Origin: a phage | Reading direction: 5' to 3' (one strand) | Length of the DNA stretch: 46,532 nucleotides | Sequence record: PZ379549.1 | Part shown: piece by piece, positions 1-46,532 of the stretch | How positions within the stretch are numbered: position 1 is the stretch's first letter | Layout: every line of letters starts with the position of its first letter | Translations under genes and position numbers: made by a program | The notes under the pieces: model-generated | The model's input: the letters and a program-made list of their open reading frames with translations, nothing else | What the model was told of the DNA's origin: nothing | Database searches by the model: none

Positions 1-8
1 GTTGCCAT
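1..8 (-). CDS. 5' end (start codon) of tape measure gene, if window ends are joined
   Basis: Minus-strand ATG at 8..6 preceded by GGAGGA (17..12); in frame with ORF open to nt 46532; in-frame stop upstream at 44..42. Confidence 0.5.
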
Positions 9-99
9 TTTTCCTCCACTAGTAGCTAATAGCACCAAAAGTCAAAAACAATAAATCTCAGTATGTATAATACATTAACACTTCGACTTTGGGGGTAAA

Positions 100-585
100 A
101 TGTTTAAATATTTGTTTGATTATGATGGAATGAAATTGATATGGAAAAACCCAACATCACCTAGATTCACAAAGGGCGACGTTGCGGGAACTAAGCATAA
201 GAGAGGATACATTCAAGTTTGCTTTAATAGGAAGCTATACCTTGCTCATAGGATAATATGGGAGATGCATCATGGCGAGATACCTGAAGGGATGCAGATT
301 GACCATGTAAATCAGGACAAATCAGATAACAGGATTTCAAACCTAAGGCTAGTCACGCAGCAGGAAAACAAAAAGAACAAACCAAAGCAAGTAAGAAACT
401 CTAGCGGAGTTAATGGTGTATCTTGGAATAAATCAAATGGAAAATGGCAGGTAAGGATAGGTGTAGATGGAAAAGATGTTCATCTTGGGTATTTTGATAA
501 CATTTCAGACGCTAAAAAAGCAAGATTCGATGCTGACTTTAGATTTAAATACCATGAAAATCACGGTAACAAAAAGCGCCAGTAG
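100..585 (+). CDS. HNH homing endonuclease with AP2-like DNA-binding domain (free-standing)
   Basis: 161-aa ORF; HNH-type block DHVNQDKSDNRISNLRLVTQQEN followed by AP2-like block GVSWNKSNGKWQVRIGVDGKDVHLGYF; antisense between tail chaperone and tape measure genes; paralog at 28631-29110. Confidence 0.7.
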   Translation: MFKYLFDYDGMKLIWKNPTSPRFTKGDVAGTKHKRGYIQVCFNRKLYLAHRIIWEMHHGEIPEGMQIDHVNQDKSDNRISNLRLVTQQENKKNKPKQVRNSSGVNGVSWNKSNGKWQVRIGVDGKDVHLGYFDNISDAKKARFDADFRFKYHENHGNKKRQ

Positions 586-599
586 GCGCTTTATTTTTT
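576..599 (+). terminator. rho-independent terminator after HNH gene
   Basis: GCGCC-agta-GGCGC stem-loop followed by TTTATTTTTT. Confidence 0.55.
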
Positions 600-713
600 A
601 TCTCTCATCATATCTAAGGGCTTTAGCTTCCAGCACCCTGATATCGTTAAGTACCATTTCGTCTATCATCTGACTTCGTAAACATCAAACAAGAAAATTC
701 AAGGCAGTTGTAA

Positions 714-1007
714 TCAAGACCTGTGGCGCCGCATGTACCAACCCTCCACTGAGTAGACATGGCGCAGTACAAATCCCAACTTTGCATCATATGCCTCATC
801 GAAGTATAACTCTTCAGGCTCCTCACCGTCATAGTCTGATCTTTTCATTCCAATCGCTTCGAGTTCAGCGTCAGTTGGTGGTGATTGGTACTGCAAAAAT
901 ACAGCGCGCCTTAAATTTTTACCCTTTGTCCCGCTAACGCCTTCATGTATGAATCCATTAATGACGGAACTGCGGCAGGGAAAAGGTTCGCGAACTCTTC
1001 TACGTTC
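714..1007 (-). CDS. -1 frame extension of tail assembly chaperone (gpT-like part of a G-T fusion)
   Basis: -1 frame open from 1007 to stop at 714, overlapping the 3' end of the chaperone ORF; acidic C-terminal segment; position between major tail protein and tape measure. Confidence 0.4.
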   Translation of the reverse strand, partial: ERRRVREPFPCRSSVINGFIHEGVSGTKGKNLRRAVFLQYQSPPTDAELEAIGMKRSDYDGEEPEELYFDEAYDAKLGFVLRHVYSVEGWYMRRHRS

Positions 1008-1264
1008 TCATCGTTAAATGGTTCTTCTAAATCCCAATCAGAGCAGATTTCGTTAATCAATTCTTTGGTGCTGAAGTTCTCACGGTTAAGAATCTCCTGC
1101 AACTCAGATGATTTCTTGTGCTTAACTGTTAGCACTACTTCTGCATCATCGCCATTAGCTAACTGGAACTTAACTGGAAGTTTAAAGTCAGGCAGCGCCT
1201 TAAGTGAAAGTTTAAATTTTGCCATCTCGTTATCTCCTTTGTTTGTGTTTGTTGATTGTAGCAT
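911..1264 (-). CDS. tail assembly chaperone (lambda gpG-like)
   Basis: 117-aa acidic ORF directly downstream of major tail protein and upstream of tape measure, with overlapping -1 frame ORF. Confidence 0.55.
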   Translation of the reverse strand: MLQSTNTNKGDNEMAKFKLSLKALPDFKLPVKFQLANGDDAEVVLTVKHKKSSELQEILNRENFSTKELINEICSDWDLEEPFNDENVEEFANLFPAAVPSLMDSYMKALAGQRVKI

Positions 1265-1272
1265 AAAGTGCT

Positions 1273-1300
1273 ATCAATAAAAAACCCTCCGAAGAGGGTT
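1273..1300 (-). terminator. rho-independent terminator after major tail protein gene
   Basis: Minus-strand RNA AACCCUC-UUCG-GAGGGUU followed by UUUUAUUGAU. Confidence 0.7.
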
Positions 1301-1304
1301 AATT

Positions 1305-1964
1305 TTATACCAGTTCAGAAGCTACAGAACTCAGCCTACCACGGATAGATACTGCGATGGATACCGTTTCGATTTCGTTGACACCAATGCTAGGGGTGTC
1401 GTTGAAAGCGATAGTGCCAGACTGAAGGCGCATCTCACTAGCGCGAGGTACGAACAGACGAATAGCAACAACAGTACCAGCTTCGTCATAGTTACGCAGA
1501 ATCGGATATACCGGGTTGGTGTATTCGTGCGCAAACGTGTAGGTGTTGGTTACCGCAGACTTATAAGTTGGAATCTGCTGCTCACGATCATCAGATAAAC
1601 ACTGGAAGTTAACGAACTGCTGTTCGCCGCCATCAGTGGATACGTCCTGAACACAAGGAACTTCAAACCAAGTAAGAATCTTAACAACTTCACCAGTTAA
1701 GCCAGCTGGGAACTTAGTGGTGTTGGAGGTATCAATACCTTCAACAGTTACGGTTGAACCAGATACCTCGGTAACGCGAACTTGCTTATCAGCCAGCAGG
1801 GTCGAAGCTGAGCTGGTAAATAGCAGGTAATCACCGCGTGCAATATCAGCAACGCTGGACAAAGTTAAAACAGGAGTAACAGCATTGGAAATTGCAGTTA
1901 CGTCGATAGCAGCTCCGCGAGAGCCTTCTACGAACACCTGGGTGCCGTTTGATAAGTGAGCCAT
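1305..1964 (-). CDS. major tail (tube) protein
   Basis: 219-aa ORF with AAGGA RBS; immediately upstream of G/GT chaperones and followed by strong terminator. Confidence 0.6.
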   Translation of the reverse strand: MAHLSNGTQVFVEGSRGAAIDVTAISNAVTPVLTLSSVADIARGDYLLFTSSASTLLADKQVRVTEVSGSTVTVEGIDTSNTTKFPAGLTGEVVKILTWFEVPCVQDVSTDGGEQQFVNFQCLSDDREQQIPTYKSAVTNTYTFAHEYTNPVYPILRNYDEAGTVVAIRLFVPRASEMRLQSGTIAFNDTPSIGVNEIETVSIAVSIRGRLSSVASELV

Positions 1965-1979
1965 GTATTTTTCCTTTTG

Positions 1980-2381
1980 TTAGTCTAGACGAACATAAAA
2001 ACGAACCGGGATAAACCACCCAGACTTGGATTTGATAACGGGGTTAACAACTCCAGACTCATAAATGGTCCCGCTGTCAAGCATTGTACCATCAACGATA
2101 GATTCTGCCAATTTATTAGCGATTTGTCTGGGCCTGTCAATTCCAGTACCAGGACTGAAGAATACTGAAATTTGAACCATGCCTACGTAGTATTTGCACT
2201 TCCTGCTTAATCCGTAGGTTACGGTGTCAACCTCTGTATAGTCGTACTTAAGCCAGATTGATCCATCGGCAGGAGGAGTAAACTTACAGTTCTCCCAAGC
2301 GACTGGATATCTGACCGGAAATTCATTTACCAACAAATCGTTGACGAATTTCCTTGCTGCTAATGATAATTCATATTGCAC
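1980..2381 (-). CDS. putative tail terminator / neck protein
   Basis: 133-aa ORF between neck block and major tail protein; function inferred from position only. Confidence 0.35.
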   Translation of the reverse strand: MQYELSLAARKFVNDLLVNEFPVRYPVAWENCKFTPPADGSIWLKYDYTEVDTVTYGLSRKCKYYVGMVQISVFFSPGTGIDRPRQIANKLAESIVDGTMLDSGTIYESGVVNPVIKSKSGWFIPVRFYVRLD

Positions 2382-3927
2382 GACGTAGCCTCCTCTACAG
2401 CTTCCTGGAAATACCTGCCCAACCTTGCTTGCACCACGCCAAGAACGCCAGCCGGAGCCTGATTCGAAGCCCCATACTCAAGGTCAGCAGGCGTAATCAA
2501 GCCTGTTAGTTATGTAGATAACACTTTGTCGCTGGTGAATTAGCCACAGCTCGAGCTTGCCTTGCCAGATACCTTTTTGTATGCTCCACCTGTTTTGATC
2601 GTAATCATTCAGAGACTGAGCTGAGCTGGGGAGTTCGCTGTAATCTGCCAGTTAGCCTTAAACCTACCAGTATCAACAGGCGATAAATCCACGATGGCGT
2701 TAGCAGCCTTAATTACCGTGTCGGCAGACAACAATATCAGAGAAGTTATCATCAGCTCTATCAATCCAATCAGCAATAGCTATTCGTCAAAGGTAGCCAA
2801 CACCACCAATATTTCTAGCCATAGGTAGCCACCCTCCTTAGAATTGGTCTGTAAGCCAACTACTAGTTCCTGTTGGTTTGACTGGCCTCGGGTCGACTAC
2901 AGTGTAAGTTTCATCTTCAACTATAATCCTGATAGCCCTGCAAGATTGCGGACTTCAGACAGTGAAAATTCCACGCTTGTCACCAAACTGGATATATTCG
3001 CCATCAATATCTCTGCGTTTTAATCTCCCTCACCAAGCCCCTTGATTGAAATGCAGTTGCCGCCAGCTACAGGAACCTCAACGCCGTCAACGATTTCGAC
3101 ACCATCCTTTACCAGTATTCATCTCGTGAATGTACCATCTGCCATCACTAAAGATAGTTGATGCCCGTGCGCATTAATTGATTCTACTTGGGAGTAATTC
3201 ATTGGCAACCGCACTCACCGCCAGCAGCGGACGTAATCAAGCCAAATCCGCCGCCTTTCTTGCGCAGGAGATTCCTAGTAAAGTGCGGCCCCACGGCGTA
3301 GCTGATCAATGATGACCTTGAGTTTGCGAGGTGGATATCATAAGCTGATAGAAAATTCACCGCTCAGCGGAGTAACTTGCCACCTTCTATGGCCATATAT
3401 CATCCAGCGACTTCATTCTCGCCCTTAAGCGCGCCATCAAGAAAGGCATCATGTGCAGATGTGTATAGTCCGACAGCGCTTTATAAGCATCATGCACCAA
3501 ACTTACTGGTCGCAGATGTATAGACTTAGCTAACTCAAGCCATACGTCCAGCGATTCGTCATCTGGAATATTCTTAAGAGCAGGAACCAGCGACTTGCAT
3601 AAAGGCTAATGCTTGTATCGTTCATAAAACCTCCATACAATAAACGGACGCCGAAGCGCCCTGTTTGGTTATTTGTACTCGTTGACCAGTCTCAGCCTCG
3701 GCAGATGGTTTTCGGTTCTTTGCGCTTATATTCTTGCTAACAACTTCTTGCGACGATTTGTTTGGTTGCCTTGGTGTCACCCTCAACCTGGTGAGTTGAC
3801 CCTCTGCGATTAAACGCTTGAGCCCAGTCGCAAATTACCTCAACCTCGAATGAGTGTCACCAGGCAAATATTTCTCACCTTTGTAAACGATAATCGTGCA
3901 CGCTCCAGTGTGTTCTAAACGAATCAT
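2382..3927 (-). pseudogene. frame-disrupted block of head-tail connector/neck genes (at least 4 genes)
   Basis: No ORF >=60 aa on either strand over about 1.5 kb; good RBS+ATG starts at 3927 (AAGGAG) and 3625 (GGAGG, ATGA overlap with upstream stop) each run into stops within 15-30 codons while adjacent frames continue protein-like sequence. Confidence 0.45.
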
Positions 3928-3993
3928 TTATTGCTCTCCTTTTATTAATTGATGGTTGATTATAACCCAACAAATCCATTTAGGTACAGACGT

Positions 3994-4016
3994 AAAAAAG
4001 CCCTCCATAAGAGGGC
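3994..4016 (-). terminator. rho-independent terminator after major capsid gene
   Basis: Minus-strand RNA GCCCUC-UUAUG-GAGGGC followed by UUUUUU. Confidence 0.65.
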
Positions 4017-4098
4017 GATTTATTACGCGAAGGTGATGCCTTTGATTACAGCCATACAGTCAGCGGGCGATAAACAATCAATCCCGTCGCTTTTGAGG

Positions 4099-4977
4099 TT
4101 ACCGGGTAGCGTGAAATGCAGGTCCTTCGGCTGAGCCAGGTAGCACGTTCGTCACTTCTGGAATCTCAATACTCAGGTTGAGCGGATCCTTTTCAAACGC
4201 CAGTGCAGCTTTGCCACCAGCACCGTCGTAGTTATCCAGGAATTGCAGATAACGCAGAGTGATGCCGGAGTTATTGGTTGCAAACAACTGCGCGTAGCTG
4301 ATAGAGGTGTTCGGCACCAGTTCTTGCATCAGGCGGCGAGCGGAAGCAGGCAGCAGGATATCAGTCGCGGTGTGAGCACCATTGGTAGCTGTTTCGATAG
4401 CATCGATAAGCGCTGTGATATCAGTCATAGCAGCAGCCGCGGAGTTCCACGTACCAGCAACAACCTGGTTAACGTTCGGACGCATTGAATACGCCAGGAA
4501 TGCCGTGCGGTGCAGAGCCAGACCATACCAGTTTATCGAGCAGGTTGTCATGCGCTTCAAAAGCCAATGCCTGTTTACGAGCTGACAGTGACTGACCAGT
4601 TGCTGCGCCAGCTTTGATTTCGTCGGTGGAAATCAGGAACGCGTTACCAAAACGGAAAACTTTGCCTTGCTTCTCGGTCATGAACGCATCAACCAGCGGC
4701 AAGGTCATCAGAGTAATCAGCGATAATCTGAGCAATTACCAACACCATCAAACTCTGGATATTCGAAATACTTCGCGTGAGCCAGGAATTTCATTAGTTA
4801 CCGGGAAGATATTAACAACTGAGTTTTCTGCGATATTCTTTTTCGTAAGCGCGATGTCAGAGCTAGCGGTCAAGCTGGCTTAACGGTCCAGATACCAGCA
4901 GCATCAGCTTTATCTACACCCATTTGCTCAAGGTGAGCGGTGATTTTTGCTTGTTCTGCATCAAATTTAATGGCCAT
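4099..4977 (-). pseudogene. major capsid protein gene, interrupted by at least 3 frame changes
   Basis: ATG at 4977 (MAIKFDAEQAKITAHLEQMGVDKADAAGIWTVKPA then stop); capsid-like segments continue in other frames (ORFs 4469-4735 and 4099-4560); position between decoration gene and neck block. Confidence 0.55.
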
Positions 4978-5085
4978 TCTTGTTTATTCCTTTTCAGTTA
5001 GGTATGTACGAGTCAATTATACACGACTTTGTGGTTGTTACAATAGCATCATACATGAGGCTTAAATCTGGATGGCAAAATACAC

Positions 5086-5108
5086 AAAAAAAAACCTCCC
5101 GAAGGAGG
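5086..5108 (-). terminator. rho-independent terminator after decoration gene
   Basis: Minus-strand RNA CCUCC-UUCG-GGAGG followed by UUUUUUUUU. Confidence 0.7.
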
Positions 5109-5129
5109 CTTGTTTAATTAATGATAATC

Positions 5130-5627
5130 TTACTTCTGCTTAACCTGAACTTCTACCAGAGGACCATCAACGCTATCACCTTGAGTTGGCATTGCGCCAT
5201 CTGCGGTTGCTGCGGGAATGAATCCGCCAGCGAATGTCCAGCCAGTTGCCACTCCGCCAGCTGCTGCGTCTGCAACAACTACGCCAGTTGAATCCACCAA
5301 AACGGCAATACCGAAGTTTGGCGCTACTGTAAGGTTAGTGCGCATCCAGATTCGGCCAGCGGTCATTACGTTAACAGCCTCTTTCACTTTAGCGGTGCCA
5401 CCTGGAGTCTCGTAGTGAGAACGAACAACTACGCCATAAGCCGCGTTTGCAGCAATACCAGTTGCAACAACGGATTTGTGACCATCAACTAACGGTTCTA
5501 GCGTAGATACTCTAACAGCTACACCAACCGGAATTGCATCGCTGCCGCCAACCACGCAAGCTCCGTCGATGTTATACAGAGAAGTATCAGCCACCATACC
5601 TGCCAGTGCTACAGAACGAATTGCCAT
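5130..5627 (-). CDS. putative head decoration / cement protein
   Basis: 165-aa Gly/Ala/Val-rich ORF between scaffold/protease and major capsid genes, flanked by terminator. Confidence 0.45.
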   Translation of the reverse strand: MAIRSVALAGMVADTSLYNIDGACVVGGSDAIPVGVAVRVSTLEPLVDGHKSVVATGIAANAAYGVVVRSHYETPGGTAKVKEAVNVMTAGRIWMRTNLTVAPNFGIAVLVDSTGVVVADAAAGGVATGWTFAGGFIPAATADGAMPTQGDSVDGPLVEVQVKQK

Positions 5628-5674
5628 GTATCTATCTCCTTACTTTTTAATTTTTGCTAAACGAGCGCGCGGGT

Positions 5675-6748
5675 CTAATTTCTTAGGCTGCGTCGGCAGC
5701 TATCAGATTTGTCGGAAGCTGCGGTTGCCTTGCGAACTTCAGCCATTTTATCAGAATCTTTGGCAATGTCGAACGCTGCATCGATGTATGCGTCGGACTT
5801 CTCGGAAACATCAAGGCCGGAAACTTCTTTAACGTATAATACCTTAATGCCTTTAGCATCCAGGCCATCAGTCTTAACACCAGCTTCAGTGGCTACAGTA
5901 ACCAGAGCGGCAAGTGCTTCAGCGTCAGCTTTGGCAGCTTTGACTGCTTTCTCGATTTCAGCGGGCATTGCGTCTACTTTGGCTTTCAGTGCGTCACGCT
6001 CAGCTTCGATGGAATCAACCTTAGCTTTCTGTGCTTCAACAGCGGAGTTAATTTTGGAGATGTGGTCTGCAACCTCTTTAGACACCTCAACTTCAACAGA
6101 GTCAATCTTAATCTTAACTGTCATTTTGTTTTCCTTAGTATTTAAATCAACGTTGTCAGTATACGGGTTTTCTTGCTGCCCGTCCATATTTAGCTTAGCA
6201 ATTCCAGCCCTACCCCTGAAGACCATAGCTAAATGGTTTACCTTAATGTCTCTCTGGATTGCGTCGAACTCTTGCCAGTCAGGGGGTATATCCAAACCCT
6301 GCGTGTTGTCAGTCCTAAGAATGTACTTACCAGTTGCCGGGTCGCCCCAACCTGGAGTTTCATCAAGAACTGCCGAGTAACCTACAGATAATTCCTTAGC
6401 GTTACCTGAGCGAGCCTCGTCAATAGCTTCTTGAGAGTATACGACAATTGGCGCAATTACCGTACTTCCTAGAGCCTCAGCTTTACCAGTTACCGAGCCG
6501 ACCACTACGTCTTTAGCGTTATCGGAGTTTACAAAGACGTGGTCAAGAGTCATTGGCTTACCCTGGTAACTGGCTAGCGACTCCTCTTTGAAGACTTCTT
6601 CTGCTGGCCTGAACTCTCGAACAGTCGAACCATCCTCTGTGAAATAAACCTGCACACCAACCCTTGCTACTACTGGCGTATCGACGAGAAAACCATTCTC
6701 GTCAATGGTGGCTTTGAATGTTGCTGTATCAAAGCGATTCTTATACAT
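5675..6748 (-). CDS. putative prohead protease / scaffold protein
   Basis: N-terminal globular part plus C-terminal coiled-coil (KAKVDSIEAERDALKAKVDAMPAEIEKAVKAAKADAEALAAL); ATG 6748 with GAGGAG RBS preferred over GTG 6763. Confidence 0.45.
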   Translation of the reverse strand: MYKNRFDTATFKATIDENGFLVDTPVVARVGVQVYFTEDGSTVREFRPAEEVFKEESLASYQGKPMTLDHVFVNSDNAKDVVVGSVTGKAEALGSTVIAPIVVYSQEAIDEARSGNAKELSVGYSAVLDETPGWGDPATGKYILRTDNTQGLDIPPDWQEFDAIQRDIKVNHLAMVFRGRAGIAKLNMDGQQENPYTDNVDLNTKENKMTVKIKIDSVEVEVSKEVADHISKINSAVEAQKAKVDSIEAERDALKAKVDAMPAEIEKAVKAAKADAEALAALVTVATEAGVKTDGLDAKGIKVLYVKEVSGLDVSEKSDAYIDAAFDIAKDSDKMAEVRKATAASDKSDSCRRSLRN

Positions 6749-6796
6749 CCCAATTCTCCTCACTAAAATCCATCGAATTCATCTTTCATCCTCATG

Positions 6797-7525
6797 TTAT
6801 GACTCCCAATCCGGCACAGCCCAACAACGACAGCCGTATTCCTGACCAGGGAAGAGATCGTTACCGCCCAACCTGAAGCTTAGGCCCTCTTTCTTGAAAT
6901 GGGTCATTCGCTCCCTTTCATCAAGCATGCCGTGCCAAATGTAATGTGTAACACCAGCATCCTCTAGCCTCCTGCGCATGAACGTAGAGTTAATACTGGA
7001 CGTGATGCCTGAGGCTATATTAGCAGTTCTCTTGCGGTAAATCTTGTACCTTTCGTTAATCTTAAGGTAGTCACCACTCTGTATGATTGATGCAGACTGA
7101 ATAAAGTCGTCCTTGATATTGTTGAGTAACTTTTCAACGGACTTATTTGATGTGTAAAGCCACTGGTTTAAATCCGGCTGATACCAATCTTCATCTCCAT
7201 TTATACCGTTAAGTCTCAAGTCCATAACTGACTGGACCGAGCCGCCACCAGTCTTGATTGCCAGCACAAGAAACTGCGATGAATTATACCTGTATATTGA
7301 CGCTCCAATTGCCGGAAGTGTAGCTACAACAGAAGCTATAAGCGCTGCTATGATTGCGTCGAGATAATTATCTTCCTGCTCTAGCTCCTCGGCAGTGTCA
7401 ATCTTAAGCCGCGTAGCTGATTCTTTCATTGCAGATATTAGCTCAGTTACCGCAACGCTAAGGTTGCGGTTTACCTGATTCTCAATTGTCTGCGGGTACT
7501 TCCAGCGGGTCTTCACTGGTTTCAT
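6797..7525 (-). CDS. head morphogenesis protein (SPP1 gp7 / Mu F-like)
   Basis: C-terminal signature WHGMLDERERMTHFKKEG ... PGQEYGCRCW; follows portal. Confidence 0.65.
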   Translation of the reverse strand: MKPVKTRWKYPQTIENQVNRNLSVAVTELISAMKESATRLKIDTAEELEQEDNYLDAIIAALIASVVATLPAIGASIYRYNSSQFLVLAIKTGGGSVQSVMDLRLNGINGDEDWYQPDLNQWLYTSNKSVEKLLNNIKDDFIQSASIIQSGDYLKINERYKIYRKRTANIASGITSSINSTFMRRRLEDAGVTHYIWHGMLDERERMTHFKKEGLSFRLGGNDLFPGQEYGCRCWAVPDWES

Positions 7526-8759
7526 TGATTGTTACCTCTGTCTCAATTGAACCTTCACCAATCTTAACCTCAGGGGCTAATGCGCGCAAGGTATCTCGTG
7601 CTTCGTCTGCATCCATCACGCCGTTAGTGATAAGAGCAGTAATTGAATCAACGTTATTCTTCAGTACTTCAGCGCGGTCTTTCTTCGATTCCTGAGCTAG
7701 AGGGTTAAACTCAACTGACCATTCTTGCTCGGTTGTGACGAACGGGATTAAGAACCCAAGAACTGGAAGTAGCTCTTCGTTACGCTTGCGGTCAATCAAC
7801 TTATGGAATGTCTCTAGCGCTGTGTTTTGGCTAGATGATAACCCGCCAACGTTACGACCTTTGAGAATGATTTCATGGATACCGCTCAGAGCAACAATTC
7901 TGTCGAACTTCTTATCGAGGAATCCATCAATCCCACCAATATCCGAGTTAAGAACGCTGTACTCTTCAGCTTCAGCGTCGATACCAATCGCGCGACCAAC
8001 GCCAGAGTTATCATCAACCTGGGCAAGCCTCAACCTGGCCGCACCAAAACCTTCCGCGTCGTCACACAGTTCAGCAAGGCCTTTAGCCTTCCACACCGCC
8101 TGCTGCTTGCGGCGCAATAACTGAGTTGCCAGTTTCTCACACGTCTGATAATCCTTGATTGATTCAAGCAGGTCAGGAACCAGAACGCTAGCACCCCACC
8201 CGTCATTACCGCGACGCAATGAACTAGGAATCTTCTCGCCATCCATAATGTGAACTCGCGAGTAGTGCACATCATAAAACATGGCGCCACCTTCTGGCGT
8301 GATGCGGTACGTTAATGGCTTACCGAATCGCACATTGCGAGGGTTTTCCTCCTTAGTCTGAACTCTTACCTGGCTACGCTCATAAACGCGAAGTGATTCA
8401 AGTTCCGCGCCTTCACGTACCGGGCTAGTTAGCGCACGATTGTCCTTAGCGATAGCCACAATTGCAGAGCCGCCAAATAACCTCGCCCATGACCATGCGT
8501 CAGAGATTGACTCGTTAACCTTCAGGTAATCCCACCTGGACCAGAATTCACCTTCGTCATCAATACCATCGATATGGAAACCTGCGGCGATTGCTGTCTC
8601 CGGTATGGTGTCGACGATGCGGCGTACAATTGAGTTTGATGCGTACAGTGAATCAGCGAAAGGAGGTGTAAGATACGTGTTGCCAAAGTGCCCGTAAATC
8701 TCGCTACCATCACTGGAGCCACCAAGAAATTGCGTGGCGTATGAATCTGCTTTTACCAT
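7482..8759 (-). CDS. portal protein
   Basis: 425-434 aa ORF between terminase side and head morphogenesis gene; ATG 8759 with GGAG RBS preferred, since track start 8786 lies inside terminator stem. Confidence 0.8.
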   Translation of the reverse strand: MVKADSYATQFLGGSSDGSEIYGHFGNTYLTPPFADSLYASNSIVRRIVDTIPETAIAAGFHIDGIDDEGEFWSRWDYLKVNESISDAWSWARLFGGSAIVAIAKDNRALTSPVREGAELESLRVYERSQVRVQTKEENPRNVRFGKPLTYRITPEGGAMFYDVHYSRVHIMDGEKIPSSLRRGNDGWGASVLVPDLLESIKDYQTCEKLATQLLRRKQQAVWKAKGLAELCDDAEGFGAARLRLAQVDDNSGVGRAIGIDAEAEEYSVLNSDIGGIDGFLDKKFDRIVALSGIHEIILKGRNVGGLSSSQNTALETFHKLIDRKRNEELLPVLGFLIPFVTTEQEWSVEFNPLAQESKKDRAEVLKNNVDSITALITNGVMDADEARDTLRALAPEVKIGEGSIETEVTINETSEDPLEVPADN

Positions 8760-8772
8760 TTTATTTGCTCCA

Positions 8773-8795
8773 ATAAAAAGCCCCATTTAGGGGCT
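8773..8795 (-). terminator. rho-independent terminator between moron and portal
   Basis: Minus-strand RNA GCCCC-UAAAU-GGGGC followed by UUUUUAUUG. Confidence 0.65.
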
Positions 8796-8817
8796 TAGTT
8801 TAGCATAGCTTTTATGG

Positions 8818-9171
8818 TTACTCGAATTTTACTTCGAACTTGATTGATGATGTTTTCACTCCATTAAGTGTTAACTGGCGAACCTCCCTTCTGACTTCAT
8901 AAAATGCCTCTTTAGTTACTATGTCTTTGTTGATGAAGTATTTAATCCCAGCCTTTTCAACTTTAAAATTATCACCTTTAACGACAAAATCGGTAGGCTC
9001 TATAACTTCGAAATCATAAACACTAAGATTAATTACGCCCACATAGCCTTTATCATCCTTAACTTTGACGTATTCATTATTACTTTCAGACGTTCTTGAT
9101 AAGTCATAAATCTTACCAACGGTAAATTCAAAATAACCATATTTTTTATACCCTTTAAATACTGCTTTCAT
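8818..9171 (-). CDS. hypothetical protein (AT-rich moron)
   Basis: 117-aa Lys/Tyr/Phe-rich ORF with visibly lower GC than flanks; own box-promoter unit upstream and terminator downstream. Confidence 0.5.
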   Translation of the reverse strand: MKAVFKGYKKYGYFEFTVGKIYDLSRTSESNNEYVKVKDDKGYVGVINLSVYDFEVIEPTDFVVKGDNFKVEKAGIKYFINKDIVTKEAFYEVRREVRQLTLNGVKTSSIKFEVKFE

Positions 9172-9246
9172 TTTTTACTCCTCTCGTTTGCGTGAAGTAA
9201 CTATAAGCCATCCTTGGCGGCACGTCTTTAGCAAAACGTGCTATTT
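9172..9246 (-). promoter_or_regulatory. box-hairpin-(-10)-leader unit upstream of moron
   Basis: Box at 9226-9246 overlapping TerL stop (TAG), hairpin GCCAAGGATGGC, TATAGT, CACGCAAACGAGAGGAG, ATG 9171. Confidence 0.4.
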
Positions 9247-10824
9247 GATGCCAGCGAGGCGCATCATCCTCGATTTAGGGTCTTCTGCAATGTTCAGTAC
9301 CAGGTTTACGGCCATTGTCAAACAGTCTATCTGGTCATCGTGAACATGTGAATCATCTGCCGTGAATGCCGCAATCTCCGTTAGCAAGCCATTAAGCCAA
9401 GTAGCAGACTCCGGAAGGATTACGTTACCAGCTTTAATCTGCGGCAATGCACTCATTACGCGAGTCAGCTTATCGTTATCCGGAACGTACGGCTCGATAG
9501 GCGTTCGCATAACCCTTCCGGCTGATTGAATCAGGCCAATACCAGAGGCTTTCTTCTCGATGATGATTTTACGAAGGATGCCATCTATCTGATTGGATGC
9601 CCTAGCCATCTTCTCGAAATCCAATAACTCAGCCTCGAGCTCAGGAGCTTCAAATTTACCGCGCCGCTGGTCAAGCAGATAAATCTTCCCATCCTTATAA
9701 CCCCATAGCTGCATGACGCTAAAGTCGCTGTAACTTTTGGTTGTCATCGCAGTATCAAGGACCATAAACCTGTAATCGTACTTAGCTGGCGGTCGCAGAG
9801 TGTCGCTAATGCGTTGAAGCCAGTCTACGTTAATCAGGTTGCCGCCAAGTGCTACTGGTTCTTGCTGATACTGGCTAAGGAATGTATAGCTATCAGAATC
9901 CCACATTGCAACTAGGTCGTGAACAGATTCCTTGCCAGGGAAATAGCTATAGTACCTAACACCATCACGCTCAATATATTCGCTTGATAGAACGTCATCA
10001 ATGAATTGCCGCTTAATCCAGTCAGGAAGCGTGTCGACGTAATCCTCAGTTACGAGCGCCGGTATCTTAATCAAGTCGAAGCTAATACCCATACCGCCAT
10101 TCATCATGAACCACGTACTATCATTCACATGAAGGCGCTGTTGGATAGAGATAATCGGCGTCGCCTTTCCTTTTACGGAGCTCGCCCTACGAGAGCGTAT
10201 TGTATTCTTTAGCATCACGTGATTGTTAGCGCGAAAAACAGCAGAAAGCATGTCGGCTGGTTTGTCAAAATCATCTAACAGAACCGCTCCGCTATATGAA
10301 TCCGTTATATATCCACCCCTTGCGCCGGTTATTTGGCCTCCAGCAGCCTTAGATATTGACTCAAACCGAACCTTACCAGACTCATCCAGAACTTGAAGCT
10401 CATCATCCTTGCACGTACCGAACTTGCATGGGAATAACTCCTGGAACTCAACAGACTTAATCAGGTCCCGAACTCGCTTGGAGTTACGCTTAACAAGTGA
10501 GTCGGCAAACGAGATGTTCAGGTTCCTGACCTTCTTTAGCTTAACCATCGAGTAGGCCGGGAAGTGAATTGAAGCTATCTCTGTTTTTCCACTTCCTGGA
10601 GCGATGTTAATGATTGTGTCCTTGCGCTCACCAGCGATAATCTCGTCAATGATTCGACACAGGTATTTGTGATGCCAGTTAGGGATGTATCGCTCGCCCT
10701 GGGTAAGTTGGAACCACACCCGCAAGAATCCCTCGAAACTATGAGTGGATATAGCCTTAACTGCCATCTTTTCTGCTGGCGTCATTTCTTCCCATACTAA
10801 TGTTTCACTCATCCTACTCTCCAA
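9241..10824 (-). CDS. terminase large subunit
   Basis: 527-aa ORF with ATPase and nuclease-like halves; immediately upstream of portal module. Confidence 0.85.
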   Translation of the reverse strand: MESRMSETLVWEEMTPAEKMAVKAISTHSFEGFLRVWFQLTQGERYIPNWHHKYLCRIIDEIIAGERKDTIINIAPGSGKTEIASIHFPAYSMVKLKKVRNLNISFADSLVKRNSKRVRDLIKSVEFQELFPCKFGTCKDDELQVLDESGKVRFESISKAAGGQITGARGGYITDSYSGAVLLDDFDKPADMLSAVFRANNHVMLKNTIRSRRASSVKGKATPIISIQQRLHVNDSTWFMMNGGMGISFDLIKIPALVTEDYVDTLPDWIKRQFIDDVLSSEYIERDGVRYYSYFPGKESVHDLVAMWDSDSYTFLSQYQQEPVALGGNLINVDWLQRISDTLRPPAKYDYRFMVLDTAMTTKSYSDFSVMQLWGYKDGKIYLLDQRRGKFEAPELEAELLDFEKMARASNQIDGILRKIIIEKKASGIGLIQSAGRVMRTPIEPYVPDNDKLTRVMSALPQIKAGNVILPESATWLNGLLTEIAAFTADDSHVHDDQIDCLTMAVNLVLNIAEDPKSRMMRLAGIK

Positions 10825-10828
10825 ACTA

Positions 10829-11353
10829 TTACAGCTTACTAATCACAGACTCCAGCGCTTCCTTCATCGTATCGACGTCGTTAGCTGAAGAGTTGTTGCT
10901 GATGGTAATCTCCTGCGGCTTGTCGATTCCAAGCTCTTTGGAAATCATGCCAGGGTTAATGATGCCAGATGCTGCAAGCTGGTATTTCTGCTCGCGAATC
11001 ACGGAATCAATGAACGCAATCACCTCATCATAACCAGCCGACTTCCTCCATTTCTCGATGGCGCTATGGGTGACACCGCAGTAAAGGCAGAATCCGGTTA
11101 GCGTGAAGACTCGTGGTTTGTGCACCAGGCTCTCTTTTACCACACCCTGGAAGCTGGCTGTCTCGATTGCCTTGATTGCCTGGTTCTCAGCCCATGAGAA
11201 GTATTTCACGGCGAATTCAAATAGCTGTTCGGGTGTCATGCTTCGGTTTTTGGCTAGCGTTGTAATGTCTGAGTACTTTTTATTGTACATGGCTTTAAAG
11301 TTGCCAGAGCGGACCTTTTCTTGCGCCTGACTGGTGAAGTTTTCGTCTTTCAT
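10829..11353 (-). CDS. putative terminase small subunit
   Basis: 174-aa ORF immediately upstream of TerL, AAGGAGG RBS; assignment by position. Confidence 0.5.
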   Translation of the reverse strand: MKDENFTSQAQEKVRSGNFKAMYNKKYSDITTLAKNRSMTPEQLFEFAVKYFSWAENQAIKAIETASFQGVVKESLVHKPRVFTLTGFCLYCGVTHSAIEKWRKSAGYDEVIAFIDSVIREQKYQLAASGIINPGMISKELGIDKPQEITISNNSSANDVDTMKEALESVISKL

Positions 11354-11400
11354 TTTGTTACCTCCTTTGTTTAGAGATGCATTATATCATATAGCAAACG

Positions 11401-11424
11401 AAAAAAAGCCCTCAAGAAGAGGGC
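11401..11424 (-). terminator. rho-independent terminator upstream of TerS
   Basis: Minus-strand RNA GCCCUC-UUCUU-GAGGGC followed by UUUUUUU. Confidence 0.75.
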
Positions 11425-11477
11425 GAAGTATCGAACAACAACGAGAGATATGAAACAAACAGAGAGTAGAACTTCTT

Positions 11478-11666
11478 TTACTTTCGCTCACGAACGTAAG
11501 CTACTAGGAATTTGTGGTAATCCGGGTCGGCACCAGACATTACCTTAACTTTCGCTACTGCTTCCTCTGAGGACTTAGCAGTAACCGACGCGATAAATTC
11601 TTGAGTGCAACTTTTGCAACTACGACCCATTAATCGGATTGAAAGCTTAACATCCCAGAGCTGCAT
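11478..11666 (-). CDS. hypothetical protein
   Basis: 62-aa ORF; may be 3' part of a frame-shifted gene with 11647-11859. Confidence 0.3.
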   Translation of the reverse strand: MQLWDVKLSIRLMGRSCKSCTQEFIASVTAKSSEEAVAKVKVMSGADPDYHKFLVAYVRERK

Positions 11667-11859
11667 TTTTTATCTTCCCGCTCTGATTGCTATAGTTTTG
11701 AGTTTCTCTTTCAAGCTCGAGATAGCCTTTAATATCCGCGCTAACTGAAACCCCGCCAATCACACCCTTTAAGCATTTATGTTCACGGTCAAGTGTTGCG
11801 TTGAATTTTTGGGAAGTGCCGCTTTCAATATCTTTTACGATGATTGTTACTTTTTTCAT
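11647..11859 (-). CDS. hypothetical protein
   Basis: 70-aa ORF downstream of tRNA. Confidence 0.3.
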   Translation of the reverse strand: MKKVTIIVKDIESGTSQKFNATLDREHKCLKGVIGGVSVSADIKGYLELERETQNYSNQSGKIKNAALGC

Positions 11860-11890
11860 TTAATCCCCCAGGATTATTGGTTTCTTAATT

Positions 11891-11966
11891 TGGTGTTCCG
11901 CACTGGACTCGAACCAGTAACTAAGACTTAGGAGGTCTTTGCGTTATCCTGTTACGCCAGCAGAAC
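11891..11966 (-). tRNA. tRNA-Arg (anticodon CCU, reads AGG)
   Basis: Hand-folded 76-nt cloverleaf: acceptor GTTCTGC/GCGGAAC, D-arm GCGT-AACAGGATA-ACGC, anticodon arm AAGAC-CTCCTAA-GTCTT (U33, CCT, A37), variable AGTT, T-arm ACTGG-TTCGAGT-CCAGT, discriminator A, encoded CCA. Confidence 0.8.
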
Positions 11967-12154
11967 AAATCCTTGAGTAGCGATTGCGCTATTGAAGGAT
12001 TGCTGGTTACGCTTCCAGCGTCGAGTTTCTCGACCGATTTCGCCATATACGCTGCTTAGTGAGCTATGGACTTTGTGTTGCGCTCCGTGCGCCGTTGCCA
12101 CTTGGTGGCCTCGTCTGTCTACAGTTGTTAATGTACCAGTCAGGGTTAGATGTG

Positions 12155-12355
12155 TCAACTTACTCTTTCGAATTTCCCATAATTCTGGTCATACGGGTAG
12201 TCAATGCTCACCAATTCGCCATTATCGCTGTAGCAGAATACGTGGCCAGTCTTCGATACCTTTTCGACCTGGTAATCGCATCCATCCATGAAGTCATCAG
12301 ATACCGCCTTTGTGCACTTGATAGCATCGCCTTTCTTAATAATTTTATTCATCAA
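12155..12355 (-). CDS. hypothetical protein
   Basis: 66-aa ORF. Confidence 0.4.
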   Translation of the reverse strand: MMNKIIKKGDAIKCTKAVSDDFMDGCDYQVEKVSKTGHVFCYSDNGELVSIDYPYDQNYGKFERVS

Positions 12356-12543
12356 AACTCCTCAGTTATAAGCATCTTGCCACAATCTTTGCACTCGTAG
12401 AATGAACAGCTTTCACCAACAAATAGACTTTGTTTTGTTGACTCATGGTACTTGTCGTTTAGCGCTTTAATGTCAAAATCGTTAATATTTGATGTGAACA
12501 CGTAAACGTAGCGATGCTTGTGATTGATTTCTTTATTATTCAT
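12352..12543 (-). CDS. hypothetical protein (CxxC motif)
   Basis: ORF 12352-12567 trimmed to internal ATG (MNNKEINH...). Confidence 0.35.
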   Translation of the reverse strand: MNNKEINHKHRYVYVFTSNINDFDIKALNDKYHESTKQSLFVGESCSFYECKDCGKMLITEEF

Positions 12544-12775
12544 AAAGGCTATTCCCATTCTGATCATGGCCCACGCGCCCTCGTCGATAGCCCGCTATCC
12601 ACACAAACTTGTCTCGTGCGATTAGTCGTCGAATACCGGCCCCCACATCTTGAGTGATCAGCGCCGCCACTACCTTATCATCTTTCTTCTTTGCGCCAAG
12701 TTTGCCGTACTCTTCATTCAGCTTATCAGCCTGGCGCTTGACTGCGTTAAAGTATGCGTCGTTTAATCCGAACAT
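12536..12775 (-). CDS. hypothetical protein
   Basis: 79-aa ORF, start ATG overlaps upstream stop (TAATG). Confidence 0.35.
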   Translation of the reverse strand: MFGLNDAYFNAVKRQADKLNEEYGKLGAKKKDDKVVAALITQDVGAGIRRLIARDKFVWIAGYRRGRVGHDQNGNSLYE

Positions 12776-12912
12776 TATTCATCATCCTCCTGCATCCATG
12801 AGACTTCGCGATTATCACCATCGCAAATGAATTCGGTACCTTGTTTTTCGTGGAAGTAAATCAAGTCATCAATGAATTCAAATTCGTAAGGGAACCATCT
12901 CATTCGTTTCAT
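12775..12912 (-). CDS. hypothetical small protein
   Basis: 45-aa ORF MKRMRWFPYEFEFIDDLIYF... translated by hand; downstream of box unit. Confidence 0.3.
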   Translation of the reverse strand: MKRMRWFPYEFEFIDDLIYFHEKQGTEFICDGDNREVSWMQEDDE

Positions 12913-12990
12913 ATCTCTATCTCTCTTCGTTGTTTGATGGGTTAATTATATGGCATCCATGCCTGTCATGTTTAGCAATTCGTGCTATCC
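12913..12990 (-). promoter_or_regulatory. box-hairpin-(-10)-leader unit
   Basis: Box 12971-12990, hairpin GGCATGGATGCC, ATATAATT, CCCATCAAACAACGAAGAGAGA, ATG 12912. Confidence 0.4.
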
Positions 12991-13112
12991 ATTTTATCTT
13001 CACGCTCTTTCCATAGATTCATTAGCTCGAAGTACATCATGGCAACCTCGCCAGTCTTAGCCTCATCCATCATCCGTTTAGCCCACTGGCTTGGTGTTTC
13101 GTAGTTATCCAT
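12972..13112 (-). CDS. hypothetical small protein ending ...MDSTNC
   Basis: 46-aa ORF translated by hand; last 5 codons and stop encoded by the box. Confidence 0.3.
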   Translation of the reverse strand: MDNYETPSQWAKRMMDEAKTGEVAMMYFELMNLWKEREDKMDSTNC

Positions 13113-13273
13113 TAGTAAACAAGAGCCTCGTGGTTTGCTATGTAAAGCTCCTCATCGTGCTTGTTTTTAATGAAGTACCCATTGCCATCTTCGCTAGGCT
13201 CTGCATAGAATACGTCACCATGCTTCAAACAAGCCATATAATCATCCTCACCAATGAATACGATCTTAATCAT
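13112..13273 (-). CDS. hypothetical small protein
   Basis: 53-aa ORF MIKIVFIGEDDYMACLKHGDVFY... with GAGGTG RBS; TAATG overlap with next gene. Confidence 0.3.
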   Translation of the reverse strand: MIKIVFIGEDDYMACLKHGDVFYAEPSEDGNGYFIKNKHDEELYIANHEALVY

Positions 13274-13291
13274 GTAATCACCTCTTTTAAA

Positions 13292-13426
13292 TTATTGTTC
13301 GTTAGGATCGCTTTTAGCGTCATCTACGGCTGCTGAAATCATGTAAATAATCATGAAGCCCAATGACCAGAGTAACCATGGCAATGCTTCAACCAGAACT
13401 TCACCCATCACTAACCCAGTATGCAT
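13292..13426 (-). CDS. hypothetical small membrane protein
   Basis: 44-aa ORF with hydrophobic core LVEALPWLLWSLGFMIIYMISAAV, GAGGA RBS. Confidence 0.3.
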   Translation of the reverse strand: MHTGLVMGEVLVEALPWLLWSLGFMIIYMISAAVDDAKSDPNEQ

Positions 13427-13436
13427 TTCTCTATCC

Positions 13437-13859
13437 TCAGATTTTGTTAATTTGCTCAAACTTCTCAAACCAGAAAACAACTGGATCCTCAACTATGGAG
13501 ATGAGGCCGAACCGCTCTGCCGTGCGAAAATTCATGCTGCTCTTACGCCCGCGAGCGACTTGAAGAGACACCTGTTCCCTGAACATTTCAAGGGAATAGC
13601 AAGTTTTCATGAGGTTGCATGGAGCACATGCAGGGTAAAGGTTTTCCATTCGATCAGCTTGTGGTCGATTAAACTCACCTGTCGCCTTCAGCTTGAAAGT
13701 TCCTTTCTCCGCTGACTTCATGCATACCTCAGATTTACGTAGCACCGGTTCAACATGGTCAGCATGCCAGCCTTTCTCAGGTAGTTCACACCCACAATAA
13801 GCGCAGCGACCACCGAACTTGCCCTTCAACTCTTCCCTTTGAGATTTGCTTAATTTCAT
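13437..13859 (-). CDS. HNH endonuclease (classic CxxC...HxxH...N...CxxC type)
   Basis: CAYCGCEL...HADHVEP...NLYPACAPCN motifs. Confidence 0.7.
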   Translation of the reverse strand: MKLSKSQREELKGKFGGRCAYCGCELPEKGWHADHVEPVLRKSEVCMKSAEKGTFKLKATGEFNRPQADRMENLYPACAPCNLMKTCYSLEMFREQVSLQVARGRKSSMNFRTAERFGLISIVEDPVVFWFEKFEQINKI

Positions 13860-13869
13860 TTTATAAACC

Positions 13870-14049
13870 TTAAATTTTATTCAATTGATCAAGAATCTCG
13901 AAAGCCAGTTCTCGAGCTTGCTCTTCATTTAAGTGGATAGTATGAACCTTAGGTTCATCATGCAAACCGAAAGCCTGGGCGATGATAAATGTTGTGTAAC
14001 CATCGAAGTTGTTAGCCTGGAGCTTAGGGTTACTTTGCTGTAATTTCAT
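13870..14049 (-). CDS. hypothetical small protein
   Basis: 59-aa ORF translated by hand. Confidence 0.3.
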   Translation of the reverse strand: MKLQQSNPKLQANNFDGYTTFIIAQAFGLHDEPKVHTIHLNEEQARELAFEILDQLNKI

Positions 14050-14258
14050 TCTTCGACCACCTTGTACTCGCCTTCTTCAAAACTAACCATCTGTCCTATT
14101 GATACTAACTCAGTATCACGAATCGCTCGAGCTGATAAGCTACCACACCCGAACCGACCGGTTACTTCTAATACGTCACCAACCTTAAACCCGCATTCTT
14201 CAAGTGTCAGAACGCCTTCTTCTGGTATGTAGTTCACGTCGATAATTTTAATTTTCAT
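14046..14258 (-). CDS. hypothetical protein
   Basis: ORF 14046-14312 trimmed to ATG 14258 (MKIKIIDVNY...) with GGAG RBS. Confidence 0.4.
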   Translation of the reverse strand: MKIKIIDVNYIPEEGVLTLEECGFKVGDVLEVTGRFGCGSLSARAIRDTELVSIGQMVSFEEGEYKVVEE

Positions 14259-14335
14259 ATCTATACTCCATCTCGTTGTCGATGTGGTAATTATGCCGGA
14301 TTTCTCCGGCAATTGTTTAGCAATTCATGCTATTC
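14259..14335 (-). promoter_or_regulatory. box-hairpin-(-10)-leader unit
   Basis: Box 14315-14335, hairpin GCCGGAGAAATCCGGC, ATAATTAC, CACATCGACAACGAGATGGAG. Confidence 0.4.
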
Positions 14336-14482
14336 ACCGATTTCATCACGAAGAACATAACACTCAACACCCCCTCCAAGAACGTCCAGCTGAGATTTTG
14401 CATCTTCGTAACACTCATAAGCCCGAATATGCTTAACGCTGTTGAATTTTCCCGTATAGTATGTGTGAACGTAATAAATCAT
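14330..14482 (-). CDS. hypothetical small protein
   Basis: 50-aa ORF; stop TAG lies inside the box. Confidence 0.3.
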   Translation of the reverse strand: MIYYVHTYYTGKFNSVKHIRAYECYEDAKSQLDVLGGGVECYVLRDEIGE

Positions 14483-14712
14483 TTCTTTGTCGCCTTATCC
14501 CAGTTAGTGAGGTAGCCAGCATTCTGGATGCTTAGAGCTTCGTACTGGCGAGATGACTCGAAGTCTGATACGTCGAACTGCTGATTGTTGATTTGCGCGC
14601 TAGTCTCTTTTACGACACGCATCTGCTCAAAGGTGAGCGTAGAGTACATCGGCTTCATTATGATCGATTTAAGGATTGCTGCATCTTTCTCTGACAGGTT
14701 AATTGTAATCAT
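14479..14712 (-). CDS. hypothetical protein
   Basis: 77-aa ORF. Confidence 0.4.
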   Translation of the reverse strand: MITINLSEKDAAILKSIIMKPMYSTLTFEQMRVVKETSAQINNQQFDVSDFESSRQYEALSIQNAGYLTNWDKATKK

Positions 14713-14942
14713 TTCGTTTGTTCCAGGTAAGTTTTCATCTTGTTCAGTGAGTCTATTGCGTCATCAAGGTCAGTAATTACGTCCTTGTGGCCTCGCAAAC
14801 CCATGCATAGAAGCTTTTTAATTGCATGCTGACACGCCGGGTCTGTAACGTTGAACGCTGATAGCGTGCGATACACATCAACAATAGCACGCTCGCCATT
14901 AAGCCCGATAATCTCTCTTTCATATTTGCTCCTTTCCATCAC
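14709..14942 (-). CDS. hypothetical protein
   Basis: 77-aa ORF downstream of box unit. Confidence 0.4.
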   Translation of the reverse strand: MMERSKYEREIIGLNGERAIVDVYRTLSAFNVTDPACQHAIKKLLCMGLRGHKDVITDLDDAIDSLNKMKTYLEQTK

Positions 14943-15017
14943 ATCCTCTTTTGCTTTGCTTCAATAAGGCCACTATATCAAATGGCCTTGCGGAAGGTTT
15001 AGCAATTCGTGCTATTC
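14943..15017 (-). promoter_or_regulatory. box-hairpin-(-10)-leader unit
   Basis: Box 14998-15017 abutting stop of 15016-15201, hairpin AAGGCCA..TGGCCTT, TATAGT. Confidence 0.4.
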
Positions 15018-15201
15018 AAAACTTAACATCAATTATGACTTCAACCATCTCCTGCCCAAGCCGGTAGGAGTCGCCCCAAAGAAGTAGTCCCATAAACTCA
15101 TCCTTACTAAAAGTGTTGGCATTTACAGTTCTAAGATAGCCACGATGGATAACAGTATCGCCAATCTTAACTTCGCTCTTATGTACCATTTTAGTTTTCA
15201 T
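15016..15201 (-). CDS. hypothetical protein
   Basis: 61-aa ORF. Confidence 0.4.
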   Translation of the reverse strand: MKTKMVHKSEVKIGDTVIHRGYLRTVNANTFSKDEFMGLLLWGDSYRLGQEMVEVIIDVKF

Positions 15202-15256
15202 GCTGTTTCTCCAGTTGTCTTATTGAGGCACCCCGCGAGATGCCTTGTAAGATAAC

Positions 15257-15445
15257 TCAGTAGCAGGTAGCCAGGAAGTCGGCGATACCTTTTGAGGTTG
15301 CTTCCGGCATACTACGTACTGCAACATCGTAACCAGCCTCAACCTTTGCAATCGCTGACTCTTCGTTGTATCCGAACATTGTCAGGATGGTGATTACGTT
15401 TTCTTTATTCAGGACTTTAAGTTCTTTAGTGATGCGCTTAGCCAT
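15257..15445 (-). CDS. hypothetical protein
   Basis: ORF 15257-15517 trimmed to ATG 15445 (MAKRITKEL...) which follows the conserved leader. Confidence 0.35.
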   Translation of the reverse strand: MAKRITKELKVLNKENVITILTMFGYNEESAIAKVEAGYDVAVRSMPEATSKGIADFLATCY

Positions 15446-15530
15446 TTTCGTTTTCCTTTGTGCCTCTCGTTTCGATGAGATAATTATGCCATCCATGGCA
15501 TTATATGCGTTAGGCAAAAAGTGCTATTTC
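15446..15530 (-). promoter_or_regulatory. box-hairpin-(-10)-leader unit
   Basis: Variant box 15510-15530, hairpin GCCATGGATGGC, ATAATTAT, CTCATCGAAACGAG. Confidence 0.4.
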
Positions 15531-15634
15531 CATTCAGTAGTAATTTAGCTTTCCGATATAAATCCATAGCCACCCCAACCTCATCCTCATCCTCACTGTA
15601 CCGCGGATGGTATGGTAGTAGACTACCATACCCA

Positions 15635-16156
15635 CTATTTAGTCTCCTTAATCATTTCTTGGTATGCGTTAATCATTGATACTGCACCCTTAAGTTCATC
15701 ACCTTCAAGACCAGCGACGCTTGGTGATAGTTTCAACAATCGAGCCTTGAACCTTTCAATGGTAGCCCCCTCCTTCTCTTGCTCTGCTTTGCTTCTTGAG
15801 CCGGATTTTACAGCGCCAGGAACCAGGCTAAGTGATGCGCAGTATGTCTCACTCTCGCCCTCAAAGTCGGTAAAACTAAGTGAGAACCTTGAGCGCACGT
15901 CAGCCGCCTTAATCTCAGGCATTCGGCTTACGGTGTTTGAAACGTATGACGCTTTTAGTTTTGGCATGTGGTATTCACCACCAGGTAGAACCTCCTCACC
16001 ACTTAGCGATACGAACGTCTCACGACTCATGCCGAAGTATTGACGAGCAATCATGGTCACAGGGACTGTGCACACTTTGTCTTCTGACTTGAGCGCCTGA
16101 CTCGCCATGTATCGAATGATTTCACCCAAACTTACTGCTTCTTTATGTTCTGACAT
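15635..16156 (-). CDS. hypothetical protein (first gene of leftward unit)
   Basis: 173-aa ORF adjacent to AT-rich control region. Confidence 0.45.
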   Translation of the reverse strand: MSEHKEAVSLGEIIRYMASQALKSEDKVCTVPVTMIARQYFGMSRETFVSLSGEEVLPGGEYHMPKLKASYVSNTVSRMPEIKAADVRSRFSLSFTDFEGESETYCASLSLVPGAVKSGSRSKAEQEKEGATIERFKARLLKLSPSVAGLEGDELKGAVSMINAYQEMIKETK

Positions 16157-16277
16157 ATTCGTTACTCCTGATTGGTTGCTCTTCGTTAAGATGAAACCAT
16201 GGTATCATGAATATACGCGTTATCAAGTGTTATGTTGTGTTTATATCTGCATTGGTTACGCTTTTTGACCTCTCAGC

Positions 16278-16291
16278 CCAGCTATAGCTGG
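16278..16291. promoter_or_regulatory. perfect 14-bp palindrome CCAGCTATAGCTGG
   Basis: Read directly; core AGCTATAGCT recurs at 35217-35226. Confidence 0.4.
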
Positions 16292-16407
16292 TGTAATTAC
16301 CCTGTGTAAGATTTTACGCGGATTCGCCGGGGGTATGCATATGTATCTATATAGATAAAATTAGTAGTTTTCATAGAAAAACTATCGACCCATCCATACG
16401 ACCAATC

Positions 16408-16495
16408 TACACCATATACATACATATATATAATAATAATAATAATATAGTAAAAGGTTGATATATATAGATATTATTATGTAACCATTGCGTAA
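16408..16495. repeat. AT-rich control module copy A, includes (TAA)5 microsatellite at 16431-16447
   Basis: About 85 percent identical to 35357-35439 by eye. Confidence 0.6.
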
Positions 16496-16642
16496 TCTAG
16501 CGTGGTAGGCGTGTATGATTCTTCGGAAGCGCACCTCATATACACACCATAACTTCGATAACGTGTATATCCAAATTGGCTCAGCAAGAATCAAAATCAA
16601 CTTGTATGGTAGTCCATCCACCATTCATTCACCCCACATCGA

Positions 16643-16743
16643 TCATTGCAAATTCTGCAACAATCAAAAACATCATTGCATTCGATGCAATATTGCTATA
16701 TGTGCAATAATGATGATGAATCATTGCAATAGCTGCAACAATC
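16643..16743. promoter_or_regulatory. operator/iteron-like array of TTGCAA-family sites
   Basis: 23-bp direct repeats TCATTGCAA-N4-TGCAACAATC at 16643-16665 and 16721-16743 flanking inverted repeat ATTGCAT-tcg-ATGCAAT at 16675-16691. Confidence 0.4.
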
Positions 16744-16755
16744 TATAAATCCAAC

Positions 16756-16830
16756 GAATAGCACTTTTTGCTAATGCACAATCATTAGTAAGTTGCTACT
16801 ATGTATTCATCGAAACGGTGCTGGACTCTG
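16756..16830 (+). promoter_or_regulatory. box-(-10)-leader unit at head of rightward small-ORF cluster
   Basis: Variant box 16756-16776, then TATGTATT, CATCGAAACGG. Confidence 0.35.
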
Positions 16831-17005
16831 AGTCACTTCCGAAAGGAACCAAAAAGAGTGAACGACACCGCGCAATGTGAGGAAGCGTTACCTTACCCAC
16901 CAAAGCGCCTTGCGGGTCCTTTTGATAGGATGCCGGGCCGGGTTTAAAATCCCGAGTTGTAGTGAGTACGTTGAAGAGATTTCGATAACAAGAAAACATA
17001 GAGAG

Positions 17006-17176
17006 ATGACAGTGATGACAGAAAAAACAGTTGGTTACAGTTACAGTAATGGTCATTGGGTTGTTGAGTTAAAAGGGTTTCACAAGTACCCAAAATTAAG
17101 TTTCTTCATGACAGAAGATGATGCAAAGTCTTGGGTTCAGGTTCTTAAAGAAAGGTGGTTTAAAAATGAAACTTAA
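17006..17176 (+). CDS. hypothetical protein
   Basis: ORF 16877-17176 trimmed to internal ATG. Confidence 0.3.
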   Translation: MTVMTEKTVGYSYSNGHWVVELKGFHKYPKLSFFMTEDDAKSWVQVLKERWFKNET

Positions 17177-17351
17177 AGACGAAGCATTTGAGCAATTAAA
17201 GCAGGAATGTGCGCTGACTGGATTGAACAGTGACTATACTGATATGGTTTTACGCGGACGCATCGATATCGACCTTGCTAAGCAATTCCAGTCAGATGAT
17301 GAATATCTGTGCTGCGATGGCCTTGGCTGCGACGAATGTTTACCCTGGTAA
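17166..17351 (+). CDS. hypothetical protein (Cys-rich C-terminus)
   Basis: ORF 17118-17351 trimmed to ATG 17166 with GGTGG RBS. Confidence 0.4.
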   Translation: MKLKDEAFEQLKQECALTGLNSDYTDMVLRGRIDIDLAKQFQSDDEYLCCDGLGCDECLPW

Positions 17352-17362
17352 GGAGCCGAATA

Positions 17363-17554
17363 ATGAAAGTTAAGTGCTTAAATAATCTTAATGATGGAAC
17401 CTGGGAATTCAGTAGTGGAAAGCATTACAGTTATGATGAAATTTATGGTTACGTAGTTGGTGATAACTTCAAGCCAGTTTACTGCTACATTGAAAATGGC
17501 CTTGTTATTGCCGCTGTTAAGCGTCGATTGATTTTTGAAATTTTAGAGGATTAA
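17363..17554 (+). CDS. hypothetical protein
   Basis: ORF 17309-17554 trimmed to ATG 17363. Confidence 0.4.
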   Translation: MKVKCLNNLNDGTWEFSSGKHYSYDEIYGYVVGDNFKPVYCYIENGLVIAAVKRRLIFEILED

Positions 17555-17555
17555 C

Positions 17556-17759
17556 ATGAAACTTCTTTGCACTAACATAATTAAAGACTTTAACGACGCC
17601 TTCAATAAGGGCTCTGAATACAACGCTACCGAGTTTAAAGATGATATGTGCCTTGTTACCGGCGAACGTCCACACAAGCATCACGACACGTTCCAGGCGC
17701 TTAAATGCCTTGATTACGTAATCATCCACGGCATCGCAACTTTTAAGGTGATTGAATAA
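17556..17759 (+). CDS. hypothetical protein
   Basis: 67-aa ORF. Confidence 0.4.
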   Translation: MKLLCTNIIKDFNDAFNKGSEYNATEFKDDMCLVTGERPHKHHDTFQALKCLDYVIIHGIATFKVIE

Positions 17760-17923
17760 TGCTTTTACCATCTGATATAAACTATTTCGATCTGGAAATA
17801 ATTAGTGCTTACAGCGGAAAGGGTTGGCCTTGCGGGGACTGGTTTAACGAGGACCTGCTTGAGTCTCACGAGATTATGTTGAAGGCAATTGAGAAGGCCA
17901 GAAAAAATAGCACTAATTGCTAA
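17759..17923 (+). CDS. hypothetical small protein ending ...KNSTNC
   Basis: 54-aa ORF translated by hand; C-terminus and stop encoded by box. Confidence 0.3.
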   Translation: MLLPSDINYFDLEIISAYSGKGWPCGDWFNEDLLESHEIMLKAIEKARKNSTNC

Positions 17924-17982
17924 AACTCACCGCCACGGATGGCGTATATTTACTCCATCGAAACGAAAGAGAGCAAGAGATC
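17906..17982 (+). promoter_or_regulatory. box-hairpin-(-10)-leader unit
   Basis: Box 17906-17924, hairpin CGCCACGGATGGCG 17931-17944, TATATT 17945-17950, TACTCCATCGAAACGAAAGAGAG. Confidence 0.45.
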
Positions 17983-18102
17983 ATGTTCGACAACTTTTAT
18001 GACGAGATGGAAGAGGCGGTTTTCATGGCGTCGCTAGATGGTAAGATTTACGGTTTAGTTCAGAAGTTTGATAAGATTGTTGTGCGTATTGTGCGCAAAT
18101 AA
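17983..18102 (+). CDS. hypothetical small protein
   Basis: ORF 17917-18102 trimmed to ATG 17983 after conserved leader. Confidence 0.3.
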   Translation: MFDNFYDEMEEAVFMASLDGKIYGLVQKFDKIVVRIVRK

Positions 18103-18143
18103 GTACCAAACAAATTCATGTGGAAAACTAAGAGATTAAAATA

Positions 18144-18533
18144 ATGACTACTACGATAACCAAAAATTTCATTAGCAACGACAACAAGCTATTTAAAGCT
18201 CGCGTTAAAAAGATTCACCAGTGGGTTAACGGTGTCGCTGAGGAAGTTGAATTTGAGCAAATCAAAAAAGACGGCAAATGGATCAACCTGGAAGAACGTG
18301 GAAAATACATTAAAACCAAAACTCTTTACTGCACAAAGGTTAACCATAAGTCTGGCGTTAAGAAAGACTTCAAAGAAGGTAAGCGATACCAGGTCAACAT
18401 GCATAGCGGACTTGGTCAGTCAGCTGGATACATTTACGATGAAGATGGCAACGCCTGGCAGCTATATCGCAGCGAAGATGTTGGCTTTTATACGTTGTGT
18501 GAAACTTACCACTTTGAGGCTCAATACAAATGA
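18144..18533 (+). CDS. hypothetical protein
   Basis: 129-aa ORF. Confidence 0.45.
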   Translation: MTTTITKNFISNDNKLFKARVKKIHQWVNGVAEEVEFEQIKKDGKWINLEERGKYIKTKTLYCTKVNHKSGVKKDFKEGKRYQVNMHSGLGQSAGYIYDEDGNAWQLYRSEDVGFYTLCETYHFEAQYK

Positions 18534-18700
18534 AATTATACATTGTAAGTGGTTGCACACACTATGATGGAAGCGAAGTGATTGCCGCTTTCGATGAAGA
18601 ATTCAAAGCACAGGAGTTTAAATATAACAAAGAAATATCTTCAGAAAATCACTTTGACTACTACAAGATAGATTGCATCTTACTAAATAGCACTAATTGA
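18530..18700 (+). CDS. hypothetical small protein ending ...LNSTN
   Basis: 56-aa ORF translated by hand; ATGA overlap with upstream stop. Confidence 0.3.
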   Translation: MKLYIVSGCTHYDGSEVIAAFDEEFKAQEFKYNKEISSENHFDYYKIDCILLNSTN

Positions 18701-18760
18701 TAATGCATTATAAGCGGCTATTGATATAATGGCCGCTCAGAAACAATGCGGAGAGAAGTA
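18686..18760 (+). promoter_or_regulatory. box-hairpin-(-10) unit
   Basis: Variant box 18686-18703, hairpin GCGGC..GCCGC enclosing TATAAT. Confidence 0.4.
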
Positions 18761-20023
18761 ATGTTTGATTTCAATGAAGATAAACTATCTGTTGAGCAAG
18801 TTATGGCGATCGCTGCCAATGACAACCTACCACCGCTTCGCGTGGCTATTAATGCCAATGGCTATCGACAGTCTCAATCGTTCTGGAAAGCACCTGTCGA
18901 GATTGATACAGGTAATGATAAGTATCCAGTAATCTCACTCGGTAATGATATTGATGTTGTTGGTAAGCTATCGGCTAATATCGCTCGCTCGGTTCAGTTC
19001 CCTGAGTCGTCAGCTTACATGCACTTTCTTGGTTGTGTTTCTGCTGCAATGCTTGGGCGTTTTACTGTCGAGTATCATGGAACCCAACAGCCAACATCTT
19101 TGTACGTGGTAACAAGTCAGCCGCCTTCAACTGGTAAATCAGCCATTAACTCGCTATCAATTGCGCCGATGATTGCTGAGACTGAGCGGTTGAATGAAGT
19201 ACGTAAACGTGATCGAAAAAAGATTATGGCTAAACTGTCCGCTCTGGCTAAAGAGATGAAGCAGGAGAAATCACCTTCTGAAATGGCTTCACTTTTTGAG
19301 GAGAAGGAGGATTTAGAGGAGAAGCTCGAGAAGCTATGCGATATAGTATTCCCTGTCTCCGATACTACTCCGGAAGGTCTTGCGCGAATCAACAATCGCC
19401 AGGGTAATTTTGCGGTAATCTCTGATGAGGCTACTAGCGTCAACTCACTGTTAGGCATGACTTACGGTGATGGCTCGAAGAAAACGAACAGCGAGCTCGT
19501 GCTGAAAGCATGGGATGCAGGTAATGTGTCAATTGCCCGTGCGAACGCAGAAAATAACATGAGCTTTGTGGCTATGGGATGCATCTCCGTAATTGCTCAG
19601 GATGAAACAATCAATGCCATTATGAATGCTGGTGCGCGTGGTATTGGTGTATCTGAGCGTTTCCTTCTGGTGCGTGAAAAATCATTTCTTGGCGACCGTG
19701 TATTTGTTGATGAAAATGGTGATTCAACCTATGAGGCTATTGATGGCGGCCTGAAAGCAGACTATTTCCGTCTTGTTCATGAGATTATGAATGAAGTTGA
19801 AGTGAAACTTACTGTAAGCGCGTCATCAATGCGTTACCTTAACCGCGCTCGTCAAGAGATGGAGCCTCATCTTGGTGATGGTGGCAAGTATTCTCACACA
19901 ATGTTGCGCGGTGCTCTTGGTAAGTTTGATAAGCAAGCAATCCGCATCGCTTCTGTTCTGCACGTAATTCGTAACTGGTTCTCACCAGCCGGATCCAGCC
20001 CTCAAGAAGTCAAGAGAGATTGA
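18761..20023 (+). CDS. P-loop NTPase, DUF3987-like (replication-associated?)
   Basis: Walker A-like SQPPSTGKS and Walker B-like FAVISDEATS; ATG 18761 with GGAGAGAAG RBS (track start 18746). Confidence 0.45.
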   Translation: MFDFNEDKLSVEQVMAIAANDNLPPLRVAINANGYRQSQSFWKAPVEIDTGNDKYPVISLGNDIDVVGKLSANIARSVQFPESSAYMHFLGCVSAAMLGRFTVEYHGTQQPTSLYVVTSQPPSTGKSAINSLSIAPMIAETERLNEVRKRDRKKIMAKLSALAKEMKQEKSPSEMASLFEEKEDLEEKLEKLCDIVFPVSDTTPEGLARINNRQGNFAVISDEATSVNSLLGMTYGDGSKKTNSELVLKAWDAGNVSIARANAENNMSFVAMGCISVIAQDETINAIMNAGARGIGVSERFLLVREKSFLGDRVFVDENGDSTYEAIDGGLKADYFRLVHEIMNEVEVKLTVSASSMRYLNRARQEMEPHLGDGGKYSHTMLRGALGKFDKQAIRIASVLHVIRNWFSPAGSSPQEVKRD

Positions 20024-20033
20024 ACTGGATACA

Positions 20034-20246
20034 ATGCAGGAAGCGGTTATGATTTTCAACGAACTAAGCAAGACTTATTTATCATCCGCTAGTGCTGCTG
20101 GTCATGCTGGTGACAATGCCGAGATGAACAAGCTGGTTGATATCCTGATTAAGCAGGGCAAGAATGGTAAAGGTGTTGTTGGTGTTCGCTCGTTGTATGA
20201 GGCTGCACGCAAGGTTAAACCTTTTGAAGCTCAGGCTGGAATGTAA
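20034..20246 (+). CDS. hypothetical protein
   Basis: 70-aa ORF. Confidence 0.4.
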   Translation: MQEAVMIFNELSKTYLSSASAAGHAGDNAEMNKLVDILIKQGKNGKGVVGVRSLYEAARKVKPFEAQAGM

Positions 20247-20347
20247 TGACTCGCATTAAGGACCACTTGATTCCTATGCTTGATGAGAAAAACTACACAT
20301 GCCTGATTGGTGATAAAATTTACATTAATCCACGATTGCTGGGGTAA
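20246..20347 (+). CDS. hypothetical small protein
   Basis: 33-aa ORF between two overlapping-stop junctions. Confidence 0.25.
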   Translation: MTRIKDHLIPMLDEKNYTCLIGDKIYINPRLLG

Positions 20348-20350
20348 TTT

Positions 20351-20686
20351 ATGTACCTGCTCGACCTGTATAATTTCTGCGAAGGATACAAGAACTTCAA
20401 CCGCCAGCACCTGGCAAGATTCATCTATAAGCACAAGGATTGCGCAAGGATGGCCAAGGCTGCCGGGGTTGATGAAAGGTATTTTGCCTCAAGTTGCTCG
20501 AAGGAGTTTATGGCGAGAATGCTTACGGCTGGGTATCTTGATGGAGTTAATGGAGTGTACTGGTGTAAGGGTTCAATTAAGCGACCATTTCAGTTTGAAT
20601 TCATGAGCCTTGAAGGTAGGTCCAGTGATTACGTCAGTGAGATGATGAACATAGCCAACATGAGTGATGACGAATTGTTTGCATAA
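20351..20686 (+). CDS. hypothetical protein
   Basis: 111-aa ORF, last gene of rightward cluster. Confidence 0.4.
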   Translation: MYLLDLYNFCEGYKNFNRQHLARFIYKHKDCARMAKAAGVDERYFASSCSKEFMARMLTAGYLDGVNGVYWCKGSIKRPFQFEFMSLEGRSSDYVSEMMNIANMSDDELFA

Positions 20687-20691
20687 AAATA

Positions 20692-20712
20692 GCCCCATTA
20701 CGGGGCTTTTTT
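20692..20712. terminator. bidirectional rho-independent terminator
   Basis: GCCCC-attac-GGGGC then TTTTTT on plus strand; A-run on other side; sits between convergent genes. Confidence 0.8.
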
Positions 20713-21084
20713 GTTTTTCCTGAATATCATTAAGAGCAGAATGATGATGACGCAAAACATGATTCCACTCCCAATCCACGGGATTGCAGACGAATCATTG
20801 TTGGTGATTTCAATCTTCTCAGCCGTGATTGTTGATGCCTTGATTGAGTTATCAGAAGTCTTTTTACCGCTTGAACTATCAAGAGTGTCAACCTTAGAGT
20901 TCTTCACTTCAGCCTTTGCGCTGGAACTTGAATCAACCTTATTAGTTATCCCCACTCCAACCTTGTTATTCTCCGCACCTGCTTGAGCGCTAATCTCTGG
21001 CCTACTACCAATCAACCCGGTCAGCGCAGATGTTGCCGAGCAACCAGAAAGTATAATTACCGCAGCAATTAACGCAGCCTTCAT
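20698..21084 (-). CDS. unimolecular spanin (u-spanin)
   Basis: N-terminal lipoprotein signal with lipobox LSGC, Ser-rich periplasmic part, C-terminal transmembrane helix; last gene of lysis cassette. Confidence 0.55.
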   Translation of the reverse strand: MKAALIAAVIILSGCSATSALTGLIGSRPEISAQAGAENNKVGVGITNKVDSSSSAKAEVKNSKVDTLDSSSGKKTSDNSIKASTITAEKIEITNNDSSAIPWIGSGIMFCVIIILLLMIFRKNKKAP

Positions 21085-21567
21085 TTACCCACCCCACTTA
21101 AGCATAATTTAATCTCCTCGTTGCGCCTGTTGACGAGGCCTTTAACAACTTTTAGCTTGCCATTTACTCGAGCTTTATTCCAGGAGGCGAGAGCATTACA
21201 ACCCTGCTTCAATCTTGCCCTGATTAATCAGCCTTACTGCCGTTGACTTCCTCATTGCAGCGCCACCAACGTTGTAGCTAAAGCTGATTAACGCCGCCCT
21301 TGTCTGTGGAGAGATTGGGTAAGTTACTGCATCCTGCACATACTTTCCATGAATCTGGATGTGTTTCTCCAGTAAGTTCCTGCACTCCCTTGCACTGTAC
21401 TTTTTACCCCACACCACATCAGGACCAGTGATACCTGAACAAACCGTAGGAATGCCTGCAATGTCCATGTAAGGCTTGTATTCCACACCTTCTACTAGCT
21501 CAATAATCGGCGCTGCGATGTATATTGCCACAGCCGTCGCTGCACTAATTACCAGCTTCTGCTTCAT
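21081..21567 (-). CDS. SAR endolysin (phage lysozyme), apparent frame change near 21196-21215
   Basis: N-terminal SAR-like hydrophobic segment, catalytic region LVEGVEYKPYMDIAGIPTVCSGITG; C-terminal 34 codons (WNKARVNGKLKVVKGLVNRRNEEIKLCLSGVGK) lie in another frame ending at TGA overlapping spanin ATG. Confidence 0.6.
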
Positions 21568-21782
21568 TACTTACTCCTAATATTGATAGCTGTCTTTAAA
21601 TCACCCGACTCTAGAGCCTTCCTGATTGCCTGACTGTCCTTAAACTTCCAATATGCTCCCCACAGCCCGAAAACAACAAGAGCCACAAGGCTGATTATTG
21701 CTATAGTCATTTGACCAGTTGCGGCACCAGTTACAGCGGCTCCGCCGGTTGATGCCGTGGCGGCGTTAATTACTTCCCTCAT
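21567..21782 (-). CDS. holin
   Basis: 71-aa protein with one hydrophobic helix and charged C-terminus; directly upstream of endolysin; ATG 21782 preferred. Confidence 0.5.
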   Translation of the reverse strand: MREVINAATASTGGAAVTGAATGQMTIAIISLVALVVFGLWGAYWKFKDSQAIRKALESGDLKTAINIRSK

Positions 21783-21909
21783 GTGATCACCTTTAAATCC
21801 TAATTTGTCAATACATAGTGCAAATATCATACATTAGGCGGTGGCAAATTATAAGCAAAAAAAGGGGAGCCAAAAGGCCCCCCGCATGCAAATCTATGTT
21901 TTTGATGTG

Positions 21910-22083
21910 TTAATCTGCGATAATAAATTCCACCAAAGAGCCATCAATCGGCGCAAGGATGTGAGTCATATCGTCACCGTAAACTTTGTAGTAACCGTCA
22001 CCTAGAGACTCTGCGCTGTACGGCTGGTTTTCGGTGAACGGCAGTGTCTTTGAGTTGTTTTTAACGCAGTATAATTTAGTCAT
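21910..22083 (-). CDS. hypothetical small protein
   Basis: 57-aa ORF translated by hand, GAGGA RBS, downstream of box unit. Confidence 0.3.
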   Translation of the reverse strand: MTKLYCVKNNSKTLPFTENQPYSAESLGDGYYKVYGDDMTHILAPIDGSLVEFIIAD

Positions 22084-22160
22084 TTTTGAATCCTCTGTTG
22101 TTTTCGATGTAGTAATTATGCCGGATTACTCCGGCGATTGTTTAGCAATTCGTGCTATTT
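22084..22160 (-). promoter_or_regulatory. box-hairpin-(-10)-leader unit
   Basis: Box 22140-22160 (encodes kinase C-terminus NSTNC), hairpin GCCGGAttacTCCGGC 22120-22135, ATAATTAC, CATCGAAAACAACAGAGGA. Confidence 0.45.
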
Positions 22161-22696
22161 ATTACGTGCATTACCAAAGCAGAGGTTCCATCAATATCAC
22201 CATCTACAACATGAACGTCAATTTCTCTTGCGCAGACACCGCGAATGTAGGAGCGGCTATCTCCATCAAAAGTATAGCCAGGCCTAAAAAGTCTAATCAA
22301 AGTAACTTCAACCCCTGAATCAATGAGAGTATTAATCTCGCTAGCGAAGCCACCATCAGCACAGATATAGCAACCATCACCAAGTGATTGCGCTAGCCTT
22401 TTACCGAAAACATCATCACCAAAGACTGGCTTCATAACTGACTCACTAATCCAAATCATAAATTCACGAACCGTCATTCCACCAAGAAATTCATGTGGTG
22501 ATTCTTTGTACTCTCGGTCATCGTAATTCTTAATAAATTCATCAAACTCATCGCTTGATAGTATTCCTTTTGCAACATTAAACATTGGTGACTTGAATGA
22601 AACCTTATCCTTGCAAATTCCAAGATTAACAATGATATCTGCAACTGTATCTTTTCCAGCACCAGGGGGTGCATTAAGGATGATTAACTTTTTCAT
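22142..22696 (-). CDS. P-loop nucleotide/polynucleotide kinase
   Basis: Walker A LNAPPGAGKDT; ATG 22696 right after upstream stop; track start is upstream alternative. Confidence 0.55.
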   Translation of the reverse strand: MKKLIILNAPPGAGKDTVADIIVNLGICKDKVSFKSPMFNVAKGILSSDEFDEFIKNYDDREYKESPHEFLGGMTVREFMIWISESVMKPVFGDDVFGKRLAQSLGDGCYICADGGFASEINTLIDSGVEVTLIRLFRPGYTFDGDSRSYIRGVCAREIDVHVVDGDIDGTSALVMHVINSTNC

Positions 22697-22697
22697 T

Positions 22698-23171
22698 TTA
22701 TTCTCCGTGAGATTCGCAGTCTTTTGGTAATTCTTTATATTCACAAACTGACATTACAGTATATCCGCAATTCCTTAGGTGACTGATAACATTAGGATTA
22801 TCCTCAAAGATTATCACACTTGCTTTGTCACCATTACACAAATCATTTAGCCACATCTCTTTAATGATATAGTCATTTCTGTTATCCAATCTACTCCTCA
22901 TATATATTCCATCATAATTAATATTATTATACTGAAGCCATTCAAGCGTCATACATTCGACTTCGTCACTTCTTGAAGTCATGATGTAAACTGGCGATAA
23001 CTCAGCTAACGCATTCATCATGTTTATCATTGGAATTATCGGTGAATCTCCAGAACAGGCTCTATTGTAATCACTCCAACTTGAAGTCAAGTGAAGGTCA
23101 CTAGATGGTAAGAGGTGGCTTCTATGTTCATTGTTAGCAATAGTTCCATCAATATCAAACACGTAAATCAT
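22698..23171 (-). CDS. HAD-superfamily phosphatase
   Basis: N-terminal DxDGT motif (VFDIDGT); adjacent and co-oriented with kinase. Confidence 0.55.
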   Translation of the reverse strand: MIYVFDIDGTIANNEHRSHLLPSSDLHLTSSWSDYNRACSGDSPIIPMINMMNALAELSPVYIMTSRSDEVECMTLEWLQYNNINYDGIYMRSRLDNRNDYIIKEMWLNDLCNGDKASVIIFEDNPNVISHLRNCGYTVMSVCEYKELPKDCESHGE

Positions 23172-23250
23172 TACAACTCCTCATCTCGTTATCGTTTATT
23201 CATTTTGCCTCAATCCTTTGAGGCTTTATTAACAAAAAATGCTATTACTT
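23172..23250 (-). promoter_or_regulatory. box-hairpin-leader unit (variant box)
   Basis: AATAGCATTTTTTG box 23231-23250, 7-bp-stem hairpin GCCTCAA-tcct-TTGAGGC 23207-23224, leader TAAACGATAACGAGATGAGGAG. Confidence 0.35.
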
Positions 23251-24378
23251 AAACATTTCAGGTCGGCAAGTGAATCGACCAACTTCACCGTACTCTGAGC
23301 TATAGATAATTACTGAGGCCTGACGATAAGAGCGATACCCTCCGTTTGCGCTGTACGCATCTTTAGCACCCAACTGACCGTGTGACTCATCAATTCCAAG
23401 ATTACCCTCAGTAACCGTCTGATGATGATAATGGCCACTATGTGTATAAACGTATTCAGCATTACCAAATGCTTTGCGATGGTCGCGCGCAAGAGTTGAA
23501 AGACGAGTGTCAGGCTTTCGCAATTCATGACCATGGCAGTAACCCAACAATGTTTTACCAAACTCCGTCACGTGAAGAGCGGCTGGTGAGGCATCAACAT
23601 TTACACGAGGCTCATCCATGTAGAAGGCAGCCATTGCAGCTCGAAGCCAAATCATCCCAGAAAGGTCGTGGTTGCCTGGTATAATCTGAACCTCAACCTC
23701 TTTATGCTTGTCAAGCATCTTACTGACGGCGCGGCGAGTTGCACGAACAGCTACGTAGACAAGTTTATGATAACGGCTATCTTGATCAAGTACGTGCTTG
23801 CTGGTTGGAGTTACAGCTTCCATTCCATCCGAGTGAAGGAAGTCTCCACCAATCAGTAATACGGCTTTTGATGAATTCGGGGCCTTAGCAACTGCATAAT
23901 CAAAGTATTGGTTAAGCACTCGCTCTGCAATTTCTGTACTGTAGTTCTCCCCACACTCTGCATGGTGAGCCATTGCGCCAATATGCATATCAAACACGGG
24001 GTAGAGGCTCAAGGTGTCCTCATAGCTTGATTCACTGAGTGGTTTCGGAGTCTCTCGAGGGAGCTCATCTGTAAGCGCCTGAACAATCTGCTGAAGCATC
24101 TCTTCTTGTTTCTGTTCGTCGATGGAAGTTTTAACCCAGCGAAGCTTCTCATTACCATCCGCATCAATCATTGTTGAAGTGCCTTTAACAAGATAGCCAT
24201 CAGGAACTAGCTTCTTGATGCCTTCATTACCATGCCCAACCCCACTCTTAGCCAACTTGCTACGACGAAGCTCAACGTTTCGAATGTTCATTCCGTACTT
24301 CTCTGCAATCGCCTTGTTAGTCAGGCCGTTTTTCAGTTCTTCGATCAACTGCTCGGTGGTAATTTTTGCTGCTGCCAT
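23245..24378 (-). CDS. calcineurin-like metallophosphoesterase with N-terminal HTH
   Basis: HTH-like LTNKAIAEKYGMNIRNVELRRSKL; phosphoesterase motifs DMHIG, GGDFLH, GNHD, GHE, GHYHH. Confidence 0.55.
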   Translation of the reverse strand: MAAAKITTEQLIEELKNGLTNKAIAEKYGMNIRNVELRRSKLAKSGVGHGNEGIKKLVPDGYLVKGTSTMIDADGNEKLRWVKTSIDEQKQEEMLQQIVQALTDELPRETPKPLSESSYEDTLSLYPVFDMHIGAMAHHAECGENYSTEIAERVLNQYFDYAVAKAPNSSKAVLLIGGDFLHSDGMEAVTPTSKHVLDQDSRYHKLVYVAVRATRRAVSKMLDKHKEVEVQIIPGNHDLSGMIWLRAAMAAFYMDEPRVNVDASPAALHVTEFGKTLLGYCHGHELRKPDTRLSTLARDHRKAFGNAEYVYTHSGHYHHQTVTEGNLGIDESHGQLGAKDAYSANGGYRSYRQASVIIYSSEYGEVGRFTCRPEMFK

Positions 24379-24463
24379 TTTTAAGTCCTTAGTTCATCAC
24401 GATAAAATATAAGATAGTAAAGCTAACCAGTGGTGCTAATGCTACTAGGGCTACATATTTCAT

Positions 24464-24712
24464 TCAACCTCTTTCAACCAAAAGTCCAACAAAGTCAGCA
24501 CAAATTGCTAATTTCTTGTCCAGGTCAGTCATGCACAGGTTTCCACATGATGGTGAATAATAAATCTGTACCCACTTGCCATCTTTAGTCTTCGCATTAA
24601 CATCTACGTAGTCAGGAGGAAACCAGTCAGAAATAGGGATTGCTCTAAACTTATTCCCACTACTACCATGTACTAAGTCATAATGCCCAGGCTGAAAATC
24701 TAATCCCAACAT
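24464..24712 (-). CDS. hypothetical protein
   Basis: 82-aa ORF. Confidence 0.35.
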   Translation of the reverse strand: MLGLDFQPGHYDLVHGSSGNKFRAIPISDWFPPDYVDVNAKTKDGKWVQIYYSPSCGNLCMTDLDKKLAICADFVGLLVERG

Positions 24713-24714
24713 AA

Positions 24715-24957
24715 CTAAACCTTCGTTATCTTAAATTTGAATCCCTGTTCTTTCAGGAACTCATTCGTGTTTATCGTGACGCCAGGTTTAACACTGACAT
24801 ACTTGCGCGGCCTTTCATCCATGTACGTAAACTTACCGTTGAAGATGACACTGATATCTTTTATATCGAAGTACTTAGATATCATCTTAATGTCGTCCTG
24901 AATGCCAGCCTCTGCGCAGTGGGCCCAGACTGCGGCCCGTCCTGTTTCAACTATCAT
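24715..24957 (-). CDS. hypothetical protein
   Basis: 80-aa ORF. Confidence 0.35.
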   Translation of the reverse strand: MIVETGRAAVWAHCAEAGIQDDIKMISKYFDIKDISVIFNGKFTYMDERPRKYVSVKPGVTINTNEFLKEQGFKFKITKV

Positions 24958-25083
24958 AAGCCGTATGCCAATTTCAGGTATTCACGCGCACACATCCAAT
25001 GACTCATTCTGATTGAAACTCAACTGCATCAACTCAGTATAAATGTTGGGCAATCCTAAACATCTCCTTATCTACGATTTTCA

Positions 25084-25305
25084 TTATTCAAAATCCTCCG
25101 GGCAATCTTTTTTCATTTCCGCAATGTCTGCAACCATGCGTTCGCGCCATGTTTCGATGTCCGTTCGCAAGTAATCTTCTTCAAAGCTGTAATCAAGGCA
25201 TCCTGCTAAAAACCATGAGTCACCTTTATAACCAGCATTGTGTAGCTCCTGAACCCCCATTGCCTGAAATAGTTCCCATTGTTTGTCAAATGTTAAAATT
25301 GCCAT
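25084..25305 (-). CDS. hypothetical protein
   Basis: 73-aa acidic ORF. Confidence 0.4.
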   Translation of the reverse strand: MAILTFDKQWELFQAMGVQELHNAGYKGDSWFLAGCLDYSFEEDYLRTDIETWRERMVADIAEMKKDCPEDFE

Positions 25306-25310
25306 TACTC

Positions 25311-25505
25311 TTATACCTCATCAAATTTTTCGCCGAATTCGTTTTTAACAGTTTCCAGATCATATCTGTAAGTTGGGCTAACTTCGAATGCATATGTGCA
25401 GTCTTCAATGTCAACCAAAACATAACCATCTTCAGTTACTTGCATCTCGTAGATGTAGCCAGTCTTGCGTGATTCGTAGAATTTACCAGTATAGATAGTA
25501 GCCAT
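25311..25505 (-). CDS. hypothetical protein
   Basis: 64-aa ORF downstream of box unit. Confidence 0.4.
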   Translation of the reverse strand: MATIYTGKFYESRKTGYIYEMQVTEDGYVLVDIEDCTYAFEVSPTYRYDLETVKNEFGEKFDEV

Positions 25506-25590
25506 TTTCTTTCTCTCTTTGTGTGTTTCGTTTCGATGAGTTGATAATACACCAACTCACCAATTCGTCTTTAGCAATTCGTGCTATTTT
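25506..25590 (-). promoter_or_regulatory. box-(-10)-leader unit
   Basis: Box 25570-25590 overlapping upstream stop TAG, TATTAT, CTCATCGAAACGAAACACAC. Confidence 0.4.
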
Positions 25591-26007
25591 CTTATCATCT
25601 CTGCGAATGCCGCAAGAAAACCCTCTCTTCCATAAGCCACCGCTGCGAAACCGCCTGATTCCCTTACGCTTTTTAGGAATGACTTTTGCTCATTGCTAAC
25701 TGGGCTTGCTTGCGTTTTACCAGCCCTCTTTAACTCTATGGCGCCAAATGGATAACCGCCACGCAATGACTCAGGTATCAGAAATAAGCAGTCTGACACA
25801 CCTTTGAGAAGCCCCTTGGCTTGGTCTTTTCTTGCTTGACCAATGCTCTTTTTATTGATTCGTTAACTCGTGTGCCAGTAAACAATCTGCGGATAGTTGA
25901 TATTTCACCCAATCAGAGCAGAAGATTTGTTCATCGTCTTCCTTTGGGCATGACTTCACCGGTCCGCCATAGAACTCGAGGTAATCACCTTTGTCTGTGA
26001 TTTTCAT
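25584..26007 (-). pseudogene. VRR-NUC-type nuclease gene with about 3 frame changes
   Basis: ATG 26007 with GGAGG RBS gives EDDEQIFCSDWVKYQ; continuation YPQIVYWHT, NESIKRALVKQEKTKPRGFSK and GVSDCLFLIPESLRGGYPFGAIELKRAG...NEQKSFL lie in three other frames within about 150 nt. Confidence 0.45.
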
Positions 26008-26008
26008 A

Positions 26009-26263
26009 TCAATCCTCCATCGTAAATGATTTGTTGGCGATAATATCTTGCGACTTCTGATTCTTGCGGTGCGTAATCCTTAGCGGCGCACGGAAAAGAT
26101 GTGCATTTGTCATAATCATTTTAGCATTACGCAATCTGCCAATCCTAAAAGCCTCAGTCCTGTTCTCGATGTGAGTTGAGCAAAACGCCTTCCATTTGAC
26201 AGAACAAACACGATGGTCTGACTCCGGGAAGAATGTTTCATAAGCTCGGAATCTTGTCACCAC
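26009..26263 (-). CDS. hypothetical ORF (possible frame-shifted helicase tail or separate small gene)
   Basis: 84-aa ORF overlapping helicase 3' end. Confidence 0.25.
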   Translation of the reverse strand: MVTRFRAYETFFPESDHRVCSVKWKAFCSTHIENRTEAFRIGRLRNAKMIMTNAHLFRAPLRITHRKNQKSQDIIANKSFTMED

Positions 26264-28006
26264 TGTGAGCCATTACCTCATATGAAGCAACGATCCCTGA
26301 CTGGTTCTTTGTTAACCCAATCTTGAAGTCATAAACTCGCAACCAGTCCCCCTTACGATACATTTTTCCTGATAACTTAGCATTCGGGTCTATGAGCATC
26401 TCACCACAGCATCTGCAATTCTTAGCTGCAATATCATTCTTCTCACCGCATCCTTTCTTAATGATAGCTTTGGTCTGTGGGTCCGCTATATCTTCACACA
26501 GTCTAAACTGAAAGAAGTGCTCACAGCGCTTCCAGTCAATTACGTTATTGCAGCGCCTGGCTAATTGAGAGTTCACATAAGAGCATGCCGGACAGATTCT
26601 TGGCTTATCACCACGCTTTCTTGCTGACCTAAATTTCTGGTCTTGTACCTCTTCTATAATTGGGTCGAAGTAAAGTTCAGCCATATCATCAAGCGTTCCA
26701 GCAAAATCAAGAACAACATGGTCATCTTTTACCATTCCAGCTTCTTTGTGCTTCTTCTTAAGGATACGCATACCACGACCAAGCAACTGAATGAGTAGAG
26801 TAATGCTACCAACCTTCCTCAGGATAATGCTTGTATCCCACGGGGGGCAGTTTACGCCAGTTGTGAGGCAACCAATCTGAAATATGAACTTATATTCTCC
26901 GTTGGCTGCCTTCTCAAGTATCTCTCTACGCTTCTTCTCACCAGTGGAGTTGGTAACTATCGCCCAAGTAACACCTTCTAGGAAGTGCGGCTGCCGCCTC
27001 CATCGCAATGCTGTTTGCCAGCGCAAGTTACCAATGCAGCATTCCTTGTTTCCATAAACTTAGCAGCAAATCCCATTATCTTTTGTGTCATCGTTTGGTT
27101 TTCGTGAATCTTTGCAGCCATCGCATCCATTTCTTTCTTGCTGAAGTCCTTAACCCCATCACTTCCATCAGGAGTGAACTCACTAAGGTCGTAGCCCAAA
27201 TCACCAACTTCACCGTAGACAGTAGGAACAACGAACCCCAAGTCAACAAGGTAGCTGGTTGGCACTTGCATTACAGTTTTGCGCCAGAATCCACGGACAT
27301 TTGGGTTACTAACTACAATGTGGTCGTTGTTACGGTACGGGCTGCCAGTCAAACCGAAGATGCGTAGTTCGCGACCATACTTCTCTTTGCAGCGTCTCTT
27401 CATCTCAGTAATGATTAGCGTGTACTGCGCACGACCAGTTCCGAGCAATCCGGTATTCACTCCATCCTTGAAAACCATCTCACCCTTCTTCGTGCTCATC
27501 TGCTCGAATGTTTCCTCGTTCTCTTCAGCTTCTACGATATCCATATGGTCAACCATATGACATTCATCTATCGCAATAACGGCAGGAACATAGTCACCAA
27601 GGCCCTTAAACAAGCCGTTAGCAGCCGTGCCCTCACTAGCCACTATGGTTGGGTAGTAAACTGATTTAACGTTAAGGCCAGCGCAATAGACGCTATTACG
27701 GATGCCGAAGTTACGAAGCTCTTCAGCGTTCTGGCTGATAATTTCTGACTGGCGAGAAAGCACCATGTAAGGAAGCCCAAGCTGTTCCATGCGCTTTCCA
27801 ATCATGGCAAGAATAATTGTCTTACCAGCAGATACAGACAGGTCTGCGATGAATGGGGCCTCGTACTTTCCAATAGCCTTCCCAATTGCATCAAATGTCA
27901 CACACTGGAATGGGTAAGGAGTGATTTCTCCAAACTGGTAATCTCTCTGAATCTGCTTAATCTTCTCTTGATCGAAGTTGGCTACTAAGCGCTCTACTGG
28001 AAGCAT
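26238..28006 (-). CDS. SF2 DEAH-box helicase with C-terminal Cys-rich region, one frame change near 26978-27026
   Basis: N-part ORF 26978-28006 has Walker A SAGKT and DECH; C-part ORF 26238-27026 has motif VI QLLGRGMR; the two overlap in different frames. Confidence 0.65.
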
Positions 28007-28090
28007 TTTAAATATCCCGACATTTTGTTAGTTCGTTGCATTGCTGTATAATAACAACTATCGACCCTATTGTTTAACAAAAAATGCTAT
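28007..28090 (-). promoter_or_regulatory. box-(-10)-leader unit upstream of helicase
   Basis: Variant box 28073-28090, TATTAT, CAGCAATGCAACGAACTAAC. Confidence 0.35.
28024..28051 (+). promoter_or_regulatory. sigma70-like promoter for HTH gene
   Basis: TTGTTA (28024-28029), 16-nt spacer, TATAAT (28046-28051). Confidence 0.35.
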
Positions 28091-28102
28091 TGAGGTAATG
28101 AG

Positions 28103-28492
28103 ATGTGTGAAATTGACAAGCGAACTATCAACGGCAATAACGGAACCATCCGCACGCAAGACAAGAAACAGCGCAAACGACCGTCAGGCTACTACGTATT
28201 GAAAGATGAAGTAAAGGCTGGGCTAAGAGCTCGTCTGGAGATGGTTCTTGACTTCTACGGCACGAAGGCCAATATCGCCAAGCAGTTAAATGTATCTCAC
28301 CAGACTGTAGAACAATGGTTTGATCGCGGTATGATTTCGGCTCGAGGCGCCCAGCGAGCACATAATGCGTACAAGAGAAATAAGGGAGGGTTCCGAGCTA
28401 CTTTCTGCCGACCAGACCTGCAATTTGACGGTAACGGTAAGCCTCTGACGCTTACGATGCAAGAAGCGCCACATGCTACGCGTGGTTACTGA
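28103..28492 (+). CDS. HTH DNA-binding protein (candidate regulator)
   Basis: HTH-like GTKANIAKQLNVSHQTVEQWF; first gene of rightward unit; a +1 frame continues 36 codons past the stop. Confidence 0.45.
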   Translation: MCEIDKRTINGNNGTIRTQDKKQRKRPSGYYVLKDEVKAGLRARLEMVLDFYGTKANIAKQLNVSHQTVEQWFDRGMISARGAQRAHNAYKRNKGGFRATFCRPDLQFDGNGKPLTLTMQEAPHATRGY

Positions 28493-28585
28493 GGCTGAAC
28501 TAGCAACTAAAGCCACCTTGTCGACTCGTGGCGCAAGAATAAGATTGCCAACGAAGCCGCACGAAAAGCTAAAGAGTAAATAATT

Positions 28586-28618
28586 GGATGTGCCATAATC
28601 GGTACATCCTTTTTTATT
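28586..28618 (+). terminator. putative terminator before HNH-AP2 gene
   Basis: GGATGT...ACATCC stem with 12-nt loop followed by TTTTTTATT. Confidence 0.4.
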
Positions 28619-28630
28619 GGAGAGAAGAAA

Positions 28631-29110
28631 ATGAACTGGCATGATTATTTTTACTATGTAGATGGCAAATTGCATTGGAAGATTAGCACTGCAAGACGTG
28701 TTAAGGTTGGCGATGAGTGCAACTCACTATCTACATCTGGCTATTACAAAGTGTCTGTTAATGGCTTTAGGACTTATGTACATAGAGTTGTGTGGGAGAT
28801 GTTTAATGGAGAACTTCAAAATGGCGACTACATTGATCATATAAACCATAACAAATTAGATAACAGAATAGAAAACCTAAGAGTAACAACAAATCAAGGT
28901 AACTCAAGAAATTGCAAGCTTAGCGTTTTATCAACAACTGGTTATTGTGGAGTGGCAAAGCTAAATCACGGAAAATTTAAGGCTCACATCAAGGTTGACG
29001 GCAAGCAGCTACACCTTGGGAACTTCGATACTCCAGAGCGGGCGTATAAAGTAAGAATTGAAGCAGAGGGAAAATACAACTTTCACGAAAATCACGGGTT
29101 AAGCAAATGA
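28631..29110 (+). CDS. HNH homing endonuclease with AP2-like domain (paralog of 100-585)
   Basis: Same architecture: DHINHNKLDNRIENLRVTTNQGN then GVAKLNHGKFKAHIKVDGKQLHLGNF. Confidence 0.7.
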   Translation: MNWHDYFYYVDGKLHWKISTARRVKVGDECNSLSTSGYYKVSVNGFRTYVHRVVWEMFNGELQNGDYIDHINHNKLDNRIENLRVTTNQGNSRNCKLSVLSTTGYCGVAKLNHGKFKAHIKVDGKQLHLGNFDTPERAYKVRIEAEGKYNFHENHGLSK

Positions 29111-30030
29111 ATTACGATAAGAATGAAGTTATACCTAAGATGGCCGGATTGTGGAAATCATTTTATGCAAAGGAACTTGGTTGGAATGATAGACACCTAA
29201 GTAAGAAGCACGGACCATGCCCATACTGCTTTGGCACTGACAGATTCAGATTTACCGACGAAATAGGCAGTGAAAAAGGAAATGGCGCGGCAGTTTGTTC
29301 GAAATGCGGAAGTGACTCCGGTATAGGATGGGTCATGAAGTGCACTGGATTGTCCTTCGCTGATTCAGTAAATTTGCTTGGTGACTGGCTGAACTTAATA
29401 CCAATTGAGGTTATAGTTAAAGCAAACAAGCAAGCATCAAGAACGCAGCGTTATAAAATTTGCGCTCAAGTAGACCACAAGAAAGTTCTTGAGGTCATGG
29501 AGAGGACTCAGCGAGTTGAATCTAGTCCACTCACGACATACGAGGGTATTTATGACGAGTTTGGTTTTGATGTTGGTATAGCTAAAAATTGTTCAATGAT
29601 TCACGCAATCCCTTGTTCGATGGTTTATGAAGATGGGCTTAGTGATGAGTTCTGTAACGTAATGTTTATTGATGAGGATTCAAATGTTAAGTTCCTTGCT
29701 GGTGATTACACTCGTGATTCTGTTTCCGTTATTGGTTCTAAGCTGGATGATAGTTATACTTATGTTGTTGACAATTATATTGATGGCATACGTGTTCACC
29801 TTGCTACTGGTGGGCGCGAAGTGTTTGTTGCTTTCTCCTGTTACAATATGGAGATGGTTATCCACCGCGACAAGTCAAGGAAGTTCAGAATTGCTTGCCG
29901 TGATTCTGATAGCGATATACTCGCTGTTGCTGACGATAGGGGTGTTGATGTTGTAGTTCCTAATGACGGTGAGTCATTTAAAACAGGCATACGAAAGAAA
30001 GTGTACAAAGCAAACGACTTGCTAAACTAA
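29107..30030 (+). CDS. DNA primase (zinc-finger plus TOPRIM-like)
   Basis: CPYCFG...CSKCGSDSG zinc-binding motif, acidic TOPRIM-like C-terminal half. Confidence 0.65.
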   Translation: MNYDKNEVIPKMAGLWKSFYAKELGWNDRHLSKKHGPCPYCFGTDRFRFTDEIGSEKGNGAAVCSKCGSDSGIGWVMKCTGLSFADSVNLLGDWLNLIPIEVIVKANKQASRTQRYKICAQVDHKKVLEVMERTQRVESSPLTTYEGIYDEFGFDVGIAKNCSMIHAIPCSMVYEDGLSDEFCNVMFIDEDSNVKFLAGDYTRDSVSVIGSKLDDSYTYVVDNYIDGIRVHLATGGREVFVAFSCYNMEMVIHRDKSRKFRIACRDSDSDILAVADDRGVDVVVPNDGESFKTGIRKKVYKANDLLN

Positions 30031-30051
30031 CCTCCTTCGGGAGGTTTTTTA
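30030..30051 (+). terminator. rho-independent terminator after primase
   Basis: ACCTCC-ttcg-GGAGGT followed by TTTTTT. Confidence 0.8.
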
Positions 30052-30115
30052 TTGCCTGAAAGATGGTAGAATGAATTTTGGCAATTAGTGCTACTTTACA
30101 AATGGAGACTTTACA

Positions 30116-32647
30116 ATGGCAATTTATGACTTAGGAACAGCATCACTAGCCTCAAATGGCGAGGTTACTGGCGTAGGTACTACATGGAAAGCACCTCTTA
30201 CACTGATTCGTGTAGGTGCTACTATCATTTTCAAAACCAGCCCTCTGAAAATTTACACCATCTCTGAAATCATCAGCGATACTCAGGTTAATGTTTATAA
30301 TCCAAGTTCTGAAACTGTTCCCGCTGGTACTGGTTACGCAATTCTTGCTCATGATGGAATTACTGTTCAGGGGTTGGCGCAGGATGTTGCGGAAACATTG
30401 CGTTACTACCAGTCAAAAGAGACTTCTATTGAAAGTCTACTGCAATTTATCGGGCAAGATACTTTCGATTGGCCTCGCTTCGAGCAGCTTGCAACCCAAT
30501 CAACCACTGGGGCTGCTGAGGCGCTAGCTAGTCAGATCGCTGCCGCTGAAAGTGCGAGTGCAGCCGCCTCAGCAAGAGACGCTACGACAGAGGCACGCGA
30601 TGCTACTATTAGCGCAATTAATAATGCTGGTGACGCCGGAACATTAGCAACGCTTGCATCTTACAATATAGCAAACTCAGTAGCAATTAGAGCTACCTCA
30701 TTTGATTGGCAAACTTACGCATTTAAAAACGGCTCAAAAGTTTTAGTGTCAAAGTCAGCAATGGTAAACACTCCTTCTAGTGTAAATGACCTTATATCAA
30801 GTGCCGGTGCTAGTCTTGATTATGTAATTGAGTGCAAGATTGTTACAGCAGGAACTGGAGAGTTGCTTTTATCATCAGCAACAACATCAAATGCAAACTA
30901 CTATAACTTATCTATTAGATACTCAGTGTCAAACTCAGTAAGAACGTTTTATACAAGGGAGATTTTATCAATTCCATCAGGAGGTATAAGTGGAGGAGCA
31001 AGCTCATCAAGGGTTAGGGATTTGATTGATGTTTATTCAAAATCCGAGACGTTTCAAAAATCATTGAATCTTTCAGACATTGCAGATAAGTCCGTGGCAA
31101 GAACCAACCTTGATGTTTACTCAAAGGGTGAGGTGTCATCAATTTTAAATACAGATTCAAAAAGCACATCAAGCTATAGCGGCTCAATATCTTCAGCAAT
31201 AAAAGCCGCTGGCGATGGCGGGTCGGTAGTTATAAGTCCGGGAACTTATGAGAGTAATAACTACTCCTTTGCTGGCAGGAACATATCAGGCTCTGGATAT
31301 AATACCGTAATAAGTGTTAAACCTTTTGAAACCGGACTCACCTCAACGCTATCGGTTCCTCACTGGAGGCAAAAGCATTTATCGGATTTGCAGTTTACAG
31401 GTACTGCAATACAAGGTAATAACGGCTTTCAATTCCCGAATGACCCTTATGCTGGCAGGATTGTGATGGATAGGCTGTACTTCAGCGACATTGATGTTGG
31501 TATACGTAAAAACGCTGGCAACATTGGAAATACCTACAGAAACGTAAGTGTTAGAAATGCGAATTACGGGTATAGAGCAAAAGCTCATGACAAAATGCAT
31601 ATAGGAGCGGACACTTTATACGGATACCACTCAGATACAATCTCTCAATATTCAGTAATGCTAGATGCGACAAGCACAAGTAGCGCAACGAACCCTGGTG
31701 CTGGAGGAATTGGTGGGTGGTGGATTAGGGATTCAATAATGGAGGCCTCTGCTGGCGGCGGTATAAGGTTAAAGAATAAACCTGGAGATTGCCCAACATC
31801 ACCTTGCGGATTGTCTAACGTATGGTTTGAAGCGATAGCAACTGGTGGGGCAATTAACGTAGGTGAGGGAGCTGAACTCCCAAGGGTTTTGAAGCTCATC
31901 GATACGTCCGTTTTCTTTGCTGAGCATTCTTATATTAATAACATTGAGTTATCAAATTCAAACCTTGTAACTTATGGGTGCAGGTTTGATAACGCTGATG
32001 GGCACCAAAGTTTCTCTCTTGATTCGAACAGTATTATTTTTGCTAAGGATGCATACCTGAATGGATCTTCAACATCAAACGTTATAGTTGAGTCGCTGGT
32101 ATCACAGACAGCCAAGATAACTGGCACTTCAAACCTATCTGTTAGAGGATATGTTACTAAGGGTCGAGTTTTTAATCCCGATTCCGGAACTGTTTTAGTC
32201 AGGAGGCCTTTTGGTACTGGTGGGAACAACTTTGGTGGAACAGGGTCGGCAAGTGAAGGTTCTGATACAAGGGGTATACACTCGCAATCATCTGGATACT
32301 ACGAATTGGCTGGTGCGGCTCAGTACGAATTGATAAATGGTGGCTTTAATATAACTTCCGGCAAATGGTATGCTTGGGGTATTTCTGCAAACAGGATTCA
32401 AGGCGGTGCTGATGGTATTATAAACATTTTTGGTAGCGCATCATTAGGAACTGTATTCACAGAAGCTGGTAAGTGGGTTCATACATTTGGCGTTGGTAAG
32501 GCTTCGGTTTCTGGCGTTGCAAACCTTAACATTAACCTCAATGGATTAACTGGTATGGTATTAAGCCTTGCTGATTATTTTGTTGTAAAATTTGATAATC
32601 AAAGGGACGCCTTGATATTTGCAAACTCAAGAGTTTCTCTTGCATAA
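30116..32647 (+). CDS. tail fiber / tailspike with probable beta-helix (depolymerase-like) domain
   Basis: 843-aa ORF, Ser/Thr/Gly/Asn-rich; central region resembles right-handed beta-helix carbohydrate-active domains. Confidence 0.6.
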   Translation: MAIYDLGTASLASNGEVTGVGTTWKAPLTLIRVGATIIFKTSPLKIYTISEIISDTQVNVYNPSSETVPAGTGYAILAHDGITVQGLAQDVAETLRYYQSKETSIESLLQFIGQDTFDWPRFEQLATQSTTGAAEALASQIAAAESASAAASARDATTEARDATISAINNAGDAGTLATLASYNIANSVAIRATSFDWQTYAFKNGSKVLVSKSAMVNTPSSVNDLISSAGASLDYVIECKIVTAGTGELLLSSATTSNANYYNLSIRYSVSNSVRTFYTREILSIPSGGISGGASSSRVRDLIDVYSKSETFQKSLNLSDIADKSVARTNLDVYSKGEVSSILNTDSKSTSSYSGSISSAIKAAGDGGSVVISPGTYESNNYSFAGRNISGSGYNTVISVKPFETGLTSTLSVPHWRQKHLSDLQFTGTAIQGNNGFQFPNDPYAGRIVMDRLYFSDIDVGIRKNAGNIGNTYRNVSVRNANYGYRAKAHDKMHIGADTLYGYHSDTISQYSVMLDATSTSSATNPGAGGIGGWWIRDSIMEASAGGGIRLKNKPGDCPTSPCGLSNVWFEAIATGGAINVGEGAELPRVLKLIDTSVFFAEHSYINNIELSNSNLVTYGCRFDNADGHQSFSLDSNSIIFAKDAYLNGSSTSNVIVESLVSQTAKITGTSNLSVRGYVTKGRVFNPDSGTVLVRRPFGTGGNNFGGTGSASEGSDTRGIHSQSSGYYELAGAAQYELINGGFNITSGKWYAWGISANRIQGGADGIINIFGSASLGTVFTEAGKWVHTFGVGKASVSGVANLNINLNGLTGMVLSLADYFVVKFDNQRDALIFANSRVSLA

Positions 32648-32677
32648 AAAAAAGCCCCGAAAGGGGCTTTATCTTTT
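32646..32677. terminator. bidirectional rho-independent terminator
   Basis: A8-AGCCCC-gaaa-GGGGCT-TTATCTTTT between convergent tail fiber and SSB genes. Confidence 0.8.
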
Positions 32678-32678
32678 A

Positions 32679-33116
32679 TCAGAATGGAATATCTCCGTCG
32701 AATGTGTTTTGCTGTTGTTGTTGTTGTTGTTGCTGTTGATGTTGCGGTTGATGGCGCTGTTGTTGCTCTGTATTTTTATGTTGCTGTGCACCCTCACCAC
32801 GCTGACTAAACTCAAGACGAGGATTGTTCATGTTAATTGTTATGTAAGTCTTGCCATCTTTATCTCGAACATCTAATGCTAACGTCTCACAACTTACGCT
32901 AACAATCTTCCCTTCCTGAAACGCTTCGTTATACCATGTAAGCATTGATTCCTTTGCGAAGAAGACGGCACGATAGTTGCTATACTGAGATTGACCATCT
33001 TTATCCTTGTAACGCTCACTTAAATCAACCGCGTACATCTTCCAACTGCCATTTGCATTCTGACCTTCTTTAGTGAACGGAGCGCGACGGATAACACCAG
33101 TGATTACATGACTCAT
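32679..33116 (-). CDS. ssb: single-stranded DNA-binding protein
   Basis: OB-fold-like N-terminus, Gln-rich linker, canonical acidic C-terminal tail ending DGDIPF. Confidence 0.8.
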   Translation of the reverse strand: MSHVITGVIRRAPFTKEGQNANGSWKMYAVDLSERYKDKDGQSQYSNYRAVFFAKESMLTWYNEAFQEGKIVSVSCETLALDVRDKDGKTYITINMNNPRLEFSQRGEGAQQHKNTEQQQRHQPQHQQQQQQQQQQNTFDGDIPF

Positions 33117-33156
33117 TTTCTTTCTCTCTTAATGTTGGGGCCGCAGCCCCGTTAAA

Positions 33157-33807
33157 TTAGAATGTGTCGATTTCTTGAGATTGTACTTCAACTTTTTCTT
33201 CTTGAACAGACTTTTGTGCAACCTGTTTAGGTTTTGCAGGATTGAAGCCGTTAGTTGCATTAGCCTGAATTTCTGCCTTACGCTCAATGATGTGAGGTTC
33301 AATCACCAGCCAACCAGCTGAATCAAGAGACTGCTTGGCTTCTTTGTATACATCACGCAGGTCATCAAGAGTGTTGCACTTAGCTAAATCTTTCTTAAAT
33401 GAGTTGATACCCTTAACTGCAAGCTGACCATCATCATCTGCCTGGCTCAATCCTAATGCCGCTGTAATTGCATAACGGCGAGCATATGTAAGTGATGAGC
33501 CGTAACCTTGAGCATCTTGCTTGCTGATTGGGACGATTGTCAGGAAGCTGACCCACTCTCCAGATTCTGCATGATAGACAGTTGTTTCAACCTTAATTCT
33601 AGTTGTGGCTTCATCATCAATCATGCCTTGAAACATGACCAGGCCGCTATCTGCAAGGCCAGGCTCTACAGCCGCCAGTACGTCTTCCAGGGTGGCGTAC
33701 CTGTTCTTTAGGTGCGAGTTCTGCTTTGACTTTTCAGCCTTTGCAAACTTTGATTTGGCCTCAAATAAAGCCTTCAATACTTGCTTGTTTTGATCTGAAG
33801 TTTTCAT
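33157..33807 (-). CDS. Erf-family single-strand annealing protein
   Basis: Erf-like core ...QGYGSSLTYARRYAITAALGLSQADDD... Confidence 0.65.
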   Translation of the reverse strand: MKTSDQNKQVLKALFEAKSKFAKAEKSKQNSHLKNRYATLEDVLAAVEPGLADSGLVMFQGMIDDEATTRIKVETTVYHAESGEWVSFLTIVPISKQDAQGYGSSLTYARRYAITAALGLSQADDDGQLAVKGINSFKKDLAKCNTLDDLRDVYKEAKQSLDSAGWLVIEPHIIERKAEIQANATNGFNPAKPKQVAQKSVQEEKVEVQSQEIDTF

Positions 33808-33884
33808 TAACTATCTCTCTTTCGTTTAAGTGGGGCAATCATACCTCACCTTTTGATTTTGTCTTTAGCAATTAGTGCTATTTT
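33808..33884 (-). promoter_or_regulatory. box-(-10)-leader unit upstream of erf
   Basis: Box 33863-33884 containing exonuclease stop TAG, TATGAT, CACTTAAACGAAAGAGAGA. Confidence 0.4.
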
Positions 33885-34849
33885 AGAAGTTCTTGATACT
33901 GCTTACTTACCCACTCAGGAATCATCAAATCTTGCTCTGTAATCCCATTGCTATACCCAGGCCATACATCAAGCTCCTTGCACTGTTTGTATGTTGCTAG
34001 TGCCTCACAATATTGTAAACGACCAATGCGAAGCTGTTCATCTGTAAGCGTGTAGCTCATTGGTAAGTAAGGCTCCGTTTTTTCCTGCGCCAGAAGTCGA
34101 ACCACAACCTTACGCTTCTCGTTAAATGCCTTCACGAACAAGTCACGCTGAAGGCTCATTTTGCACAGGTATCCATGGTCATAAGCTGACTTGCCAAATC
34201 CTCTCGGGCTTGCGTCCGCCGTCGTCTTGTAGTCAGTAATGAAAACCACGCCATCAACAACATCCACGTGATCAAGCCTAACCTTAACACCACACCCAAG
34301 AATCTCACCAAAGATTGATAGCTCTTTCTGTGCTGTTGGTGAGTTAATAATCGCATCGTAAGCTGGGATATTAGTAAGAACCTCGCGCATTGAGATTACC
34401 TTATCGTAATCTTTCGCAGTAACGAGCTCTTTGCCACTAATTAACGCCTCAGCGCTCTCCTGCTGCTCAATTAACCATTTAACAGGCCAATCCTCACCAG
34501 ATTTATACATCATCTCCACGAGCTCGCTATATCCCTTCCCTGACGTGCCTGAAACTCCAACTTTTTTAAGCGCTGCGGATAAAGCCGTTTGGCTAGTAAT
34601 CAATCCTTCCACTTCGTCAAAGTCAGTAGCTCGCATGTATGTTGAGTCAAATACCTCGCGCTCTAGCATCATGCAGTGACTTAGTGTGCCAAATTTAAGT
34701 GCTGCGCTAGAGTTATTGCGCTGCTTAAACTTCCATTTAGCTGGTGAGGTAGCAAGAATCTCAGCCAGTGAAGAGCCAGAGATATGGTCTTGCTCTTCGT
34801 GATAGGATTCATTTGTTAGCTCGTCGTTCGTATAAACTTTAAATGTCAT
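33878..34849 (-). CDS. PD-(D/E)XK-type recombination exonuclease
   Basis: 323-aa ORF upstream of erf with D...ITDYKT nuclease-like motif. Confidence 0.5.
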   Translation of the reverse strand: MTFKVYTNDELTNESYHEEQDHISGSSLAEILATSPAKWKFKQRNNSSAALKFGTLSHCMMLEREVFDSTYMRATDFDEVEGLITSQTALSAALKKVGVSGTSGKGYSELVEMMYKSGEDWPVKWLIEQQESAEALISGKELVTAKDYDKVISMREVLTNIPAYDAIINSPTAQKELSIFGEILGCGVKVRLDHVDVVDGVVFITDYKTTADASPRGFGKSAYDHGYLCKMSLQRDLFVKAFNEKRKVVVRLLAQEKTEPYLPMSYTLTDEQLRIGRLQYCEALATYKQCKELDVWPGYSNGITEQDLMIPEWVSKQYQELLK

Positions 34850-34852
34850 GGT

Positions 34853-35047
34853 TCAATCCTTAATTTTAACAATCTTAACTGTTTTCAAATCTTCCTCAGT
34901 GAAGTACCCGGTCAGCAACTCCTTGGCCTCTTCCTTTGTCTCGAATTGGTCGGCTTCAGATTTGTTGGTAGTGTATCCAGCTGGGCCACCAAAGTAGCAG
35001 TCTCCGAACAGTGGGTTGTTTTTCTCTTTGATAATGTAGTAGGTCAT
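34853..35047 (-). CDS. hypothetical protein
   Basis: 64-aa ORF. Confidence 0.4.
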   Translation of the reverse strand: MTYYIIKEKNNPLFGDCYFGGPAGYTTNKSEADQFETKEEAKELLTGYFTEEDLKTVKIVKIKD

Positions 35048-35356
35048 TTCTGTATCTCTCTGTTTGCTTGCTTGCTTGCTTTCGATGGTTTAACTATATA
35101 TTCAGCGCCGCACCCAGTCCAATTGGTTTCGCCAATCGTTGATTTAAGTTTACGCGTGAATTCTTGTAATTCCGTGTGTACATTGGAACTAGTTACGTTT
35201 TTTGGTACCTGAGCCAAGCTATAGCTCAATGTAAATAGTGCGTATATCATGTATATCATTTATTGCTGAGGGTGCATTGGTATAGCTACCGCGCAATACT
35301 GTATAAATCCACATGATATTAAAATTATAACCGAAACACTCCATAAGAGCAGTTAC

Positions 35357-35439
35357 ATGATATACATAGTAATATATATAATAATAATAATAAGAGTAAA
35401 AGGTTGATATATATATATATTTTAATGTAACCAATGCGT
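35357..35439. repeat. AT-rich control module copy B, includes (TAA)n and (TA)n tracts
   Basis: About 85 percent identical to 16408-16495 by eye. Confidence 0.6.
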
Positions 35440-35515
35440 AAATTGGCGTAACATTGCGTATATCATTTTTCGCGGATGAGATTGCATACATCGAGTTACA
35501 TCGGTTACGCGTAAA

Positions 35516-35591
35516 CATAGCACTAATTGCTAAAACTGATCCGCAAAACCGGGTATAGTTAGCAACACAAACAACGAGAGAGAATTTTAAA
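35516..35591 (+). promoter_or_regulatory. box-(-10)-leader unit upstream of methyltransferase
   Basis: Box 35516-35535, TATAGT, CACAAACAACGAGAGAG. Confidence 0.4.
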
Positions 35592-36282
35592 ATGGTTATC
35601 TGGTCTTTATTTGATGGTTCTGGTCTGGCGGTAAAGGATTGGGCTGAAGCTGGCCACACTTGCTACTGTTTCAACTTTGATGAGTCTGACCACGGCAGCT
35701 ACAGTGACTTAAATGCAAAGGTTGAGCATGAGAACATCACATACGTTAACGCATGGATAGATGCTGACTTCGATTTTGATGTGAAACCTGATTTTATAAT
35801 GGCGTTCCCTCCATGCACTGACTTAGCCGTGAGCGGATCAAGACACTTTGAACGCAAGTGTACTAGCTAACCCTAACTTCCAAATTGAAGCTGCGGAGAC
35901 GTGCAAGATTGCTTTTAATCTTGCTGAAAAATACGGAGTACCATACATGATCGAGAACCCAATCAGCGTACTGTCATCACTTTGGCGAAAACCTGATAAC
36001 ACCTTCCACCCATATGAATACGGAGGCTATTTGCCGGAAGATGATTTACACCCGTTTTTTAGCGACCTAATAAAGCCAAAAGACGCATATCCCAAGAAGA
36101 CATGCATTTGGTATGGCAATGGGTTTAAATGGCCAGAGGCAATTCCAGTGGACGTTAACGGTGGATTCTCTGACCAATACAAGAAGCTAGGCGGGAAGAG
36201 CAATAAGACAAAGGTAATTCGCAGCCTAACTCCTCGCGGTTTTGCAAAAGCCGTCTTCATTGCAAATAGCACCAATTGCTAA
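35592..36282 (+). CDS. C5-cytosine DNA methyltransferase-like, one frame change near 35848-35870
   Basis: Motif I LFDGSGLA, PC motif FPPCTDLAVSG, ENV-like MIENP; two overlapping ORFs in different frames. Confidence 0.5.
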
Positions 36283-36350
36283 AGACAAATCTCAAGGATG
36301 AGATATCATTACTCCATTGAAACGAAACACACCTTCTAAGGAATACGAAA
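36264..36350 (+). promoter_or_regulatory. box-hairpin-(-10)-leader unit upstream of cor-like gene
   Basis: Box 36264-36284 encoding MTase C-terminus NSTNC and stop, hairpin ATCTCAaggaTGAGAT, TATCAT, ACTCCATTGAAACGAAACACACC. Confidence 0.4.
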
Positions 36351-36596
36351 ATGACTAACTTAATCAAACTTTCAATCATCGCAGCAGCAGCAATCATGAT
36401 GGTGGGTTGTTCTTCTGCTCCGCGTCCTGACGGATGGTGTGCAACGCAAGCAAACGGCGTGTGCGTGGCTAAATGGGAAAATGGTGTGGTTGTACCGTCT
36501 GGTGAAGTTGATGTGCGATACGCTGGTATTGAGAGCAAGGCTGGCGGCGGTTACGGTGGCTCTGTTGCTGACCATGGGTCTAAGGAGTGGAAATAA
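36351..36596 (+). CDS. cor: Cor-like outer-membrane lipoprotein (superinfection exclusion)
   Basis: 81-aa ORF with lipoprotein signal and lipobox MMVGCSS; adjacent to tail fiber genes. Confidence 0.55.
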
Positions 36597-37558
36597 TGCC
36601 TCAAGGAATATTGATTGACCTTAATGATGGAAGGCCACCTATGGAAATAACGGCAGGATTAAGAGCGCCCGCTGTGACTGGCTCAATAAATACCAATGGA
36701 CTTTCGACGCCAGCATCATCATGGGATTTTGGTTTAACCATGTCCCCAGGCTCAACAGCATTCTGCCTTCCAACAAAGGCTGTGCACGTTGACGCTTATG
36801 ATGTTGTACCTGAAGTTTATTATATGAACGGGTTCCAGAAGGTAAATGACGGAACTGGCAGGATAACGCTTAGTGACTTCAATGGCGCAAGAGGTCGTAT
36901 AATTGACTTTGCTGGAAATTGCTTTGAAATACTCCCAGCCTCGTCTTCATCAAGCCCAGGAATACTGGTTGAGAACTCAACTGACTTTTTGGCAATTTCA
37001 AGCAATTCGCGGTTAATGTCTGCGGCATGGGTTGGTGGAATACAGGTTAACGGCGCCGCCTCACTACCAGTCAGTGGGATTCCATTTGGTAAATGGGATA
37101 ACCCAAACGTTTCTCTGGAGAGCGACGGTAATACAATTTGGTGCCGCAACATAAACTACAGCGGCATAGATGACGTTGCAGCAAGTACTTACGTACAGTT
37201 AGTGATATTCAGGAATGACCCTCCAGTAGCTGGCCCAGGACTCACAATGTCTAATAGTTCTGGACAGATTGTTTTTTCAAGCGTCAGGCGACCGTTCGTG
37301 CTTGGTGGCTTTATACAAATAACCAATGGTTTCCAGTCAATAAATGGAGGGTTCTTCCCACTGCTCAGGTGCGGCGCTACAACAAGAGTTACTGGAGGGT
37401 ATAACAACTTAAGGTACAAGGGAATATGCATGTCTGGTGGTGCCGTAAGGGCAGTTCCAGGCACTGTGATAGGGAACTACTCAACGCAGACGGGGGCCCA
37501 ATTCCCATTCGACACAAACATATCAATGGCTCTACCATTCATACCAAACTTCTACTAA
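36596..37558 (+). CDS. hypothetical tail-associated protein
   Basis: 321-aa Gly/Ser/Asn-rich ORF convergent with J; TAATG overlap with cor stop. Confidence 0.4.
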   Translation: MPQGILIDLNDGRPPMEITAGLRAPAVTGSINTNGLSTPASSWDFGLTMSPGSTAFCLPTKAVHVDAYDVVPEVYYMNGFQKVNDGTGRITLSDFNGARGRIIDFAGNCFEILPASSSSSPGILVENSTDFLAISSNSRLMSAAWVGGIQVNGAASLPVSGIPFGKWDNPNVSLESDGNTIWCRNINYSGIDDVAASTYVQLVIFRNDPPVAGPGLTMSNSSGQIVFSSVRRPFVLGGFIQITNGFQSINGGFFPLLRCGATTRVTGGYNNLRYKGICMSGGAVRAVPGTVIGNYSTQTGAQFPFDTNISMALPFIPNFY

Positions 37559-37565
37559 AAGAAAA

Positions 37566-37581
37566 GGCCCCGAAAGGGGCC
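37566..37581. terminator. bidirectional terminator hairpin
   Basis: GGCCCC-gaaa-GGGGCC flanked by A/T runs between convergent genes. Confidence 0.75.
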
Positions 37582-37588
37582 TAATCAT

Positions 37589-40500
37589 TTACCACACTCC
37601 AACTACAACCCTTCCACCATTCGGTAAATTAACTGTAATTCCATTATTGTTAATCTGAACAGTGTTGTTGGTTCCGTTAAACGCAAAGTTGCCGTTACTT
37701 GCGTACAGACTACCCCTTACAGTTGCATTGTTAAGTTCCGCACTGCCTGACTTATCAATGGCCCAACCCTGAGAACCAGCCACGTAGTTATTAGATTGAA
37801 TCCGGTTACCAATCTTCGCGTTAGTGATTGAACCATCCTGAATCACTGCGCTTTGAATGAATACCTGATTACCTTCAACTACGAAAGGCAATGACCACTG
37901 ACCGGATCCAGAGCTAATGCCGTTACTGATTGCTAACCTGTTAGCATCAAAGATGACCTGACTACGAACATTGCCATCAGAACCAGTTAGCTCCATACTC
38001 ATGCCAGAACTGTACTCAACGCCATTGTATTTGAGGCCAAGTTTAATCCCGTACTGAGCACCAATTGAATCGGCAGTAACGTAAGTGTCCAACTTCTCAT
38101 TTAACGCAGCCTCATTATCACCTAGCCTTGCAGATAAAGCAGTGTCCGCAGTGGTCCTTGCTTGCGTCTCTTCCGCTAGCGCCGTATCAATCCTTGTCAA
38201 TGAAGCTACAATCTCATCATCAATCTGCGCCTTAAGCTGCGTCAGAGCCTCTACGCGAGCCCTTTCTTCATCGGCGATAAGATTCACAGCCTGAACAAAT
38301 TCGGCCTTCCTCTTGCCGTTTTCCTTCGTCATTCTACGCACGTCACCATCATTAGCCAGGGCGTTCTCAATTATTGATTCCGCTTGCGCCTGAATAGCTC
38401 CGTTTGACTCAATGGCATTCTGTTGGAGATACTTGAACCCATCTGAGTTTTCTATATCAACCTTAATATCACCAATGATTGACGACACATCATCGCTTGC
38501 CATACCCCTTACAAAATCAGTCCATGGTGAGACGTTACCAATCTTGTCAATCAGTCGCGCCCTGTACCAGATGACCTTTCCAGCAGGAAGTGTAGTATGC
38601 CAGTACTCGTAACTCGGGTAAGGCACCAGAGTCAGAAGGCTAGCATTCTCTGGTGTATAAGTACCATCACCATTGTCGGCTACTTGCTGCAATTCAGTGT
38701 ATGACGTATCGGCTGAGTTTTCAGGAAATCCCCACTTAACCCTAATGCCGAATATTTCATCATCTGAAGCGGTGATTACTGTAGGTGAAGAAGGGGTCCC
38801 AATCTTGCCTGTGAGGCTTACTGAAACAATGTCAGACCATGCGGATACGTTTTCAGTATCAGAAACGGCCCTTACGCGAACCTGGTAAATTCCGGCATAG
38901 ATACCTTCAATATCAACCTCTGTGCTTGCTGTGCGCGGCACGTTAATCCAGTTTCCGTTCTCCTTGCGCCACTGTACCGTGTAGGTTTTCGCGTACTGAA
39001 CCTTGTCCCACGTGATTACCATTGTCTCAACTGATAAACCCTGAACAACCTTACTGTAACTGCTAACCTGAACATTCTCGGGTGCCAGTAATGTATCTGG
39101 CTCCACGATTGAAGTTGGCCTGTCCTGAATGTTTACGCCGTAATCAATCTCGTCGTATTTGTTCGGGTCGTACTCAACTGCGGTAATCGTGTAACCAAAC
39201 GCATCATCTCCATCGCTGTCTGCTTTTTGAATACCGGTCACAACATATTGCTGAAGAGCAAGATTTTCCTTATCAATCGCAAATACTGTGTCAGGCTGAG
39301 GAGTAAAGCTAAACGCTGTATTAAGTTGCAGCGTCATACCATCTTCAGATACAGATGCAATGGTCCTGTACTCCGGCATTCCATCAGGCTTGTTTATTAG
39401 AATCCTGTCGCCAGCAGTAGCATCAATCTTAAATGGCACAAAAACTTGCAACCCACTTACTGACTCGATACGACCAGAAAGGTTAAGGGTGTAGTTGCTA
39501 GACCATGCCTGGTCATTAACTGCAATAACCTCACCAATCATTGGAATCATACCTTCCAGACCAGTAGTGAAACTAATAGTCTCGCTGCGAATGTTCGTCT
39601 TTAATAACCAGCGCCCGCGGCGGTTTGCCTCACTCCTGCGAGTACATCCAATAGCTGTAAGGTCGACCGGGTTGTAACCAAAACGCCTTGTTGCCTCTAA
39701 CTCGAATACTGGCTCAACATCCTGTTGGTATGAGTTTTCAACGTCATCAAACTGAACGTTGGCAACCGTGTAAAGTGACTTATCGCTACCAAATGTACGG
39801 TTGAACAATCCATCAACAACGTTGTCATTGGTGAATACGTACGATGGTTGACGCGGCTTATCGACAACAATCCCTATCTGCTCGCCGTCATAGAATGTCA
39901 GCCCACGGAAGATAGAGCAAATATCACGGATTACCTGATATGCTTCAACTTTCTGCTGAATGACAACATCACACAGGTAGCGCGGCTCAACTCCACCCTT
40001 ACCATCTGGAACCATCTGGTCACAGAATTGCGCCGCCTCATACAGACCCCACTTATCAATAGTAATGCCAAGCTCTCGCTGGTCAAGTCCGTAACGCTGA
40101 TTCGTCACCAAGTCGTAAAGAACCCACGCCGGGTTATTGGAATACGCCATCTTAAAGGTGCCGTTCCAGGTTCCGCTGTAAGTCCTTGTCTCTGGGTTGT
40201 AGTTAGTTGGAACGCGAATCAACTTCCACTTCTTCTTGATTGAAATCGTCGGGATTCCGTTAGGGAAGAGGTCAGAACTGAACTCAACGTAAACCAGCGC
40301 TGTAAGTGGGTAGCGGAATTTCGCATCAATTACTTCCTGATAGGTCGTAATTTGCATATTGTTAACCAGCGTCGAACTTTCTGAATCTGCCGTGATCTTA
40401 CGAACCCTCACCAACGCACTCGAGAACTCAGCAGGAAGGTTAACCCTGATACTTCTGTCGTACCCGCTAGTTGTCTTGCCATTAGCTACTCCGCGCGTGT

Positions 40501-41014
40501 ACTCAGTGTATGTAGCGCCATCAACGGACAGGTCAATCGCATACTCGCAAGTGGTACCGTTAAGATCTCCGTTACTTTCCTGATTAATCAGACGAGGCCA
40601 AAACAGCTTAACCCTAATCGCTGATAGCTGGGTGTTATTAACAGCAATGATGTAAGGAGTTGAGTTTTTAATCTCCCTGTTCACTTGCACTTCCGAGTTA
40701 GCACCCTCTAGCCCGGCAATGTAATCCTGACTCTGTGTGCCAGGGCGAAACTCTGCCGTTACACCCTCGTAGTTGTATGTGCCATTCTGGTTCTGTACAG
40801 GAACGTCAGCAAGGTAAAGGTCCTTTAGGGAGAATGAGCTATCAACCTCACCATCAGAAACAGCTAGCAAAACCTTAACCTTGTTTACGGATATCAGGTT
40901 ATCAGGCTGCTCTACAGGTTGGTGCTGCTTTGGCTGTCCGCCCTTACTTCCATAAATCTTAATTTCTTCCGCCATATCACATAGCTCCGCATTTGTTTTG
41001 ACCATTTGTGCCAT
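37589..41014 (-). CDS. host specificity / central tail fiber protein (lambda J-like)
   Basis: 1141-aa ORF at distal end of lambda-like tail module after I, K, L, M. Confidence 0.8.
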   Translation of the reverse strand: MAQMVKTNAELCDMAEEIKIYGSKGGQPKQHQPVEQPDNLISVNKVKVLLAVSDGEVDSSFSLKDLYLADVPVQNQNGTYNYEGVTAEFRPGTQSQDYIAGLEGANSEVQVNREIKNSTPYIIAVNNTQLSAIRVKLFWPRLINQESNGDLNGTTCEYAIDLSVDGATYTEYTRGVANGKTTSGYDRSIRVNLPAEFSSALVRVRKITADSESSTLVNNMQITTYQEVIDAKFRYPLTALVYVEFSSDLFPNGIPTISIKKKWKLIRVPTNYNPETRTYSGTWNGTFKMAYSNNPAWVLYDLVTNQRYGLDQRELGITIDKWGLYEAAQFCDQMVPDGKGGVEPRYLCDVVIQQKVEAYQVIRDICSIFRGLTFYDGEQIGIVVDKPRQPSYVFTNDNVVDGLFNRTFGSDKSLYTVANVQFDDVENSYQQDVEPVFELEATRRFGYNPVDLTAIGCTRRSEANRRGRWLLKTNIRSETISFTTGLEGMIPMIGEVIAVNDQAWSSNYTLNLSGRIESVSGLQVFVPFKIDATAGDRILINKPDGMPEYRTIASVSEDGMTLQLNTAFSFTPQPDTVFAIDKENLALQQYVVTGIQKADSDGDDAFGYTITAVEYDPNKYDEIDYGVNIQDRPTSIVEPDTLLAPENVQVSSYSKVVQGLSVETMVITWDKVQYAKTYTVQWRKENGNWINVPRTASTEVDIEGIYAGIYQVRVRAVSDTENVSAWSDIVSVSLTGKIGTPSSPTVITASDDEIFGIRVKWGFPENSADTSYTELQQVADNGDGTYTPENASLLTLVPYPSYEYWHTTLPAGKVIWYRARLIDKIGNVSPWTDFVRGMASDDVSSIIGDIKVDIENSDGFKYLQQNAIESNGAIQAQAESIIENALANDGDVRRMTKENGKRKAEFVQAVNLIADEERARVEALTQLKAQIDDEIVASLTRIDTALAEETQARTTADTALSARLGDNEAALNEKLDTYVTADSIGAQYGIKLGLKYNGVEYSSGMSMELTGSDGNVRSQVIFDANRLAISNGISSGSGQWSLPFVVEGNQVFIQSAVIQDGSITNAKIGNRIQSNNYVAGSQGWAIDKSGSAELNNATVRGSLYASNGNFAFNGTNNTVQINNNGITVNLPNGGRVVVGVW

Positions 41015-41023
41015 TCTACACTA

Positions 41024-41048
41024 AATAAAAAACCCGCACTAGGCGGGT
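41024..41048 (-). terminator. rho-independent terminator between I and J
   Basis: Minus-strand RNA ACCCGC-CUAGU-GCGGGU followed by UUUUUUAUUU. Confidence 0.7.
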
Positions 41049-41054
41049 CTTAAT

Positions 41055-41630
41055 TTAAGCGATATCTTCTGAGTAACTCCCAGCACTAAATACAGAGCCG
41101 CCAACACTTCGATAACCGTATGGCAAACATATTGGGTATCCAGCAGCTACAGTGTTAACAGCCGACCCGAATGCGTATGAAGCCCTGTTTTGCGCAGACT
41201 CCTGCGTCTTTAATCCAGTTGCTTGTGGGGAAAGTAACTGAGCTACACCGCCAGCAGCTAGTGAGATACCAGCACCAAGAACAGCGGTTGCAATACCACC
41301 AGTAAGGAAGAAGCTAGCACCAATGAGCGCCGCACCTAGTACTGTCTGGAATAACCCTCCGCTTTTTCTTCCTTGAGGTATTGGCATAATACGAATCTCA
41401 CCAACTGCCTTAAAATCCTTGATACGATGTTCATTAAGGTTCTTCCCGTCAGCAAATATTGCGAACCTAGTCCTTTGTCCAGCATGGCTTTGCATGAACT
41501 CTTTAAATGCTGGAATGTTTACCGATAATGCTCGAAGTGCTTCCGGTACAGACTCCACGCACAACTCATGGACTTTCCCGTACCTTCTGCCAAGTGACAA
41601 GCCCAGCTTAACCTTAATCAGTCTCTGCAT
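41055..41630 (-). CDS. tail assembly protein (lambda gpI-like)
   Basis: Hydrophobic Gly/Ala-rich C-terminal half; ATG 41630 with AAGGAG RBS preferred. Confidence 0.55.
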   Translation of the reverse strand: MQRLIKVKLGLSLGRRYGKVHELCVESVPEALRALSVNIPAFKEFMQSHAGQRTRFAIFADGKNLNEHRIKDFKAVGEIRIMPIPQGRKSGGLFQTVLGAALIGASFFLTGGIATAVLGAGISLAAGGVAQLLSPQATGLKTQESAQNRASYAFGSAVNTVAAGYPICLPYGYRSVGGSVFSAGSYSEDIA

Positions 41631-42372
41631 TGTAATTTGCTCCTTCTGGTAAATCTTTGTGGCGAACGATTCGAACGGTACGCTCACGCCAGTAATCACT
41701 ATAGGTATCCACTTTACTCATCTTGCCGTAAAGATGGTGCAAGAACTTATTGTCTCCAATGTAGATTCCTGCGTGGTTTGTGGCCTCACTTTGAATCTGC
41801 ATCATAATCATGGAGCCAACTGGAATATCATCAGTTTCGACTAGCTCAAATCCTTCCTTAATCCAGTTGTCATCATAGATATTTTCTCCATACTCCTTGT
41901 TCCACCATGGGTAATTAACGCGGTAGTCAGCCAGTTTGACGCCGTGCTTTGCGTGGAATGACATTATCAATCCCCAGCAATCGAAGCTACCCAAACCCCA
42001 CGGTCTTCCTGCTAGCGGCATATCAACTGGTTCAAGGATTCGCAGATCTCCTTCCGGGTAACTAACGATGACATATGGAATCTCGCACTCATTGCAACTG
42101 CATATGTCTGCCGGGCTAGGCCTTGTAGTTGCACCATCTCCAGTGTGTGAGTGAGCTACGTAAACAATTGACTCGCTGTAGCCAAGATTAAAGACAATAT
42201 TCATGTACTCACTGGCGTCAAGAATGAACTCATTTTCAGGGTCTTTCGATGCGTTGGTGATTCTATGGTATTTTTGTGCCATGCCTTTTTGGGTGACTAC
42301 GCCGCAGCACTCGTTTGGGTAATCCTCTTTTGCGTGGCGCATGATTTCTAGTTTAACTTTTGGTGTAAGCAT
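41614..42372 (-). CDS. tail assembly protein (lambda gpK-like, MPN/JAB plus NlpC/P60)
   Basis: JAB/MPN-like HAKEDYPNECCGVV...AHSH and NlpC/P60-like Cys/His region; ATG 42372 with AAGGAG RBS. Confidence 0.7.
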   Translation of the reverse strand: MLTPKVKLEIMRHAKEDYPNECCGVVTQKGMAQKYHRITNASKDPENEFILDASEYMNIVFNLGYSESIVYVAHSHTGDGATTRPSPADICSCNECEIPYVIVSYPEGDLRILEPVDMPLAGRPWGLGSFDCWGLIMSFHAKHGVKLADYRVNYPWWNKEYGENIYDDNWIKEGFELVETDDIPVGSMIMMQIQSEATNHAGIYIGDNKFLHHLYGKMSKVDTYSDYWRERTVRIVRHKDLPEGANYNAETD

Positions 42373-42382
42373 TTTATACTCC

Positions 42383-43138
42383 TTAGTTCTGGTTATTCTT
42401 GGCTTGCAAGCTAGCAGAGGCACAACCTCCAAATGATAGCTGGTTGTTTTCACCAAACCTTAACTTACATGCATCAACAGTTCCGGCGCAGAAATCCAGG
42501 CCAGGGTCATCAACCGGATTATTGTCTTTATCAAAGTATCGATTCCCGGCATAATCACAACCGTTACCACTACGATACCAGCCACGGGAAGCGAAGTAGC
42601 ATACTGACTGGACTAACCTCGCTGGAATATAAATGCCATCCATATCAATTGGGCTAGATAACTCAAAAGAGGCAGTTTTGTAGTCAACCTGCTTTGGACG
42701 CTCAATAAAGTAAACCATCTTACGATAATCACCATCTGCAATGCTGCCGTCCTCATTGATATTATCCCTGATAGTAACCCAAATTGTCACCTTAGCCTTA
42801 ACCATGCCATTATACTGACGTATTAGCGCGGAAACAGCCTGGTCTACGTTTGATAAAATTAGCGTGAGCTTGTTTGCTTTGCCGTCAGAAGTAAGATTAA
42901 TGCCGCTAATACCGAAAGGCCTGGCTCCATACTCTTCTCCACGGAAAGTGATTGTCTTGGATGGTAGTGGCTGGCCGGACGCTTGGGCTTGCATGATTTC
43001 TTCAGGCGTGTATGAGATGTTCTCCCCATGAAACCTGTAAACCCTTGCCCCGAATTTACTTCCGTCAACCTCAATAAGCGTAACCACTTCACCAGGAAAA
43101 AGTGATTGAAGCTGGTTTTCAAACTTTAAACTTGCCAT
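42383..43138 (-). CDS. minor tail protein (lambda gpL-like)
   Basis: 251-aa ORF with C-terminal conserved cysteines; GGAGAG RBS. Confidence 0.65.
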   Translation of the reverse strand: MASLKFENQLQSLFPGEVVTLIEVDGSKFGARVYRFHGENISYTPEEIMQAQASGQPLPSKTITFRGEEYGARPFGISGINLTSDGKANKLTLILSNVDQAVSALIRQYNGMVKAKVTIWVTIRDNINEDGSIADGDYRKMVYFIERPKQVDYKTASFELSSPIDMDGIYIPARLVQSVCYFASRGWYRSGNGCDYAGNRYFDKDNNPVDDPGLDFCAGTVDACKLRFGENNQLSFGGCASASLQAKNNQN

Positions 43139-43149
43139 ATTCTCTCCAA

Positions 43150-43171
43150 TAAAAAAGGCCCTCTATGGGCC
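43150..43171 (-). terminator. rho-independent terminator between M and L
   Basis: Minus-strand RNA GGCCC-AUAGA-GGGCC followed by UUUUUUAUUGG. Confidence 0.65.
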
Positions 43172-43176
43172 TTAGT

Positions 43177-43527
43177 TTAACTCATTGAAGTAAAAACTTC
43201 AGTAAATTGCATGCTAACAGTCTGGACTTCTTTTGTGCTAGGAGTGACGCTGATACTATCCTGCTGAATAACAAACAGCTTTAATTCACCCTGTGGCGTA
43301 GTCCATGCGAAAGGTTTTACAATGTGATCAAAGCAGAAGTTCATTACTGCCTCCCACTCACGACCAACGTAGCTAACCGTATACGTCCTTTTGTTTGTCC
43401 TGTATCCTCCAGTACCCCTTTGTTCAAAGCCGTTGCCAAAGGATACAATTCTAACGTTGTTCTTGTTACTAAATAATGATCCACCGTTGAGAACGTTCAA
43501 GCACCAGTTAAATGTTTGCAATGCCAT
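43177..43527 (-). CDS. minor tail protein (lambda gpM-like)
   Basis: 116-aa ORF immediately downstream of tape measure. Confidence 0.55.
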   Translation of the reverse strand: MALQTFNWCLNVLNGGSLFSNKNNVRIVSFGNGFEQRGTGGYRTNKRTYTVSYVGREWEAVMNFCFDHIVKPFAWTTPQGELKLFVIQQDSISVTPSTKEVQTVSMQFTEVFTSMS

Positions 43528-43558
43528 TTAAAATCCTTAGGGGCCGAAGCCCCGTTAA

Positions 43559-46532
43559 TTAGTTGTAACCCCTCAGATAAGCAAAGGCTCTTCCGCCCTG
43601 CTGGAATGACTTGCTGATTTCCTCAGCAACGATAACCTTGACTCCAGATTCTATCGCCTTAGCATCATTTCCGCCACCAATTCCAGAGTTTACGTTAACC
43701 GTCACGCCGCCAACACTGACATTCGTGCCACCAACAACTCCACCATTAGCATAGCCAGAGGGCCCACCAACAGCGCCGCCATTTGCATAACCTCGCATTA
43801 GCTTGTACAGGTTCTTAACGCCAATCCTGCTTGTAGCTTCTTTTGTGAATACAAACTCACCGCGGTGCACAGTTCCAGCAGGTTGATACTTCCCGCCGTC
43901 TCCAGTGTAGCCGCCACCAGCAAAGCCAATTGCTGACTTTATTGACTCAAAGGCACTACCTGCTCCAGTGTCACCACCAAAGCTCTTAATTGTAGATTCA
44001 ATAGCCTTTACCAAAAGTAGCTGAGTTGCAATTTTCGCAATCATTTTCAGTATGTTTGCCGTGAACTCCCTGAAATTAGTCTCTCCAGTGGTTACAAGGT
44101 TTGTAATCTGGTCGGTAATTCCATCAAAAGCTGCGACAGTCAAATCCTTAGCAATTTGGTTGAAGTCAGTGTACTTCTCAGTTAAGTCAGCAAGCGTTGA
44201 AGTTACACCAGCTTGCCAGTCTGACCTTAGGTTATCTTCCTGCCTGTAGTATTCTTTTCTTGCTTCCAGCAGATTTTGGAAATCAACATCATTTACAGAG
44301 CCACCCTTGTTTACCTGATTGGACTCTAGCGCCTGAAGTTCTCCTGCCCTTTGCCGCTCCCTTTCGGATAGACCCGCAGCAAGTGAAACATTCTTCGCCT
44401 CATTGGTAATCTGTATTGTCTTCTTAAGGTTGTCATCAAGTAACTTGTTTGACCTCTCCTGAAGCACAATCTGGTCACCAAGTTCAGCCTTCTGTTTAGC
44501 CTGTTCAAGAATGATATTCTTCTGCGCAAGTAGCTTAGCCTGTGATTTTGTAAGCGTACCATCCGCTTGTCTTTGTTCAAGTATTGCAAACTTCGCTTCT
44601 TCCTGGAATAACTGCTTTCTTTCATTGCTTATTACATCATTTATCGTTCTGTGCTCTTGTAAGACCTTTAACTGAGCCTGAAGTGCAAGAACGCCAGATT
44701 CATAAGATAAAGTTAAATCACTTTCTTCTTTTACAGCCTTTTTCCTCTCACTCCTTGCTTTCTTTATCGCATCATACTCATCGGCAAGAGCCTTCTTCCT
44801 TGCTGCAAACTCCTTATCGGTTGATGCATTATTGCCGCTAAGGTTGGTGTTATTGTTGTTCTCGACATAACCAAGCTCACCCTTCCTGATTCTCGCATCT
44901 CGCTCAGCTATGCTTTTTGCTAACTCCTCATTTTGCTTCTTAGCTGCATCAACAATCTTTTGCTGCTCAGCGATTGCTTCATTGCCTAAATCGCCAAGTC
45001 CAGGTATTGACTGAAGTGTCTTGGTTGCTGCTATTGCAAACTCGCCCAATAGGATATCACCGGAGTTTATTAACGACCTTATCTGCTCAATAGTCCCAGC
45101 AACAACGTCAGTTATTAAGTTAAGCGCCCCAAGCGTCCTTTTGCTTATATCATCCCAAATCTCACTTACAAACTTCCTGAAGCTATTCCATGCGCTCTCA
45201 AGAGGGTTAAGGCTTAGTGCTACGTCTGCTAGCCTGTTTTCCATAACGTTAGCGAATAGCTCAGTAGCTGCGGTTACAGCCTCTGTTTCTCCAGCCGTCT
45301 TCCTGATATTCTCAATGTATTTCAATTGCCCAGACTGAAGGAAGTTGAACTGCTTATCGAGTGCAATCAGACCTTGAATTGGGTCCTTTGTAATCTGATC
45401 AAAGTATCCAAGAATAGTTTTCGAGTCTGTTGATGTTACAGTTGCCCATTGTGCTGTCGCCTTGGTTATCTTATCTATCTGCGTAAGAGTCAGATTACCG
45501 TTTGCTACCAGGCTGTTAGCTATCTCCTGGATAAGTCCGCGCGTGGCTAGTGTTGAACTCTCAATTCCATCAACAACCTGATTTATCTGCGCTGTCGACG
45601 TGATAGTTGAGTTGCCAACCAATGTTATCGTTGATGCTAGTCCGCGAGTGTTCTTGTCAGCCTGATAAGCAGCAACACCAAGAGCGCCGAGGGCCAAGCC
45701 CAAAGTCCCAACAACTGCCGTTAATGGGTTAATGGCTGCCAGTGCGAACCTTGCGGTGTTAGCAATACCACCAAAGCTATCCTTAATCTGCCCACCCTGC
45801 TGAATTGCAATTAGCCAGATTGGGATACCACCAGCTAGAGAGGTTCCGATATCTGTAATCTGCGCTGGAAGCTGTCGAATTGCTTGCTTGTATTGACCGG
45901 CACTAAGCCCAGACTTAACAAAAGCGGAGCTTTGCTTCTGCAATTGTACCGCAGATGCCTCGGCAGCCTTTCCAATCCTGTCGATAATCGGTGCAGCCTG
46001 GTCACCAACTCCTAGCTGAGCAGCCTTAAGCTGAAGAAGTTCAGTCCTTGTCAGGCTTGCTGCATTCGCCTCGTTCTCAAGAGATTGAATGAACTTTTGC
46101 GCTGCTGTTGTTGCTTTCTCTTTATCTATTGATGCCTGTAGTGCAGCCCTGCCTTCTTCGCTAAGAGCGGCTTTAGACCTGTTTAGCTTATTGATTTGAG
46201 TTTCAATAACAGAGCCAAGCCTGAAGAATTCATCATCAGGAACTATCCCGGATTCAAATGCTTTGTCCAAATCTGTTGCTGCTTTCTGCAACTTCAGGAA
46301 TTTAGCAGCGGTTGGGTCTATGGCTTGCTGAAGTGATGCGAAAGATTTGCGCTGCTCCTCAAGCTGCCTTGCAGTGTCCCTTGCTTGAGTCTTGGCTACA
46401 AGTTCGGCGTTGACGAAGCTATTAATGCCTGTTGCAGCTTGCTCGTTTGCTTGCCTGAATTTCTGTAAGGATTGCGTACCCTTATCGACCTGAGCTACGT
46501 CGACGGCTAGCGTGATACCAGCAATTTCGTTA
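43559..46532 (-). CDS. tail tape measure protein, 5' end runs off window
   Basis: Long alpha-helical Ala/Gln/Lys-rich ORF; track start 46291 is TTG; hand translation shows frame open from 46291 to 46532. Confidence 0.8.
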   Translation of the reverse strand, partial: NEIAGITLAVDVAQVDKGTQSLQKFRQANEQAATGINSFVNAELVAKTQARDTARQLEEQRKSFASLQQAIDPTAAKFLKLQKAATDLDKAFESGIVPDDEFFRLGSVIETQINKLNRSKAALSEEGRAALQASIDKEKATTAAQKFIQSLENEANAASLTRTELLQLKAAQLGVGDQAAPIIDRIGKAAEASAVQLQKQSSAFVKSGLSAGQYKQAIRQLPAQITDIGTSLAGGIPIWLIAIQQGGQIKDSFGGIANTARFALAAINPLTAVVGTLGLALGALGVAAYQADKNTRGLASTITLVGNSTITSTAQINQVVDGIESSTLATRGLIQEIANSLVANGNLTLTQIDKITKATAQWATVTSTDSKTILGYFDQITKDPIQGLIALDKQFNFLQSGQLKYIENIRKTAGETEAVTAATELFANVMENRLADVALSLNPLESAWNSFRKFVSEIWDDISKRTLGALNLITDVVAGTIEQIRSLINSGDILLGEFAIAATKTLQSIPGLGDLGNEAIAEQQKIVDAAKKQNEELAKSIAERDARIRKGELGYVENNNNTNLSGNNASTDKEFAARKKALADEYDAIKKARSERKKAVKEESDLTLSYESGVLALQAQLKVLQEHRTINDVISNERKQLFQEEAKFAILEQRQADGTLTKSQAKLLAQKNIILEQAKQKAELGDQIVLQERSNKLLDDNLKKTIQITNEAKNVSLAAGLSERERQRAGELQALESNQVNKGGSVNDVDFQNLLEARKEYYRQEDNLRSDWQAGVTSTLADLTEKYTDFNQIAKDLTVAAFDGITDQITNLVTTGETNFREFTANILKMIAKIATQLLLVKAIESTIKSFGGDTGAGSAFESIKSAIGFAGGGYTGDGGKYQPAGTVHRGEFVFTKEATSRIGVKNLYKLMRGYANGGAVGGPSGYANGGVVGGTNVSVGGVTVNVNSGIGGGNDAKAIESGVKVIVAEEISKSFQQGGRAFAYLRGYN

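Follow-up and report, generated by a model that had tools for sequence, protein, structure and literature searches.

The three frame changes that split the VRR-NUC nuclease gene of this phage are most likely (with a probability of roughly 0.8) an artefact of consensus building or polishing, in which two alleles have been kept in tandem, and not a property of the phage. We take the lesions to be sequence errors rather than the marks of a pseudogene because insertion-only lesions private to this genome also break other genes, because the inserted bases carry a two-allele signature and because the nuclease gene itself is conserved. In other words, biology is very probably not what the frameshift cluster reflects. 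The extra base is typically the alternative allele of an adjacent alignment column, and the removal of the insertions restores the genes.

The genome and its relatives

The window, that is, the whole stretch of 46,532 bp that was analysed, is a T1-like siphophage of E. coli (Drexlerviridae, Braunvirinae). When its end and its start are rejoined, the beginning of the tape-measure gene emerges ('GGAGGAAAAATGGCAACTAACGAA'), as in phage ES. Since the junction 46532/1 rebuilds this gene start, the window represents a complete, circularly closed genome. In the phage collection, Escherichia phages ES (OR466728) and AN_ECEAS (PP944860) come closest, with ~92-96% identity over most of the length. Exact look-ups of the fragment ORFs of the window and of several of its intact proteins gave no match in the public collections, but a 377-aa protein led to two Logan contigs, one of which (L006, run DRR232302) has an intact VRR-NUC gene. 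For the nuclease gene, alignments were made with ES, AN_ECEAS, ACG-M12, CY1, phiA2-1 and L006, and for the genome as a whole indels were compared pairwise between the window and seven relatives. An indel was counted as private if it was agreed upon by every covering relative, with a minimum of two (from two to six panel genomes per site).

Several features of the records are worth pointing out in their own right. The window has a single tRNA-Arg (anticodon CCT), at 11891-11966 on the minus strand; in ACG-M12 a tRNA-Arg is annotated between the early-gene block and the terminase genes. Two HNH_3 homing-endonuclease-like ORFs are found on the plus strand, at 100-585 and 28631-29110 (Pfam 84 and 65 bits, respectively), the former between the tape-measure and chaperone genes, where phage ES has only ~47 nt. 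The product names in the ES record OR466728 look misassigned, and its labels are not to be trusted: the helicase is called 'putative single-stranded DNA binding protein', the rtp56 homologue 'tail assembly protein', and small early genes 'DNA helicase' or 'capsid maturation protease'. The records PP134917.1 and PQ314493.1 ('Pseudomonas phage PsgS01F' and E. coli phage vB_EcoS_UALMA_PCEc3) are both 44,679 bp long and have identical match statistics; the Pseudomonas host label of PsgS01F, a T1-like coliphage, looks doubtful.

The nuclease gene and its three insertions

The coordinates of the nuclease gene, of its parts and of the other affected genes are collected in Table 1. The initial annotation had taken the gene for a VRR-NUC-like nuclease and had named a profile search with a frame-corrected translation as a way to check it. 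The corrected protein of 139 aa passes this check, scoring 33.4 bits against Pfam PF08774 (VRR_NUC) with a gathering cut-off of 23.8, close to the 34.7 bits of the ES orthologue, and it matches phrog_824 with E = 3.7e-45. As written, the gene has 424 nt; minus the four extra bases it has 420 nt, and in ES, AN_ECEAS, ACG-M12, CY1, phiA2-1 and L006 the homologous gene is uninterrupted at 420 nt (139 aa). The VRR-NUC domain of the window is thus spread over three frames as written, and it occupies one uninterrupted reading frame only when the four bases are taken out.

Table 1. Coordinates of the nuclease gene, its insertions and the other genes hit in the window
Feature	Position	Strand	Basis or remarks
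VRR-NUC (PD-(D/E)xK) nuclease gene, Rtp gp54 / ACG-M12 gp27 homologue	25584..26007	-	Pfam PF08774, phrog_824, alignments
GGAGG ribosome-binding site	26014..26018	-	sequence; 6 nt upstream of nuclease ATG 26007-26005
N-terminal ORF fragment, 51 aa	25852..26007	-	ends at frame-0 TAA 25854-25852
C-terminal ORF fragment, 71 aa, from internal GTG, with catalytic core	25584..25799	-	Pfam VRR_NUC 25.7 bits alone
Catalytic motif GVSD (Asp71), IELK (Glu90, Lys92), NEQK downstream	25728..25793	-	translations, corrected-protein numbering
First frame change, extra T (gene strand)	25900	-	TA[T]C = TAC (ES, ACG-M12, Logan contig) + TAT (CY1, phiA2-1)
Second frame change, extra G (gene strand)	25867	-	ACG A[G]TT = ACG ATT (ES type) + ACA GTT (CY1/phiA2-1 type)
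Third frame change, extra TC (gene strand)	25857..25858	-	[TC]AAT = AAT (ES type) + TCA (CY1/phiA2-1 type)
SF2 helicase, split into ORFs of 342, 262 and 84 aa	26009..28006	-	private +1 insertions at 27002, 26980, 26252
DUF3987 replication protein, frame-split	18746-20344	+	insertions at 20004, 20242
Endolysin, frame-split	21084-21567	-	insertion at 21206
157-aa protein, frame-split	28103-28576	+	insertions at 28454, 28508, 28525
41-aa rtp58 homologue, frame-split	24957-25084	-	insertions at 24998-25044
Head-gene block: major capsid, decoration and neck genes shredded	2486-4871		~40 private 1-2 nt insertions

DNA alignments with the relatives bear out the three frame changes of the initial annotation and reduce them to exactly three insertion events (+T, +G and +TC, four bases together), which span 44 nt rather than the about 150 nt that it had given. 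Its start codon preceded by GGAGG is found in the sequence, and its acidic motif at the N-terminus corresponds to the KEDDEQ helix within residues 1-36 of the 51-aa ORF. These residues are authentic and the rest of that ORF is out of frame; tblastn aligns query residues 1-37 in one frame. Each segment had also been assigned a frame of its own. The gene is indeed split over three frames, but the segment 'NYPQIVYWHT' and the C-terminal segment share one, the order along the gene being 0, +1, +2, +1. The C-terminal frame closes at TAG 25586-25584, and the third insertion event supplies the first base of the TAA stop of the N-terminal ORF.

In all three events, a CY1/phiA2-1-type allele has been stacked onto an ES-type backbone. 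Across the gene, the window has zero private substitutions relative to the ES/Logan consensus and, beyond the insertions, its single difference from ES is a substitution private to ES. Roughly 45 positions differ between the ES-type and CY1-type genes, and three patches of these are stacked. Lesion-bearing 30-mers and 24-mers were absent from viral and metagenome contigs; viral contigs lacked an intact control 23-mer as well, so these negatives carry little weight. An exact-DNA contig scan likewise gave no match to the helicase patch specific to the window lineage.

The gene stands directly downstream of the SF2 helicase gene, a pair seen in Drexlerviridae, and this gene order is common to ES, ACG-M12, CY1, phiA2-1 and L006. 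The two genes are tightly coupled, since the helicase stop (TGA 26011-26009) sits between the GGAGG and the nuclease ATG, which lies 1 nt past the stop. The same arrangement of ribosome-binding site, stop and ATG is present in ES, ACG-M12 and CY1.

The Asp ... Glu-x-Lys motif of the restriction-endonuclease-like fold lies within the ORF 25799..25584. Among solved structures, the top phmmer match is psNUC (4QBL). The match is weak (E = 0.11); in its alignment IELK corresponds to IEIK column for column, and GVSD and GYPD are found close together in one segment, although shifted against each other by one column. The stand-alone VRR-NUC proteins psNUC, stNUC and saNUC form dimers, are similar to Holliday junction resolvases and cleave four-way junctions (Pennell et al. 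2014, PMC4103454). By analogy, the phage nuclease is probably a structure-selective endonuclease that works as a dimer and depends on Mg, and it probably cuts four-way or branched DNA, removing recombination and replication intermediates ahead of packaging. With tblastn, a homologue was found in 1255 phage records, 1203 of which match at least 80% of the protein at one single place.

Private insertions across the genome

The lesions of the nuclease gene belong to a genome-wide pattern. Private net indels amount to 63 insertions of 1-6 nt and two deletions (binomial P = 1e-16). By length, 50 of the insertions are of 1 nt and 11 of 2 nt, with one of 3 nt and one of 6 nt. The excess of insertions is seen against every panel genome: the window has 150 insertions and 45 deletions relative to ES, 187 and 64 relative to CY1, 138 and 42 relative to IMM-001, 29 and two relative to L006, and 10 and two relative to L007. 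In a three-way alignment of ~9.2 kb, the window lineage shows 14 private insertion events, zero deletions and 104 private substitutions, against at most three indels and 386 substitutions for ES (Fisher P = 2.6e-7). These ratios, 14:104 versus 3:386, mark the indel rate of the window lineage as abnormal and beyond what chance would give.

About 40 of the 63 private insertions fall into the head-gene block, roughly one per 60 nt. Small clusters are found at 615-791, 12626-12651, 14472-16714, about 20003-20240, 25030-25044, 25857-25900 (the nuclease gene), about 26979 and 28454-28525. Further single events, at 16777, 21206, 24496, 24998, 25004, 26252 and 27002, come from the three-way and pairwise comparisons. 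The local cluster of indels that the initial annotation had recognised outside the capsid block is one of a set spread over the genome. Where divergence from the nearest relative exceeds 15%, bins have ~10 times the insertion density of those with <2% divergence. The correlation between density and divergence is only moderate (Spearman 0.23), and insertions are absent from long regions with ~8% divergence from ES (for example, 36-46 kb). As to local context, 46 of the 57 single-base insertions equal neither flanking base, which makes them unlike polymerase slippage or homopolymer miscalls.

Genes split by these insertions were found by mapping the proteins of AN_ECEAS and ACG-M12 onto the window (Table 1). 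The prohead protease gene is also split across frames, and there is no ORF of 70 aa or more within 2381-4099. Once the insertions are deleted, single-frame, full-length proteins are obtained for the helicase (1-664), VRR-NUC (1-139), the endolysin (1-161) and DUF3987 (1-527), the protease and small genes are restored too, and the identity of the major capsid protein rises from 48% to 80%. Private substitutions at third codon positions around the 20004 insertion change their phase along with it; because the phase follows the insertion, selection must have acted on the uninterrupted frame. Some of the broken genes are probably essential, and a phage whose helicase, endolysin, DUF3987, protease and capsid genes were all broken probably could not propagate.

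The helicase gene differs among the relatives in another way. In ES, AN_ECEAS and L006 it is interrupted by 1,139 nt of extra sequence that contain an ORF for a LAGLIDADG_2 endonuclease (L006:1700-2839; ES 30817-31956; corresponding to about 27561 of the window). This insertion, which may be an intron or a free-standing homing endonuclease, divides the helicase into ORFs of 269 and 557 aa, and the window, CY1 and ACG-M12 do not have it. An Rfam search of this insertion in the relatives gave no group I intron match.

Two alleles in tandem

For 42 of the 57 single-base insertions, the extra base is a relative's alternative allele at an adjacent column, against 16.3 expected (P<1e-5); the expectation comes from a local random-insertion null, and the alleles were taken from a seven-sequence panel. 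Outside the capsid block, the match is found for 17 of 20 single-base insertions (5.0 expected, P<1e-5), and the insertions of the capsid block bear the same two-allele signature as those of the nuclease gene. Two of the helicase events, at 27002 and 26980, are stacked likewise: GA[T]G equals GAG plus GAT of CY1, and CC[T]A equals CCA plus CCT of ACG-M12. The remaining 15 of the 57 have no matching allele in the panel. We also considered a fixed order of the stacked alleles relative to the plus strand, which would have suggested an algorithm with a direction; this was dropped, as the seven resolvable cases split 4:3.

An artefact of consensus building or polishing is the most economical account of this pattern. 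Where two alleles were available at a site, the consensus probably wrote both bases in tandem rather than one: a mismatch would have been split into an insertion and a deletion, of which the insertion alone was retained. A mixed phage population could have supplied the two alleles, as could a related template that guided or polished the assembly; as for the exact software or laboratory step behind the insertions, we can only infer it. Each stacking event would add one or two bases and leave insertion-only errors, which would gather wherever the two sources diverge and would strike genes regardless of their importance. An artefact of this kind explains why the errors are insertions only and fall outside homopolymers, why they bunch in locally variable stretches and why important genes are not spared. 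Counting against it are the 15 unmatched insertions, the diverged regions that are free of insertions and the moderate link with divergence. Furthermore, most sites at which the ES-type and CY1-type alleles differ are not stacked, so that the model requires either that the second source was different in a few places only or that the caller went wrong at some sites and not at others.

Alternative explanations

The excess might instead consist of random insertion errors that come from noisy reads or low-coverage stretches and have survived polishing, with no second allele involved. Random insertions of single-molecule reads are expected to be insertion-only and to lie outside homopolymers, as is the case here, and the patchy distribution along the genome and the 15 insertions without a panel allele would fit as well. 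Nonetheless, we consider this unlikely: matches to an adjacent allele would be expected for ~29% of the insertions and are observed for 74%, and all three events of the nuclease gene reproduce CY1/phiA2-1 alleles. A still less probable reading, which the initial annotation implied, is that the mutations are real and the VRR-NUC gene is a truly inactivated pseudogene, tolerated because the nuclease is dispensable. Phages can lose small accessory nucleases, and as written the sequence does encode no more than 51 aa at the N-terminus and, unlinked to them, the 71-aa core. However, dispensability does not account for the lesions, as identical ones occur in the helicase, endolysin, capsid, protease and DUF3987 genes, which a viable phage probably could not carry all at once. 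Nor does the nuclease appear freely dispensable, given that its homologue is kept at full length and in a single piece in 1203 of 1255 phage records. A decaying gene should moreover show a mixed spectrum of substitutions, deletions and slippage in a genome where lesions are confined to dispensable genes. What is seen are 63 insertions versus two deletions and, in the nuclease gene, three indel events with zero private substitutions, the insertions lying outside slippage-prone contexts and duplicating foreign alleles.

If the insertions were nevertheless real, a defective, heavily mutated genome might be present in the population, packaged and propagated through complementation by a co-infecting intact relative. 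The allele signature, which implies a second related genome in the sample, and the assembly of the molecule as a closed circle are in line with this idea, which we find very improbable all the same: mutational processes that turn a mismatch into a tandem of its two alleles are not known, a count of at least 63 insertions versus two deletions does not resemble a spectrum of decay, and the remaining sequence has normal patterns of purifying selection. Just as improbable is an undescribed, recombination-linked process that keeps in tandem both alleles of a heteroduplex mismatch between two co-infecting T1-like phages; were it true, defective genomes would be persisting through complementation. 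Programmed recoding, in which ribosomal frameshifting or transcriptional slippage would yield one protein, finds its sole support in the homologous coding sequence that continues in the shifted frames. It would require three shifts (+1, +1 and +2) within 44 nt, with no slippery run or homopolymer at 25900, 25867 or 25858 and with a TAA stop in the path. The shifts are absent from all six relatives, and we rejected programmed frameshifting, which is effectively refuted, for the lack of both slippery sites and conservation.

Implications and comparison with known systems

If the tandem-allele artefact is accepted, the main value of the observation is that of a quality flag: the genome sequence would contain at least 63 spurious insertions of 1-6 nt, nearly all of 1-2 nt. 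Split genes, pseudogenes and indel clusters in this genome, including those of the capsid block, helicase, endolysin and DUF3987, should not be read as biology until it has been re-polished. The two-alleles-in-tandem signature is also a simple reference-based means of spotting such assembly errors when there are no reads to consult. As for the VRR-NUC gene beneath the lesions, it is a conserved and already known part of the replication and recombination modules of T1-like phages.

Consensus and polishing artefacts are known from mixed or reference-guided assemblies, in which a mismatch becomes an insertion plus a deletion and the insertion alone is kept. The window shares with them the insertion-only excess, the allele of an adjacent column, the clustering in locally divergent stretches and the absence of a bias by gene importance; it differs in that only a subset of the variable sites is affected.

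The gene itself is an ordinary, already known stand-alone viral VRR-NUC nuclease of T1-like phages. Its counterparts (Rtp gp54, ACG-M12 gp27 YP_006987870, CY1 WDS61348 and ES WNO47617) occupy the same place after the SF2 helicase, and the window protein equals them in Pfam family and in corrected length (139 aa), with the coupled stop and start shared. After correction, its amino-acid identity is 99% to AN_ECEAS and 91% to ACG-M12, and the gene differs from those of the T1-like relatives only by the four extra bases private to the window. Like psNUC (4QBL), stNUC (4QBO) and saNUC (4QBN), the protein has a single PD-(D/E)xK domain with the D...ExK motif, although its sequence similarity to psNUC is marginal.

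Follow-up and report, generated by a model that had tools for sequence, protein, structure and literature searches.

The window, i.e. the whole stretch of 46,532 nt analysed here (PZ379549.1), is essentially a Drexlerviridae genome, the nearest records to it being those of the Escherichia phages ES and AN_ECEAS (Braunvirinae). An ATG-to-stop reading confirmed the 843-aa plus-strand ORF reported in the earlier note, which runs without interruption from the ATG at 30116 to the stop codon at 32645-32647, and annotation of the neighbours likewise placed it between the primase and the recombination genes. The features referred to below are:

28103-28492, plus strand: transcriptional regulator, upstream of the fibre gene
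28631-29110, plus strand: HNH endonuclease (phrog_99, E 1e-56)
29107-30030, plus strand: primase, directly upstream neighbour of the fibre gene
30029-30107, plus strand: upstream control region of the fibre gene (terminator scan and sequence reading)
30029-30046, plus strand: terminator-like hairpin 3' of the primase (terminator scan)
30064-30072, plus strand: TGnTAGAAT, extended -10-like element (sequence reading)
30104-30107, plus strand: GGAG ribosome-binding site, 8 nt upstream of the fibre ATG (sequence reading)
30116-32647, plus strand: lateral tail fibre/tailspike gene (ORF, PHROG matches, AN_ECEAS homologues)
30116-30555, plus strand: conserved N-terminal virion-anchor region, aa 1-~146 (homology and AF2)
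30556-30987, plus strand: divergent middle cassette, aa ~148-291, comprising the end of the coiled coil and a ~100-aa beta domain (AN_ECEAS comparison)
31007-31132, plus strand: linker with two copies of the (D/N)L(I)DVYSKxE motif, aa 298-311 and 326-339 (motif positions)
31223-32170, plus strand: right-handed parallel beta-helix, aa ~370-685, presumed glycan-binding/cleaving domain
31742-31831, plus strand: candidate catalytic stretch, Glu543 (31742-31744) to Glu572 (31829-31831) (residue conservation)
32189-32644, plus strand: C-terminal beta-sandwich, aa ~692-843 (AF2 strands, pLDDT ~90)
32651-32670, both strands: putative bidirectional terminator hairpin at the convergent fibre/SSB junction (perfect 8-bp stem, terminator scan)
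32679-33116, minus strand: SSB, downstream of and convergent with the fibre gene
33157-33807, minus strand: Erf, likewise downstream and convergent
33878-34849, minus strand: ExoVIII/RecE, likewise downstream and convergent
36351-36596, plus strand: Rtp45-like lipoprotein, 81% identical to Rtp45
36587-37558, plus strand: Rtp44-like receptor-binding protein (RBP), 40% identical to Rtp44
37589-41014, minus strand: J-like central tail fibre, 83% identical to Rtp gp43
beyond J, as far as the tape measure (43559-46291): the other genes of the tail module

The fibre ORF matches two 'tail fiber protein' families in PHROG (E 3.5e-135 over aa 139-843 and 1.6e-128 over aa 1-372) and has full-length homologues at 84-86% aa identity in phage genomes and contigs of ~45-48 kb; the homologues in AN_ECEAS are annotated 'tail fiber protein'. 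These matches identify it as a real gene rather than a chance ORF and, together with the homology of the N-terminal anchor, uphold its previous designation as a tail fibre. The exact protein is absent from a collection of 15 billion sequences. One full-length relative, P0006, is 79% identical overall and 92% identical over the C-terminal module; deposited as an E. coli 'hypothetical protein', it probably stems from a lytic-phage contig within a bacterial assembly. Upstream, the HNH endonuclease ORF sits between the regulator and the primase, whose start it overlaps by 4 nt, and is likely a homing-endonuclease insertion, since Rtp and T1 have no gene at that position.

When the window neighbours were compared with Rtp and T1, gene order and orientation at the fibre locus proved identical. 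Rtp carries, in this order, rtp51 (primase), rtp50 (fibre), rtp49 (SSB), rtp48 (Erf) and rtp47 (RecE), and the fibre gene in the window likewise lies between the primase and SSB/Erf/RecE, convergent with the latter. The BASEL study (PMC8594841) places the lateral-tail-fibre locus of all Drexlerviridae between conserved genes for recombination and for primase/helicase and confines conservation within the fibre gene to its 5' end, and the Rtp GenBank record lists rtp50 as a 'putative tail fiber with beta-helix fold' whose similarity to T1 gp26 is limited to the N-terminal region. The gene thus encodes the lateral fibre of an Rtp/T1-like siphophage and lies where such genes normally lie; as a host-recognition gene it is of a familiar type. 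It is true, as had been remarked before, that the tail module is encoded on the minus strand and away from the fibre gene (the J-like fibre lies at 37589-41014), yet the comparison with Rtp and T1 shows that the opposite strand and the distance are a conserved family layout that was described before. Because this locus is fixed in all Drexlerviridae, the distance from the tail module is no evidence of exchange. The modular exchange that the earlier note had taken it to suggest nevertheless stands, as it is directly visible in the mosaic homology inside the fibre gene.

Signals in the flanks suggest how the gene might be transcribed. The hairpin at 32651-32670 (stem AAAGCCCC-GAAA-GGGGCTTT) is followed by a run of T on the minus strand and, less markedly, by a T-rich tail (5/8) on the plus strand, by which we predict it to be a bidirectional intrinsic terminator. 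Given this hairpin and the one at 30029-30046, the fibre gene may be a separate, presumably late, transcription unit. A promoter scan detected no sigma-70 consensus promoter upstream of the fibre gene, and the TGnTAGAAT element is at best a weak, consensus-level candidate for its promoter. Terminators on both sides and a place apart from the tail genes are also what one might find if the gene encoded a soluble or moron-type enzyme among the replication genes instead of a virion component. We consider this extremely improbable, because the N-terminus of the protein is a family-wide fibre anchor that is common to the virion depolymerase Depo32, Rtp50 and T1 gp26, and because all Drexlerviridae keep their lateral fibre at this conserved locus (PMC8594841).

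By its homologies, the fibre protein is a mosaic in which no fewer than three pieces are exchangeable. The first is the anchor (aa 1-~145), which is almost unchanged in close relatives. Over the first ~125 aa, identity amounts to 79% with Rtp50 and 52% with T1. Phage records matching the protein number 940, the majority from Drexlerviridae, and most of them cover only this part, which hundreds of Drexlerviridae fibres share and which corresponds to the conserved lateral-fibre N-terminal anchor of that family; the N-terminus is common to 247 proteins. At the DNA level, nt 1-440 of the gene are 93% identical to AN_ECEAS. While rtp50 and T1 gp26 thus share with the fibre gene their locus, orientation and a homologous N-terminal stretch of ~125-145 aa, and Rtp50 is also annotated as a beta-helix, Rtp50 has no detectable sequence similarity to the present fibre beyond aa ~142, the lateral fibre of T1 is split into two genes, and the receptor-binding module found here comes from another sequence family than theirs. 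A match to Depo32/DpK2, the capsule depolymerases of Klebsiella Webervirus phages (PDB 7vyv, 7vz3, 7lzj), covers aa 1-212 (E 6e-32). Beyond aa ~212 this homology ends: the beta-helix and C-terminal domains of Depo32/DpK2 are unrelated in sequence to those of the fibre here, which in addition has a variable middle domain and the DVYSK linker, and their host is Klebsiella K2 rather than E. coli. AF2 predicted a small beta-barrel at aa 1-80 (pLDDT ~80), followed by long helices (aa 84-182) compatible with a trimeric coiled coil, an arrangement that cannot show in a monomer prediction such as ours. That the fibre would be trimeric and attached to the tail tip is suggested by its homology to the trimeric Depo32 (three chains per entry).

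The second piece is the middle cassette. Compared with AN_ECEAS, nt 1-440 and 873-2532 of the fibre gene are 93% identical, with no detectable DNA similarity in between, and this ~430-nt cassette (30556-30987) is also dissimilar from the otherwise 93%-identical fibre gene of phage ES. At the protein level, its identity to any relative is 17-53%, and a search of a phage database for its donor yielded a best match of 40% (ACG-M12 tail fibre). The cassette is a new allele. As the helicase gene in the window carries frameshifts, we considered whether the middle segment was a frameshift artefact as well, and rejected this: from one end of the gene to the other, relatives can be aligned without a change of frame, and the divergence exists at the DNA level and is not merely out of frame. 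As to the helicase itself, the replicative one (26238-28006, minus strand), it is split into the overlapping ORFs 26978-28006 and 26238-27026, whereas Rtp gp53 is a single 664-aa ORF. The match to gp53 shifts frame three times (gp53 aa 1-335, 336-342, 343-593 and 584-664 in frames -3, -1, -2 and -3), with the three long segments 88-95% identical to gp53, which looks like sequencing or assembly indels, or else a pseudogenised essential gene. Within the cassette, the beta domain at aa 190-285 was predicted with confidence (pLDDT 68-87). A Foldseek search with the AF2 model of aa 1-372, a poor model (pLDDT 62.8), returned nothing significant (best E 0.2), for the middle beta domain included. The cassette could act as a second, variable domain for contact with the host, or simply as a spacer knob. 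Downstream of it, the homology of N-terminal relatives stops at aa 306-344 and that of C-terminal relatives starts at aa 340-357; as both breaks coincide with the DVYSK linker, this linker marks the module junction and probably serves as the recombination linker through which modules are swapped.

The third piece is the receptor-binding module (aa 341-843). By AF2 and the structural search, it contains a right-handed parallel beta-helix of roughly 10-13 rungs, with the tailspike/pectin-lyase fold of carbohydrate enzymes and tailspikes. Tailspike modules of this kind attach to surface sugars, which they usually also cut, and move between unrelated phages. The earlier note, which had called the beta-helix central, was therefore correct about the fold, though not strictly about the position, since the helix occupies aa ~370-685 and, together with the beta-sandwich, makes up the C-terminal 60% of the protein. 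The beta-sandwich resembles CBM22 carbohydrate-binding modules in Foldseek (~165 columns, TM 0.53-0.56, E 3e-4). With the P22, Sf6, HK620 and CBA120 tailspikes, all O-antigen endoglycosidases, the module shares the right-handed parallel beta-helix and the presence of a C-terminal domain, but in sequence the beta-helices are not similar (10-14% identical when aligned by structure). Sequence searches placed it in no curated beta-helix family such as Pect-lyase_RHGA_epim or Beta_helix: a Pfam scan of the fibre protein gave no match at E<=1, and a scan of 53 module homologues hit N-terminal adaptor domains only, without any beta-helix or enzyme family. A profile search of PDB sequences with the homologue alignment, dominated by the adaptor columns, matched adaptor domains and returned no beta-helix relative; the sole match in the beta-helix was a marginal pectinesterase (E 0.42). 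Besides, the Peptidase_S74 chaperone domain (PF13884), which defines the alternative allele class at this locus and occurs in many proteins sharing the N-terminus, is absent here.

Relatives of this module make up a sizeable family. Clustered at 50% identity, those with E<=1e-3 give 194 clusters, of which 35 reach E<=1e-30, and nearly all of these clusters cover the beta-helix and the terminal domain together. Among the 53 homologues, the module is fused, at 35-47% identity, to P22 head-binding domains in 15, to TSP1/gp66 N-terminal domains in 25 and to T7 tail-fibre N-termini in two; relatives close in sequence carry adaptors of the first two kinds. Many relatives, including 661-aa proteins among P0012-P0045, bear an adaptor of the type of gp13 from the Shigella siphophage Sf11 (PDB 9occ, E 4.9e-21), which means that the module is also deployed on Sf11-type siphophage tails. 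Sf11 itself is a siphophage decorated with an O-antigen-using tailspike (PMC12724387), but gp13 is listed beside the baseplate hub proteins gp14 and gp16 and docks on a helix of the distal tail protein, whereas the fibre here has the Drexlerviridae anchor and a separate locus. Conversely, the Drexlerviridae N-terminus is elsewhere fused to Peptidase_S74 chaperone fibres, Phage_tail_C_2, Gp53-like_C, and pectate-lyase-like, GDPD or endo/exonuclease-phosphatase-type domains. A named phage protein with this module is gp17 of LM33_P1, a T7-like podophage (Kayfunavirus) of O25b-ST131 E. coli, whose homology extends across the whole beta-helix and C-terminal domain: aa 371-843 are 46% identical (E 1e-119), and the module corresponds to aa ~260-726 of the LM33_P1 fibre, which differs in that its N-terminal adaptor is of the T7 type and its tail that of a podovirus. 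With only 46% identity, the O25b specificity of LM33_P1 is not transferable to the present fibre, and the glycan specificities of the two probably differ. A literature search turned up no work on the enzymology or structure of the fibre module of LM33_P1; the Gp17 treated in PMC9202026 is unrelated.

Conservation within the module points to a candidate active site. Across 116 aligned sequences of the family (25-97% identity), Glu572 is conserved in every one (100%), and Glu543 (89%, otherwise Gln), His495 (89%), Asp636 (84%) and Asp499 (73%) follow. The stretch aa 541-630 is also the best conserved between distant homologues, at 57-90% (with one block at 30% in P0052). Glu543 and Glu572 lie 29 residues apart, about one helix rung, and this spacing would resemble that of the catalytic carboxylates in the P22, Sf6 and HK620 tailspikes. 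From the predicted fold and the conserved acidic residues we infer that the module probably cleaves glycan at a site including Glu572 and Glu543, and the label 'depolymerase' should be understood in the same sense. A non-catalytic adhesin, binding glycan reversibly without cleavage like the T5 pb1 lateral fibre, would agree with the lack of any enzyme family in the sequence searches and with the behaviour of the related ES17 fibre (ES17-TFP), the sole tested relative of the module found in our literature search, which is reported to bind heparan sulfate and for which no depolymerase activity was detected (PMC7885116). Moreover, of the two main RBP classes that have been tested at this locus in Webervirus, the pectate-lyase-like RBPs degrade capsule, and the chaperone-type RBPs have been proposed, from their missing depolymerase domains, to be non-cleaving O-antigen binders (PMC13463945). 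However, those non-enzymatic RBPs are of the Peptidase_S74 fibre class and not beta-helices, and the fibre here belongs with the beta-helix (pectate-lyase-like) class, not with the chaperone class. An invariant and a near-invariant Glu about one rung apart, despite 25-45% family identity, are what one would expect of a conserved active site, and the structural neighbours of the beta-helix are overwhelmingly active glycanases, lyases or epimerases. We therefore regard a pure adhesin as improbable and retain probable cleavage. It is similarly doubtful that the chemistry would be that of a lyase or epimerase (beta-elimination on a uronic-acid polymer) and not of a hydrolase.

Regarding the target, the O-antigen is favoured because relatives of the module occur in P22-type prophage tailspikes and in LM33_P1, a phage associated with O25b, even though for the lateral fibres of Drexlerviridae such a role 'has never been directly demonstrated' (PMC8594841). 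A capsule (K antigen) or another exopolysaccharide would be the target if the protein were a Depo32-like capsule depolymerase, for which the N-terminal anchor, homologous to the K2 capsule depolymerase Depo32, and several structural neighbours that are capsule depolymerases (among them K2-2 TSP, KP32gp38 and K1 lyase) might be cited. Yet the Depo32 homology stops at aa ~212 and leaves the receptor-binding module outside, the sequence relatives of the module sit on O-antigen-associated P22-type and LM33_P1-type proteins, and fold similarity cannot tell substrates apart, so that we deem a capsular target possible, if on balance unlikely.

Taken together, we assign a probability of roughly 0.8 to the reading that the gene encodes an Rtp/T1-like lateral fibre with a distal tailspike that recognises, and probably cleaves, a surface polysaccharide, most likely the O-antigen, and that evolves by cassette exchange. 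In such a fibre, the N-terminal ~145 residues would dock a presumed homotrimer onto the tail tip, and the coiled coil, the variable middle knob and the DVYSK linker would carry the beta-helix and the C-terminal beta-sandwich. This distal module would recognise the host surface polysaccharide, most likely O-antigen, and probably cleave its repeating glycan, allowing a reversible, processive primary adsorption during which the virion works its way through the glycan layer. The J fibre and the Rtp44-like RBP would then reach an outer-membrane protein receptor, within the framework of PMC8594841. Specificity would evolve by cassette exchange at the conserved linker motifs, with podophages, prophages and other siphophages as donors. 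The earlier proposal of a likely host-range determinant survives for the fibre as a glycan-recognition module but not as the sole determinant, as it would be one of two: we expect the Rtp44-like RBP and J (36587-41014) to determine which protein acts as the terminal receptor. With no more than 40% identity to Rtp44, this RBP may use another outer-membrane receptor than LptD, which is the prediction for Rtp.

The fibre gene leaves the current understanding of Drexlerviridae adsorption unchanged. A beta-helix fibre at this locus is already annotated in Rtp, and structures of the Webervirus counterparts have been solved. What is new is modest and comprises the exact sequence, the allele of the middle cassette and a module family that has no Pfam model, structure or biochemistry. 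A bolder combination, which we find rather unlikely, is that the C-terminal 500 aa represent a structurally and biochemically uncharacterised tailspike family (no Pfam model or solved sequence relative, at least 194 clusters at 50% identity, the invariant Glu572 and at least five adaptor types) and that the middle cassette (aa 148-291) is at the same time a second glycan-binding domain and not a passive spacer; if so, the fibre would have two independently evolving specificity modules. In practical terms, the gene offers a probable glycan-specificity module as a piece to swap or engineer for host-range design, for which the DVYSK junction (aa ~298-345), together with Glu543 and Glu572 as candidate catalytic residues, provides handles, and the fibre protein could serve as a serotype-specific glycan probe or enzyme. 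Elsewhere in the window, a plus-strand ORF with a TTG start (35848-36282, 144 aa) matches only positions 100-220 of the 247-position DNA methyltransferase profile phrog_757, and may be truncated or have its start mis-set.

Follow-up and report, generated by a model that had tools for sequence, protein, structure and literature searches.

Two near-identical intercistronic hairpins in a Drexlerviridae phage as candidate mRNA decay barriers

What is the function of a short, GC-rich hairpin that a phage carries in almost the same form at two of its gene junctions? The question arises from phage record PZ379549.1, a stretch of 46,532 nt that was searched whole and is referred to here as the window. 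The window phage belongs to the Rtp-like group (Braunvirinae) of the Drexlerviridae, and its nearest record is Escherichia phage ES, with ~90% identity. An earlier reading of the letters alone (the sequence-only reading) had pointed to near-identical hairpins at two junctions, and it had the sequence, the copy number and the gene context right. Its position for copy 1 (33127-33148) was 10 nt off, and the element with its flank actually lies at 33137-33158, where the + strand reads GGGGCCGCAGCCCCGTTAAATT. Copy 2 is where it had been placed, at 43540-43560 between the tape measure stop and the M start, and the + strand there reads GGGGCCGAAGCCCCGTTAATT. The hairpins proper occupy 33137..33150 and 43540..43553 on the minus strand. 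As mRNA, copy 1 is GGGGC-UGCG-GCCCC, with five G-C pairs and a C(UNCG)G tetraloop, and copy 2 is GGGGC-UUCG-GCCCC, with the canonical C(UUCG)G tetraloop. Both hairpins are 14 nt long and have a 5-bp stem that is all G-C, with four pairs beyond the C-G pair that closes the loop.

The two copies are non-random, selected elements. They have in common the 19-mer GGGGCCGMAGCCCCGTTAA, which occurs exactly twice in the window and has no occurrence in 100 dinucleotide shuffles when up to three mismatches are allowed. A hairpin census of the window returned no 5-bp all-GC hairpins besides copies 1 and 2. The predicted minimum free energies are -10.5 kcal/mol for copy 1 and -9.6 kcal/mol for copy 2, and the hairpin fold accounts for 97-98% of the predicted ensemble (98% for copy 1). 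The flanking coding DNA of the window is only ~76% identical to that of phage Rtp, and both hairpins are identical in the two phages nonetheless. A function on the antisense strand was considered and rejected, as the loops on that strand (CGCA and CGAA) are not special, the fold is the weaker one at -8.7 kcal/mol and a U-tail is missing.

Both hairpins sit in the narrow space between two genes on the minus strand. Copy 1 lies between erf (33157..33807), which encodes an ERF-family single-strand annealing protein (Pfam ERF, 1.5e-27), and ssb (32679..33116), the last gene before a terminator, whose product matches PHROG 44, single strand DNA binding protein (7.8e-28), and has no match in Pfam. 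Copy 2 lies between the tail tape measure gene (43559..46291; Pfam TMP_2 and Tape_meas_lam_C) and the gene for minor tail protein M (43177..43527; Pfam Phage_min_tail, 3.5e-17). The erf-ssb junction of the mRNA reads UAA-UUUAAC-GGGGC-UGCG-GCCCC-AACAUUAAGAGAGAAAGAAA-AUG, and the tape measure-M junction reads UAA-UUAAC-GGGGC-UUCG-GCCCC-UAAGGAUUUUAA-AUG. The erf stop codon UAA (33157-33159) and the 6-nt AU-rich spacer UUUAAC that follows it (together 33151..33159, minus strand) form a 5' flank in common with copy 2, where the tape-measure stop UAA (43559-43561) is followed by the 5-nt spacer UUAAC (together 43554..43561, minus strand). The sequence-only reading had described this flank, GTTAA(A)TT, as a shared 3' flank; it is indeed shared, but in the mRNA it is the 5' flank, UAA-UU(U)AAC, and it includes the upstream stop. 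The same reading had put the elements between the upstream stop and the next ribosome-binding site, and this is borne out by the distances: each hairpin starts 5-6 nt past the stop of erf or tape measure, and the Shine-Dalgarno (SD) sequence of ssb or M comes 1-7 nt after the end of the hairpin. The spacer before ssb (33117..33136, minus strand) is the 20-nt, A-rich and unstructured AACAUUAAGAGAGAAAGAAA, for which RNAalifold gives no conserved pairing; it contains the SD-like AAGAGAG at ~33124-33130, and the ssb AUG is at 33114-33116. The spacer before M (43528..43539, minus strand) is the 12-nt UAAGGAUUUUAA, in which the SD sequence AAGGA begins 1 nt past the stem of copy 2, and the M AUG is at 43525-43527.

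The downstream gene is closed in both cases by a canonical terminator. After ssb, an intrinsic terminator at 32651..32670 (minus strand; AAAGCCCC-UUUC-GGGGCUUU, then UUUUU; tail score 4.0) is bidirectional, serves the convergent tail-fibre gene as well, and brackets ssb together with copy 1. After M, an intrinsic terminator at 43155..43173 (minus strand; AAGGCCC-AUAGA-GGGCCUU, then UUUUAUU; tail score 3.77) brackets M together with copy 2, and the orthologous site in phage AKS96 is annotated as a terminator. The short last cistrons ssb and M each have a hairpin copy in front and a terminator behind. As spacers of 12-20 nt leave no room for a promoter, we infer that erf-ssb and tape measure-M each lie within one transcription unit. 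A different element may head the first of these units. The exo-erf spacer holds a direct repeat of the T1 family, AAAATAGCACTAATTGCTAAAG (33863..33884, minus strand), which was recovered in several of the repeat families of the window and matches the 21-nt TLS/T1 direct repeat of PMC11447400, aaATAGCACnnnTTGnTAAAA. Its role for the erf-ssb unit may be that of a promoter or regulatory element. The T1-family repeat is found elsewhere in the window, for example at 14315-14336 and 22140-22161, and its motif, ATAGCAC...TTGnTAAA, is absent beside copies 1 and 2.

Comparison with relatives, one of the checks by which the hairpins were to be judged, shows that the erf-ssb element is a constant feature of the family. 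None of the 43 Drexlerviridae sequences that were compared (the window, ES, Rtp, T1, Rogue1, phiEB49, TH21, JLA23 and 35 IMG/VR contigs) lacks the hairpin, and copy 1 is identical in ES and Rtp. The stems fall into four classes, GGGGC/GCCCC, GGGGGC/GCCCCC, GGGCGG/CCGCCC and GGGCGGC/GUCGCCC. Members of the first class carry the loops UGCG, UUCG, UACG, UUAG, CUCG or UUCU, and the other classes are represented by GGGGGC-GAAA-GCCCCC, GGGCGG-GAAA-CCGCCC and, in T1, GGGCGGC-UUAG-GUCGCCC. The sense-orientation loops are mostly of the UNCG or GNRA type. Imperfect stems occur in two contigs, one with a single mismatch and the other with a bulge. Default MAFFT alignment of the junctions puts stems of unequal length out of register, and pairs were counted instead in a loop-anchored gapless alignment of 20 distinct sequences (15 from erf-ssb and 5 from tape measure-M). 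Of the 100 cells that the five inner pairs make up in this alignment, 97 are paired, and GC<->CG swaps are seen at three stem pairs. Its covariation score is 0.29, versus 0.095 for column shuffles; none of 500 shuffles reaches 0.29, and all slid controls score lower. We consider this covariation moderate and not overwhelming because the swaps trace to roughly three independent lineage events. RNAalifold applied to 10 diverse longer junctions retains only the 5-bp helix of the hairpin. The UU(U)AAC-type flank recurs at erf-ssb across subfamilies, and the 3' flank is A-rich in all of the orthologues. The distance from stop to hairpin is tight (5-8 nt) and that from hairpin to AUG is variable (10-29 nt), indicating that the element is tied to the 3' end of the upstream cistron. 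Family-wide conservation at erf-ssb, compensatory changes in the stem and, in a wider phage sample, a loop preference (UNCG or GNRA) confined to the mRNA sense all uphold the earlier suggestion that the hairpins are selected junction elements acting at the RNA level.

The tape measure-M hairpin has a narrower range, being confined to Rtp-like and Rogue1-like phages, where it is found in 11 of 14 contigs (one with a G-U variant). Copy 2 recurs unchanged in ES, in Rtp and in eight IMG/VR relatives, several of which appear under further locus ids, and AKS96 has a variant in which the outer pair is broken. The hairpin is absent from three contigs in which an HNH endonuclease cassette replaces the spacer, from T1-like phages, whose tape measure and M genes are 2 nt apart, and from lambda-like phages, in which stop and start overlap. 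Rtp-like and Rogue1-like phages have the same GGGGC/GCCCC stem at both junctions, and in the Rtp-like phages a similar UUAAC flank is present at both as well. The tape measure-M copy, missing from T1-like phages and displaced by HNH insertion, is evidently dispensable, an observation that sits uneasily with a role in mRNA decay. These losses are also what a relic or a DNA-level feature would allow, be it a decayed terminator, a palindrome bound by a protein, or a hotspot for recombination or homing, with no role in the mRNA. The hairpin is a 5+5 palindrome in the DNA, the homing-endonuclease cassette replaces exactly the tape measure-M spacer, and T1 does without this copy. We nevertheless consider such an origin very unlikely, as a non-functional 14-nt hairpin would not persist throughout the family with compensatory substitutions, and a bias toward UNCG and GNRA loops in the sense orientation only is a property of RNA.

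Further copies were sought with a covariance model made from the 20 aligned sequences, a search that the sequence-only reading had proposed. On the window, the model finds only copy 2 (30.7 bits) and copy 1 (26.8 bits); the next match, at 13.9 bits, lies at 3641-3666(-), where a UUCG hairpin with a U-rich tail (tail score 1.25) is probably a weak terminator. Run on T1, the model detects the erf-ssb hairpin independently and, in addition, a U-less hairpin, GGGCGC-GAGA-GCGCCC, between terS and terL (17.7 bits). Rfam at its gathering threshold has no match at either hairpin, and in the whole window it matches a tRNA (11894-11966) and nothing else.

The motif extends well beyond the family. A scan of IMG/VR for TAAC-GGGGC-N4-GCCCC identified at least 120 contigs, with 122 occurrences among the matches listed. 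At most five of the 120 listed contigs are Drexlerviridae-like (three or more ORFs in common with the window) and another 26 have one or two such ORFs, and the motif is present in at least 115 viral contigs without clear relation to the window phage. The loops of the 122 listed occurrences include UUCG (54), UACG (8), GAAA (8) and GCAA (8), and the 54 UUCG loops versus 4 of its complement, CGAA, argue for selection on RNA rather than DNA. A U-tail follows only 30 of the 122 listed occurrences. Two unrelated contigs that were sampled have the same U-less hairpin directly 3' of the major capsid gene, which is the pattern expected of 3' stabilisers of well-expressed cistrons. The scan shows that the element type is common. 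One could go further and see in these hairpins a general and under-described punctuation code of phage operons, in which a U-less UNCG or GNRA clamp placed 5-8 nt past the stop and before the SD fixes stoichiometry through a specific factor or through the decay or translation machinery; the erf-ssb hairpin would then have controlled the supply of SSB throughout the family since ancient times, and it might be an autoregulatory SSB operator like that of T4 gene 32. We regard this broader proposal as a long shot. Many unrelated viral contigs carry the exact sequence TAAC-GGGGC-UUCG-GCCCC with an SD after it, and the evidence assembled here does not explain that recurrence away.

One possible function for a GC-rich hairpin just past a stop codon is to end transcription, and the sequence-only reading had named attenuation as a candidate. 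Copies 1 and 2 are comparable in stability to the terminator hairpins of the window, whose twelve U-tailed junction hairpins range from -7.4 to -14 kcal/mol, and they resemble the Rho-independent terminators of T1-like phages in hairpin strength, in tetraloop type (UUCG, GAAA) and in lying a few nt past the stop. They differ from those terminators in that an A-rich flank takes the place of the U-tract and no separate promoter serves the downstream gene. The GC-rich hairpin of an intrinsic terminator is present, but the U-tract directly 3' of the stem is lacking. The tails, AACAUUAA for copy 1 and UAAGGAUU for copy 2, have d'Aubenton-Carafa-type scores of 0.22 and 1.13, against 2.9-5.9 for the U-tailed hairpins, in keeping with the earlier remark that there is no strong U-run. 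No U-tract is found 3' of the hairpin in any of the ~43 erf-ssb orthologues. A simple terminator scan of the window did not list either copy, and the erf-ssb and tape measure-M sites are not called by TransTermHP, by WebGeSTer or in the manual annotation of AKS96 and T1; T1 has 23 annotated terminators. Our search of the literature on T1-like phages found no transcript-end mapping and turned up in silico predictions only. Canonical attenuation is unlikely: a U-tract is missing and the flank is rich in A, the downstream gene has no promoter to re-supply it, and the curated terminators omit these sites.

A less demanding version of this idea is that the hairpins are weak attenuators or pause sites that cause partial termination without a canonical U-tract and so lower transcription of ssb and M. 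Hairpin strength and post-stop position would suit such a role, a UUUU run lies distal to copy 2, 7-10 nt past the stem, and intra-operon terminators abound in this genome, as they do in that of T1. E. coli RNA polymerase terminates poorly without a proximal U-tract, however, and an A-rich flank throughout the erf-ssb orthologues suggests selection against termination. The low tail scores, the silence of the terminator annotations and the 12-20 nt spacers, with no downstream promoter to re-supply ssb or M, all point the same way, and we find weak attenuation distinctly improbable.

Processing by a ribonuclease is another means by which a junction hairpin could act, and cleavage by RNase III had also been suggested from the sequence. 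E. coli RNase III needs about two helical turns (~20 bp) of double-stranded RNA. A site of the T7 R-site type, with its extended stem that often contains an internal loop, was considered here and rejected, in that the stem has 5 bp, far below ~20 bp, and neither RNAfold nor RNAalifold yields a conserved extension; RNase III cleavage is not plausible. The UAAUU(U)AAC flank was compared with the RNase E consensus forms RAUUW and RN|WUU, and nothing usable as evidence for an RNase E site came of it: both copies fit loosely, and Rogue1, TH21 and T1 do not fit. That the RNase E-motif match of the 5' flank is not conserved in these three phages also speaks against a decay barrier. A stimulator of stop readthrough or frameshifting was considered and rejected. 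The spacer length is compatible with it, but a slippery site is lacking, translation stops at a UAA, which in some relatives is doubled to UAAUAA, and the downstream gene starts from an SD and an AUG of its own.

Position immediately 5' of an SD raises the possibility that the hairpins act in translation, by insulating the ribosome-binding site of ssb or M from long-range pairing with the upstream ORF, by providing a standby platform, or by blocking ribosomes that slide or re-initiate and thereby uncoupling the translation of adjacent cistrons. The hairpin is 1 nt from AAGGA at M and 3 nt from AGGA in the GGGCGG class of erf-ssb hairpins, and the predicted folds keep SD and AUG unpaired beside it. 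Among the U-less occurrences listed from IMG/VR, 51 of 92 have an SD and a start codon within ~35 nt, and the gap between hairpin and SD has a median of 6 nt over all 68 listed occurrences with an SD and start codon. Phages that lack the tape measure-M hairpin abut or overlap the two genes, an arrangement that amounts to direct coupling. Proximity to an SD is nonetheless weak evidence because the dense genome of a phage puts any intergenic element near one, and the variable spacing between hairpin and AUG at erf-ssb, set against the tight spacing from the stop, does not favor a role at the start codon. Moreover, RNAalifold gives no conserved pairing between the end of the upstream ORF and the ribosome-binding site that the hairpin could prevent or promote. 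One specific form of coupling, a clamp in which a lower helix joins the end of erf (UUCU) to the SD of ssb (AGAG), appears in several single-sequence minimum-free-energy folds, but it is lost in RNAalifold, and z-scores computed with the flanks do not improve on that of the hairpin by itself; as a conserved element it was rejected. We consider a translational function unlikely, if worth keeping in mind.

The reading that we prefer, with a probability of roughly 0.45 and thus somewhat short of even odds, is that both copies are intercistronic mRNA decay barriers, that is, stabiliser hairpins of the T4 CUUCGG type. It rests on position, structure and conservation, together with three precedents. 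Both stem-loops are at the 3' end of the upstream cistron, and the next terminator comes only after ssb or M, as would be expected of a decay barrier or of an element for selective RNA processing and stabilisation (SRPS). According to this model, RNA polymerase would pass through the hairpins, since they lack the U-tract for intrinsic termination. Cleavage inside the short distal cistron (ssb or M) would then expose a 3' end, and 3'->5' exonucleases would halt at the hairpin, leaving the upstream erf or tape-measure message to survive. Alternatively, a cut in the AU-rich stretch 5' of the hairpin would place the hairpin near a new 5' end, and the distal cistron would be capped by a hairpin at both ends; a decay barrier of this kind predicts processed 5' ends in UAAUUUAAC. 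Either route would uncouple the lifetimes of neighboring cistrons and so partly set their expression ratio. Read-through, exonuclease block and endonucleolytic processing are all steps that we infer, and a 5-bp stem may, judging from in vitro work, be too short for efficient stalling of PNPase. There is also no obvious need for more tape measure than M or for more Erf than SSB, and this too is at odds with a decay barrier. The suggestion of the sequence-only reading that the hairpins are processing or stability sites that set expression ratios is, in our view, plausible.

The first precedent comes from phage intergenic regions, in which hairpins of the CUUCGG class occur (Tuerk 1988, as cited in PMC8948821). 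As the T4 C(UUCG)G hairpins are portrayed there, they have a short GC stem, are intergenic and in the sense orientation in a virulent coliphage, and often have no U-tract, all of which applies to the hairpins described here. Both copies have a C-closed UNCG loop on the sense strand, four pairs flanking the core (the class has 2-8) and an intercistronic site. Copy 2 is an exact CUUCGG, and copy 1 is the UNCG variant CUGCGG. Relative to the T4 class as outlined in that source, the present elements come from a Drexlerviridae siphovirus, and an outer stem and a post-stop flank are common to both copies; in addition, the erf-ssb site is conserved in position across the family with swaps between UNCG and GNRA loops, and the stability is a predicted one. 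On this account, the element type has been recognised since 1988 (the class has been known since the 1980s), and the copies described here are further members of it.

The second precedent concerns an ssb gene itself. The T4 gene 32 (ssb) mRNA is processed by RNase E at -71, and the processed mRNA is unusually stable (PMC3014915). The parallel with erf-ssb is that a phage ssb within a polycistronic mRNA is preceded by a structured element; in T4, degradation removes the RNA upstream, and the ssb message is stabilised (PMC3014915). T4 gene 32 has a longer leader, a pseudoknot operator and autogenous repression by gp32 (PMC3014915), whereas here there is a 14-nt hairpin alone, 20 nt from the AUG, which also precedes a tail gene and for which cleavage is putative. 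This precedent brings up the possibility of a sequence-specific protein operator, either for SSB autoregulation that nucleates at the hairpin and spreads over the A-rich leader in the manner of T4 gp32 (PMC3014915) or for some other phage or host RNA-binding factor common to both junctions. The ssb leader is purine-rich and predicted to be unstructured, and Rtp-like and Rogue1-like phages use one stem at both junctions although the terminator stems of the genome are diverse. At erf-ssb, however, stem and loop class change wholly across subfamilies, which favors recognition of structure over recognition of sequence. The occurrence of the identical motif in contigs without clear relation to the window phage and the lack of any link between the tape measure-M copy and SSB also tell against an operator, and we think this explanation very unlikely indeed.

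The third precedent is the intercistronic decay terminator, of which the Rhodobacter puf operon and the E. coli REP element in malE-malF are examples. Intercistronic stem-loops have been associated with SRPS (PMC4423207), and those elements, like the hairpins here, are non-terminator stem-loops between cistrons at the 3' end of the upstream gene, and the proposal is that they fix how abundant the transcript segments are relative to one another (PMC4423207). SRPS elements usually comprise longer or multiple stem-loops with mapped processing sites, whereas the present elements have a 5-bp stem and are known from sequence alone.

For the annotation of these genomes, the two sites should not be labelled as terminators or RNase III sites. 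If the hairpins adjust mRNA stability segment by segment or insulate translation, they would be compact and portable parts for the design of synthetic operons. The hairpin at erf-ssb is a family-wide marker of the Drexlerviridae and could guide transcript-end mapping in T1-like phages. If they act in either of these ways, the hairpins would be part of the means by which a small lytic phage that relies on the host RNA polymerase tunes the ratios of proteins within its operons without extra promoters.

A third post-stop hairpin is present in the window at 3641-3666 on the minus strand, where UAA-CCAAACA-GGGCGC-UUCG-GCGUCC is followed by GUUUAUUGU. The hairpin is flanked by rtp28-like and rtp29-like genes, scores 13.9 bits with the covariance model of the junction hairpins, and is probably a weak terminator. 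Phage T1 (L047, 8927-8942) has a U-less GNRA hairpin, GGGCGC-GAGA-GCGCCC, in the gap separating the terS stop from the terL start, with the same stop-hairpin-start layout as the two hairpins of the window. The T1 record carries no annotation for this hairpin.

Alignment of the window to phage ES revealed 99 gap openings within 3.8 kb at 1259-5061 (5085-6763 is also affected), versus 14 gap openings within 10 kb elsewhere. In this region, homologues of the Rtp major capsid protein and of rtp28-rtp31 are each broken up across several reading frames. The excess of gaps together with the split homologues suggests that the head-tail connector region of the window assembly contains many indel errors or has undergone pseudogenisation. 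The phage ES record (L002, GenBank OR466728) should not be relied on for annotation. Its product names are displaced from the genes: erf, for example, is named 'head morphogenesis protein', and the name given to ssb is 'terminase small subunit'.

The 3' end of ssb in the window (32700-32790) contains CAA/CAG repeats that encode a glutamine-rich, low-complexity tract, QQQRHQPQHQQQQQQQQQQ, in the C-terminal region of SSB, which may be the reason that the protein has no Pfam match. A tRNA gene is located at 11894-11966 on the minus strand (Rfam RF00005, 58.9 bits); one Arg-tRNA has been reported in other T1-like phages. Two copies of a 96-nt, extremely AT-rich repeat (16408-16503 and 35354-35449) are 76% identical and contain (ATA)n and (TA)n runs. 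These repeats may be regulatory or origin-like regions.

The window also harbors a second repeat family with the consensus ATAGCA(C/T)nnnTTGCTAAA. At two minus-strand sites (14294-14336 and 22120-22161) the repeat precedes a hairpin with a GNRA loop (GCCGGA-GNAA-UCCGGC), after which comes ATAATTAC. Related copies occur on the minus strand at 12970-12991, 14997-15018, 25569-25590 and 33863-33884, and on the plus strand at 17903, 18683, 35513 and 36262. In four relatives (L010, at 458-1000, L053, L058 and L060), an HNH endonuclease gene situated between the tape measure gene and M has its own upstream ATAGCAC repeat, hairpin and TACAAT. The inserted gene replaces the whole tape measure-M hairpin spacer, and M starts directly after the HNH stop codon. 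The repeat family of the window matches the 21-nt direct repeat aaATAGCACnnnTTGnTAAAA, which has been reported from TLS, T1, Rtp and Rogue1 and for which roles as a promoter, enhancer or stoperator have been proposed, as suggestions only (PMC11447400).

Follow-up and report, generated by a model that had tools for sequence, protein, structure and literature searches.

Organization of the Locus

The window, i.e., the whole analyzed stretch of 46,532 nucleotides of phage DNA, derives from a T1-like coliphage (Drexlerviridae, Braunvirinae-like). The nearest records in the phage collection are ES and AN_ECEAS, which align at ~94% over parts of the query, and there is no close match among them. A plus-strand block of four ORFs (35592–37558), comprising two methylase fragments, a lipoprotein, and a receptor-binding protein (RBP), is situated between leftward recombination genes and a leftward J gene, on which it converges. 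An earlier note on this DNA had described such an island with the same coordinates and orientations. The three genes listed there are confirmed as coding by family matches, but the methylase is represented by two ORFs, which brings the total to four. The locus contains the following features.

33157–33807, leftward: ERF recombination gene
33878–34849, leftward: PDDEXK exonuclease of the recombination module
35518–35534, plus: putative box promoter element 1, TAGCACTAATTGCTAAA, a conserved palindrome at the upstream boundary of the methylase cassette
35592–35870, plus: methylase N-terminal fragment, 92 aa, with motif I (FDGSG) and PPC at Cys75; phrog_757, aligns with the Dcm of JeanPiccard (Bas02)
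35848–36282, plus: methylase C-terminal part in the +1 frame, 144 aa, with ENP, the KK pair, and LTPRGFA; phrog_757
35859–35865, plus: frameshift site identified from alignments, AAGTGTACTAGC, compared with AAGCGC-CTTGC in Bas02
36267–36283, plus: putative box promoter element 2, TAGCACCAATTGCTAAA, a conserved palindrome and candidate promoter of the lipoprotein–RBP operon
36351–36596, plus: predicted Rtp45-family lipoprotein for superinfection exclusion, precursor of 81 aa; PF24052, PDB 9RPS chain D
36596–37558, plus: predicted LptD-type RBP, 320 aa from the ATG at 36596; PF20051 (DUF6453), PDB 9RPT chain C
37565–37582, no strand assigned: GC-rich hairpin (stem AGGCCCC/GGGGCCT, loop GAAA), a candidate terminator shared by the converging genes for RBP and J
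37589–41014, minus: J-like tail tip protein, 1141 aa; matches to PF24801, PF13550, and PF09327, 79% identity to J of Bas01

The layout of the locus is the same in JeanPiccard, OzMSK, ES, CEB_EC3a, ACG-M12, and AugustePiccard. Antisense ORFs of 91–146 aa inside and beside the block (35219–35659, 36257–36538, 36820–37152, and 37189–37464) lack PHROG matches and are not considered genes. The ORF at 35219–35659, which spans a conserved non-coding region, is labeled “membrane protein” in some records. A permissive Rfam scan of the interval 34800–37800 produced a single chance-level match (Atu_C8, E = 0.45), and no NCBIfam match was found for any of the three proteins. The RBP and the lipoprotein are assigned below through homology to proteins of solved structure or tested function.

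The Receptor-Binding Protein and Its Partner Lipoprotein

The last protein of the block covers the complete Pfam profile PF20051 (DUF6453; positions 1–291 of 291, E = 8.1e-138, 459.1 bits, cut-off 25) and is similar over residues 2–320 to chain C of PDB 9RPT, the Oekolampad RBP solved on LptDE (E = 6.2e-67, 45% identity). It is 99.7% identical to the RBP of ES, 93% to that of OzMSK, and, over the full length, 42% to that of Bas02. These values place it above the published thresholds for an LptD-type RBP, namely >30% identity and >99% coverage relative to the RBPs of phages with experimentally demonstrated LptD dependence. Such dependence has been shown for Bas02, while OzMSK does not plate on two lptD loop mutants; Bas01 additionally requires NupG, via its J protein. 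By homology, the 320-aa DUF6453 protein is predicted to be the receptor-binding protein itself. The suggestion of the earlier note that it might be a receptor-binding accessory is not borne out, given the end-to-end similarity to the Oekolampad RBP, and its description as Gly/Ser-rich is justified only in moderation (G 11.9%, S 10.0%). The details of binding could differ from those of Oekolampad, as the tip loops vary between alleles.

The gene immediately upstream encodes a small protein that matches PF24052 (E = 2.8e-40, 136.6 bits, cut-off 27) and chain D of PDB 9RPS (E = 7.7e-38), with 65 of the 75 aligned residues identical (87%). Direct reading of its N-terminus reveals K6, a hydrophobic core, and G-C20 within the lipobox MVGC, with Ser at position +2 relative to Cys20, i.e., a signal peptide, a lipobox cysteine, and an outer-membrane sorting signal. 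Residues 30–35, which in Rtp45-type proteins form a beta-sheet with LptD (PMC12685063), are CATQAN compared with CATQAS in 9RPS chain D, and both cysteines of the disulfide pair (Cys30 and Cys38) are kept. We therefore predict an outer-membrane lipoprotein that belongs to the Rtp45 superinfection-exclusion family and acts at LptD.

The earlier note had called this protein Cor-like. Exclusion at the level of the receptor is retained from that proposal, while the family is Rtp45 (PF24052) with its target LptD, and not Cor. Under the full Cor-type interpretation, the lipoprotein would inactivate FhuA-like receptors, and the Gly/Ser-rich accessory would merely assist a receptor-binding J protein. 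In its favor, the protein has a lipobox and adjoins J, as cor does in T1, one GenBank record calls a homologue “Cor superinfection exclusion protein,” and there is a weak similarity both to T1 Cor (pairwise BLASTP, E = 7e-6) and to the Cor PHROG phrog_1119 (E = 0.007). However, this similarity hardly extends beyond the signal peptide and the lipobox (residues 6–45 with a 10-residue gap for T1 Cor, residues 6–34 only for the PHROG), so that the alignment with Cor does not place the lipoprotein in the Cor family by sequence. T1 Cor itself, with only 17.7 bits, stays below the PF24052 cut-off, the 87%-identical homologue was solved on LptDE rather than FhuA, and the partner is homologous to an RBP solved with LptDE. 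Neither is the partner locus of the FhuA type: T1 ST31 and ST32 share no Pfam family with the DUF6453 protein. A phmmer search with the lipoprotein across the PDB at E-values up to 10 gave only Rtp45 and chance matches, and hence no similarity to Llp, chains of which are presumably present there. The Cor-type interpretation is contradicted by the two family assignments (PF24052 and DUF6453), and we consider it highly improbable. Even smaller is the probability that the DUF6453 protein is a host-expressed membrane or “moron” protein rather than a virion RBP. This would agree with phrog_1265, whose category is “moron, auxiliary metabolic gene and host takeover” and whose label, “membrane protein,” also appears in several GenBank records, but three receptor-genetics studies link the DUF6453 gene family to LptD dependence.

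With the assignment to an LptD-type RBP and an Rtp45-type lipoprotein, a mechanism can be proposed from the solved homologues. The Oekolampad RBP enters from outside the lumen of LptD, the essential LPS translocon, which is in an open state (PMC12685063). On the periplasmic side, Rtp45 binds to LptDE between LptE and LptM, and its hairpin is pushed up the barrel, displacing extracellular loop 4 by about 20 Å (PMC12685063); as a consequence, RBP binding is no longer possible. The RBP described here would bind the LptD channel in the same way as its solved homologue, probably from the tip of the J-like tail protein, which presumably serves as its docking platform; attachment via a conserved base containing the N-terminus has been suggested in the literature. 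In infected cells, the lipoprotein would block LptD, guarding against superinfection and saving progeny phage from loss on cell debris.

A Frameshifted Dcm-Like Methylase

Based on motifs, homology, and modeled fold, the upstream gene is predicted to be a genuine Dcm-like C5 cytosine methylase. Motifs I (FDGSG), IV (FPPC), and VI (ENP) are invariant or nearly so in an alignment of 20 homologues. Both ORFs match phrog_757 (E = 2.8e-32 for the N-terminal one; E = 1.6e-47 at profile positions 100–220 for the C-terminal one), while the scores against PF00145 stay below the cut-off of 22 bits (the N-terminal fragment reaches 19.3 bits, E = 8e-4, and the restored protein 16.4 bits). Single-sequence and profile searches of the PDB with the restored methylase were both empty, so the fold was tested on a predicted structure. 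For a homologue with 92% identity, the AF2 model (pLDDT 88.3) matches the catalytic domains of DNMT3A and DNMT1, and its top Foldseek matches are DNMT3A, DNMT3B, DNMT1, and MET1 (probability 1.0, TM 0.45–0.54). The restored protein shares 60% identity with the Dcm of phage KarlJaspers, whose residues C82, E128, K175, and K176 correspond to C75, E121, K168, and K169 here. The KarlJaspers enzyme methylates the msDNA of retron Ec86 and thereby triggers the Ec86 defense.

The reading frame of this gene is interrupted. One extra nucleotide is located at 35859–35865, inside a cluster of substitutions, and leads to a premature TAA (35868–35870) after 92 codons, with the rest of the methylase in the +1 frame. 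The gene has 691 nt compared with 690 nt in five full-length close relatives, and removal of any one of several bases at 35859–35865 restores an ORF of 229 aa. The C-terminal ORF lacks its own Shine-Dalgarno sequence. The frameshift truncates the protein after the catalytic cysteine and before ENP and the KK pair, and the gene as written most likely yields no active enzyme. Comparison with Bas02 shows 21 synonymous versus 6 non-synonymous codon differences in the N-terminal half and 42 versus 12 in the C-terminal half; given this strong excess in both halves, function was lost only very recently, if at all. The lesion may be a recent inactivation, i.e., the genotype of retron escapers, or a sequence error, and one sequence cannot separate the two. 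The methylase named in the earlier note thus keeps its identity, but DNA modification by this particular copy is doubtful; an anti-restriction role of Dcm-like methylases is not established for the family of T1-like phages.

It is credible, if somewhat unlikely, that the extra base is a sequencing or assembly error and that an intact Dcm-like enzyme methylates the DNA of the real phage. The best 120 of 3333 homologues are all 215–252 aa long, the codon differences from Bas02 resemble purifying selection in both halves, and CCWGG is not avoided in the genome (80 sites versus 57 expected). On the other hand, the insertion is situated outside any homopolymer, and the three substitutions within 8 nt around it look more like a real small complex mutation. 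Disruption of dcm is, moreover, a known selected genotype, since escapers of retron Ec86 carry a 1-bp indel or a deletion, and close relatives such as ES have no such gene at all. An extremely improbable alternative is that programmed +1 ribosomal frameshifting connects the two ORFs or that they encode a split two-subunit enzyme. The ORFs do share 23 nt, the second frame is free of stop codons from 35833 onward, leaving a window of 38 nt for the shift, and split C5 methylases occur naturally, e.g., M.AquI. Nevertheless, programmed frameshifting was rejected because the overlap contains no slippery motif, nor is there a prfB-like one. As for a separate subunit, the TTG at 35848 has no Shine-Dalgarno sequence, and the first in-frame ATG lies just two codons upstream of ENP. 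Finally, the close relatives all have collinear single ORFs, one nucleotide shorter.

Putative Promoter Boxes and the Cassette Slot

The palindromic box TAGCA-N5-TGCTA occurs 18 times in the window, compared with 2.2 occurrences expected. In its oriented consensus, it is followed about 21 nt downstream by a -10-like TATAGT. Inverted repeats upstream of genes, together with a putative regulator Rtp52, were reportedly described in the Rtp genome paper of 2006. At the present locus, one box precedes the methylase cassette, as is also the case in four related phages, and the second overlaps the last five codons of the methylase (NSTNC) and its stop; downstream of the latter we observed AAGACA-16-TATCAT. 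In phage ES, which lacks the methylase cassette, the equivalent of box 2 is the sole box. A generic sigma-70 scan yielded 8 sites versus 6.6 in shuffles, i.e., no excess, so the argument for promoters builds on the conserved box architecture, and both boxes are considered putative promoters on the basis of consensus and conservation. The earlier note had assigned a box promoter to each of its three genes; two are found (at 35518 and 36267), and the last gene has none.

The stop codon of the lipoprotein gene overlaps the start of the RBP gene in TAATG (36594–36598), with AAGGAG 8 nt upstream of the RBP ATG, and the two genes are predicted to be translationally coupled through this overlap. They would be transcribed from the box at 36267, probably also by read-through from 35518. 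The stop of the RBP gene (37558) is 30 nt away from that of J (37589), and transcription of the operon is likely to end at the intervening hairpin, which would be common to J. According to a terminator scan, this hairpin has seven pairs, six of them GC, with a run of T on the minus strand. The annotation of CEB_EC3a has a terminator in the same position.

Taken together, the block 35592–37558 very probably represents an LptD-type receptor-specificity locus of a T1-like siphophage, preceded by a swappable methylase cassette. It is a well-studied host-recognition module, the biology of which is already known, and it is ordinary except for the methylase lesion. The theme of host interaction, recognized in the earlier note, holds, as does the function given there to the lipoprotein, whereas the lipoprotein family, the accessory role, and the number of promoters had to be revised.

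The slot flanked by the box promoters holds other genes in related phages, or nothing. Among T1-like phages, its contents range from a Dcm-like methylase or an unrelated PF01555 methylase to DNA-binding proteins or no gene, as in the clean loss of the methylase cassette in ES. One might speculate that the 15-bp palindrome is a portable recombination junction for anti-defense cassettes in front of the exclusion–RBP operon, and that the frameshifted dcm and the cassette loss in ES are escapes from retron Ec86-type defenses. We offer this combined proposal tentatively and regard it as unlikely to hold as a whole; the recombination role of the box is inferred from six genomes only.

In practical terms, the locus allows the terminal receptor to be predicted as LptD from sequence alone, and, as LptD is an essential and conserved outer-membrane protein, such a prediction is useful for the choice and engineering of phages. 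The RBP–lipoprotein pair adds a further allele pair to a system solved structurally in 2025. Two small points are new, namely, that the Dcm-like methylase, known as a trigger of retron Ec86, is broken here and that repeated promoter boxes lie on both sides of the methylase slot, a hint at how such cassettes move. Neither alters current understanding.

Comparison with Known Systems

The RBP has the same length as members of the Rtp44/RBP-Oekolampad family (DUF6453; PDB 9RPT, 9RPW, and 9RQI) and is homologous to them from end to end, including the conserved N-terminal stretch ILID.NDGRP.MEITAGLRAP. In this family, too, the RBP gene adjoins gpJ and is accompanied by the same partner lipoprotein. 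The receptor-contacting loops are the variable part of the family, and, unlike the solved Oekolampad protein (45%) and that of Bas02 (42%), the RBP described here is the OzMSK/ES allele (93–99.7%). Similarly, the lipoprotein shares with Rtp45 (PF24052; 9RPS chain D) an identical signal peptide and lipobox, five of the six residues of the LptD-contacting strand, and both cysteines of the pair, but differs from it in the C-terminal third, where, as in the OzMSK and ES alleles, five residues (SKAGG) are inserted and there are several other changes.

Cor (T1, phi80, N15, and HK022) and Llp (T5) are likewise small outer-membrane lipoproteins encoded beside a receptor-binding gene, and, like the Rtp45 type, they act from the periplasm to block the receptor that their own phage uses. 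The target, however, is LptD for the Rtp45 type and FhuA for Cor and Llp, and the mechanism is steric loop displacement through the barrel lumen in the former and long-range allostery in the latter. The mature lipoprotein has neither family-level similarity to Cor nor a PDB match to Llp.

The methylase resembles KarlJaspers bas06_0055 (phrog_757), the retron Ec86 trigger, in the conserved catalytic cysteine, ENP glutamate, and KK pair. Both are short phage Dcm-like methylases (about 230 aa) with a DNMT3-like fold, and in both cases the 3′ end of dcm runs into a promoter box. In contrast to KarlJaspers, where the gene is located in the early region of small genes, the methylase here is split by a frameshift and resides beside the RBP locus.

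Finally, the boxes recall the PeSL (promoter-stem-loop) cassettes of T4-type phages, reportedly described by Arbiol and co-authors in 2010, in which repeated promoter elements likewise flank small optional genes and mark junctions of gain, loss, and exchange; the box considered here differs in sequence, being a 15-bp palindrome, and belongs to a different phage family.

Organization of the rightward block

The window is the genome of a T1-like coliphage, with its best DNA matches in Drexlerviridae/Braunvirinae, namely ES and AN_ECEAS (~94%), then Guelphvirus and Rtp-like groups. A rightward block at 35592–37558 is wedged, as the earlier note had proposed, between recombination genes (ERF and PDDEXK exonuclease) and a J-like tail tip gene, all of them leftward. 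The reading of this plus-strand island as three genes has to be amended, as it holds four ORFs, two of which are halves of one methyltransferase. Antisense ORFs within the block lack any family match.

Features of the block and its flanks
33157–33807, minus strand: ERF recombination gene
33878–34849, minus strand: PDDEXK exonuclease
35592–35870, plus strand: methyltransferase half 1 (92 aa)
35848–36282, plus strand: methyltransferase half 2 (144 aa, +1 frame)
36351–36596, plus strand: exclusion lipoprotein ORF (81 aa)
36587/36596–37558, plus strand: receptor-binding protein (RBP) gene (320 aa counted from ATG)
37565–37582: GC-rich hairpin in the gap between the RBP stop and the convergent J stop
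37589–41014, minus strand: J-like tail tip gene (matches PF24801, PF13550, PF09327)

Beyond the recombination genes, a minus-strand 145-aa ORF (32679–33116) lies where relatives have an annotated single-stranded DNA-binding protein, and its acidic C-terminal tail is preceded by a long poly-glutamine run (~11 Q). Two further minus-strand ORFs with an ATGA overlap (34853–35047 and 35044–35259) match two halves of phrog_35664 (143 aa), which is a single 143-aa gene in CEB_EC3a and two genes in ACG-M12 and the window.

Exclusion lipoprotein and receptor-binding protein

The 81-aa ORF matches PF24052, the Rtp45 family of superinfection-exclusion lipoproteins (2.8e-40), and 65 of 75 aligned residues are identical to Rtp45 itself (PDB 9RPS chain D; 7.7e-38). 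Its lipoprotein character, suggested earlier, is borne out by a basic N-terminus and hydrophobic core followed by the lipobox MVGC (Cys20) with Ser at +2. Both cysteines of the Rtp45 disulfide (Cys30 and Cys38; PMC12685063) are retained, as are five of the six positions in the strand pairing with residues 318–323 of LptD, the outer-membrane LPS translocon. Rtp45 docks onto LptDE from the periplasm, in the space between LptE and LptM, and sends a hairpin up the lumen that shifts extracellular loop 4 by as much as 20 Å, thereby blocking RBP binding (PMC12685063). The similarity to Cor, the FhuA-directed exclusion lipoprotein of T1, is confined to residues 6–34 in the PHROG match (E 0.007) and, in BLASTP against T1 Cor, to the signal peptide, lipobox and few next residues; T1 Cor itself scores under the PF24052 cut-off. 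A PDB search with the lipoprotein returned no match resembling Llp, the T5 counterpart.

The product of the last gene of the island had been described as a Gly/Ser-rich protein, perhaps a receptor-binding accessory. Judged by its homology to the RBPs of Oekolampad, OzMSK and Bas02 (JeanPiccard), this 320-aa DUF6453 protein (8.1e-138) is the LptD-binding RBP itself; Gly and Ser make up 22% of it. It aligns end to end (residues 2–320, 45% identity, E 6.2e-67) with PDB 9RPT chain C, the phage Oekolampad RBP, seen by cryo-EM inserted into open-state LptDE (PMC12685063). Identity to the ES, OzMSK and Bas02 proteins is 99.7, 93, and 42%, respectively; two lptD loop mutants are refractory to OzMSK, Bas02 resistance maps to lptD, and a 2026 screen of 255 coliphages specifically linked this RBP family (>30% identity, >99% coverage) to LptD. 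The N-terminus is the best-conserved stretch; the OzMSK authors found conserved residues largely on the RBP base, which includes the N-terminus, and suggested that through this base the RBP is built into the tail. DNA similarity to JeanPiccard ends ~60 nt into the gene, and therefore the remainder of the RBP is swapped as a module.

The neighboring J protein is 79% identical overall to that of AugustePiccard (Bas01), the latter being 28 aa longer (1169 vs. 1141 aa). Alignment positions 901–1000, around J residues ~900–1000, show 36% identity and include 33 gapped positions. As a 2026 preprint places the NupG-specific domain of Bas01 J roughly in this stretch, the window phage probably lacks this second specificity.

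Frameshifted methylase

Both methylase ORFs match phrog_757. Of the motifs, FDGSG and the catalytic PPC fall in the N-terminal ORF, and ENP, a KK pair and LTPRGFA in the C-terminal one. The methylase falls under the Pfam PF00145 cut-off (19.3 and 16.4 bits vs. 22), and sequence and profile searches of PDB gave no match; for a homologue with 92% identity, the AlphaFold model (pLDDT 88) matches the catalytic domains of DNMT3A, DNMT3B, DNMT1, and MET1.

The lesion is one extra nucleotide in a substitution cluster (AAGTGTACTAGC vs. AAGCGC-CTTGC in JeanPiccard and AugustePiccard), giving 691 nt vs. 690 nt in five full-length relatives. Deleting one base restores a 229-aa methylase, and the best 120 of its 3333 homologues are all 215–252 aa long. 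We lean towards inactivation of the methylase by this frameshift. Precedents exist in KarlJaspers, whose Dcm is 60% identical to the restored protein, with equivalents of C82, E128, K175, and K176 conserved: that Dcm methylates the msDNA of retron Ec86 and triggers this defence, and escapers carry a 1-bp dcm indel, a 2.2-kb deletion including dcm, or a mutation ahead of the dcm start codon. Synonymous changes exceed non-synonymous ones equally in both halves (21:6 and 42:12), and therefore the lesion is either recent or an error. The latter reading, in which the extra base is a sequence error and the methylase is intact, is possible, if somewhat doubtful. Recoding across the two ORFs is unlikely, because their overlap contains no slippery site.

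An anti-restriction role of the methylase, assumed earlier, is not established. In the BASEL study, carrying a methylase gene was not simply related to how well phages of this family resist restriction, and the Dcm target CCWGG is not depleted in the whole window (80 sites vs. 57 ± 7 expected from shuffles).

Box elements and the cassette slot

The box invoked in the earlier note is a real element: the 15-bp palindrome TAGCA-N5-TGCTA occurs in 18 copies in the window vs. 2.2 expected (e.g., at 9229, 12973, 14318, 15000, 17908, 22143, 25572, 33866, 35518, and 36267). In one orientation it reads TAGCAC[G/T]AATTGCTAAA, followed by ~20 nt, often with a small hairpin, and then a TATnAT-like (−10-like) hexamer; many copies have a CATCGAAACGA-like conserved leader ahead of the ribosome-binding site. 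The supposition that each island gene has its own box promoter holds for the methylase (35518) and the lipoprotein (36267), not for the RBP gene, which no box precedes; the lipoprotein stop codon and the RBP ATG overlap in the sequence TAATG, and AAGGAG precedes this ATG by 8 nt. KarlJaspers, which belongs to a different subfamily, carries 19 copies of the box over 50 kb. From its sequence context, the box resembles a promoter or operator used family-wide. Such inverted repeats were reportedly described in the 2006 Rtp paper, together with a putative regulator, Rtp52. In the window, the box at 28075 closely precedes a candidate transcriptional regulator (28103–28492; phrog_2856, E 7.6e-66), which an HNH endonuclease gene (28631–29110) separates from the primase gene.

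Content of the slot upstream of the lipoprotein gene
Window (35518–36283): Dcm-like methylase, split
JeanPiccard: Dcm-like methylase
OzMSK: PF01555 methylase, unrelated
CEB_EC3a: DNA-binding protein, 217 aa
ACG-M12: 101-aa ORF
AugustePiccard: four genes, dcm among them
ES: single box, no gene

In six of seven genomes, whatever is encoded in the slot ahead of the lipoprotein gene is bracketed by two boxes; the exception, ES, joins exactly at its lone box. Both unrelated methylases (Dcm-like and PF01555) end in NSTNC-stop, with codons supplied by the downstream box. The pattern in these seven genomes, together with the shared box-encoded ends, suggests that the box may serve as a junction for gain, loss, and exchange of cassettes.

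The non-coding divergent region at 35230–35520 is conserved above its flanking genes among six phages. It contains a stretch of 85% A+T that includes (ATA)n and (TA)n runs, GCGTA three times in exact 10-nt phasing (35436, 35446, 35456), and recurring GTATATCAT and GTTAC motifs, and resembles an origin or multi-operator region; some GenBank records annotate a questionable ORF, "membrane protein", over this region.

Comparison with known systems

The frameshift and the box-bounded slot are the sole local peculiarities of the island. The methylase is a member of a known family, and the core, an exclusion lipoprotein with an LptD-binding RBP, is an already known and structurally solved system. The earlier term "Cor-like" is apt for the job of the lipoprotein, as exclusion is the function it has in common with Cor, whereas family and target differ, being PF24052/Rtp45 and LptD.
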